In this document: piece by piece, positions 1 through 32,000 of the stretch
Position numbering within the stretch: the stretch's first letter is position 1
How the letters are laid out: every line of letters begins with the position of its first letter
NCBI GenBank assembly: GCA_965231035.1
Contig: OZ246409.1
Location: 61,101 to 93,100 of the forward strand
DNA: 32,000 nucleotides
Direction of reading: 5' to 3'
DNA from: an uncultured Muribaculaceae bacterium
GTDB lineage: Bacteria; Pseudomonadota; Alphaproteobacteria; Rs-D84
Notes under the pieces: model-generated
Databases searched by the model: none
The model's input: the letters and a program-made list of their open reading frames with translations, nothing else
What the model was told of the DNA's origin: nothing
Position numbers and translations under genes: made by a program

Positions 1-1
1 A

Positions 2-463
2 ATGTTAAAAAAATTAAATACAGAAACTGAACGAAAATCATCAGAAAATTTGACCAATACAGAATCACAAAAACAAAGCCTTCAGAATACTAAAGTTTTA
101 AAAATTGAAATGATTTCCAATTCAAATTTGTCGGATAAAGTAAATTATTATAATAAAAATGAAATTAATATTAATTCAACAAATGAATCGCGCAAAAATA
201 TTGAAGAAAAAGCCTTTGAGATTAATCAAATATTATCAAAATCCAAGGTTAGTGTTTGGAAAACAGAAAGCGGTGATTTTAATACTTCACGTTTGGTATC
301 AGATTCTGTTGCGGGTGTTGTATTGGGAACTGCTGATGGATTAATAACCAGCAACATAATAAAAAAGAACCAAGAAAAAAGTGGTTTTGACGATATTAAA
401 TGCACAATCGGAAACCAAGTTGTTGCTGGTTGGAATGATGAGTTCAGAGTTGGAGTTAAATAA
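2..463 (+). CDS. hypothetical protein (may be 5'-truncated by the window edge)
   Basis: Open frame from the window edge to TAA at 461-463. Asn/Ser/Lys-rich N-part and Gly/Val-rich C-part. No family recognised by eye. Confidence 0.4.
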   Translation: MLKKLNTETERKSSENLTNTESQKQSLQNTKVLKIEMISNSNLSDKVNYYNKNEININSTNESRKNIEEKAFEINQILSKSKVSVWKTESGDFNTSRLVSDSVAGVVLGTADGLITSNIIKKNQEKSGFDDIKCTIGNQVVAGWNDEFRVGVK

Positions 464-555
464 AATCTGAAGCGTTTGTGTAATGATTTTAAAGGGAAAT
501 TATTGATTTTGAGTAAAAAAAATGATAAAATCAAACCAAATAAAACTAAAAGGAC

Positions 556-1077
556 ATGGTTATGAAAGCACTAGGCTGGACATCAGATGTTATGAATGTT
601 TTTTATGATATAGATTCAAAATCACCAAAAGAAAAACAAAGATTGAAAGATCTTGCAGAAAATTACCACAAATTAGACAAAATTTTTTTAAAAGAGTTAA
701 AAAAGCAAAAAGATAAAGAATTTGTTAAAAAAGTTTTAAGTTGGTTAGATCATAAGCTTTTTTCCGACGGTTGGGGATATTTTCCACAAGTTATGAAAAA
801 AGGAGTTTTTCCAAAAAATGACCCTTTTGAGAAAGACAAGATTGAAATACTTAAAACTATAAAAATAGCATTTAAAGAATTCAATTTTGAGCCACAATAT
901 ATATCAATAAATGGTCGTTATGGAAAGAATCCTGAATATACAATTAATGCATTATCGCAATTATTAGAACACGGAATGCTTTTGCCGAAAAAAGCAACAG
1001 CTATAAAAACAGCGTCAGTGATACTTAAAAAAAGAACTTTACATAAAACTAAAAGCACAACGCAAAAAACAAGATAA
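556..1077 (+). CDS. hypothetical protein, Lys-rich, 173 aa
   Basis: Intact ORF preceded by AAAAGGA about 6 nt upstream of the start and followed directly by a strong hairpin terminator. No recognisable motifs. Confidence 0.5.
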   Translation: MVMKALGWTSDVMNVFYDIDSKSPKEKQRLKDLAENYHKLDKIFLKELKKQKDKEFVKKVLSWLDHKLFSDGWGYFPQVMKKGVFPKNDPFEKDKIEILKTIKIAFKEFNFEPQYISINGRYGKNPEYTINALSQLLEHGMLLPKKATAIKTASVILKKRTLHKTKSTTQKTR

Positions 1078-1105
1078 AAATGCGACCAAATGGTCGCATT
1101 TTTTA
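1076..1105. terminator. bidirectional intrinsic terminator between convergent genes
   Basis: AAAAATGCGACC-AAAT-GGTCGCATTTTTT. The 8-bp GC-containing stem (1080-1087/1092-1099) is flanked by an A-run and a T-run. Confidence 0.75.
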
Positions 1106-2944
1106 TTTCAGCACAAAGTGTACGTTGTATTGAGGTTTTTTATCGTCCCCCAATGATGCACGAATAACTTTGTTTGATGCGATTTGAACCGTCTTTTTCA
1201 GATTTTCTTGGCTTTTACGATCTGTTTTTGACATATCGTTTATTGCCTTGGTTATTTCAATCTGAATTTGGCGTTTCATAAATCCTGTTGAATCAGATTC
1301 AAAGATTCCGGCACTGGAAACCTCGGGTACACCCTTCAAGAAACCGCGCTTGTCCACAGGCAGGGTGACGAACAATGCACCGCTGGTGGCTATTTTACGG
1401 CGGTTTTTATAAACTTGGTCGTCCTGGCTGCGTTCGGTTTCACCTTCCATTACAACAAAACTGATTTGGAAAGATTCGCTAACATATGGTTCTTCACCGT
1501 CTTTTAATGCGATGATTTCACCATTGTGGACCAGCATCATATGTTTTGCACCGCCACGTTCCATAGCCATTTTTCCGTTTAACAATTCGGTCATATATTC
1601 ACCATGCATAGGAATAATTGTTTGCGGGTGCACAATATCATAGAAACGTTCAAATTCTGGGCGACCTGCGTGTCCACTGGCGTGAACATGGTCTGTGTCA
1701 TAAATTGTATGAGTATGAATACCCATGCGTGCCAACTTGTTATAAAGGAACGAAACATCTGATTCGCGACCTGGAATAACAATTGCTGAAAACACAACTG
1801 TGTCAGTTGGTTGCAATTTTAATTCTTTTACATGACCACGACAAAGGCGTGTCAACATAGCGTATTTTTCACCTTGGGAACCGGTCAAAAATATTGCCTG
1901 TTTTTCTGCTGGTAAATCTTTGATTTCGTTATGCAGATAGGTATCATCTTTGCTCAGATATCCAAGCTGGGTTCCGATTTCACGGAATTCTGGCAAACCA
2001 ACATATGGCACAGGTGCAGGATTGCTGCGTTCTTTGATTGCAGGCATACGACCTGCGGACTTAGCAGCCTCGGCAAACATTTTGATACGTGCGATACTAC
2101 GAGAATATCCTGTTACAAAAACACGACCCGGAGCGTTTTTCATAATATCGGTCAGTGTTGTGCGGACTTCTGTTTCTGTGGTTTGTTTTTCTTGGCGTTC
2201 AGTAGAAGTAGAATCGCAAGCCACCGCCAGCAATTTTGGATCTGAACCAATTTCGCGAAGTCTTGCCCAATCAGTTGGATTTTCAATTGGAATATCATCG
2301 TTGAATGTCCAGTCACCAGTATGCAATATTTTTCCTGCAGGCGTTTGTATTACTATCATTTGTGCCTCGGGCAGGGAATGCGAAACGTGGAAAGTTTCAA
2401 TACTGAATGGAGCAATATCAAATTTTGCACCATTGTGATCAAAGATAACAATATCTTTGACTTCATTGAATTCAACTTCGGAACCTTTGAAAGTTCTGCG
2501 TATAATTTCACCCGGAAAACGTGTGCAATAAATCGGTTTTTTGAATTTAGGCCATACGAATTTCAAAGCACCAATATGATCTTCGTGTCCGTGGGTTATT
2601 ACGAATCCAACAACATCTTTTTTACGCTTTTCCAGCCAAGTAGTATCACAGTATTTAACGTCACCAGCACCAATTTCTTCTTCCATAAATCCCATACCGC
2701 AATCGACAATCAGATATTTACCTTTGTATTTATAAACATACATATTTTGACCGATATGTTCCAATCCGCCCATGGCGAAAAAGTACATTTTTTCATCATT
2801 TTGATCGTCTTCAGGTTTCTTTGAAGGATTTTTTTTCGTACTACCGTAATTTTTTACAACCGCCTTTTTGTTAGAATCCAATTTCATTTCAACATCATTA
2901 TTTTTATAATTTTCGTTTATAATTTTTTCTTTTACTTTTACCAT
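1103..2944 (-). CDS. rnj: ribonuclease J (metallo-beta-lactamase / beta-CASP family)
   Basis: Motifs FAMGGLEHIGQNMY, VDCGMGF and ITHGHEDHIGAL (HxHxDH), then beta-CASP and C-terminal regions. Start placed at ATG 2944 (MVKVKEK), which has AAGGA 8 nt upstream. The track ORF extends to 3079 without RBS support. Confidence 0.85.
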   Translation of the reverse strand: MVKVKEKIINENYKNNDVEMKLDSNKKAVVKNYGSTKKNPSKKPEDDQNDEKMYFFAMGGLEHIGQNMYVYKYKGKYLIVDCGMGFMEEEIGAGDVKYCDTTWLEKRKKDVVGFVITHGHEDHIGALKFVWPKFKKPIYCTRFPGEIIRRTFKGSEVEFNEVKDIVIFDHNGAKFDIAPFSIETFHVSHSLPEAQMIVIQTPAGKILHTGDWTFNDDIPIENPTDWARLREIGSDPKLLAVACDSTSTERQEKQTTETEVRTTLTDIMKNAPGRVFVTGYSRSIARIKMFAEAAKSAGRMPAIKERSNPAPVPYVGLPEFREIGTQLGYLSKDDTYLHNEIKDLPAEKQAIFLTGSQGEKYAMLTRLCRGHVKELKLQPTDTVVFSAIVIPGRESDVSFLYNKLARMGIHTHTIYDTDHVHASGHAGRPEFERFYDIVHPQTIIPMHGEYMTELLNGKMAMERGGAKHMMLVHNGEIIALKDGEEPYVSESFQISFVVMEGETERSQDDQVYKNRRKIATSGALFVTLPVDKRGFLKGVPEVSSAGIFESDSTGFMKRQIQIEITKAINDMSKTDRKSQENLKKTVQIASNKVIRASLGDDKKPQYNVHFVLK

Positions 2945-3154
2945 TAATTTTCCTTTTATTTTATGGTTATTATTATGCACAACCACAAAATCCATTGCTA
3001 ATAAAGATAATTCTTTATTTGTAGTGAATCTGCGATTGCGCGTTTGGGTTTTATCCCTATCACAGGTATATTGTGCCACAAAAGCATTTAATACAACAAG
3101 GGAATTTTTTCCAAGGCAATGTTGCCTTGATTTTTTGTTCAGGATTTGATTCTA

Positions 3155-3451
3155 CTATTTTTCAATAACAATTTCAAGTTTTTTAATTTCTACTATTATT
3201 ATTTCCTTTGGAACAAAAGAACATCTTGTAGATTCAAGCAGTTTTATCTTATTGAATAAGTCCCCTGAATCTTCGATTTTTGCATAACCAGTAATCTTTA
3301 TACACTTATTAAATTCTTTATCATATGAAGAAATAAAAACATTAGGATTATCATGAATATTTTTTGATGTTGTATCCATTTGCATATTGGAAATTATTAT
3401 GTGGTTAGATTCAACAGATGAAGGAATAACAATTGCTGACCTAGGTATCAT
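3155..3451 (-). CDS. pyridoxamine 5'-phosphate oxidase (PNPOx)-like flavin-binding protein; conserved N-terminus lies upstream of the first canonical start
   Basis: The frame is open up to 3565. The in-frame upstream sequence KLSEEQIEFLTKNEWVILATADKN is the typical PNPOx-family N-terminus, yet it contains no ATG, GTG or TTG. The first ATG is at 3451. Confidence 0.5.
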   Translation of the reverse strand: MIPRSAIVIPSSVESNHIIISNMQMDTTSKNIHDNPNVFISSYDKEFNKCIKITGYAKIEDSGDLFNKIKLLESTRCSFVPKEIIIVEIKKLEIVIEK

Positions 3452-3536
3452 ATTTTTATCAGCCGTGGCAAGAATAACCCATTCATTTTTTGTTAAAAAT
3501 TCTATTTGTTCTTCGGAGAGTTTTATTTCTAATCTT

Positions 3537-5726
3537 TTATTCTGCCAAGTCGCCGACAGACATTGTTATTCTGCGAATTCCGCTGCTGATAGATTTTTCT
3601 TTATTAATTTTTGCACCAGTTTTATGACCTTCAATTTTTATTTCGCCAGTATTTTTTATATGTGTTCCACCGCAAAGTTCAATTGATACTGGTGCTGAGT
3701 GTTGAGTGTTGAGTGTTGAATTGTTTTTAACAATTACAACATTAACCTTGTCCCCATATTTTTCACCAAATAGTGCCATAGCACCAAGTTTTTTAGCTTC
3801 TTCAATAGGTACATTAAATTTTGTTTCAACCTGTAATTTTGCGTCAATCCATTTGTTTATTAAATTTTCAGTTTTTGCAATTTCATCAGCAGTCATTGCA
3901 CGACCAAATGAAAAGTCAAAGCGAACACTGTCTGGGGAAACCTTGGACCCACGCTGTTCTACATCTTCGTTCAAAACTTGGCGCAGTGCGGCCTGTAACA
4001 AATGTGCCGCAGTATGCGCACGTGCGGTTTGCGCCCGGATGACATTATCTCGTTTTGCAAAAATCATTTGATTTAGTTTAATATCCTGAGAAAGTAATCC
4101 CTTATGAATAATAACTCCTCCAACCTTAAACACATCGGTAACTTTCATTAAAGTTTCACCAGGATTTTTTCCATCGGCATTGGCAAACAATTCCCCAATA
4201 TCATTTACCTGTCCACCCATAGTCGCATAGAATGGGGTTTTATTTAAAACAACTTCGACTTCAATTCCAGCTTCTGCAACGTCCGAAAATTCAGAGTTTT
4301 TCATAATTGCTATAATTTGCCCGTTTGGCAACCAACCAGAGTTCAATGGTTTGTATTTATCATTATTATCTGTGTCTGGAATTTTTTTCTTTTCTATCTC
4401 TGCCTCCCAAAGTGTTTTTGTACCCTTGGTATCTGCTCGGGAACGTTCTTTTTGCTCACGCATACATTTTTCAAACCCTGCCACATCAACATTCAATCCG
4501 CGGTCGCGCAAAATCATCTGGGTCAAATCCAATGGAAAGCCATAAGTATCAAATAATTTGAATGCAATATCACCTTTAAGAATTCTTTCAAATTTTGCTG
4601 GTAGAAGGTTTTTTAGATTTGACAATTCTTTATCCAGCAACTTCATCCCGTTTTCCAACATGTCTGCAAAGGAATTTTCTTCGTTTTGAATTATTTCAAC
4701 AACATGTTTTTCATTCTTTTTTAATTCTGGATATGCTTCGCCCATCTCTTTAATCAGAGCAGGGTAAAGTTTCGAAAGTAAAGCCCCACGATGACCCAAA
4801 ATTTGTCCATGACGCATTGCACGACGCAAAATGCGACGAACTACGTATCCTCGGTCGTTATTACTTGGAATAACACCGTCTGCGATTGCAAATCCAACTG
4901 CACGCAGGTGGTCGGTTATGATTTTGAAAGACGGTTTGTTTTCAGGTGTTTTTTTTGTGCCTGTAACTTCTTCGACTGCATGCATCAGGTTTACAAACAA
5001 ATCTGTGTCATAATTATCAATCACACCCTGTAATACGGCTGCCCATCTTTCTAATCCTGCACCGGTATCAACATTTTGCTTTGGCAGTGGTGTCAAAGTA
5101 CCATTGGCGTCCCTGTCATACTGCATAAAAACATTGTTCCATAATTCGACATAACGTCCAGCTTCGTCTGGGGCACCTGGCAATCCGCCTGGAACATTTG
5201 GTCCAAAATCCCAAAATATTTCGGTGCTGGGACCACAAGGACCAGTATCCCCAGCAGACCACCAATTATCTTTATCTAGTCTGATTGCATCTTTGCCAGT
5301 TAATTTTTTCCAAATTTTTGTAGATTCATCATCGCTGATGTGTGTTGTAACAATTATGCGTTTTGGATCCAGTTTCAAAACGTTTGTTAATAAATCCCAA
5401 GACATTTCAATTGCACCTTGCTTGAAATAATCGCCAAAAGACCAATTTCCCAACATTTCAAAGAAAGTATGATGACGACCGTCAAAGCCGACATCTTCCA
5501 AGTCATTATGTTTTCCGCCTGCGCGAATACATTTTTGAACGTCTGCGACGCGTGGACCGTATTTTAATGGTTCAACACCCTGTAACATTCCTTTCCATGG
5601 AACCATACCTGCAACGGTGAATAATAATGTTGGATCTTGGGGAACCAGCGAAACGCTGGGTACAATTGTATGTCCTTTAGATTTAAAATAATTCAAAAAT
5701 AATTTACGAATTTCATTATAAGTCAT
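3537..5726 (-). CDS. alaS: alanine--tRNA ligase, short form (catalytic, tRNA-recognition and editing domains only)
   Basis: N-terminus MTYNEIRKLFLNYFKSKGHTIVPS. Class II motifs FTVAGM and GNWSFGDYFK. Editing-domain motifs HTAAH (HxxxH) and CGGTH (CxxxH). The stop falls about 40 aa after CGGTH. Confidence 0.95.
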   Translation of the reverse strand: MTYNEIRKLFLNYFKSKGHTIVPSVSLVPQDPTLLFTVAGMVPWKGMLQGVEPLKYGPRVADVQKCIRAGGKHNDLEDVGFDGRHHTFFEMLGNWSFGDYFKQGAIEMSWDLLTNVLKLDPKRIIVTTHISDDESTKIWKKLTGKDAIRLDKDNWWSAGDTGPCGPSTEIFWDFGPNVPGGLPGAPDEAGRYVELWNNVFMQYDRDANGTLTPLPKQNVDTGAGLERWAAVLQGVIDNYDTDLFVNLMHAVEEVTGTKKTPENKPSFKIITDHLRAVGFAIADGVIPSNNDRGYVVRRILRRAMRHGQILGHRGALLSKLYPALIKEMGEAYPELKKNEKHVVEIIQNEENSFADMLENGMKLLDKELSNLKNLLPAKFERILKGDIAFKLFDTYGFPLDLTQMILRDRGLNVDVAGFEKCMREQKERSRADTKGTKTLWEAEIEKKKIPDTDNNDKYKPLNSGWLPNGQIIAIMKNSEFSDVAEAGIEVEVVLNKTPFYATMGGQVNDIGELFANADGKNPGETLMKVTDVFKVGGVIIHKGLLSQDIKLNQMIFAKRDNVIRAQTARAHTAAHLLQAALRQVLNEDVEQRGSKVSPDSVRFDFSFGRAMTADEIAKTENLINKWIDAKLQVETKFNVPIEEAKKLGAMALFGEKYGDKVNVVIVKNNSTLNTQHSAPVSIELCGGTHIKNTGEIKIEGHKTGAKINKEKSISSGIRRITMSVGDLAE

Positions 5727-5728
5727 TA

Positions 5729-6538
5729 TTAATTTGCCTTTTCTTTTAATGTCTCTTCAAATAGTTTACAATATCTGCGCATTGCACCTTCGAAATATTT
5801 TTCAGGGTTATTCGGTGGCAATAATCTTTTTCCATATTTATGCGTTATCGAATCCAGATTTGTTGCAATGTAATTTACCCTGTCCATATAAATAGGTGCA
5901 GAAAGCATACTGATGTGTTTAGTGTACATATTCAAATATGCCCATAACATCGCATCATCTGGTGCACGATAACCCAGACTGTCATCAATCTCGTGAATCT
6001 TGTCTATGATTCTGTCGACTAATTCGCCCAATTTTACCATTATATCGGTCCTGACCAATGTTCCAGCAATTCCAACATGCGGTCTTTCAATAAGAATATT
6101 ATCATCATCAATCAAATAATTCTTGGGATTATCCATAACTTTGAATAAATCTAACAATCTTTTTTTAATGATGGTCATATTTTGCATAACCGCAAAGTTA
6201 TTTTCTTGGACAGCCGGGACTTCAATATTAGTAATTATATCGTCGTCGTCAACAAAAACCATCCAGTCTGATGGAATTTTTAAATCTTTTACCGCAAATA
6301 AAATATTCAGCCGTGATTCCAAAGAACCAAAGTTTTTTGAAGTATTTATTATATGTAACGGTCCACGGTATCCAAAACGCCTAATTTGATAAGTGGTAAC
6401 TTTTACATTTGGGTTATCGTTATGAATAATCAAGAATATTTTTTGCTTTAACTTTGCAATCGCCGGCACTGAAATTCTTAGAAATTCAGTGTCAAAAGTA
6501 GTTAAACCAACGATGATGCAATTTTTTTTCGGCAGCAT
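5729..6538 (-). CDS. putative GT-A fold (family-2-like) glycosyltransferase
   Basis: N-terminal beta-strand IIVGLTTFDTEF, then NFGSLESRLN...DWMVFVDDDD, which resembles the NxG..RN...flDxDD layout of GT2 enzymes. Only 2 nt separate its stop from the alaS start. Confidence 0.45.
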   Translation of the reverse strand: MLPKKNCIIVGLTTFDTEFLRISVPAIAKLKQKIFLIIHNDNPNVKVTTYQIRRFGYRGPLHIINTSKNFGSLESRLNILFAVKDLKIPSDWMVFVDDDDIITNIEVPAVQENNFAVMQNMTIIKKRLLDLFKVMDNPKNYLIDDDNILIERPHVGIAGTLVRTDIMVKLGELVDRIIDKIHEIDDSLGYRAPDDAMLWAYLNMYTKHISMLSAPIYMDRVNYIATNLDSITHKYGKRLLPPNNPEKYFEGAMRRYCKLFEETLKEKAN

Positions 6539-6604
6539 AAGCGGATTGTAAATAAAAGTTTCTGAAATTGCAATTGCTTAGTTACTTATGATATAATATC
6601 GGGT

Positions 6605-7084
6605 ATGAAGCCAACAATGCTTTTTGCAATCGTTTTAATGACAGCCATAATTCTGGCATCTTCGTTTGGCTTGCACGTAATACCAATCGATCCTATTTAT
6701 TCTTTATCCAAAGAGGTTGCAGGTTCTGCGCTTTACGTTTGTCCAACAACCAGTTCCAGTTGGGATTCAATTGCGCGTACAATAAGACCTGGAATGTTTT
6801 ATATAAATATCATTTTCTTTTTTGCTTTGATGCTGTTGATGTTTAATTGGGGTTGGGCTTTATATCAAAATCTTTTGAAAGATGCATTCAAAGAAGCTGC
6901 TTTTAAAAATGTTTGGGGTTTTACCAAGGTTTTGTTTTGGGCAATGATAATAATTACGATTTTAAATTGGACACCAAACCATTTTAAAAATGTTCACGTC
7001 CAAGGCGCCAAGGGTGAATGGGTATTATGTGAAGAAAATACTCCGGGTGCAATGCCTGTAAAGTCCGAAGCCGTTAAACGCTAG
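6605..7084 (+). CDS. hypothetical integral membrane protein (3-4 predicted TM helices)
   Basis: Hydrophobic segments MLFAIVLMTAIILASSF, FYINIIFFFALMLLMF and VLFWAMIIITILNW. TTGCAA-18nt-TATAAT lies upstream, with the -10 ending 7 nt before the ATG. Confidence 0.55.
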   Translation: MKPTMLFAIVLMTAIILASSFGLHVIPIDPIYSLSKEVAGSALYVCPTTSSSWDSIARTIRPGMFYINIIFFFALMLLMFNWGWALYQNLLKDAFKEAAFKNVWGFTKVLFWAMIIITILNWTPNHFKNVHVQGAKGEWVLCEENTPGAMPVKSEAVKR

Positions 7085-7183
7085 ATAGTTTTTGTATTGT
7101 CTTAATATATTCAATAGTTTCCGCACGCGATTTGCATAAATCAAAAAAAATAGCAAGCCTTTTCTGGGGTTCAAAATATACTC

Positions 7184-7212
7184 TTGACTTGAATGGCTGA
7201 ATTCTCTACGAT
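7184..7212 (+). promoter_or_regulatory. sigma70-like promoter upstream of hup
   Basis: TTGACT (7184-7189), 17-nt spacer, TACGAT (7207-7212). This predicts a 5' UTR of about 80 nt containing the hairpin GTCCC..GGGAC. Confidence 0.4.
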
Positions 7213-7296
7213 TCGGACAAGCAGTAAGGGCAATGTCCCTGATACCTGCGGGACAACCTAAGAAAAAAACATAAAACTCACGAAAGGAGAAACATT

Positions 7297-7569
7297 ATGA
7301 ATAAAATGGAATTGATTGAAGCAATCGCAAACGAAGTTGAAGTTACAAAAGCAACTGCAGCAGCATGCTTGGATGCATTCATCACCACTGTTACAAAAGT
7401 TTTGAAAAAGAAAGGCGAAGTTCGCTTGGTTGGCTTTGGTACATTTACAACTGCAAAACGCAAAGCAACAACAGGTCGCAATCCTCAAACAGGTGCTGCA
7501 ATCAAAATCCCAGCATCTACACAGCCTAAATTCAAAGCTGGTAAAGCTCTGAAAGAATCTTTGAATTAA
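7297..7569 (+). CDS. hup: DNA-binding protein HU
   Basis: 90 aa. MNKMELIEAIA...GFGTF...RKATTGRNPQTGAAIKIPASTQPKFKAGKALKESL is the canonical HU/IHF fold signature. AAAGGAGA RBS lies upstream. Confidence 0.93.
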   Translation: MNKMELIEAIANEVEVTKATAAACLDAFITTVTKVLKKKGEVRLVGFGTFTTAKRKATTGRNPQTGAAIKIPASTQPKFKAGKALKESLN

Positions 7570-7588
7570 TAGATTACTTTTAAAGATT

Positions 7589-7616
7589 AAAAAATCCGCC
7601 AATCGGCGGATTTTTT
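7589..7616. terminator. intrinsic terminator (AAAAAATCCGCC-AATC-GGCGGATTTTTT)
   Basis: Perfect 12-nt inverted arms 20 nt after the hup stop, with a T-run on the + strand. Confidence 0.75.
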
Positions 7617-7691
7617 ATTTTTTTAAAATTCCTCTTTACTTGGATTGGAATATTGAATACAATCGGGACGTTGAACAAAAAAGGAAGAAAA

Positions 7692-8222
7692 ATGGCTAAA
7701 AAACCAGTTAAAAAAGCAGTTGCAAAAAAAGCTCCAGCTAAGAAAGCTCCAGTTAAAAAAGCAGTTGTAAAAAAAGCCCCAGTAGCCAAAGCTGCTGTTG
7801 CCGAAACAAAAGTTGTTATGGAAGCTCCAGCAACATGTGCAGCAGGATGCTGCTGTGGTAAAAAAAGCTGCGGTTTCTGTCGCTTTGTAAGAAAATTGAT
7901 TGTTTTCTTCGTAATCTTCGCATTGGGTTATTCTTTTGCAATGTATTGCCCATATGGCAGACACTTTATGCATCATGGCCCACGCATGGAAGAAATGTTT
8001 GTAAACGGCTGCTTAGACACAGCAAAAATGCCAAATCCTGACATGGCTGAAAAAATCAAAGCTGCTGATGCAAACAATGATGGTTGTATTACACACGAAG
8101 AATTTGCAGCTGGTCGCGATGAAGCACGTGAAGAAGTTCGTGCAGAAATGCCAAAACCAGAAATGGCAAAGCCAGCACGTCCTGAAATGCCAGCTCCTGC
8201 TGGAAAAACAGCACGTCGTTAA
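7692..8222 (+). CDS. chimeric membrane protein: histone-H1-like Lys/Ala/Pro tail, Cys cluster, TM helix and a single EF-hand
   Basis: Start at ATG 7692 with AAGGAAG RBS. N-terminus AKKPVKKAVAKKAPAKKAPVKKAVVKKAP, then CAAGCCCGKKSCGFC, then TM helix LIVFFVIFALGYSFAMY. DANNDGCITHEEF (8067-8105) fits the 12-residue EF-hand loop consensus. Confidence 0.6.
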   Translation: MAKKPVKKAVAKKAPAKKAPVKKAVVKKAPVAKAAVAETKVVMEAPATCAAGCCCGKKSCGFCRFVRKLIVFFVIFALGYSFAMYCPYGRHFMHHGPRMEEMFVNGCLDTAKMPNPDMAEKIKAADANNDGCITHEEFAAGRDEAREEVRAEMPKPEMAKPARPEMPAPAGKTARR

Positions 8223-8240
8223 TAACAGATTGTGTTAATT

Positions 8241-8269
8241 AAAAAAACACGGCATCAGCCGTGTTTTTT
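8241..8269. terminator. bidirectional intrinsic terminator
   Basis: AAAAAAACACGGC-ATCA-GCCGTGTTTTTT sits between convergent genes. The smpB TGA stop (8255-8257) lies in the loop. Confidence 0.7.
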
Positions 8270-8725
8270 AATTCTTTCTTTTTCTCGATTCCATTCGCGT
8301 TGTTTTATTGTTTGACGTTTATCCAGTTGTCTTTTACCGTATCCAATTCCCAACAAGACTTTTAACTTTCCGCGATTATTAAAGTACAATTTTAATGGAA
8401 ATGCAGTTGCACCTTTTTCCTGTAATTTCCCAATTATTCTGTTTATTTGTGAACGATGCAGCAACAACTGGCGAGAACGGCGTTCATCAAAGTTAATTAT
8501 TTTTGCAGCGGTTGGCAGTTTTTGTATTTCCACACCAGCCAAAAATAAATCACCACCACGATTTTGAACAAACCCGTCAATTATATTTACCAAACCATAA
8601 CGAACAGATTTCAATTCTGCACCGGTCAATGAAACTCCAGCCTCGATTGTGTCTTCAATCGAGTAACTGAATCTTGCTTTGCGGTTTTCTGAAACCTGAC
8701 CAAATTTTATTATCTGACGTGGCAT
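8255..8725 (-). CDS. smpB: SsrA-binding protein SmpB
   Basis: 156 aa. ENRKARFSYSIEDTIEAGVSLTGAELKS, GGDLFL and HRSQI motifs, with a basic C-terminal tail. Ends in TGA, so the genome uses the standard code. Confidence 0.93.
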   Translation of the reverse strand: MPRQIIKFGQVSENRKARFSYSIEDTIEAGVSLTGAELKSVRYGLVNIIDGFVQNRGGDLFLAGVEIQKLPTAAKIINFDERRSRQLLLHRSQINRIIGKLQEKGATAFPLKLYFNNRGKLKVLLGIGYGKRQLDKRQTIKQREWNREKERIKKHG

Positions 8726-8726
8726 T

Positions 8727-9485
8727 TTATAATTTTATTTTTGGGTATAAATTTTTTGTATTTTCCATCAGTATAGTTTCCAATTCGCTAATTTGCAACT
8801 TTTTGATTTCGGCCAATACTTTTGCCGTTTCTATAACCATCGCAGGCTGGCATGGTTTTCCGCGAAAGGGAATCGGTGCACACCATGGACTGTCTGTTTC
8901 GATTACAATTCTGTCGGTTGGAATTTTTGAAAATGTTTCACGCAAATCCATAGAATTTTTAAAAGTCAAAATACCACTGGCTGAAATAAAAAATCCACGA
9001 TCCAGCATAACCTTTGCAAATTCCCAAGAACCAGTAAAGCAATGCATTACACCACGGACAGATCCATCCAGAATTGCCATTGTGTCTTCTTCGGCCTCGC
9101 GAGTGTGAATTGCAACGGGCAGATTGTGTTTTTTTGCAATCGCCAATTGTTTTTCAAATAATTCTATTTGTTGTTTTTTATGTTCCGAACCATAGTGGTA
9201 TTCCAAACCAATTTCACCAACGCCCAATACTTTTGGGTTTTCAATAATTGAGTCTGGCAAAATTACATCTGATAAACTTCCAAGATGTTCAGGGTGGACA
9301 CCGATGGTGCAAAAAACATTTTTATATTTTTTTATAATCTCGATTGCGGGTTCGAAATCAACAGGCTCGGCACAGGCACAAATCAATGTGCCAACACCAG
9401 CATCCTTGGCATGATTGATAATCGCGTCCAATTCGTCTGGTTTTGCATATCTGTCGGTCAAATGGCAATGGGTGTCTATAAACAT
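8727..9485 (-). CDS. tatD: TatD-family metal-dependent hydrolase / DNase
   Basis: MFIDTHCHL (HxH), GEIGLEYHY, VAIHTREA, GVMHCFTG and IETDSP motifs. Confidence 0.88.
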   Translation of the reverse strand: MFIDTHCHLTDRYAKPDELDAIINHAKDAGVGTLICACAEPVDFEPAIEIIKKYKNVFCTIGVHPEHLGSLSDVILPDSIIENPKVLGVGEIGLEYHYGSEHKKQQIELFEKQLAIAKKHNLPVAIHTREAEEDTMAILDGSVRGVMHCFTGSWEFAKVMLDRGFFISASGILTFKNSMDLRETFSKIPTDRIVIETDSPWCAPIPFRGKPCQPAMVIETAKVLAEIKKLQISELETILMENTKNLYPKIKL

Positions 9486-10375
9486 TTTTTAATGTCACTT
9501 ATGATTTTAAAAATTGCAACCTCAGGCTCCAGATAAACCCTGGTAATGTCATTCAGGTTGTTGGTTGCGCTTGAATATAAATCAGCCAATCCAAAATATG
9601 CAATAGCATCCAATAAAATTCCATGCAGTTCTGGAAATTCAGCAATCTTTTTTGCCGTATTCATAATGTCCGCAGAATTAGAATTTGGATTTTCCAATAA
9701 TTCTATCAATTCTTCGTAAATTTCATCACCACCGGATTTTTTCAAATTTGCAATTTTACCAAAACTACCATTTGCCAATCGAAGCATCGCAGTACTGATA
9801 TCTTCGTTTGGAATAAATTTTGCACACAGTTCGCGAAGCTCAGAAATACTAAGAGGCGTCATTTTTTCAACGCGCGCACGTGAACGAACTGTTGGCAGAA
9901 CATTTGACAACTGATGCACAATCAATAAAAAGATTGTTCTGGCTGGGGGTTCTTCCAGTAATTTTAACATCGCATTTGACGCGGCTGTATTTAATTCATC
10001 AACCGAGTCGATCAAAACAACTCGCCATTCGCCAGACATAGATGACATTTGCATCTTTTCAATCATTGCACGAATTGTGTAAACAGATATAACTTTGCCA
10101 TCTGTTTTTGGTTTTCCGTCTTTATCAATATTTCTGTCCATATCGATAATAAAAAAATCCCCGACACTGCCATAAACCATTTTCGCAATCTGGTATGCCA
10201 GTGTTGCTTTACCAATTCCATTTGTTCCAGACAATATCCAAACAGGATGAATAGGGTGTTTATCACGATTTTTCCAAGCATTCAGAAATGATTTTAAAAC
10301 ATTTGTATGACCAACCAATGAATCATTATCCATTGGATGAAGAAAGTTATAAGAAGATTCTTTTTTCTTCGCCAT
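9476..10375 (-). CDS. holB: DNA polymerase III subunit delta'
   Basis: HPVWILSGTNGIGKATLA (degenerate P-loop), AASNAMLKLLEEPP and LPTVRSRA clamp-loader motifs. Overlaps tatD by 10 nt. Confidence 0.8.
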   Translation of the reverse strand: MAKKKESSYNFLHPMDNDSLVGHTNVLKSFLNAWKNRDKHPIHPVWILSGTNGIGKATLAYQIAKMVYGSVGDFFIIDMDRNIDKDGKPKTDGKVISVYTIRAMIEKMQMSSMSGEWRVVLIDSVDELNTAASNAMLKLLEEPPARTIFLLIVHQLSNVLPTVRSRARVEKMTPLSISELRELCAKFIPNEDISTAMLRLANGSFGKIANLKKSGGDEIYEELIELLENPNSNSADIMNTAKKIAEFPELHGILLDAIAYFGLADLYSSATNNLNDITRVYLEPEVAIFKIISDIKKCL

Positions 10376-10384
10376 TTTATAAAA

Positions 10385-11566
10385 CTATTTTCCACTTAAT
10401 ATTACTGAAATATTTTTAATAATTCTGCCTATGAATTGTGTTTTGCCAACTTTTTCAGCAGCAACCAAATCGGTACGGGCAATAACTTTGCCGTTCAGGT
10501 CTGCTATAATTTCTCCAACTTTGGCACCTTCTGCAACTGGGGCAGGAATTGGTTCATCATAACGTGCCAGAATTCTTAATCCTTGGGTTGTCTGACCGCG
10601 TTGTAATGTAACAGCAAAAGGTTTTTTGACAGTTGCATTTACAAATTCGTGGCGTCCGTACCAAACTGGAATTTTTGCGATTTTTTCACCAGCTTTGTAA
10701 AACATTTTATTTGTTGTAGATGAAAATCCATAGTTCAACATTCTTTTCATTTCATTAGCCAAGGCATCGTGGTTTTTAACTTGTAATCCGTTTATAACAG
10801 CAACGATTCTGCGACCACCTATTTTTGCACTGGCGACCATACCGAAACCGCCCTCGGTTGTATGTCCTGTTTTTAAACCATCTGCCCCAGGCATCAAGAA
10901 TAACAATCTGTTATAATTCAATGTGTGTGTGCTGCCCCATTTTTCGCACCAAGAATCTTTATAATTGTTGTATTCAAAACGCCTTGTCGCGAACAAAGGA
11001 TACATTTCAGGATAATCTGAAATTATATGTGTCCCCAAGATTGCTAATTCACGCGTAGTCATCAAATTATTCGGGTCTGGTAATCCACTGGCATTACCGA
11101 ACGTGGATGATGTCATACCGTATTTACGTGCTTTTTTCTGCATTAATCTGGTGAAGTCTGATTCTGAACCTGCAATTTTTTCCGCTGCGACAACGCCTGC
11201 GTCACCGCCAGATAAAACAATCAAACCCATAACCGCATCACGAACTTTTAACTTCTGACCACGCGACAAGCAAATCTTGCTGGCGGTGTCCCAAACTGGG
11301 TTCTTATAGTCTGCATTTTCGCTGACCGTCATAGTGTCATCCATTTTTAAATCGCCAGATTTAATATTGTCGAACAAGATTGCCAAAGTCATCAATTTAA
11401 TCATAGAAGATGGTGGCATTAAAACATCCGAATTCTTGGTGTAAAGTTCTGCACCAGAATCATAGTCAATCATATAGGCAGATTTGGCACTGGTTGAAAA
11501 AGCAAACGCGGCATTTGTTATTCCCAATAAAGATACAAACGATAAAATATAAACAATTTTTTTCAT
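10385..11566 (-). CDS. D-alanyl-D-alanine carboxypeptidase (PBP5/6 class, peptidase S11)
   Basis: Start at ATG 11566 with GAGGTG RBS and signal peptide MKKIVYILSFVSLLGITNAAFA. SMIK (SxxK) and KTGHT (KTG) motifs. The track's longer N-terminus would overlap mtaB. Confidence 0.85.
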   Translation of the reverse strand: MKKIVYILSFVSLLGITNAAFAFSTSAKSAYMIDYDSGAELYTKNSDVLMPPSSMIKLMTLAILFDNIKSGDLKMDDTMTVSENADYKNPVWDTASKICLSRGQKLKVRDAVMGLIVLSGGDAGVVAAEKIAGSESDFTRLMQKKARKYGMTSSTFGNASGLPDPNNLMTTRELAILGTHIISDYPEMYPLFATRRFEYNNYKDSWCEKWGSTHTLNYNRLLFLMPGADGLKTGHTTEGGFGMVASAKIGGRRIVAVINGLQVKNHDALANEMKRMLNYGFSSTTNKMFYKAGEKIAKIPVWYGRHEFVNATVKKPFAVTLQRGQTTQGLRILARYDEPIPAPVAEGAKVGEIIADLNGKVIARTDLVAAEKVGKTQFIGRIIKNISVILSGK

Positions 11567-11588
11567 ATAATCACCTCTGGTTGCAAGC

Positions 11589-12806
11589 TTAGCAAATTTT
11601 ACCCGTAAAATGCAAATCAGAAATACCCAAAATTTCCAAGTTGCAAACTGTTTTTGCAGGTATTTTTTCGCCTTCAATTTTAATCTCAATATCATCTGGA
11701 GTACGGGCGACATTTCTTTCTTCAACCAGAACTTGGCATATTGTTCCGATTTTAGATTTCATAAATTCAAATTTATTTTCATCACCAATATCAGAAAGTA
11801 TTTTAACACGTTTTTTTGATTCAGATTTATCGACTTGTCCTGACATTTCCGCTGCAACAGTTCCGGGACGTGCAGAATACGGAAAAGCATGAATTTTAAT
11901 AGGCTTTAATTTTTGTGCCAAATCAGCAGTTTCTGCGAACAATTCATTGGTTTCGCCTGGAAACCCGCAAATTATATCCCAACTGAAAGAAACAAATTTA
12001 TCCGACATAATTTTTTGAACCATTTCAGAATTATGTCTGCGACGCATTAATCCCAGTATTTTATTACTGCCTGACTGCATAGAAAGGTGCAGGTGCGGCA
12101 TCATTCTGGGTTCTGATTTCATCAATTCAATAATTTTGAATATTTCTGGGGATGCTGGATCCATCGAAGACAAACGCAATCGCTGAATTTTTGGAACATC
12201 CTGTAACAGTCTTTTGCAAATATCCGATATAAAAGAACCTTTGTCGGCATAACAAGCAATATCAACACCCGTCAGAACAATTTCATAAAACCCATTTTTA
12301 ACAGCATTTTCAGCTTCGGATAAGATTTTTTCGTATGGAAATGATACGCTTTTACCCCTTAACAGTCTGGTTATGCAATAAGTGCATTCATGATTACAAC
12401 CGTTTTGAATTTGTATAAATTGCTTGGAAAGTTTTGATTCGTGGTGATTGAATTTTGATATTTCTGGCTGGGTCTTGAAACAAGGCGAAGTTTCTAAGGC
12501 ATTGGAATAAGCATCCAGATTCAGCTTTTCTTTATTTTCTATGACGATAGTGTTTGGAATCTCGGCAAACAAAATGGGATTTCTGGTCGAAGCACACCCA
12601 GTTACAAAAATAGGTGCGTTTGGGTTTTCTCGGGCAAGTCGGCGTACAGCTTGGGCGGATTGTCGTTCGGCCTCGGCTGTGACTGAACAAGTATTAACAA
12701 CAATCGCACAATCCAGCACAGGCGATAACAAATCCCTGATTTTTTCAGTTTCTAATGCGTTCAAACGGCATCCGAAAGATAAAGTTTTTATATTTTTTTC
12801 TTGCAT
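11589..12806 (-). CDS. mtaB: MiaB-like radical-SAM methylthiotransferase, MtaB type
   Basis: UPF0004 N-domain (SFGCRLNALE, VVNTCSVT), radical-SAM CNHECTYC and a C-terminal TRAM-like region. Confidence 0.72.
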   Translation of the reverse strand: MQEKNIKTLSFGCRLNALETEKIRDLLSPVLDCAIVVNTCSVTAEAERQSAQAVRRLARENPNAPIFVTGCASTRNPILFAEIPNTIVIENKEKLNLDAYSNALETSPCFKTQPEISKFNHHESKLSKQFIQIQNGCNHECTYCITRLLRGKSVSFPYEKILSEAENAVKNGFYEIVLTGVDIACYADKGSFISDICKRLLQDVPKIQRLRLSSMDPASPEIFKIIELMKSEPRMMPHLHLSMQSGSNKILGLMRRRHNSEMVQKIMSDKFVSFSWDIICGFPGETNELFAETADLAQKLKPIKIHAFPYSARPGTVAAEMSGQVDKSESKKRVKILSDIGDENKFEFMKSKIGTICQVLVEERNVARTPDDIEIKIEGEKIPAKTVCNLEILGISDLHFTGKIC

Positions 12807-12876
12807 TTTAATAGACCTTGGGGCATTATAACCGGGCTAAATGCAGTTATCAAATGTTTTTATAAAGGATTTTAAA

Positions 12877-13239
12877 ATGTCGCGCACAACAAATTCTGAT
12901 ACTTTGCCACTTGTAGAAAGCCGTTACGAGTTGGGTATGTTGGCTTCGCAACGCGTTCGCGATTTGAACGGTGGGGCTGAACCTGTCGCAGAAAAAAAAG
13001 GCGATAAGCCTACAGTTATGGCTTTGCGTGAAATTGCATCCAAAAAATTGGATATGAATAAACTGCGTCATGAATTCGTTCAGTCGTACAAAGAAACACC
13101 AGTTATGAGTGAAGACGATATTTCTTTGGAAGTTAAATCCGAAGATCCATTGCTGCGTGAAATTGACGCTGAACTTCAAAATACAATCGTTGCAGAACCA
13201 GCAGGTTCTGAAGAAATTGAACCAGCAGAAGCTGAATAA
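12877..13239 (+). CDS. rpoZ: DNA-directed RNA polymerase subunit omega
   Basis: Start at ATG 12877 with AAAGGA RBS. SRYELGMLASQRVRDL...KPTVMALREIA is the omega signature. The acidic C-terminal extension is as seen in alphaproteobacterial omega. Confidence 0.85.
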   Translation: MSRTTNSDTLPLVESRYELGMLASQRVRDLNGGAEPVAEKKGDKPTVMALREIASKKLDMNKLRHEFVQSYKETPVMSEDDISLEVKSEDPLLREIDAELQNTIVAEPAGSEEIEPAEAE

Positions 13240-13255
13240 ATTCTATATAACCCCC

Positions 13256-13346
13256 GGAGACGTCGCATAGCTGGCCTAGTGCGCTTGCTTGGAAAGCAAG
13301 TATACTCGAAAGGGTATCAAGGGTTCGAATCCCTTCGTCTCCGCCA
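13256..13346 (+). tRNA. tRNA-Ser (anticodon GGA), CCA encoded
   Basis: GGAGACG acceptor pairs with CGTCTCC. Anticodon arm CTTGC-TTGGAAA-GCAAG, long variable arm TATACTCGAAAGGGTATC, T-arm AAGGG-TTCGAAT-CCCTT, then GCCA. Confidence 0.93.
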
Positions 13347-13364
13347 GAAGTTTTTGCTTAAAAT

Positions 13365-13392
13365 AAAAACCGGAATAACTTCCGGCTTTTTT
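13365..13392. terminator. bidirectional intrinsic terminator
   Basis: AAAAACCGGAA-TAAC-TTCCGGCTTTTTT sits between tRNA-Ser (+) and the exonuclease gene (-). Confidence 0.7.
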
Positions 13393-14224
13393 ATTCTATT
13401 CCAATACTGCTCAGTAAAGAATTTATATTCTGGGAAACTTTTTTCTGATCCACATCCGGCAGCTTGCCTTTGATAAACTCTTTTAATGCAATATTATCGG
13501 TCATAGGAATATTTTTTTGATTCTTTAAAACCAAACTTTTGTGTGATTTTAATTTCTCGGCAATACTTGCGGGGATTTTATTTATAGATTTATAAATTCC
13601 TGCAATGTTTTTATATTCATTCAAAAGCTTAGCGGCGGTTTTTGGACCAATCCCGGGAATACCAGAAAAACTATCGTTCTCGTCGCCGACCATAGCCTGA
13701 AAATCAACATATTGTTCTGGCTTTATTCCAAATTTTTGTTTAATAAATTTTACATCATGCAATGTAATCAGACCGTGCAGGTTTCGTGCCAGTGAAATAT
13801 CTTTGGAAATTAATTGAACAAAGTCATAATCACCAGAGGATATTTGAACTTTATCACCTTTTTTTGCCCATGATTTTGCAAGGCTGGCAATGATATTATC
13901 TGCTTTTATTTTGGAATATTGAACCCATTTAATATTAACTTTGTTCAGCAATTTTTGAACAATCATTTGTTGGTCAATTAATGAACGCAATTCTTTTAAT
14001 TCTTGGGATTTTTTTTCTTGTAATTTTTCTTGGAACCACTTTTTTGAATCAAAAACTATGAATAATTTATTTTTTGGGAATTTTTTTATAATTACTCGCA
14101 ACAAAGCAAAAAAACCATAAACCGCGTCCATTCGAATTTTGTTCTTGGTGGATGCTTTGTCTAGGACTCCATAAAAAGCACCATATATATAACTGTGACC
14201 GTCAATAATAGTCAGATTCGACAT
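13391..14224 (-). CDS. stand-alone 5'-3' exonuclease / flap endonuclease (Pol I N-terminal domain homologue)
   Basis: LTIIDGHSYIY, AVYGF, VFDS, SGDYDFVQL and the H3TH motif GDENDSFSGIPGIGPKTAAKLL. No polymerase domain follows. Confidence 0.8.
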   Translation of the reverse strand: MSNLTIIDGHSYIYGAFYGVLDKASTKNKIRMDAVYGFFALLRVIIKKFPKNKLFIVFDSKKWFQEKLQEKKSQELKELRSLIDQQMIVQKLLNKVNIKWVQYSKIKADNIIASLAKSWAKKGDKVQISSGDYDFVQLISKDISLARNLHGLITLHDVKFIKQKFGIKPEQYVDFQAMVGDENDSFSGIPGIGPKTAAKLLNEYKNIAGIYKSINKIPASIAEKLKSHKSLVLKNQKNIPMTDNIALKEFIKGKLPDVDQKKVSQNINSLLSSIGIE

Positions 14225-14336
14225 AGCTGAATCCTTTTGGCTTTTGGGGAATTTATAATCATTATATCACAAATCAAGAGTGATTGCTGTAAGATTTTTT
14301 ATCACAATATCAATGGGTTAAGATATCTATTTAATA

Positions 14337-15500
14337 TCAAGCATAATTACCGGCGGTAAAACCACTTGCAAAAGCAAAATGCAAATTAAAACCACCCAAG
14401 TCGCCTGCGATATCCAGCACTTCGCCAGCAAAGTACAAACCTGGACATAATTTTGATTCCATTGTTTTTGAAGAAATAAATTCAGTTGAAACACCACCAA
14501 CTGTAACTTCGGCTTTTTCAAACCCAAGTCTTTTTAATTCTTCGGGTGGTATTAAAAAATTATTAATTCTTTCTGCTATGACCTTAATTTCTGTGTCCTT
14601 AAAATCAGCAATATTTTTAGTTCCATCCGGATTACAAATCCATTTAGCAAAATTTAAAGGCAAATGCATAGAAAGCAAATTTTGTAAAGATTTTTTTCCT
14701 TCGATTTTTTTTATTTTTATCAACCAATCATAAACATCAATACGTGGTAAAAAATTTATATAAATATCTTTATTCAAATCAAATAACGAGGTCCGATAAG
14801 CCAATGGCCCACCAATTCCAAAATGTGTAAATAAAAGTGAATCTTGAATCTTTTTTTTACCAATTTTTATTTCTGAATCAACGGAAATTCCAGACAATTC
14901 AGATGAAAACAGTTTCGTTTTTAATCCTGTTAATCCGGGCTGAACAGGGATTATTTTATGTCCAAATTTCTTTGCAATTATATAACCAAAATCAGAAGTG
15001 TTCAAAGCAGGGTAAGAAACACCACCAGTTGCAATTATCACAGATTTACTTTGGTAAACATTATTTTTAGATTGAACTTCAAAATATTCGCCTGATTTTT
15101 CTATATCTGTAACGGTTGTATTTGTAAAAATATCTACACCGTTAATATCTTGTAACATTGTTGAAACAAAATCAGAACTGTTGGTTGCACAAAAGAATTG
15201 TCCAGCTGTTTTTTCAACGTATTTCAAATTATGACGCTTTGCCCAATCCAAAATATCAGTTGGTTTTAACTTTGATAAAACAGACCTAACAAAATCAGGG
15301 TTTTTTCCAAAATATCTATCTGCGGAAACTGCCAAATTTGTAAAATTGCAACGACCGCCACCAGAAACTAAAACTTTGCGGGCAGGTTTTTCACCCATAT
15401 CCAAAATTGCAACTGTGCGACCATTTGAAAGCGCAGACGATGCTGCAAAAATCCCCGCAGCACCGCCACCTATAATAATTACATCATATTTTTTAATCAT
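14337..15500 (-). CDS. NAD(P)/FAD-dependent oxidoreductase, HI0933/BaiN family
   Basis: YDVIIIGGGAAGIFAA dinucleotide-binding motif, SGGGRCNFTN and the C-terminal GLYFAGEVLDIAGDLGGFNLHFAFASG. Confidence 0.85.
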   Translation of the reverse strand: MIKKYDVIIIGGGAAGIFAASSALSNGRTVAILDMGEKPARKVLVSGGGRCNFTNLAVSADRYFGKNPDFVRSVLSKLKPTDILDWAKRHNLKYVEKTAGQFFCATNSSDFVSTMLQDINGVDIFTNTTVTDIEKSGEYFEVQSKNNVYQSKSVIIATGGVSYPALNTSDFGYIIAKKFGHKIIPVQPGLTGLKTKLFSSELSGISVDSEIKIGKKKIQDSLLFTHFGIGGPLAYRTSLFDLNKDIYINFLPRIDVYDWLIKIKKIEGKKSLQNLLSMHLPLNFAKWICNPDGTKNIADFKDTEIKVIAERINNFLIPPEELKRLGFEKAEVTVGGVSTEFISSKTMESKLCPGLYFAGEVLDIAGDLGGFNLHFAFASGFTAGNYA

Positions 15501-15521
15501 GAAAAATTTTTCACAAATTTA

Positions 15522-18500
15522 TTATACAGTGTCGTGACCACCACTTGAACCGCCGTCATAAGAACCATAAGATGGCCACATTGTATATCCGTCTTTACAT
15601 TGACGATTACATTTCTTTGTGGATGAATTCCAAATCATTGTTCCAGTGTCATCTTCATATCCGCTGATATCACAAATAGGGTCACATTGATTATGGTCTA
15701 AGTTGTATAACTCTCCTTGATACATACAAGAAGCAATTTCACAACCACGAGCATAGCTGCTGACTGCTGGTTCGTTCAATATACTGTATTTGTTTTTGCA
15801 CTGACCGCATGGTTTTGTATGATCATTAGTTTCAGAATACTCAGATGTATATCCTGGGTTACAAGATTTTACCTGGCATGCACCCCAAGAATTAGTAGAG
15901 CTATTCCATTCCTTGGTTCCTGAACCATTATCAATCACACAATCTTGTTCATCCGGAACGCAAGTATTAGATGATACATGATATCCATCAACACAAGTTT
16001 GGACTTTGCATGTGCTGTAAGAATTCTTAGATGTATTCCAAATCTTAGAAGCTGATTCTGCATTAGAAACACTGCAATCTATTGTATTTTCTTCACAAGA
16101 TTGTCCATTTGGATGATATCCGGATACGCAAGATTCAACTTCGCAATTGTTTCCGGATTTATACGATACAGCGTTATCACGATCGCAAGGCTGACATACC
16201 CCATTTACCATTTCATATGAGTTTGAACAAGTTGTTGAAATTAAACATATTGGGTCTGATGTATAACCACTGTTATCGTAATGATAACCACCGGGTGTCG
16301 GAATATAAGTTCCCGGGCATGACGCCAGATATACACAATAGTTTGGATAATTTTCTGTTGTGTTCTTTGGTGTTTTAACGGCACCTGTTGGTGGTGCAAT
16401 ACTTACAGTAGAGCATGTTTGATAGCAATCATTAACAGAATCATGATCTATTGGGAGCGTTTTCCCAGTGATATGATATCCGCTTGAAGTGTCACAAGTG
16501 TTCAATATAGAAATATTTCCATATGTTACCGTATTTGTATCTATGTATTTATCATTAGTTGAAAGAACTGTACAACTGTGTCCAGCAATTGAAACATACT
16601 GACCTGGGGTGCATATGATTGCACATTGGCTTTGGCTTGTTAAACCTGTACCACCATTGATGTAATCTACAGGACAGTTATAATTTCCCCCACCTATGCC
16701 TGTACCATAATAAACCAATTCGCCGGGGCAATAGTAACCAGCAGGGCATGTTATACAAGTTCCTAAGTCACCAGAATCAATTCCATCTACATAAGTCCCA
16801 GCAGGGCAATTTATAGCACATTGATCTTGACTTGATAATCCGATTCCACCATCTACATTATTAGCAGGACATTCTGTTGGAGAATTTGTATTTCCGTACA
16901 AAATAAGTGCAGACGGACAATAATTACCAGCAGTGCAAGTTGTAGCAGTTGTATCATTTGCGTTTGCAATATAAGTACCGGCAGTTGTTTGTATTTGACA
17001 CTGATTCTGATCAGTTAAACCAGTTCCACCATCTACATAATTAGTTGGGCAAGTTGTTAATCCACCTGTGCTGCCATAAGAAACCAACGTAGATGGACAG
17101 TAATTTCCAGCAGTGCAGGTTGTAGCAGTCGTAGCATTAGCAGTTGCAATATAATTACCAGCTGTTGTTTGCCATTTACATCCTGTTTGAGTAGTTACGC
17201 CAGTTCCACCATTTACATAATTAGTTGGGCAAGTTGTTAATCCACCTGTGCTGCCATAAGAAACCAACGTAGATGGACAGTAATTTCCAGCAGTGCAGGT
17301 TGTAGCAGTCGTAGCATTAGCAGTTGCAATATAATTACCAGCTGTTGTTTGCCATTTACATCCTGTTTGAGTAGTTACGCCAGTTCCACCATTTACATAA
17401 TTAGTTGGGCAAGTTGTTAATCCACCTGTGCTGCCATAAGAAACCAACGTAGATGGACAGTAATTTCCAGCAGTGCAGGTTGTAGCAGTCGTAGCATTAG
17501 CAGTTGCAATATAATTACCAGCTGTTGTTTGCCATTTACATCCTGTTTGAGTAGTTACGCCAGTTCCACCATTTACATAATTAGTTGGGCATGTAGATAA
17601 ACCAGTATTAGTAGCTGTTGAATTAGTTGCAGTTACACCTGCACAATAATTACCAGCGGTACAAGCAGAACAGGCACGACTGGTCTCGGTTGTATTATAT
17701 AAAAAGTAATTACCAGCAGAACAAGTCAAACTCCAAGGACAAGCATTAGCCCCACTACCAGTTCCAACATAGCTGGCAGCACTTGGTTTATTAGAACAGC
17801 TTGTACAGCTTTGTATTGCAGCACCATAATAATATGTTCCAGCTGCACGGTATGTTCCAGAAGAACAAGTACTGATTATATTACTGTTTGCTGTGGATAT
17901 GTATTTATCTGCAGTCAGAATAGTATTTGGAATATAACAAGCAGTATTTGCAGAAGATCCCGAAACAGAACTAGTATAATTACTTCCCAGTGTTGTACAT
18001 GCTGTAATACCTTGATCTGAAGAGCTTAGACCAAATACTCCGCCCAGACAATAATTTCCGGCAGTACATGTTGAACAGGTTGATGAATTTCCGGGTAAAT
18101 ATTGACCAGGATCACATGTTGCACTAGATTGTGTCCAATGTGCATATAGTGTTGCACCAGAAGTTTTATCCCATACTCGCGCAGATGCACCAGAAGATGT
18201 GTAATACTGGGTTCCACCACTTATCGCATCATAGTAACCTACGAATACATAATTTGTAAGTGTCGGCATAGTTGCAGTTGGCATTGCAGAATTATATGGT
18301 GCAATAACAGATGCAGTTCCCCCAGTTCCACCTTGTGCATCAAGTGTTACTAAATATGTAATTGGTGAACAAGTATCTCCTGAAATACCATATCCAGCTG
18401 CACAACTTATTACTGTGCATAAATTATTTGTAACGTTCTCGCTGAAATCCCAAGTCGCTACATCCCATTCTGTTTCATAACCAGTATAATTAGAGCAGTT

Positions 18501-20507
18501 TATATCACACTCAGTATAACCATCATTAGATGTGGTTGTACCACCTTGACATGGAATACATTCTTCAGATGTATCTCCACTGTATGATCCAACTGCGCAA
18601 TTAGAACATCCTGCCCAACCAGGTAAAGAATAAGTTCCGGGTTCGCAAGGTTCTAAATCGCCAGAATATCCATAAGTAACTAACGTAGCAGGACAGAAAT
18701 ATCCAGCAGGGCATGTTGATAAAGTTGTATCATTTGGAGTTGCAATGTAATTACCAGAAGTTGTTTGAATCTGACACTGCGATGCGGCAGTTTTACCCCC
18801 TGTTGTGTTTGCTGTATAATTGGTCGGACAAGCTGTACAACTGGTTGCTGTTCCACCAGCACTGTAAACCGCACCAGAACATTGTGAACAAGTAGCTGTT
18901 GAAGCATTATTGTTTGCAATTATATAACCAGCATTTGCAGTTACCCCGTATGTACTTGCTGGCCAAGCACTTCCAGTATACGTAACTTGTTGTGATGTTA
19001 CAGTCGCACATCCTGTTATAGTTTTAGTTGGAGCTGTATATCTGCAAGTAGTATTTGCATTATATGGACTTACAGAAGTATAAGTACCACCACTTGGGTT
19101 GACCCCAGGTAATGAATTGCATGCAATGCAAGTTGTTGCTGTTCCGCCTGTGCTGAATGTTGGACTGCTGCAGGCTGAACATGTGGCTGTGGAAGTATTA
19201 TTGTTCGCGATTATATATCCACTGTCTGCAATTACCCCGTATGTGCTTGCTGGCCATCCAGAACCAGTATACGTAACCTGTTGTGATGTTACAGTTGTGC
19301 ATCCTGTTATAGTTTTAGTTGGAGCTGTATATTTACATGCAGTGTTTGCTGAACTTCCAGTAGTTGATGTTGTATATGTACCACCACTAGGACTTACACC
19401 AGTAAGAGCACTACAGCTAGAACATGAAGTCACAGAACCACCAGCACTATATGTGCCAAGTCCACAAATACTACAAGTTGCACTTGAAGTATTATTGTTT
19501 GCAATTATATAACCAGCATTTGCGGTAACACCATAAGTACTTGCTGGCCATCCAGAACCGGTATACGTAACCTGTTGTGATGTTACGGTTGCGCATCCAG
19601 TAAGGGTCTTGGAAGGTGCTGTATATTTACATGCAGTGTTGTCGGTACTTGCTGTAGAAGTTGTTGTGTATGTTCCACCACTTGGACTTACACCGGTCAA
19701 TGAGCTACATGCTGTACAAGCTGCCACAGCTTGTGATGACGATGTTTTAAATGTTCCAGCAGAACACGCAGTCCAAACTGCATAAACAGTAACTGCTGAA
19801 GAAGTTGTTATTGAAAAACTTCCGGATGTAGCACCAGAACTGGTACTCCAACCCGATAATACGTATCCGGCCCTGTAATATGAAGTTGTTGCACCACTGT
19901 TCAAAGCACAAGAAGAACCAACATTACAAGTTGTAGCACTTGGCGCAGTTCCAGAACCACCATTCAAATTATAAGTAACTGCAACAGTAGTTGGTGTCCA
20001 TTGAGCATATAATGTTGTATCGTTTGATATCGGCCACGTAGAGAATAATGATACGCCATAACTATCAAACATCATTTCACCCAAGTATGTCTCTTCGTTG
20101 TATCCCACAAATTTATAACCATCCCTCGTTGGAATATAAACATCCAACCCTTGCATAGATTGACCATAAGAAACTTGAAAAGAACCTTGGTCCCCCCATG
20201 AGGCACCACCACCCCATCCACCTTGGTCATCAAGCGTTACAGTGTATAAAACACTTGCAGGACAAGCAGTTCCACCAGCACAGGTATAATTAGAACCAAA
20301 AACCGAGCAGGCACGGCAGGCATTTCCCGCCGCGGGTGTTGGCGCACAAGCTGTACTGGTAGAGCTTGCAGTCATATAATATCCAGATGCGCAAGAGGTA
20401 TATTTCAAATATGTGGGGCAAGTATAACCGGCAGCAAACGCATTACCGGCAAAAAACACTGTTGATAAAAATGCGAAAATACGCAGTAAATTCGGGACTT
20501 TTCTCAA
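15522..20507 (-). CDS. giant secreted Cys-rich repeat protein (1661 aa) with three Flg_new/InlB-B-type modules and multiple CxxC..G.Y repeat families
   Basis: TTG start at 20507 with GAGAGGAAGA RBS. Signal peptide MRKVPNLLRIFAFLSTVFFAGNAFA. Modules ending TLYAQWT, VYAVWT and LYAHWT. Three 98-aa repeats, at least six 60-aa repeats, and C-terminal C.V.SC..GYH modules. Confidence 0.85.
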   Translation of the reverse strand: MRKVPNLLRIFAFLSTVFFAGNAFAAGYTCPTYLKYTSCASGYYMTASSTSTACAPTPAAGNACRACSVFGSNYTCAGGTACPASVLYTVTLDDQGGWGGGASWGDQGSFQVSYGQSMQGLDVYIPTRDGYKFVGYNEETYLGEMMFDSYGVSLFSTWPISNDTTLYAQWTPTTVAVTYNLNGGSGTAPSATTCNVGSSCALNSGATTSYYRAGYVLSGWSTSSGATSGSFSITTSSAVTVYAVWTACSAGTFKTSSSQAVAACTACSSLTGVSPSGGTYTTTSTASTDNTACKYTAPSKTLTGCATVTSQQVTYTGSGWPASTYGVTANAGYIIANNNTSSATCSICGLGTYSAGGSVTSCSSCSALTGVSPSGGTYTTSTTGSSANTACKYTAPTKTITGCTTVTSQQVTYTGSGWPASTYGVIADSGYIIANNNTSTATCSACSSPTFSTGGTATTCIACNSLPGVNPSGGTYTSVSPYNANTTCRYTAPTKTITGCATVTSQQVTYTGSAWPASTYGVTANAGYIIANNNASTATCSQCSGAVYSAGGTATSCTACPTNYTANTTGGKTAASQCQIQTTSGNYIATPNDTTLSTCPAGYFCPATLVTYGYSGDLEPCEPGTYSLPGWAGCSNCAVGSYSGDTSEECIPCQGGTTTSNDGYTECDINCSNYTGYETEWDVATWDFSENVTNNLCTVISCAAGYGISGDTCSPITYLVTLDAQGGTGGTASVIAPYNSAMPTATMPTLTNYVFVGYYDAISGGTQYYTSSGASARVWDKTSGATLYAHWTQSSATCDPGQYLPGNSSTCSTCTAGNYCLGGVFGLSSSDQGITACTTLGSNYTSSVSGSSANTACYIPNTILTADKYISTANSNIISTCSSGTYRAAGTYYYGAAIQSCTSCSNKPSAASYVGTGSGANACPWSLTCSAGNYFLYNTTETSRACSACTAGNYCAGVTATNSTATNTGLSTCPTNYVNGGTGVTTQTGCKWQTTAGNYIATANATTATTCTAGNYCPSTLVSYGSTGGLTTCPTNYVNGGTGVTTQTGCKWQTTAGNYIATANATTATTCTAGNYCPSTLVSYGSTGGLTTCPTNYVNGGTGVTTQTGCKWQTTAGNYIATANATTATTCTAGNYCPSTLVSYGSTGGLTTCPTNYVDGGTGLTDQNQCQIQTTAGTYIANANDTTATTCTAGNYCPSALILYGNTNSPTECPANNVDGGIGLSSQDQCAINCPAGTYVDGIDSGDLGTCITCPAGYYCPGELVYYGTGIGGGNYNCPVDYINGGTGLTSQSQCAIICTPGQYVSIAGHSCTVLSTNDKYIDTNTVTYGNISILNTCDTSSGYHITGKTLPIDHDSVNDCYQTCSTVSIAPPTGAVKTPKNTTENYPNYCVYLASCPGTYIPTPGGYHYDNSGYTSDPICLISTTCSNSYEMVNGVCQPCDRDNAVSYKSGNNCEVESCVSGYHPNGQSCEENTIDCSVSNAESASKIWNTSKNSYSTCKVQTCVDGYHVSSNTCVPDEQDCVIDNGSGTKEWNSSTNSWGACQVKSCNPGYTSEYSETNDHTKPCGQCKNKYSILNEPAVSSYARGCEIASCMYQGELYNLDHNQCDPICDISGYEDDTGTMIWNSSTKKCNRQCKDGYTMWPSYGSYDGGSSGGHDTV
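17034..17591 (-). repeat. three perfectly identical 180-bp tandem units (60 aa each) inside the giant gene
   Basis: 17041-17220, 17221-17400 and 17401-17580 are identical base for base. Diverged copies of the same 180-nt period flank them, at least at 16861-17040. Each unit encodes TCPTNYVNGGTGVTTQTGCKWQTTAGNYIATANATTATTCTAGNYCPSTLVSYGSTGGLT. Confidence 0.95.
18828..19766 (-). repeat. three imperfect 294-bp (98-aa) tandem repeats inside the giant gene
   Basis: Protein repeats start at C267, C365 and C463 (C[SN][SA]L[TP]GV.PSGGTYT...TGC.TVTSQQVTYTGS.WPASTYGV...GYIIANNN). Recurring nucleotide strings include gcaattatataaccagcatttgc at about 18916 and 19501. Confidence 0.8.
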
Positions 20508-20530
20508 ATCTTCCTCTCTGTATAATCTGC

Positions 20531-20560
20531 ATTCTAGAAAAAAGCCGGTACATCACGCAA
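20531..20560 (-). promoter_or_regulatory. candidate sigma70-like promoter of the giant gene
   Basis: On the minus strand: TTGCGT (20560-20555), 18-nt spacer, TAGAAT (20536-20531), about 20 nt upstream of the RBS. Confidence 0.35.
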
Positions 20561-20627
20561 GCGAAAAAGTAATTGTATTTTGAAAATAGAAAAAAATTTA
20601 TAAATATTTGGAATCTTGAAAATAAAA

Positions 20628-20704
20628 TGGTGGGTTAGGTAGGACTCGAACCCACGACCAAAGCGTTATGAGCGCTCCGCTCTAACCACCTGAGCTACTA
20701 ACCC
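20628..20704 (-). tRNA. tRNA with CAU anticodon (elongator Met or lysidine-modified Ile2; not initiator), CCA encoded
   Basis: GGGTTAG/CTAACCC acceptor with a paired 1:72. D-arm GCTC-AGGTGGTTA-GAGC, anticodon arm GAGCG-CTCATAA-CGCTT, T-arm GTGGG-TTCGAGT-CCTAC, then ACCA. Confidence 0.9.
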
Positions 20705-20729
20705 ACGGCGGACATTATATATTATTTCA

Positions 20730-22043
20730 TTGGCAAAGCAAGTGAAAATGTGTCAATATTACAAAATGAGTTTAATCGCACCGATTTTGAATGAATCCCA
20801 ACTGAATGCTTTTGACACAATCGAGCATACCAACAATAACATCTTGATATTGGGCCAGGCGGGAACAGGGAAATCTACTTTTGTAAACTATTTGAAAAGT
20901 GCCTCTAAGAAAAGAATCATCTGTGCATGTCCCACGGCGGTTTCTGCATTGAATGTTGGCGGGCAGACAATCCATTCACTGTTTCAAATCCAGCCACGTG
21001 ATTTTATTATGCCTGAATTTTTGAAGTTAAAGGCTAAACCCAGAAATGTAATGAATGCCGCGGATATCTTAATTATTGATGAGATTTCAATGGTTGCACC
21101 TGATTTGTTGGACGCGGTTGATATACTTGCACGCCAGGCGCGAAAAAATAATATGCCATTTGGTGGATTACAAATTGTTGCCATAGGGGATTTGTTCCAG
21201 CTGCCGCCAGTGATAACCCAAGATGCACAAAAATATTATGAACAAGAATATGGATTTTCAAATTCATACTTTTTTGACAGCAATGTTTATAAACGGTCAG
21301 ATTTTATAAAAGTAAATTTTGATTTGGTTTATCGTCAAAGCGACAAATCATTACTGGATAACCTGGTTCGACTAAGAAACAATGAAACCGATGCCCTGGA
21401 ATTTTTTAACAGTTGCAAAATTGAAGATTTATCACGCAGATCAAATGCTGTGATTATTACACCTTTTCGTGCTGTTGCAGAAAAAATAAATACAGACAGG
21501 TTGGCGCAAATAAATTCTGAACCGGTTTCCTATCGTGGTGAATTGAATGGAAATTTTCGTGAACAAGATGTTCCATCACCATTGGATTTGGTTTTAAAAG
21601 TTGGTGCTTTGGTTATGTTTACCCGAACCGTTCGTGAATATGGCGAAGATTGTTTTAATGGTCGTATGGGAATTATACAAAAATTAGAAGCAAAAGAAAT
21701 TACAGTAAAACTTTTGAATCAAAAAAATGATATTGTTAAAATCAAGCCTGAAAAATGGACCAAGATTGAATATGCCTATGATGAAAATAATAAACTGATT
21801 GAAAACGAAACTGGTTCATACAAACAGTTTCCTTTGGCATTAGGTTATGCGATGACGATACACAAGGCCCAGGGAAAAACATTAGATTCTGTGATTGTTG
21901 ATATTTCACGCGGGGCTTTTGCACATGGACAAACTTATGTTGCATTGTCGCGTACCAGAAATGCATCAGATATGCATATTCCAAATCCGCTTCGTCAAAA
22001 AGATATAATATTTGATGCCAGGGTATTGGATTTTATAGCATAA
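20730..22043 (+). CDS. pif1: Pif1-family SF1B DNA helicase
   Basis: Walker A GQAGTGKST and Walker B IIDEISMV. Pif1 signature region LLDAVDILARQARKNNMPFGGLQIVAIGDLFQLPPV. C-terminal TIHKAQGKTLDSVIV and YVALSRTR. The start is uncertain: TTG 20730, ATG 20748 or ATG 20766. Confidence 0.8.
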   Translation: MAKQVKMCQYYKMSLIAPILNESQLNAFDTIEHTNNNILILGQAGTGKSTFVNYLKSASKKRIICACPTAVSALNVGGQTIHSLFQIQPRDFIMPEFLKLKAKPRNVMNAADILIIDEISMVAPDLLDAVDILARQARKNNMPFGGLQIVAIGDLFQLPPVITQDAQKYYEQEYGFSNSYFFDSNVYKRSDFIKVNFDLVYRQSDKSLLDNLVRLRNNETDALEFFNSCKIEDLSRRSNAVIITPFRAVAEKINTDRLAQINSEPVSYRGELNGNFREQDVPSPLDLVLKVGALVMFTRTVREYGEDCFNGRMGIIQKLEAKEITVKLLNQKNDIVKIKPEKWTKIEYAYDENNKLIENETGSYKQFPLALGYAMTIHKAQGKTLDSVIVDISRGAFAHGQTYVALSRTRNASDMHIPNPLRQKDIIFDARVLDFIA

Positions 22044-22373
22044 TTATTTGCTTTTTTTACAAATAAAAATTTTACACAAACCAGGTCTGTTTTTATAAAT
22101 AGAACATTCGGCTCTTTTATCTAAATTAAAAGACAAGAAAGGACAATAAGGTCTGTCTAATTTTCCAGTACGAACTTTTTCTAATTGCTCAAATGATGTT
22201 TTTGGAATTATATGTGGACCCAGATTCCAATCATCAGATATTTCAACAAACTTTATATTTAATCCAGTAAATAGTTTCTTAGCTTTTTTGTATTCACCAG
22301 AAATCTCAAAGAATGCAGGAACTTTGCAACATTCGCCGCATCTTTGACATTCAAATGAATTTTCTTTGTTCAT
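22044..22373 (-). CDS. YkgJ-family Cys-cluster (CxxCxxCC) zinc/iron-chelating domain protein
   Basis: FECQRCGECCKV near the N-terminus plus downstream Cys residues (YCPFL, CSIY, CKIFIC). ATGA overlap with the upstream gene. Confidence 0.72.
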   Translation of the reverse strand: MNKENSFECQRCGECCKVPAFFEISGEYKKAKKLFTGLNIKFVEISDDWNLGPHIIPKTSFEQLEKVRTGKLDRPYCPFLSFNLDKRAECSIYKNRPGLCKIFICKKSK

Positions 22374-23416
22374 TTTATTTTCTTTTTATCTCGTAGATTA
22401 TAAAGCATGTTCTTATAAAATAAATTTCCGTTTTCCTCTGTGGTGTCAAAATTAAAATCACCCCCAGAAACCAGTTCGCGAATAGAAGGTAATGGACCAC
22501 CATTTATTGAATTTTTTAAACCGTTAATCAGGGCATTCCTTTCTGCTGTGAAAATTATTTTTCCATCATCTGTAAGAAGATGTTCTTCTTTTTTTGGAAT
22601 CCCGGAAGTAAAATGTTCGGCCCCTTCATCTTTCTTTGATTTTTTAACAATAAAAAAATTGCCTTTTTCTCCTGAAAAAAAACTTGGTTTAAGATTTTGA
22701 TCAATATTTTTAATATATTTATTAAACAAATTTTTGTGATCTAAAACTTCGTCCATTGCAGACATAAAAGATACTGTTGTGAATTTAGAATGTTCTAATG
22801 GGGATAATGGGGTATGAGCGATTATTAATAAGTTTTCTTGGATTTTTTTAATATCGTCTTTTGAATAACCTATCTTTGACATTTTATCGCCAATAAAATT
22901 TTCTAAATATTTTAATACGGTTGATCCATAACAATGAGTAAATATGACCAATTTTCTGACATTTTCTATTGCTTTTTCTAGGTCAATTTTTTCTGATTTT
23001 TTTCCAACAATTCTTGGTTTTATTAAAATATTATACAGATAATTTAAAAATAATGGTTCGGGCTCATTTTCCATTGTGTTTTTTATATCATGATTAAGAC
23101 ATTCTCGCAAAGTTGATATTTTCCTACGAGCTTTTTGAAAAATGTTAAGCTCATCAAATTCTGTATTTCTTGAATTGAAGTAGTATAATGTAGAATATAT
23201 ATTTACATCATTAATATCATTTTCTTTCAACAGGTAACTTAAACGCAATGCATAATTGTTTGCGGTTTTTTCAGATTCAGCTTTATTTCCTCCAAGTATA
23301 AACAGAACAGTTTTTATAACAGGTATGGAATCTACTAATTTTATTCCATAAATATTATCAATTGTTTTTGGTACACTTTGAATGATTTTAATTTCACTGG
23401 GAATATATTTATTCAT
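22370..23416 (-). CDS. hypothetical protein, 348 aa, possible alpha/beta-hydrolase-like fold with a Cys nucleophile
   Basis: Intact ORF translationally coupled on both sides by ATGA overlaps. A beta-strand-like KLVIFTHCYGS resembles a nucleophile elbow. No family recognised. Confidence 0.55.
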   Translation of the reverse strand: MNKYIPSEIKIIQSVPKTIDNIYGIKLVDSIPVIKTVLFILGGNKAESEKTANNYALRLSYLLKENDINDVNIYSTLYYFNSRNTEFDELNIFQKARRKISTLRECLNHDIKNTMENEPEPLFLNYLYNILIKPRIVGKKSEKIDLEKAIENVRKLVIFTHCYGSTVLKYLENFIGDKMSKIGYSKDDIKKIQENLLIIAHTPLSPLEHSKFTTVSFMSAMDEVLDHKNLFNKYIKNIDQNLKPSFFSGEKGNFFIVKKSKKDEGAEHFTSGIPKKEEHLLTDDGKIIFTAERNALINGLKNSINGGPLPSIRELVSGGDFNFDTTEENGNLFYKNMLYNLRDKKKIK

Positions 23417-23805
23417 ATTTTCTTTTCCATCAATATTGCATCAATACCGTCATAGTATTTTGGACGGGTGCCGATTTGTTTGTATTTATTTTTTTCATAA
23501 AGCTTGCGGGCAGGGGTGTTATTTTCTGCAACTTCCAAGAATATTTTTATAGCACCAGATTTTTTAATTTCGTTTTCTGCGATTGCCAACATTGCTTCTG
23601 CTATTCCGGATTTTCTTTGTTCCGGATTAACACCGATTGTTATAATTTCAGCTTCGTCCGTGACAACACGCCAAACCATAAAACCATTGTCGCTGGCGAT
23701 TACTTCGCATCCAGATTTTTTTAAGTCTGCAAAATCCTGTGCCGTCCAAGGGTTGTTCGGAAAACACAACCTATGAAGTTCGGCGATTTTATTTAACATT
23801 TGCAA
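23413..23805 (-). CDS. rimI: ribosomal-protein-alanine N-acetyltransferase (GNAT)
   Basis: 130 aa. GVNPEQRKSGIAEAML acetyl-CoA-binding motif and LEVAENNTPARKLYEKNKY. Classic position downstream of tsaB. Confidence 0.8.
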   Translation of the reverse strand: MQMLNKIAELHRLCFPNNPWTAQDFADLKKSGCEVIASDNGFMVWRVVTDEAEIITIGVNPEQRKSGIAEAMLAIAENEIKKSGAIKIFLEVAENNTPARKLYEKNKYKQIGTRPKYYDGIDAILMEKKI

Positions 23806-24383
23806 TTTAACTCGGCATAGCTGGGACGCATATACATTGGTATAACTGGTTCAGATTTTTTTGATTCTAATTTATTTTCAATTATTGTTAATGCATCTTT
23901 TAAGTCATAAGGTTTATGCCCAACTGTTTTTGCATATTCCATTTGTTTTGTTTCAATATCATCAATAGTCATTGTGCATGGTTCAATATTATGTGCAGCA
24001 ACAAAAAAGTCACCACGTTTTGAATCAATTGCGACAAAAGCATCCATAGACCTTGCTAGATAAATTTCAAAAGCATTCACAGGAATAACAGGAATATTTA
24101 AACCAATAGAAAGTCCCTTGGCATATGCAATTCCCAGACGAATTCCAGTAAAGCTGCCAGGGCCAACAACAATACCGATTGCAGATAAACCAGAAAATTT
24201 TAAATTATTTTTGCTGATAAATTTTTCAACAGCAATCGGTAATTCAACCGATTGTTTTCCATTAGAATTTTGATCGAAACTGATATGCTCTGATACAATC
24301 TTATTTTCGATAACATTATGTAAAACTATTGAAATTCCGGGCAAAGATGTATCTATCAAAAGTATGTTTTTATTATTTGTCAT
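23793..24383 (-). CDS. tsaB: tRNA t6A37 biosynthesis protein TsaB
   Basis: ILLIDTS...VVGPGSFTGIRLGIAYAKGL is the TsaB/YeaZ signature. Overlaps rimI by 13 nt. Confidence 0.82.
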   Translation of the reverse strand: MTNNKNILLIDTSLPGISIVLHNVIENKIVSEHISFDQNSNGKQSVELPIAVEKFISKNNLKFSGLSAIGIVVGPGSFTGIRLGIAYAKGLSIGLNIPVIPVNAFEIYLARSMDAFVAIDSKRGDFFVAAHNIEPCTMTIDDIETKQMEYAKTVGHKPYDLKDALTIIENKLESKKSEPVIPMYMRPSYAELNCKC

Positions 24384-24979
24384 TTTGAAAAACTTAAATT
24401 CCTTGGCATTTGTAACAACGTATTATAAATCTTTTCTGCGAATTCGCCAGTAATTTTGCATTCAAATTTATTAAAATCATTTTTTATAAAAATAAAATAT
24501 TTTCTATCTGAAGAACTTTTACCAGTAATTGTGCCTTTAATTGTATAACCGTAAGATTCTGCACAACAACAATCTCTGAATTCAAAAAAATTACCTTTTT
24601 TGTCTTTGATATGTTCACAACATTGTTCTTCAACTGTTACAGTTATACCAGATTTTTTTAATTTTTTACATAACTCATCTTGCTCGAATGGTGCAGTATT
24701 ACCATTGGTTTTTATTCTATACCAAATATCTGTTTTATCATGTTTCAAAAGTGTGTTAAATGCAATCCAAGGAAGAATACCAGACCATTTAAAATCACCA
24801 GCTGTTATAAAATACTTACTGCTTGGATTTCTTTTGATAACAGAAATTGAGGCGTTTCCATCATGGTTTGTGGTATACACATCAGAGTCGTAATAGGATT
24901 CAGGGTATAATATAAAAGGGAATTTTAAAATTTCATTAAAAACAGAAAATTTCTTTGTAATCTTTTCAAACAGATTCAT
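24380..24979 (-). CDS. hypothetical Cys-containing protein, 199 aa, occupying the position where the Lon protease domain would be expected
   Basis: Intact ORF 17 nt downstream of the lon stop, with an ATGA overlap with tsaB. Contains EEQCCEH and RDCCCAE clusters. No similarity to the S16 peptidase domain by eye. Confidence 0.55.
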   Translation of the reverse strand: MNLFEKITKKFSVFNEILKFPFILYPESYYDSDVYTTNHDGNASISVIKRNPSSKYFITAGDFKWSGILPWIAFNTLLKHDKTDIWYRIKTNGNTAPFEQDELCKKLKKSGITVTVEEQCCEHIKDKKGNFFEFRDCCCAESYGYTIKGTITGKSSSDRKYFIFIKNDFNKFECKITGEFAEKIYNTLLQMPRNLSFSK

Positions 24980-24996
24980 AAAGTTTTCCTTTTGAG

Positions 24997-26754
24997 TTAT
25001 ATTCTCACTCCGAACCCGATTTTCTTTGATAAGCCAGCAGATTTACGTAATGACAACAAAGAATCAATTTTTGTATTATCAAATTCTGTTTTGACATCTT
25101 CGCCATTGTTTTCCAACAATGTTCTGCGCAGCAATGCTGTTATTTCGCGTTGCAGTTCACGAACACCTTGTTCACTGGTATAATTGCGAATTATGTGACG
25201 AATTGATTCATCAGAAATAATAATATTTTCAGTGTTCCAACCAGTTCCTTTTGCGGCACGTTCAACCAAATGTTCGCGTGCAATTCTGATTTTTTCATCT
25301 TCGGTATAGCCTGGGATTTCAATAATTTCCATACGATCTTTTAATGCACTGGACATATTCAAGCTGTTTGCTGTTGCAATAAACAAAATATTAGACAGGT
25401 CAAAGTCAACTTCCAAATAATGATCGCGGAAATTCTTGTTCTGTTCTGGATCCAATATTTCCAACAAAGCAGATTCAGGATCACCACGATGGTCGCGACC
25501 AATTTTATCAATTTCGTCCAAAACAATTACAGGGTTGTCAGATTTGCAACGTTTTAAAGCGTCCATTATTCGACCAGGTTGTGAGCCGATGTATGTTTTG
25601 CGGTGTCCACGAAAGTGTGCTTCGTCTGAAATACCACCTAAAGAAATTCTTTGATATTTACGTCCTAATGCACTGGCAATAGATTTGCCCAGTGAAGTTT
25701 TTCCAACACCTGGTGCACCAACAAAACACAAAATACTGCCAGCATTAGTATTAGTTTTACGCATAACAGCAATGTGTTCCAAAATTCTTTCTTTGACAGA
25801 TTGCATACCTGTATGTTCAGAATCCAAAACATCCTTGGCCAGGTTTAAATCAATTTTACCTTTGTCTGATTTTCCCCAAGGCATTGATAACAATTCATCT
25901 AAATAAGTTTTTATTAATCCGCCTTCGTTTGACATAGGCGAAACACCACGCATACGGCGTAATTCTGACATCGCTTTATCTTTGGCATCAGAATGCATAT
26001 TTGATTTTTCAATACGAATACGAAGATTTTCTGAATCCATTTCTTCGGAATCTTCACCCATTTCTTTTTGAATTGCGCGAAGTTTTTCCTGTAAAATAGC
26101 ATCCCTGCGGCCACCTTCCAGTTGTTGATGTATACGGCGATTTATTGAATCTTCGATTTTTGCAGTTTCCAGAATCAAATTTACCTGTTCCAAAAGCATC
26201 ATTAATTTATCGCGCCAACTAGTCGCGGATAAAATCTTAACAGCAACCTCGGTATCCAAATTTGCCATCTGAATTACAGAATCAACAAAAGCAGGTAATG
26301 GGTAATTCTGCATAACTGCACGTAATTTATCCATTTTAAACTTTTTAACAATAGATAAATCTTGCATATTTTCTGCAATTTTATCACGCAATGCGAATGT
26401 CTGATCGAATTCAGAATCATTCAAGAGTTCAATAGGGTCAGCAAGACCCATAAATATTCCCTTTTCAACAGATATATCAGAAATATTGACAGCACCGGTG
26501 GTCTTAATAATTGAATGAACGGCACCATCAGGCATGCGCAAAACCTGGACAACATCACCCAATGTTCCAATATTAAAAATGTCATCTGGGTTTGTTGGAT
26601 AATTCCAAATATGCTGGGCAGCCAAAATTATTTTTTGATTTGCGGTCATTGCAGCCTCGACACAGGCAATCGACATTGGATTATCAATATAGATTGGCAC
26701 TGTCAGTCCGGGGTGAACAACCAAATCGCGAAGAGGTAAAATATATTCTTTCAT
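24997..26754 (-). CDS. lon: Lon-like AAA+ ATPase: Lon N-domain and AAA+ module, no S16 protease domain
   Basis: N-terminus YILPLRDLVVHPGLTVPIYI. Walker A GAPGVGKTS, Walker B VIVLDEIDK, sensor-1 FIATAN, DRMEIIEIPGYT and sensor-2 GVRELQR. Ends at residue 585 (..KKIGFGVRI-stop), where the protease domain normally begins. Confidence 0.85.
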   Translation of the reverse strand: MKEYILPLRDLVVHPGLTVPIYIDNPMSIACVEAAMTANQKIILAAQHIWNYPTNPDDIFNIGTLGDVVQVLRMPDGAVHSIIKTTGAVNISDISVEKGIFMGLADPIELLNDSEFDQTFALRDKIAENMQDLSIVKKFKMDKLRAVMQNYPLPAFVDSVIQMANLDTEVAVKILSATSWRDKLMMLLEQVNLILETAKIEDSINRRIHQQLEGGRRDAILQEKLRAIQKEMGEDSEEMDSENLRIRIEKSNMHSDAKDKAMSELRRMRGVSPMSNEGGLIKTYLDELLSMPWGKSDKGKIDLNLAKDVLDSEHTGMQSVKERILEHIAVMRKTNTNAGSILCFVGAPGVGKTSLGKSIASALGRKYQRISLGGISDEAHFRGHRKTYIGSQPGRIMDALKRCKSDNPVIVLDEIDKIGRDHRGDPESALLEILDPEQNKNFRDHYLEVDFDLSNILFIATANSLNMSSALKDRMEIIEIPGYTEDEKIRIAREHLVERAAKGTGWNTENIIISDESIRHIIRNYTSEQGVRELQREITALLRRTLLENNGEDVKTEFDNTKIDSLLSLRKSAGLSKKIGFGVRI

Positions 26755-26798
26755 GGCGATGTTAATATAAGGCTTTTTAAAAGTTTTTCAAGATAATT

Positions 26799-26821
26799 AA
26801 AAATCCGCCAAATGGCGGATT
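26799..26821. terminator. intrinsic terminator (AAAAATCCGCC-AAAT-GGCGGATT)
   Basis: Lies 4 nt downstream of the stop of the minus-strand small membrane gene. The T-run is on the minus strand. Confidence 0.65.
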
Positions 26822-26824
26822 GTA

Positions 26825-27061
26825 TTAACGACGGTGTCCGCCATTGTAACCATTATATTGTGCACTATTGCTTGATTTTTTTGAAAGATAACGTGCAGCA
26901 ATCAAAATCAGCCATTCTAATGATAAAACAGCCAAAGCAAGTAATTTTAAATCCATACTGTCACTCATCCAACCCAAAATATAAACCAATTGTCCAACAA
27001 ATGAAATATACAAGATGCCGAATACGCCTGTGAAAAATATTTTTTTGATTTTTCCGAACAT
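26825..27061 (-). CDS. small membrane protein (78 aa, two TM helices)
   Basis: ATG 27061 with AAGGA RBS 7 nt upstream. FFTGVFGILYISFVGQLVYILGW and LLALAVLSLEWLILIAA. The track's longer N-terminus runs into the tmRNA gene and is rejected. Confidence 0.5.
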   Translation of the reverse strand: MFGKIKKIFFTGVFGILYISFVGQLVYILGWMSDSMDLKLLALAVLSLEWLILIAARYLSKKSSNSAQYNGYNGGHRR

Positions 27062-27083
27062 TTTTGTGTCCTTATTGTTAATT

Positions 27084-27311
27084 AAAAATTGCCCATCTTC
27101 TGGTGCCAGGTGATGGGCGACCCCGCAAAAGCTTAAGACACCACCAACAATTGTCGGCATTGTGTCAAACGCCAATTAGGCAGCTAATGCAACGCGAACG
27201 TTGTCGTTCGCAGCGATATTTTCGCCATTCAGTTTTTAACGGTTTTTTACGACACCATGTCGGATTCACTCGATTTGCTTTTATTTCGTCTGTCGAAACT
27301 ATGTCAGCCCC
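27084..27311 (-). ncRNA. ssrA: tmRNA coding piece (5' acceptor strand GGGGCUG with the G3:U pair, UUCGAC element, tag ORF, 3' hairpin)
   Basis: GGGGCTG pairs with CAGCTCC to give the G:U alanine identity pair. The tag ORF lies about 100 nt downstream. The 3' hairpin is GCCCATC..GATGGGC. Confidence 0.8.
27176..27211 (-). other. tmRNA tag reading frame encoding ANDNVRVALAA-stop
   Basis: Direct translation of the minus strand. An AND start and ALAA-TAA end match the canonical proteolysis-tag pattern. An additional in-frame GCT (27212-27214) could be the resume codon instead. Confidence 0.85.
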
Positions 27312-27315
27312 GTAA

Positions 27316-28452
<1,137 letters not shown>

Positions 28453-28938
28453 ATGCGCCCAAAAAACCCCCTGTCAGAATTAACAGATGAACAAAAATTC
28501 ATAAAGTTTGCAGAAGATATAAAAAAACGAGGTATGTTTGCCTATACTATCGATGGAGGATTGTATTTAGAAGATCAGATTCCGCAGAATGTTGATTTCA
28601 TTGGTGGCTTATGGCGTGTACAAAATAGATTTAATCACAAAATAACTAAAATCCATGATAAAGAATTTGTTATTGGTGAAAAAATTGAACGTTCTAAATT
28701 ACCCAAAGAAGAAATCCCAATTTTCGATTATTATACGGCTGCAACATTGGGATTAAATTGTTATGGGTATATTCTGGGTGAATTTAATCATATTGTTGCT
28801 AATTGCGGGAACATATGGGCATATGGAAAAGATATTGCAATGGCCAGGTCAAAGTTATCTGGAAAAGTAATGGATTTAATAATGAAGAATCCGATAATGT
28901 CCCAGAAAATACTAAAAGAGATGTCAAATATAAAATAA
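28453..28938 (+). CDS. hypothetical protein, 161 aa
   Basis: The ATG immediately abuts the obg stop (TAA-ATG). The ORF is intact and a terminator follows. No family recognised. Confidence 0.5.
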   Translation: MRPKNPLSELTDEQKFIKFAEDIKKRGMFAYTIDGGLYLEDQIPQNVDFIGGLWRVQNRFNHKITKIHDKEFVIGEKIERSKLPKEEIPIFDYYTAATLGLNCYGYILGEFNHIVANCGNIWAYGKDIAMARSKLSGKVMDLIMKNPIMSQKILKEMSNIK

Positions 28939-28940
28939 CA

Positions 28941-28968
28941 ATCGACCCGTTTGGGTCGATTTATTTTT
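28941..28968 (+). terminator. intrinsic terminator
   Basis: ATCGACCC-GTTT-GGGTCGAT followed by TTATTTTT. Confidence 0.7.
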
Positions 28969-29020
28969 GATTTTGATGTTTTTTGTGGTAAAATTCATCC
29001 GTGATTAAAAAGGAGAAAAA

Positions 29021-29647
29021 ATGTCAGTACCAAAATTAAAAGGTTCACAGACTGAAAAAAATCTGTTGATTGCTTTTGCCGGTGAATCACAGGCACGTAA
29101 TCGTTATGGCTTTTTTGCATCTGCTGCGACCAAAGAAGGTTTCGAGGCTATTGGAAAAATATTTACAGAAACCGCAGAACAAGAACGCGAACACGCTTCA
29201 CGTTTGTTTAAGTTCCTGGAAGGTGGCGATATTGAAATCACAGCTTCATTCCCAGCAGGCAAGGTTGGAACAACTTTGGAAAACCTGAAAGCAGCTGCAT
29301 TCGGTGAAAATTATGAAAATACAGAAATGTACCCAAAATTTGCAGAAATTGCAGCCAAAGAAGGTTTTTTAGCAATTGCTGATGTATTGAAACATATTGG
29401 TTATGCAGAACGTTATCATGAATCACGCTATCGTGCTTTGATTGATGCAATTGAAAAAGGCACTTTGTTCAAACAAGATAAAATTGTTATGTGGCGTTGC
29501 ACAAATTGTGGTAATTGGGAAATTGGTAAAGAAGCACCAAAAGTTTGCCCAGCTTGCTTACATCCCCAAGGTTATTTTATCAGTGAAGGTACAACTTCTA
29601 GATGTAATACCAAGGAAGGTTTTTGCGAGTACGCAGAAAGAGATTAA
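29021..29647 (+). CDS. rbr: rubrerythrin
   Basis: TEKNLLIAFAGESQARNRY, EQEREHA and ERYHESRY di-iron four-helix-bundle motifs. C-terminal rubredoxin-like WRCTNCG...CPAC. AAAGGAGA RBS upstream. Extra 21-aa C-terminal tail containing 2 Cys. Confidence 0.9.
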   Translation: MSVPKLKGSQTEKNLLIAFAGESQARNRYGFFASAATKEGFEAIGKIFTETAEQEREHASRLFKFLEGGDIEITASFPAGKVGTTLENLKAAAFGENYENTEMYPKFAEIAAKEGFLAIADVLKHIGYAERYHESRYRALIDAIEKGTLFKQDKIVMWRCTNCGNWEIGKEAPKVCPACLHPQGYFISEGTTSRCNTKEGFCEYAERD

Positions 29648-29650
29648 ATC

Positions 29651-29676
29651 AAAAATCCGCCATTGGCGGATTTTTT
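29651..29676. terminator. bidirectional intrinsic terminator (AAAAATCCGCC-ATT-GGCGGATTTTTT)
   Basis: Perfect inverted arms between the convergent rbr and PNPOx-like genes. Confidence 0.72.
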
Positions 29677-30097
29677 AAATCTTTCCAGTTTTTAATTCCA
29701 TACCTGCATAGAATTTATATTCTTTTGGTACGAAATGCAGTAAAGCATAATTTTTATCTTCTGCACCAGAATATCCATAAACTTTGTAATCATCACGCCA
29801 ATATTTTGTCTTTTCGTTTTGGTCGTCAATGATTTCAATTTTGCCAAATAAACGAACTGCATGGCGATTTGCTGGATTAAAATAATACAGGCAGCAATTA
29901 GAATTCTTTTGAAGTTGTGCAAACTTCGGGGACATTTTATTTGTCATAAAATGCAAATTCAAATCTGTGGCATTTGAATTCATGGCATTCATAATATGAC
30001 GTGTTTCAGGATATGTTTCCAAAGCAAAAGTGCACAACTGTAATGAATCACAAGATTTGATTATTTCCAGAATCGATTGTTTTATTTCATTGTTCAT
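29675..30097 (-). CDS. pyridoxamine 5'-phosphate oxidase family (general-stress-protein-26-like) flavoprotein
   Basis: Start at ATG 30097 with GGAGGA RBS 5 nt upstream. LQLCTF...RHIMNA...LHFMTNKMSPKFAQLQKNSNCCLYY...VRLFGKIEII layout is typical of the split-barrel family. Confidence 0.68.
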   Translation of the reverse strand: MNNEIKQSILEIIKSCDSLQLCTFALETYPETRHIMNAMNSNATDLNLHFMTNKMSPKFAQLQKNSNCCLYYFNPANRHAVRLFGKIEIIDDQNEKTKYWRDDYKVYGYSGAEDKNYALLHFVPKEYKFYAGMELKTGKI

Positions 30098-30563
30098 TTT
30101 TATCCTCCATTTTATCAAGTGCTTTATCTAGTTTATAAAGAGAACTGTTTGCACATCCGCGTCCGCGCCAAGACATAATTTCTTCACCGCTTCTTTGGTC
30201 TGCAATAGAAACGTTAAAATTCCACCACCAAAATCCATTAAATACGCACCATATTGGCATAAACCATTCGCGGCGTTCGGAAACACGTACAACATAACGC
30301 GCACCCATCGTATTTGCCGCATCTACATTAACCAATCCATCTTCTGTAAAGCTTTCTATGCTGACACTGTTTGTTGCTTTGCCAACCATAACCTTGTATC
30401 CGCGTTCTTCCATTCTTTCTTTGATACTGCGACGCATAGAATAACCGCCACGATCTGCAAATACTGTTTCATTTTTATCCAAGGTCCCAGGCTTGATATA
30501 CATGCTGTTGCACCCAGCCAAGGTAAAGCAAAATAAAATTGATAATAATAAGCCTGTTTTCAT
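30087..30563 (-). CDS. hypothetical lipoprotein
   Basis: Signal peptide with lipobox MKTGLLLSILFCFTLAGC. AGAGGA RBS upstream. Overlaps the downstream gene by 11 nt. Confidence 0.62.
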   Translation of the reverse strand: MKTGLLLSILFCFTLAGCNSMYIKPGTLDKNETVFADRGGYSMRRSIKERMEERGYKVMVGKATNSVSIESFTEDGLVNVDAANTMGARYVVRVSERREWFMPIWCVFNGFWWWNFNVSIADQRSGEEIMSWRGRGCANSSLYKLDKALDKMEDKNEQ

Positions 30564-30701
30564 AATACATCCTCTTGGGAATTTATTCTACAAAATAGGC
30601 TTTGATTAATTCAAGTAAATAAAAATTGACGGAATAACATTTGTAAATATAGGAAAACTTTGCTATAATATACATCAATAAAGTAAAGGAGTCTCGAATA
30701 A

Positions 30702-31802
30702 ATGTCAGTTCCTGAACAGAATAACGTGTCGTCAGTTATAAATAATTTCAGTCGATATGGGGAAGCCTTTTACAAATTTGCAGAAGCTTTTTATAATTAT
30801 AAATTTTCTTACGAACTTGTTTTTTCTCAGCTTGGATCAATTTCCAGCACGCTAAAAGGGGCAAGACCTGGTAAATCTGGTGATTTACAAAATAATATAA
30901 AAGAAGCTCAATTTAATAATCTTGTAAATATTGGAAATTTTATAAAAACTTTGGAATTTAACATGAGCAATATAGCTTATGGTAAGACCAGAATTTCAAA
31001 TACGGAAATTCCAGAAAAAAATAAAATATTAATGAATAACATTTCAAAAGAAGATTTGCTGGGATTTCCACATGGATGGAACGAACATATCCACAATGAG
31101 TTTAAAACAGATATAAAAAGACAAAAAGTTGATAAAAATTCAGGTATTGTTAACTGGGATGTTTTGTTTGCAAAACTGCTGGATATCGATAATTATGGAT
31201 TACAGGGTATTTTTAATAGAACTGTGATGGAATATGACATGGATCTAGAATTGTATAACTATGGCGAATTACTTGGAGGCACAGTTTTTTCAAATAGCGA
31301 AAAGTTTGCCAAATACAGAGAAGATTGTTCAAATGTTTTTAATAACACACCAAAGGCAGCTATGCGCGAAATACACAGGGCCGAGTATATTATCATGCAC
31401 ACATCTTGTGCAAACCGTCTATCTTATTTAACAAACAGATTTCATAATAATAACCTGATGCGGAACAAGGTTGAAAATACCATGAACGCAAGACAAATAA
31501 ATATGGGCGAAGCACAAAAACCAAAACCAGAACCAAAAATCATAGATTCAATAAACGATATAACTACTTGGTTAAAGACTGTTGATCTTCCTTCGAATGA
31601 TGAGTTTTTAGTAAAAGAGTCCATTAACGATTTTAATTGTTTATTACAATATTTAGAAGACGGGGATAAAATTGAAAGTTGGCCTCAATTTTTCCAAAAT
31701 TCTGCTAATCTGGCATTTATGTCCTTGGCTATGACATCCGAAGCCCGAAAAAGAGATAAAAAGATAATTGAAATGATAAAAGAAAAATTTCAAGTAAGAT
31801 AA
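30702..31802 (+). CDS. hypothetical protein, 366 aa
   Basis: AAGGAG RBS and an upstream TGCTATAAT extended -10. The ORF is intact and a terminator follows. No family recognised. Confidence 0.55.
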   Translation: MSVPEQNNVSSVINNFSRYGEAFYKFAEAFYNYKFSYELVFSQLGSISSTLKGARPGKSGDLQNNIKEAQFNNLVNIGNFIKTLEFNMSNIAYGKTRISNTEIPEKNKILMNNISKEDLLGFPHGWNEHIHNEFKTDIKRQKVDKNSGIVNWDVLFAKLLDIDNYGLQGIFNRTVMEYDMDLELYNYGELLGGTVFSNSEKFAKYREDCSNVFNNTPKAAMREIHRAEYIIMHTSCANRLSYLTNRFHNNNLMRNKVENTMNARQINMGEAQKPKPEPKIIDSINDITTWLKTVDLPSNDEFLVKESINDFNCLLQYLEDGDKIESWPQFFQNSANLAFMSLAMTSEARKRDKKIIEMIKEKFQVR

Positions 31803-31806
31803 AAAT

Positions 31807-31832
31807 ACCCGCAGAAATGCGGGTTTTATTTT
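31807..31832. terminator. bidirectional intrinsic terminator
   Basis: ACCCGCA-GAAA-TGCGGGT followed by TTTATTTT. Sits between the 366-aa gene (+) and tRNA-Arg (-). Confidence 0.7.
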
Positions 31833-31908
31833 GGTGCACCCGACAAGAGTCGAACTTGTAATCTCTGCCTTCGGAGGGCAGCGCTTTATCCAGTTAAGCC
31901 ACGGGTGC
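31832..31908 (-). tRNA. tRNA-Arg (anticodon CCG), CCA encoded
   Basis: GCACCCG/CGGGTGC acceptor. Anticodon arm CTGCC-CTCCGAA-GGCAG, T-arm ACAAG-TTCGACT-CTTGT, then ACCA. Confidence 0.92.
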
Positions 31909-31924
31909 ATTTCCGAATTATATT

Positions 31925-32000
31925 TTATTTTGCCAACATTGCCAGCATAAAGTCGTCCAAGTCGCCATCTAATACCGCATCTGAATCTGTTTTTTCTACA
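31925..32000 (-). CDS. 3' end of an unidentified gene (C-terminus ..VEKTDSDAVLDGDLDDFMLAMLAK-stop), truncated by the window edge
   Basis: Open minus-strand frame from the window edge to TAA at 31927-31925. Too short to assign. Confidence 0.3.
   Translation of the reverse strand, partial: VEKTDSDAVLDGDLDDFMLAMLAK

Follow-up and report, generated by a model that had tools for sequence, protein, structure and literature searches.

A giant cysteine-rich protein of Rs-D84 alphaproteobacteria combines Flg_new modules with ephrin-receptor/TNFR-like repeats and may serve in attachment

We have analysed a stretch of DNA of 32,000 nucleotides (the window) and have found that the giant open reading frame on its minus strand is a genuine gene, native to an Rs-D84 / Candidatus Enterousia-like alphaproteobacterium, and the positional orthologue (defined here as type A) in a family of giant modular proteins that is spread across the lineage. 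The sequence and the structural models together suggest, with a probability of about 0.6, that this type-A protein is an exported, disulfide-laddered rod working as an adhesin or spacer. The initial annotation had described a giant, exported, cysteine-rich mosaic of Flg_new modules and ephrin-receptor/TNFR-like repeats, and this description is supported, with a predicted leader standing for the export. Its statement that the architecture cannot be placed is superseded, as the protein is a member of a lineage-specific family that is very large and uncharacterised.

Results and Discussion

Architecture and composition of the giant protein

Table 1 Features of the giant gene, its product and its flanks (positions in the window; aa, residues of the giant protein)
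Feature	Residues (aa)	Position	Strand	Basis and remarks
tRNA-Met (CAT)		20628..20704	minus	~120 nt upstream of the giant gene; ARAGORN and Rfam
Shine-Dalgarno-like GAGAGGAAG		20510..20518	minus	3-11 nt 5' of TTG; read from the upstream sequence
Giant ORF	1-1661	15522..20507	minus	1661 aa; TTG start; stop codon 15522-15524
Sec-type signal peptide	1-25	20433..20507	minus	predicted cleavage between AFA and AG
Conserved N-terminal Cys module	26-87	20247..20432	minus	AGYTCPxYxKYTSCxxGYYM...GNACRxCS...YTCAGGT
Flg_new / InlB B-repeat modules 1 and 2	88-247	19767..20246	minus	PF09479 25.5 and 32.7 bits, scanned singly
Three 98-aa units	248-541	18885..19766	minus	6 Cys per unit; each opens with a CxxC ephrin-like hairpin
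Conserved supermodule	542-714	18366..18884	minus	60-aa-type unit, ephrin-receptor-like CRD (aa 621-670), W..W/C.V.SC..GY module
Flg_new module 3	715-795	18123..18365	minus	PF09479 28.1 bits, scanned singly
Irregular Cys-rich repeats (C.AGNYC, CxxC)	796-972	17592..18122	minus	sequence reading
Five tandem 60-aa units	973-1272	16692..17591	minus	TRF and pairwise identities
Degenerate 60-aa unit and poorly conserved linker	1273-1420	16248..16691	minus	sequence reading
Conserved C-terminal domain, ~225 aa	1421-1644	15576..16247	minus	tandem EGF-like disulfide hairpin modules; ends ...C.R.C..GYTMW
Gly/Ser-rich tail, 17 aa, PSYGSYDGGSSGGHDTV		15525..15575	minus	beyond the usual terminal Trp
HI0933-like flavoprotein gene		14337..15500	minus	starts 21 nt past the giant gene stop; Pfam

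The TTG start (Table 1) is supported by the N-terminus, which is common to the orthologues, and the Shine-Dalgarno-like sequence is in place, in agreement with the start and the good ribosome binding site that had been proposed. The protein contains 110 Cys (6.6%), an even count, and T, S, G and A make up 49% of its residues, while D, E, K and R together account for 1–5 per 100 aa across aa 201–600 and 801–1200. These counts confirm the nearly uncharged, T/S/G/A-rich centre of the earlier description. For the mature chain, a mass of 167.5 kDa and a pI of 4.4 were derived. CxxC motifs are enriched (16 observed vs 7.1±2.6 expected), and N-x-S/T sequons show no enrichment (28 observed vs 30.7 expected).

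The leader runs from M-R-K-V-P-N-L-L-R through the hydrophobic IFAFLSTVFFAG to N-A-F-A, with A-G-Y behind the cleavage site, in keeping with the AxA rule. No other segment of the protein is hydrophobic, hydrophobic 19-mer windows being confined to aa 3–29. Based on this rule-based reading and on the conservation of the leader across the family, the protein is predicted to be exported via Sec, in agreement with the signal peptide claimed at the outset.

The module behind the leader is shared widely. Among 120 homologues, 113 match aa 1–90, and they do so at their own N-terminus; in alignment A1 the N-terminus of the window protein is 42–68% identical to 17 homologous N-termini, with Y28, C30, Y36, C39, G42, N62, C64 and C67 invariant. 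The N-terminal Cys module also occurs in paralogues with other C-termini. For the genome scan a 6-sequence N-terminal alignment (A2) was used, the 18-sequence A1 being too divergent for it.

At the other end, the C-terminal domain is ~62% identical to its closest homologues and is matched by 276 representatives (50%-identity clusters) at E<1e-30. All of its 22 Cys are invariant in alignment A3, at 44–58% identity, and in 124 of 145 representatives the protein ends exactly at the invariant Trp. The window protein carries a further tail, which is disordered in the AF2 model (pLDDT ~50 or less); WPSY... tails like it are found in just 2 other representatives. The AF2 model of the C-terminal region reaches a pLDDT of 84, with values >90 over most of the domain, and its sole PDB fold match is a weak one to Pvs25 (1z1y; probability 0.38, TM 0.12–0.14). 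This C-terminal domain is new, having no counterpart in Pfam, NCBIfam or PDB. A reading of the terminal Trp as an outer-membrane beta-signal has been rejected because the confident model of the domain shows disulfide hairpins and no barrel.

The giant protein has no LPXTG, RTX/GGxGxD, N-terminal lipobox or second hydrophobic segment, and no C-terminal transmembrane segment, CRGKA or GPI signal, its C-terminus being the hydrophilic G/S tail. In the Pfam and NCBIfam scans, including relaxed ones of the two termini, no model of a T5SS autotransporter barrel, a T9SS CTD or a sorting signal turned up. The initial annotation had reported neither an anchor nor a sorting domain; this stands for known anchors, but it was incomplete, since the conserved N-terminal Cys module and C-terminal domain do exist. 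A ligand-binding domain with known specificity is likewise absent from the protein.

The three Flg_new modules that had been recognised earlier are substantiated by both family models, as PF09479 scores 31.6 bits on the whole protein in three stretches (cutoff 27) and TIGR02543 scores 29.5 (cutoff 20.95). They make up ~15% of the chain. In a Foldseek comparison with the InlB B-repeat 2y5p, module 3 is matched with probability 1.0 (TM 0.73–0.75, rmsd 3.5 Å over 79 aa), and it shares 86% identity with P0002, a paralogue from the same genome.

Cysteine repeats and their ephrin-receptor/TNFR likeness

In line with the earlier count of three 98-aa units and at least six 60-aa units, we have found 3 and ~7, respectively, the latter being the five tandem units plus degenerate copies at ~1278 and ~560. 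TRF reports a period of 180 nt with 3.8 copies and 95% matches, and the 98-aa units 1 and 2 share 71% DNA identity. The module order of the supermodule is collinear in many homologues. The irregular repeats of aa 796–972 are 73% identical to aa 554–718 of P0002, while the stretch of aa 1273–1420 is matched by only 12 homologues and contains a PF23091 (TNFR_ELAPOR1) match at E=0.05.

PF07699 does not match the whole window protein at E<=1. Scanned on the segment 545–715, it reaches 19.5 bits (E=8e-4), below the cutoff of 23.1, and it passes the cutoff in the paralogues P0059 (49.5 bits), P0066 (39.6), P0100 (26.7) and P0117 (25.6). The matched positions in the paralogues align to aa 611–675 of the window protein and to the 98-aa unit junctions, the latter with the scoring regions of P0117, P0066 and P0059.

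The AF2 model of aa 540–800 has a pLDDT of 93.5; it was built on collinear homologues only, a 110-fragment MAFFT alignment of aa 444–800 being out of register (47 of 110). With this model, Foldseek finds ELAPOR1 (9vqm) at E=6e-4 and probability 1.0, the EphB2 ectodomain at probability 0.69 and 4-1BB at 0.72–0.85, and further matches are the EphA2 CRD, RANK, TNFR1 and the algal mastigoneme protein Mst1 (probability 0.9). The elongated shape of this multi-domain piece accounts for the low global TM. Identity to the matched receptors is just 12–22%, and the likeness is that of a generic disulfide scaffold. Taken together, the sub-threshold PF07699 score, the matches in the paralogues and the Foldseek results support the assignment of the Cys repeats as TNFR/ephrin-receptor-like. 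Of the resemblances first proposed for these repeats, the ephrin-receptor one has thus been sustained, but the one to Giardia VSPs or Paramecium surface antigens has not, as none of these Pfam models is listed for 10 segments at E<=10. The even count, the invariant Cys columns and the CxxC enrichment indirectly suggest that the Cys are paired in disulfides.

The PDB sequence search with the whole protein gave a chance match alone (E=0.059), and NCBIfam gave nothing relevant for both termini and the repeat units at E<=10. The viral fold search returned weak matches only, to giant-virus Cys-rich proteins.

A lineage-wide family with constant ends and a variable middle

More than 399 homologues of the giant protein have been found. 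They come from Enterousia, Alphaproteobacteria and 'Rickettsiales' MAGs of the Ca. Enterousia/Rs-D84 type, and the relatives fetched are nearly all from animal gut MAGs, including those of mammals, birds and termites. The genes tolQ/tolR are present, by which the organism is probably a diderm. In the searchable literature the family has no description under Rs-D84/Enterousia surface or Cys-rich proteins, bacterial GCC2_GCC3, or giant Cys-rich episymbiont proteins.

Both ends of the protein are conserved across species, while in the middle the positional orthologues vary as to which modules they carry, how many, and in which order. Across 41 type-A proteins the number of Flg_new modules ranges from 0 to 12, that of 98-aa units from 0 to 4, and that of 60-aa units from 0 to 16. 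Several modules of the window protein are 68–86% identical to P0002 of the same genome, compared with 40–64% for the best other homologues.

Proposed function

The surface or host-interaction role that was suggested earlier is still the most plausible reading. After Sec export and oxidative folding, the protein would form a long and stiff rod, laddered with disulfides and resistant to proteases, on the cell or outside it. This rod may act as an adhesin or spacer which fixes a metabolically dependent bacterium to the surface of a host or partner. The conserved ends would then carry constant functions, i.e., envelope attachment or handling at one and ligand binding at the other, and the repeat stalk could change its length and antigenicity through unequal recombination and through module exchange with the same-genome paralogue.

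Such a role would suit the biology of the lineage. Its genomes are smaller than 1 Mb, with incomplete glycolysis and neither a TCA cycle nor a respiratory chain, and a dependence on partners has been proposed (PMC12306168); as most biosynthesis is missing in addition to these pathways, Rs-D84 must depend on another cell. With its fixed locus, its predicted export and its adhesin-like pattern of ends and stalk, the giant family is an obvious candidate for the attachment of Enterousia/Rs-D84, and judged from sequences and models, attachment to a host or partner cell is most likely the function of the family. On the other hand, surface exposure in a probable diderm is left unexplained, since no known anchor, secretion signal or secretion gene has been found, and extensive oxidative folding is non-trivial given the anaerobic habitat, to which the rubrerythrin gene in the window points.

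The alternative that has to be weighed first is a structural coat or filament, in which the protein would polymerise, as Mst1 does, or pack into a protective surface layer or hair-like fibre, so that proteases, bile, phage or immune factors are kept off the fragile cell with its reduced genome. Mst1 forms a polymer with a disulfide ladder, and the Foldseek match to its filament subunits (probability 0.9) suits this idea, as do the extremely T/S/G/A-rich, low-charge central region, the place of the gene right behind a tRNA without a terminator between, which is compatible with high expression, and its presence at a core locus in essentially every genome of the lineage. However, the TM-scores to Mst1 are low (0.2–0.26) and the likeness lies at the level of single CRDs, neither a polymerisation motif nor an Mst1-like polyproline region has been found, and the sequons are not enriched. 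Moreover, the module content of the orthologues is so different that it is hard to fit with a precisely packed lattice. We regard a coat as unlikely, though deserving consideration.

A broader proposal, which we hold to be rather doubtful, is that in Rs-D84/Enterousia, which have been proposed to be obligate symbionts or parasites, two ancestral core loci for giant disulfide-laddered TNFR/ephrin-like proteins make up a new surface apparatus, which would tether the cell to a host or partner or, by mimicry, engage the ligands of host receptors, and would be exported without a known secretion or anchoring signal. One of the loci in this proposal lies behind tRNA-Met and the other where tolB-pal normally follows tolQRA; the apparatus would have its own conserved N-terminal handling module and Trp-ended C-terminal domain.

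A role as a ligand trap or as a decoy that mimics the host, with CRDs that would bind TNF-family, ephrin or growth-factor-like ligands, or their protist equivalents, and so modulate the host, is improbable. The fold matches to 4-1BB, RANK, TNFR1, the EphA2/B2 CRD and ELAPOR1 and the animal gut origin of nearly all relatives would agree with it, but at the low identity to the receptors the match is to a generic disulfide scaffold, and the variable module content speaks against one conserved ligand. In addition, the strain of the window is also present in JGI and ENA metagenomes.

Locus and origin of the gene

Both flanks named in the initial annotation have been verified, the flavoprotein gene being HI0933-like and the tRNA being tRNA-Met. 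Upstream of the tRNA there is a promoter-like site at 20748–20721; between tRNA-Met and the ORF no terminator-like site was found. The neighbouring genes are all housekeeping genes, with no secretion partner or dedicated secretion gene among them. A rubrerythrin gene lies within the window, and the habitat is anaerobic.

The order of PIF1 helicase, tRNA-Met, giant gene and HI0933 flavoprotein is kept across species. By tblastn, both window neighbours flank the giant gene in nine loci (L002, L012, L029, L037, L040, L043, L052, L053 and L059), and in further loci a single one of them does so; HI0933 synteny holds in at least 11 loci, and the tRNA-Met arrangement in 8 of the 8 syntenic loci tested. 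This synteny indicates that the position beside the tRNA is an ancestral locus and not an island.

The GC content of the gene (0.407) indeed exceeds that of most neighbours (0.27–0.39; Obg, with 0.414, is the exception), as noticed earlier, but this does not mean foreign DNA. The excess lies wholly at codon position 2 (GC2 0.62, GC3 0.21) and is an effect of amino acid composition; compared with the neighbours, GC3 and synonymous codon usage are native-like. Since GC3 is native, nothing points to a recent transfer.

Repeats of the PF07699 type occur mostly in eukaryotes, and this, together with the higher GC and the adjoining tRNA-Met, could favour a recent lateral acquisition from a eukaryote, either a protist or the host, with integration beside the tRNA gene. 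Such an origin is effectively refuted by the native third positions and codon usage, by the gene order kept in many species of the lineage, by the hundreds of bacterial homologues, and by the bacterial Flg_new domains, which are integral to the architecture.

Copy number of the 60-aa units

The 60-aa units 1–3 (window 17052–17591) are 100% identical in DNA and form a perfect array of 3 x 180 nt. The same protein, repeat number aside, is present in 6 other assemblies, with flank DNA identity of 99.6–99.9%. Among these other assemblies of the same strain the copy number of the identical unit is 1, 2 or 3, and one assembly breaks inside the array. Since the units are identical and the other assemblies differ, the copy number is uncertain. 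Outside the array the 7 independent assemblies are identical, and each assembly that spans the array has an unbroken reading frame. A chimera or collapsed repeat had been named as what would speak against the ORF; the differing unit number is relevant to this, but the gene itself is not in doubt. That the ORF is a chimera or a mis-assembled repeat, nonexistent as given, is scarcely credible, although a 540 bp perfect tandem repeat is prone to mis-assembly and other assemblies carry 1 or 2 units or, in one case, break there. Against it stand the agreement outside the array, the unbroken frame and a module order that is collinear with the homologues, and the doubt is limited to the copy number. 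As the 7 assemblies show no variation beyond repeat number, rapid antigenic variation within the species is not demonstrated.

Relation to known protein systems

Like the Listeria InlB/Flg_new proteins, the window protein carries Flg_new modules within a secreted multi-domain protein; three of them pass or approach the Pfam cutoff and one superposes on 2y5p. It differs from the Listeria internalins in having no LRR, GW or LPXTG, and its bulk consists of disulfide-rich CRDs, which internalins lack. With Ephrin_rec_like (formerly GCC2_GCC3) and TNFR CRDs it shares the hairpin repeats of the C..C..G.Y type, its paralogues passing the PF07699 cutoff. Unlike Eph, ELAPOR1, 4-1BB and RANK, however, it is bacterial and lacks a transmembrane or kinase part, and its ephrin-type CRDs stand in arrays of dozens, interspersed with 60-aa and 98-aa units that are specific to the lineage. 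For bacteria, such a use of disulfide domains of the TNFR/ephrin-receptor type is unusually extensive.

The Cys-rich domains of Mst1 resemble the Eph CRD, and its disulfide ladder is thought to confer extracellular robustness (PMC10602792). Chlamydomonas Mst1 (8wa2, 8tx1, 9b4h) is also a giant extracellular protein in which Eph-CRD-like domains and a disulfide ladder give a stiff rod, which in the window protein would be a putative one. The polymerisation of Mst1, its nine Ig-like domains and its hydroxyproline-rich polyproline helix are not seen in the window protein.

Giardia VSPs and ciliate immobilisation antigens are likewise secreted coats rich in Cys, CxxC and T/S, encoded by variable gene families, whereas the family of the window has few paralogues per genome, not hundreds, and a fixed syntenic locus. 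With LapA/SiiE-type RTX adhesins and trimeric autotransporters it has in common the conserved ends and a stalk of variable length whose tandem repeats change in number. The Gram-negative giant adhesins differ from it, as it carries a Sec leader and not a T1SS signal at the C-terminus, lacks RTX, BIg and beta-barrel domains, and has a stalk that is based on disulfides and not on Ca2+ or Ig domains. The compact tandem EGF-like disulfide modules of the Plasmodium surface protein Pvs25/P25 are the best, though weak, match of the C-terminal domain; their Cys pattern is another one, and the window protein has no GPI signal.

The Rs-D84 bacteria, Candidatus Enterousia among them, occur widely in the guts of humans and animals. 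The domain boundaries and the confident AF2 models make expression and binding experiments with the giant protein possible. Together with a type-B paralogue and an adjacent 851-aa relative, the type-A gene occupies ~1.7% of the 849-kb contig.

Modular anatomy of the window protein

The initial annotation had placed the giant gene exactly, and the repeat anatomy that it described has also been borne out (Table). The sequence GAGAGGAAG is found 3–11 nt 5' of the start codon. The protein opens with MRKVPNLLR-IFAFLSTVFFAG-NAFA/AGY, whose n/h/c layout and AxA site are of the signal-peptidase-I substrate type; this leader is the sole hydrophobic stretch, and there are no LPXTG, RTX or N-terminal lipobox motifs in the protein. 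The mature chain is ~167.5 kDa with a pI of 4.4. Cysteine contributes 110 residues (6.6%), the most frequent residues are T (16%), S (12%), G (11%), A (9%), Y (7%) and N (7%), and aa 201–600 and 801–1200 hold just 1–5 charged residues per 100 aa.

Features of the window (nucleotide positions) and of the window protein (aa)
Feature	Position	Strand	Details
Giant ORF	15522..20507	minus	1661 aa, TTG start
98-aa units	aa 248-541		three units
60-aa units	aa 973-1272		five in tandem; degenerate copies near aa 1278 and 560
Identical 180-nt units	17052-17591	minus	first three 60-aa units; 100% identical over 540 nt; TRF
C.V.SC..GY module array	C-terminal, after 60-aa units
C-terminal domain	aa 1421-1644		225 aa
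C-terminal extension	15525-15575	minus	17 residues
tRNA-Met to giant gene	20507-20748	minus	nothing terminator-like
348-aa ORF	22370-23416	minus	no Pfam match
199-aa ORF	24380-24979	minus	no Pfam match
Lon homologue	24997-26754	minus	585 aa
Spurious-looking ORF	26825-27175
tmRNA	27088-27440	minus	Rfam RF01849, 146.9 bits
Obg ORF as listed	27322..
Rubrerythrin gene	29021-29647	plus

On the whole protein, Pfam returned Flg_new alone, in three stretches and at 31.6 bits (cutoff 27), and NCBIfam returned TIGR02543 alone. When aa 545–715 were scanned singly, Ephrin_rec_like (PF07699, formerly GCC2_GCC3) scored 19.5 bits (E=8e-4), under its 23.1-bit cutoff, and aa 1200–1440 matched the ELAPOR1 TNFR-like model weakly in a piecewise scan. 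The PF07699 cutoff is exceeded in four paralogues (P0059, P0066, P0100 and P0117); in alignments, their scoring regions fall on aa 611–675 of the window protein and on the CxxC junctions of its 98-aa units. The likeness to furin, ephrin-receptor and protist repeats proposed earlier therefore holds for the ephrin type, but not for the Giardia VSP and Paramecium antigen models, which gave no match at E<=10 with the protein scanned in pieces.

An AlphaFold2 model of aa 540–800, based on 27 collinear homologues, reached a mean pLDDT of 93.5 and a pTM of 0.76. In Foldseek searches against the PDB it matched ELAPOR1 (probability 1.0), the Chlamydomonas mastigoneme protein Mst1 (0.9), the cysteine-rich domains (CRDs) of EphB2 and EphA2, 4-1BB, RANK and TNFR1, while its final 80 residues matched the InlB B-repeat 2y5p (TM 0.73–0.75, rmsd 3.5 A). 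The global TM-scores of the CRD matches are low (~0.2), as expected since the model is an elongated multi-domain piece, and the CRD likeness is thus one of domain type. The Mst1 structure paper likened that protein's cysteine-rich domains to the Eph receptor CRD, and proposed its disulfide ladder, with ~11 A spacing, as a possible source of extracellular filament robustness (PMC10602792).

Conserved ends and a variable middle

A first search returned at least 399 homologues, most of 1800–2900 aa, which are annotated automatically as 'InlB B-repeat-containing protein' or 'hypothetical'; no description of the family was found in the literature searched. Most of them begin with the leader and a ~60-aa Cys module (AGY[TS]CPxYKKYTSCxxGYYM...GNACRPCS...YTCAGGT), and aa 1–90 are matched by 113 of 120. 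Proteins encoded at the locus of the window protein, between PIF1 with tRNA-Met and HI0933 (type A), share a C-terminal domain with 22 invariant Cys and an invariant final Trp. Among 1.84 billion cluster representatives, its profile matched 753 (276 at E<1e-30), in proteins as long as 4444 aa, nearly always at the extreme C-terminus; 124 of 145 retrieved sequences finish ...G..xW. The window protein carries 17 further residues (PSYGSYDGGSSGGHDTV) beyond the usual final Trp, and similar WPSY... tails are found in just two other representatives (P0150 and P0153) among the 145.

The model of this domain shows all-beta hairpins with pLDDT >90 over about aa 1455–1635 and a disordered tail. Its best PDB fold match, the four-EGF surface protein Pvs25, is not convincing (probability 0.38). 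No model was found in Pfam and NCBIfam scans, no relative in a PDB sequence search, and no informative match in a viral fold search. We regard the domain as a novel array of predicted EGF-like disulfide modules that is specific to this lineage.

Between these ends, the architecture is fluid: among 41 type A proteins, we have counted 0–12 Flg_new domains, 0–4 98-aa units, 0–16 60-aa units and 0–6 ephrin-like modules. The domain types themselves (Flg_new and Ephrin_rec_like/TNFR-like CRD) are already known, as are giant repeat adhesins as a kind of protein. What is new is how disulfide CRDs are combined, and on what scale, within a bacterial protein, together with an N-terminal module and a Trp-ended C-terminal domain specific to the family, and a reduced-genome gut lineage that retains giant genes at two fixed loci.

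Proposed role

Overall, the window protein has a Sec-type leader and a chain made up nearly entirely of small Cys-stabilised modules with interspersed B-repeat domains; its ends are conserved, its middle is variable, and its gene lies at a syntenic core locus of a host-dependent lineage. We propose that it would be exported and oxidatively folded into a long stiff rod, which we place outside the cell because dozens of CRD-type modules would far exceed the length of a periplasm. The rod may act as an adhesin or spacer facing a host or partner surface, attached to the envelope by one conserved end and binding the target by the other. Unequal recombination in the tandem units and module exchange with a paralogue could vary the stalk length and the antigenic face. 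The family is the leading candidate for attachment of Enterousia-type bacteria to whatever they depend on.

The same stack of disulfide modules might instead build a protective coat or filament, which we regard as unlikely, and a decoy for host ligands seems considerably less probable still. The neighbouring genes give no hint of a dedicated secretion system. The lineage is probably diderm, since tolQ and tolR are present. A rubrerythrin gene in the window fits an anaerobic lifestyle, so oxidation of a 110-Cys protein becomes a question.

Native origin of the gene

A scan with the N-terminus over one genome per GTDB species returned 88 relatives. All are MAGs labelled Candidatus Enterousia, uncultured Alphaproteobacteria/Proteobacteria, 'bacterium' or 'Rickettsiales bacterium', with the sole exception of one labelled Muribaculaceae (87 of 88), and nearly all come from animal gut (chicken, human, mouse, deer, sheep, rabbit, termite). 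One is a genome of 958,618 bp, a circular assembly according to its isolate name. The housekeeping proteins Lon and PIF1 of the window are 69–76% identical to those of related loci. Genomes of this order, Rs-D84, are <1 Mb, with incomplete glycolysis and without TCA cycle, respiratory chain or standard nutrient transporters, and an obligate symbiont or parasite lifestyle has been proposed; the giant proteins are not described in that paper (PMC12306168).

The two neighbours in the window, a PIF1-like helicase and an HI0933-like flavoprotein, are found on either side of a giant gene with the leader at nine related loci, and at about ten others one of them flanks such a gene; in all eight loci tested, tRNA-Met precedes the giant gene by ~120 nt on the same strand. 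The gene is thus part of the lineage's ancestral core, neither an island nor a recent import. The gene is indeed GC-richer, as had been noticed (0.407), but this does not point to a foreign origin: the whole excess is at codon position 2 (0.62 vs about 0.35), because the protein is rich in T/S/A/G/C, while GC3 (0.21) falls near the lower limit of the values in neighbouring genes, with similar use of synonymous codons. Recent import from a eukaryote, which the receptor-like domains might have suggested, is essentially excluded.

A promoter-like site precedes tRNA-Met, and transcription from it may run on into the giant gene. The HI0933 gene starts just 21 nt past the giant gene's stop.

A second locus and possible module exchange

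The same leader, with other conserved C-termini (...TYSV[HY]DDSM or variants, e.g. ...TYSVHDDSM), is found in proteins of a second conserved locus, seen in at least 25 loci (L001 1–20000; many among L003–L078) in the order ruvB, ybgC, tolQ, tolR, a 239-aa ORF, giant gene, secA. Here the giant gene takes the place where tolB-pal usually comes after tolA. In L001, an 851-aa relative without Pfam match lies downstream of it.

The 2416-aa protein P0002 is very probably the window organism's own copy of this paralogue: its longest listed contig has the same length, 848,746 bp, as that of P0125, a variant of the window protein, and P0125 lies on a JGI contig of that size. P0002 is 86% identical to the window protein in Flg_new-3, 73% in aa 795–960 and 68% in aa 545–715, against 64%, 40% and 52% for the best other homologue, with DNA identity up to 82% over 651 nt; for the conserved C-terminal domain, identity to the closest homologues is ~62%. 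As several modules are nearer to P0002 than to any orthologue, modules may have been exchanged or duplicated within the genome.

Repeat number across assemblies

The window protein is present in a public collection (NCBI, 716,531-bp contig). In six other assemblies of the same strain it is residue-identical, except where gene callers set other starts and where the count of identical 60-aa units differs: three in the window, two in one assembly and one in three, while a further assembly is split inside the array into two partial genes (HNY25237/HNY25238). Over 8.7 kb, the JGI contig of 848,746 bp that encodes the variant P0125 matches the window at 99.6–99.9% identity, with exactly 180 nt fewer. 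The suspicion of a chimera or collapsed repeat thus applies to the unit number and not to the gene: the gene itself is genuine, its unit number either is polymorphic or was collapsed during short-read assembly, and three units are a minimum estimate. That the whole ORF is an assembly artefact is essentially excluded.

Other features of the window

A permuted two-piece alphaproteobacterial tmRNA, missed by ARAGORN, overlaps a spurious-looking ORF and the 5' part of Obg as listed. Translation of Obg probably begins near 27460, since the Pfam GTP1_OBG match begins at residue 48. The Lon homologue has the LON substrate-binding, AAA and lid domains, and the Pfam scan found no protease domain in it or any match in the 199-aa ORF that comes next. 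As related loci keep the 585-aa form full-length, the homologue may be a Lon-like ATPase that lacks the protease, or else a split gene. The 348-aa ORF shows 29–38% identity in at least 11 related loci, in a conserved syntenic position adjoining the PIF1 helicase and a CxxCxxCC protein.

Follow-up and report, generated by a model that had tools for sequence, protein, structure and literature searches.

Gut and rumen Alphaproteobacteria of the order Rs-D84 (Candidatus Enterousia) very probably possess a functional lon orthologue, here termed lon', from which the S16 peptidase domain was cleanly deleted in their common ancestor, and of which the remainder (the N-terminal substrate-binding domain, the lid, and an AAA+ motor whose catalytic residues and pore loops are all in place) has been kept by strong purifying selection as a predicted ATP-driven unfoldase/translocase. 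LonA is the textbook AAA+ protease, with motor and peptidase in one chain and with a protease ring that is seen as central to hexamer assembly, and no report of a natural protease-less LonA, or of docking through a C-terminal IGF motif, was found in the literature. The gene was analysed within a window of 32,000 nucleotides (contig OZ246409.1, positions 61,101 to 93,100) and compared with its homologues in other Rs-D84 genomes. All of these homologues end in an invariant [K/R]-I-G-F tail, which is a new finding and which bears on what the motor may now be used for.

The product of lon' shares with LonA the N-terminal substrate-binding domain, the long helix, the AAA+ module, and the Lon-specific lid (Table 1), and residues 13–556 of E. 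coli Lon (6u5z) align to it with an identity of 40% (E = 1e-131), whereas ordinary alphaproteobacterial Lons are 60–63% identical to the E. coli protein. Residue mapping onto E. coli Lon places the Walker A lysine K352 (GAPGVGKTS) at K362, D413 and E414 of the Walker B motif (DEID) at D423 and E424, the sensor-1 residue N463 at N473, the arginine finger R474 at R484, the sensor-2 residue R532 at R542, and the pore-loop tyrosine Y388 at Y398. The Walker A and B motifs, both sensors, the arginine finger, and the pore-loop tyrosine are invariant in the lon' homologues (47/47). Against the NCBIfam LonA equivalog model (TIGR00763), lon' scores 544.7 bits, below the cutoff of 608, and covers positions 2–567 of the 795 in the model, while the full-length Lon of the sister lineage (P0125) scores 792. 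Models for defence systems returned only generic AAA+ matches. The genes encoding lon' are currently annotated as 'AAA family ATPase' or, wrongly, as 'ATP-dependent Lon protease'.

Table 1. Features of the lon' locus, in positions of the window
Feature	Positions	Strand	Evidence or remark
rimI-type GNAT acetyltransferase, in conserved synteny with tsaB	23413..23805	-	
tsaB (TsaD-family), conserved downstream neighbour	23793..24383	-	Abuts or overlaps lon' in most species
orf199, 199 aa, species-level orphan	24380..24979	-	Starts 17 nt after lon'
lon', LonA orthologue of 585 aa without a protease domain (N domain, AAA+ module, lid, and IGF tail)	24997..26754	-	Stop TAA at 24997-24999
C-terminal tail, residues 571-585 (RKSAGLSKKIGFGVRI region)	25000..25044	-	pLDDT 30-35 in AF2 model
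Candidate docking motif I579-G580-F581 (ATC GGG TTC); the residue before it is always basic	25012..25020	-	
Lon-type lid (alpha) subdomain, residues 504-548, with sensor-2 R532	25111..25245	-	Pfam PF22667 Lon_lid
AAA+ ATPase core, residues 342-478	25321..25731	-	Pfam PF00004; dN/dS 0.046
Lon N-terminal substrate-binding domain, residues 5-191	26182..26742	-	Pfam PF02190 LON_substr_bdg, 78 bits (cutoff 28.7); dN/dS 0.125
Two-piece (permuted) alphaproteobacterial tmRNA, directly upstream of lon' and co-oriented	27088..27440	-	Rfam RF01849, 146.9 bits

The C-terminal end of lon' corresponds to residue ~590 of E. coli Lon, the boundary between the AAA+ module and the protease domain. Pfam identified no Lon_C domain (PF05362) in the protein, and the S16 peptidase domain is absent together with its Ser-Lys dyad. 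The ORF, Pfam, and the alignment to E. coli Lon thus agree with the preliminary description of a Lon that has its substrate-binding and AAA+ modules and has no protease domain. Across the whole window, in all six frames, no Lon_C-like sequence was detected by tblastn with the Lon_C of E. coli and of the sister lineage as queries (E ≤ 1), nor was a relic found in any frame of the window and 55 related loci (~0.9 Mb of Rs-D84 DNA) by a profile built from 87 Lon_C sequences (E ≤ 10; 260 bits for the positive control). These six-frame searches rule out a frameshift, a split ORF, or a Lon_C relic downstream of lon'. Readthrough of a recoded stop was also rejected, as the family terminates with TAA, TAG, and TGA, tryptophan is always encoded by TGG, and further stops are met at once. 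The loss of the S16 domain is a clean deletion at the AAA+/protease boundary that left no relic.

The protease-less form is widespread and uniform. Genes for lon' of 584–587 aa occur in 47 GTDB species of the order, with identities of 65–86%, and all of the complete genes (45/45) fall within this length range. More than 120 protein clusters (74–100% identity) have the same form, almost all of them with 585–588 aa and none with Lon_C, and two distant branches with 50–52% identity to lon' are also protease-less and share the same end. The median dN/dS of lon' is 0.09, with the same value in the tail, the lowest in the AAA+ core, and the highest in the N-terminal domain (Table 1). Relaxed selection, which had been named as a sign of a pseudogene, is contradicted by this ratio and by the invariant ATPase motifs, and the suggestion of a decaying gene does not hold for a form that persists across lineages only ~50% identical. 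The other suggestion made at that stage, a neofunctionalised Lon-derived unfoldase, fits a protein whose motor residues are intact and which is under strong purifying selection. The chance that lon' owes its length to an assembly error or a false indel, or that it was truncated recently and is decaying, is practically nil. The identical gene was recovered from independent assemblies and the same length recurs across species and clusters, which likewise upholds the earlier view of a domain loss rather than a simple frameshift or misassembly; further, the stop codons vary, the dN/dS is low, no relic lies downstream, and the protease-less clade is monophyletic across about 50% sequence divergence.

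Phylogeny and synteny identify lon' as the orthologue of a full-length lon. The lon'-type proteins are monophyletic in 182 of 200 bootstraps, with the full-length Lon P0125 as sister in 200 of 200, and P0125 occupies the same lon-tsaB-rimI slot, where tsaB overlaps the full-length gene by 4 nt. As the lineage with a full-length Lon in this slot is the sister of the protease-less clade, the S16 domain was lost once. Unlike an ordinary alphaproteobacterial lon, lon' sits outside the clpP-clpX-lon cluster. The proximity of lon' to ssrA, noted at the outset, is real and the tmRNA-lon' arrangement is the same in the relatives L011, L021, and L033; the tmRNA carries the tag ANDNVRVALAA and so retains the classical ALAA end.

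It is very improbable that lon' is a redundant paralogue, acting as a regulator (through mixed hexamers, substrate sequestering, or as an adaptor) of a full-length Lon encoded elsewhere in the genome. The positional orthology with the full-length lon of the sister lineage speaks against this, and none of the 33 full-length Lon loci returned by a scan with query-specific peptide patterns came from an assembly that also carries lon' (0/33). A search with the P0125 protease domain likewise gave no close relative and no match named Enterousia. The genomes of Rs-D84/Enterousia are extremely reduced (~0.75–1.0 Mb, about 850–900 genes; PMC12306168), which makes redundancy unlikely and, for the same reason, a retained gene of 585 codons is unlikely to be dispensable.

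The last residues of lon', KKIGFGVRI, had been read as the strand that opens the protease domain. Instead, they match the inter-domain linker (R583-FDYG-587 in E. coli), and in the comparison with E. coli Lon the first strand of the protease domain, VGQVTGLAWT, begins ~10 residues beyond the linker position. The tail has the form [K/R]-I-G-F-[G/S]-x-x-x-COOH, in which IGF is invariant in all 47 species sequences and in 120 of 120 database homologues, with variable flanks; its distance from the C-terminus is 4 residues in nearly all lon' (7 in the distant P0121 and 6 in L033). None of 89 full-length Lons has IGF in the equivalent linker, for which the ancestral pattern is LG-x-[RK]-[FY]-D-[FY]-G. 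In the passage from linker to tail (YDFG to IGFG), F and the G after it come from the ancestor, and only the I and the first G are new. An overlapping ribosome-binding site for tsaB was considered as the cause of this conservation and rejected, as all synonymous codons for IGF are in use across the 47 sequences and an insert between the two genes does not make the motif any less invariant. The tail is probably flexible, with the caveat that low pLDDT values are weak evidence and that the AF2 model of lon' is moderate overall (pLDDT 69, pTM 0.40), and by homology with Lon structures it would emerge from the lid on the side of the ring where substrates exit.

The tail resembles the loop with which ClpX docks on ClpP. 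That loop reads GSGIGFGATV in E. coli, and SSIGFGADV and SSIGFEAEV are found in alphaproteobacterial ClpX, compared with KKIGFGARM and KKIGFGVRI among the lon' tails, so that the core IGF[G/S][A/V] is common to both. As only the I and the G of IGFG are new, the resemblance rests on a short motif. Such IGF loops insert into the H sites of ClpP (PMC9035409). Since ClpX, ClpA, and ClpC use the tripeptide of this shared core to occupy these hydrophobic sites, a docking of lon' to ClpP is proposed, in which the inter-domain linker of the ancestral Lon would have been remodelled into a short tail ending in the invariant IGF motif. With six such tails the lon' ring would bind a peptidase encoded by another gene, most likely ClpP, and a one-piece Lon would thereby have become a protease of two components in which substrates are still recognised in the manner of Lon. 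Docking onto a separate peptidase, most likely ClpP, through a linker-derived tail at the exit face is quite possible, if short of probable. Taken as a whole, the proposal that Rs-D84 carries a natural Lon/ClpP hybrid, with a lon' hexamer docked via six IGF tails as a convergent re-invention of the ClpX motif elsewhere in the AAA+ fold, is somewhat unlikely.

Several comparisons with the Clp ATPases bear on this proposal. Like ClpX, ClpA, and ClpC (with IGF, IGL, and VGF loops), lon' has I-G-F, followed by G/S and A/V, on an element that is likely flexible, and it appears to be a hexameric-type AAA+ translocase without a peptidase of its own. The docking-tripeptide pattern, [I/L/V]-G-[F/L] on a flexible exit-face element, is found in lon' at the level of its sequence, the exit-face position being taken from Lon structures. 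Counting against docking, the IGF of ClpX, ClpA, and ClpC sits within the large AAA+ subdomain, on an internal loop, whereas that of lon' lies in a C-terminal tail of the lid. The similarity of lon' to ClpX is otherwise only that of generic AAA+ proteins (25% identity, E about 1e-4), with no match to ClpX models, and lon' has the Lon N-terminal domain for its predicted substrate recognition where ClpX has a zinc-binding domain. Canonical LonA hexamers depend heavily on the protease ring, which counts against the predicted assembly of a lon' ring. No ClpP, ClpX, Lon_C, or other peptidase partner is encoded in the window, in the 10 kb beyond each of its ends, or in ~0.8 Mb of flanking DNA from the 47 species, a sample that amounts to ~2% of each genome, is drawn from the same neighbourhood throughout, and is too local to stand for absence from the genomes.

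The alternative that lon' acts without any peptidase, as a stand-alone unfoldase, chaperone, or remodeller, deserves serious consideration, with rather less than even confidence. Selection would then have acted on the protease-independent activities of Lon (chaperone-like activity, DNA binding, and substrate remodelling), and the IGF tail would serve the ring itself by plugging the formerly protease-facing hydrophobic surface, stabilising the hexamer, or auto-regulating the pore. The conserved features of the motor and the N-terminal domain would all be accounted for with no need of a peptidase, none of the 47 species has a partner gene linked to lon', and the motif owes its F and G to a linker that touched Lon's own protease domain; AAA+ unfoldases such as ClpB also act without a protease. 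However, the IGF motif arose together with the domain loss and, with the G/S and A/V that follow, matches the only tripeptide for which docking on ClpP is known. If the tail were purely a structural cap, there would be no obvious reason for I-G-F to be invariant in a poorly ordered stretch so near the C-terminus, and the outright loss of Lon proteolysis under a high mutational load would seem costly.

Directly downstream of lon', the preliminary description had placed an unrelated protein of 199 aa as a possible partner. By profile search, residues 98–190 of orf199 were assigned, as a divergent member, to a family of small proteins that is found only directly after lon', in about 40% of the Rs-D84 species, and that is sometimes duplicated or fused, so the C-terminal half at least is not unrelated to the locus. 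The family evolves far faster than lon' and is absent in at least 26 of 45 species, including L011, the closest relative of the window, and the distant P0122 lineage; where it is absent, tsaB abuts lon'. BLASTP among the downstream ORFs of four relatives gave no match, orf199 itself retrieved a single cluster (94% identity) from 5.8 billion proteins, and its single-sequence AF2 model has a pLDDT of 32, too low to be of use. Since the family is missing from more than half of the species, it cannot be a general partner of lon', and a conserved or obligate role for orf199 was rejected. orf199 is a facultative accessory gene, and in the docking proposal its product would be an optional modulator or adaptor with no part in the core.

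The same observations weigh on a further possibility, that lon' is one half of a two-component protease whose other half is not ClpP but a separate S16 (Lon_C) protein, HslV, or the small downstream protein in an essential capacity. This is improbable. The exclusive position of the small-protein family after lon' would fit it, but the family has the patchy distribution and fast evolution described above, and 5.8 billion proteins searched with the P0125 protease domain held no matching stand-alone S16 protein, the best matches being fragments of ordinary Lons with 50–58% identity. The lack of Lon_C in about 0.9 Mb of Rs-D84 DNA also argues against a separate S16 partner. HslU and PAN do bind their peptidases by C-terminal tails, which counts in favour of a non-ClpP partner, while IGF is not known from the tails of HslU, which counts against it.

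The docking topology proposed for lon' and ClpP would resemble this C-terminal-tail docking of HslU and PAN. In HslU, PAN, Mpa/ARC, and the Rpt ATPases, a short hydrophobic C-terminal tail extends from the lid, at the exit face, into a separate peptidase ring; these systems differ from lon' in their motifs (HbYX, GQYL, or the HslU tail, rather than IGF) and in their partners (HslV or the 20S proteasome). Within the Lon family, lon' differs from LonA in lacking the S16 domain, in its new invariant IGF tail, and in falling below the equivalog cutoff. LonC (e.g., of Meiothermus taiwanensis) is its opposite, with the protease kept and the ATPase inactive, where lon' has an intact ATPase and no protease; both are natural Lon derivatives in which one of two catalytic activities was given up.

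A large and well-sampled order has thus dropped the peptidase and long guarded the motor and the substrate-binding domain, which shows that selection can favour a Lon motor that has lost its own protease and makes the Rs-D84 lineage a natural experiment on the benefit involved. If the IGF tail does dock ClpP, AAA+ proteases can exchange their peptidase partners in the course of evolution, and lon' would represent a second structural solution for docking on ClpP, of relevance to drugs that target ClpP. It would also account for the way in which partner-dependent gut bacteria with extremely reduced genomes save on genes for proteostasis. If the tail does not dock ClpP, lon' would be a clean natural model for the protease-independent functions of Lon.

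The lon' product, a LonA-type protein, carries a Lon substrate-binding domain (residues 5-191), an AAA core (342-478) and a Lon lid (504-548) by Pfam, with no match to the S16 peptidase domain (Lon_C), and aligns end to end with E. coli Lon (PDB 6u5z) residues 13-556 (E=1e-131). As the preliminary description had claimed, the ATPase elements are intact, all mapping to E. coli Lon residues (Walker A K362, Walker B D423/E424, pore-loop Y398, sensor-1 N473, Arg finger R484, and sensor-2 R542), and these ATPase and pore residues are invariant in 47/47 sequences. The claimed absence of the protease domain was likewise borne out: the C-terminus falls at the equivalent of E. coli Lon residue ~590, where the AAA+ module gives way to the peptidase domain, and neither tblastn (E<=1) nor a Lon_C profile (87 sequences, unfiltered, E<=10; positive control, 260 bits) recovered peptidase-domain similarity downstream of lon' or elsewhere in the 32-kb window. 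The stop codon is TAA and readthrough runs immediately into more stops. Against the NCBI endopeptidase La equivalog model, lon' scores 545 bits, below the cutoff of 608, while P0125, the full-length Lon of the sister lineage, scores 792.

An identical lon' gene and neighbourhood occur in independent assemblies. More than 120 protein clusters in the database (74-100% identity) are nearly all 585-588 aa, none with Lon_C. Scanning one genome per GTDB species found lon' in 47 species at 65-86% identity, after which identity falls sharply to <=43% (ordinary full-length Lons); the 45/45 complete copies are 584-587 aa and end in TAA, TAG, or TGA. Its carriers are MAGs from gut and rumen in the alphaproteobacterial order Rs-D84, several of them named Candidatus Enterousia, with genomes of just ~0.75-1.0 Mb and an apparently partner-dependent lifestyle (PMC12306168). 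When 1.8 billion cluster representatives were searched exhaustively, two truncated branches of much greater depth emerged: P0121, with 593 aa and 52% identity, and P0122, with 580 aa and 50%. Neither has Lon_C. The median pairwise dN/dS for 95 species pairs (dS 0.2-1.5) is 0.09 (AAA+ core, 0.046; N domain, 0.125; lid, 0.10; C-terminal segment, 0.09). This value, the constant length and the invariant motor residues contradict the earlier suggestion of a decaying gene, and an assembly artefact is ruled out by the independent assemblies and the 47 species; that lon' is either artefact or pseudogene is extremely improbable. The collective data show a functional, motor-competent, protease-less Lon orthologue.

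In P0125, the nearest full-length Lon (769 aa, 50% identity), Lon_C is intact and includes PKDGPSAG; its gene occupies the same lon-tsaB-rimI slot as lon', and tsaB overlaps its stop. Synteny in relatives, a check suggested in the preliminary description, is conserved, the neighbourhood recurring across assemblies and tsaB abutting or overlapping lon' in at least 26/45 species, and in the P0122 lineage tsaB starts 3 nt past the truncated gene. In a neighbour-joining tree (548 shared columns, 200 bootstraps), the truncated Lons are monophyletic in 182/200 bootstraps with P0125 as sister in 200/200. The peptidase domain was therefore lost once; the sequences point to a single, clean deletion from the native lon of this lineage, with the truncated product retained ever since. 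That lon' is a regulatory paralogue, with another, full-length lon elsewhere in the genome, seems improbable. The clade as a whole has diverged to an unusual degree, sharing 36-46% identity with E. coli Lon compared to 60-63% in other alphaproteobacterial Lons, which lie in the canonical clpP-clpX-lon cluster at 26/33 loci examined. The Rs-D84 lon gene has moved out of this cluster and lies between tmRNA/obg and tsaB.

The terminal KKIGFGVRI, previously taken for the first protease-domain strand, is instead the counterpart of the linker between the two domains (RFDYG at residues 583-587 in E. coli, RKYDFG in the sister lineage). A C-terminal [K/R]-I-G-F-[G/S/C/N/R], usually followed by three more residues, is present in 120/120 database homologues, 47/47 genomic copies, P0121, and P0122. 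The I, G, and F are each invariant (47/47), always preceded by K or R and with the remaining flank positions variable, yet all synonymous codons are used, and the constraint therefore acts at the protein level. Preservation by overlapping tsaB translation signals was ruled out, as synonymous codons vary and IGF is equally invariant in species with an insert between lon' and tsaB. Within the 30 residues preceding the protease domain, 0/89 full-length Lon representatives have IGF, the equivalent linker reading LG-x-[RK]-[FY]-x-[FY]; the tail is thus derived from the linker (Y-to-I and D-to-G) and, relative to these representatives, appears confined to truncated forms. An AlphaFold2 model (shallow alignment; pLDDT 69, pTM 0.40) reproduces the Lon domain layout, and pLDDT of 30-35 at residues 571-585 is weakly compatible with a flexible tail.

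In ClpX, the IGF tripeptide is the docking element for the hydrophobic H sites of ClpP (PMC9035409). The lon' tails (KKIGFGARM, KKIGFGVRI, NKIGFSARL) resemble the ClpX loops of E. coli (GSGIGFGATV) and of outgroup alphaproteobacterial loci (SSIGFGADV, SSIGFEAEV). Judging from homologous Lon structures, the tail would leave the lid at the substrate-exit face, in the former place of the peptidase. We tentatively propose that the IGF tails attach the ring to a separate peptidase, for which ClpP is the most plausible candidate; the result would be a two-component protease with Lon-type substrate selection. The intact motor could quite possibly act instead as a stand-alone unfoldase or chaperone, the tail serving ring assembly or regulation. 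No ClpP, ClpX or Lon_C turned up in the window, in 10 kb past either end or in ~0.8 Mb of flanking DNA from 47 species, a sample drawn from this one neighbourhood and too local to speak for whole genomes. Likewise uninformative was a query of 5.8 billion proteins with the P0125 protease domain, whose best matches were pieces of ordinary Lons (50-58% identity).

The slot 3' of lon' differs between species: most have nothing there, and in 17/45 it spans 290-930 nt. There, 21 inserted ORFs from 16 loci form one family of 95-140 aa proteins, with tandem pairs in four species and a fused double copy in L004 (one of the scanned loci), N-terminal (MNI[IF]..i.Y..[IV]K.Y) and C-terminal (G..A[RK].[IL]Y..[LM]K) patterns and no known domain. 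The adjacent orf199 (199 aa; model pLDDT 32) has no match in Pfam, NCBIfam, or PADLOC and one relative (94% identity) among 5.8 billion proteins; after one profile iteration its residues 98-190 match the family at 16.1 bits, a score reached by none of 2,000 shuffles (maximum, 9.1 bits). The family is sited only directly 3' of lon' (within ~0.9 Mb of Rs-D84 DNA) and carried by ~40% of Rs-D84 species, differing in presence even among close relatives. The family thus represents an accessory gene that is linked to lon', evolves fast and is dispensable. Of the partnership proposed earlier for the downstream ORF, the linkage stands and an obligate role is excluded by the empty slots; docking to a partner other than ClpP (for instance a free-standing S16 domain, HslV, or this small protein) is rather unlikely.

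Features of the window and small-protein family sites (window positions unless another locus is named)
Feature	Position	Strand	Remark
lon'	24997-26754	-	585-aa ORF
orf199, small-protein family	24380-24979	-	no domain match
Small-protein family, L025	~11776-12465
Small-protein family, L004	11865-12461
Small-protein family, L027, L028, L034
tmRNA gene, two-piece (permuted) alphaproteobacterial	27088-27440	-	Rfam 146.9 bits; no ARAGORN call
SmpB	8255-8725	-	~18 kb from tmRNA gene
116-aa ORF	26825-27175	-	overlaps tmRNA gene
obg, mechanical ORF	27322-28452	+	376 aa from TTG at 27322; overlaps tmRNA gene
348-aa protein	22370-23416	-	no Pfam, NCBIfam or PADLOC match
CxxCxxCC-domain protein	22044-22373		small; after 348-aa ORF
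PIF1/RecD-like helicase	20730-22043	+
1661-aa protein	15522-20507	-	Listeria-Bacteroides repeat, sole recognisable feature
Low-GC stretch	22001-25000		GC 0.29-0.31

The adjacency to ssrA was confirmed, with the tmRNA gene immediately 5' of lon' and co-oriented. The Enterousia-type loci checked preserve this arrangement, with a gap of about 330-390 nt; it was not detected at L008, L009, or L010. The tag, ANDNVRVALAA, has retained the classical ALAA terminus, which hints at most weakly at the survival of a protease that recognises LAA. With SmpB, the protein partner of tmRNA, the window therefore holds a complete trans-translation pair plus a Lon-derived unfoldase. The 116-aa ORF is probably spurious, though equivalents (76-111 aa) are annotated as genes in public assemblies, and public obg calls of 333 aa, with the tmRNA overlap, make a downstream obg start likely.

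In most of the relatives examined, a counterpart of the 348-aa protein (348-368 aa) lies 3' of rimI, the stop and start codons overlapping. The protein appears to be a conserved component of the lon'-tsaB-rimI gene string. The helicase adjoins this string in most relatives checked; its moderate matches to PADLOC RecD-like defence-system components (best, 63 bits) probably reflect generic helicase similarity. The low-GC stretch (surrounding housekeeping genes, 0.36-0.43) coincides with orf199 and the 348-aa ORF, consistent with fast-evolving or recently acquired sequence. The 1661-aa protein, similar to a 1607-aa protein in L002, may be a surface/adhesion protein, a role that, if true, would be of interest for the proposed partner-dependent lifestyle.

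A full-text literature search found no description of a natural LonA without its peptidase domain or of ClpP docking via a C-terminal IGF tail, and public annotations name lon' proteins either 'AAA family ATPase' or 'ATP-dependent Lon protease', the second of these being incorrect. The protein is clearly Lon-derived, yet lacks a feature that defines the family, and its derived IGF motif provides a specific, unexpected, and directly testable hypothesis.
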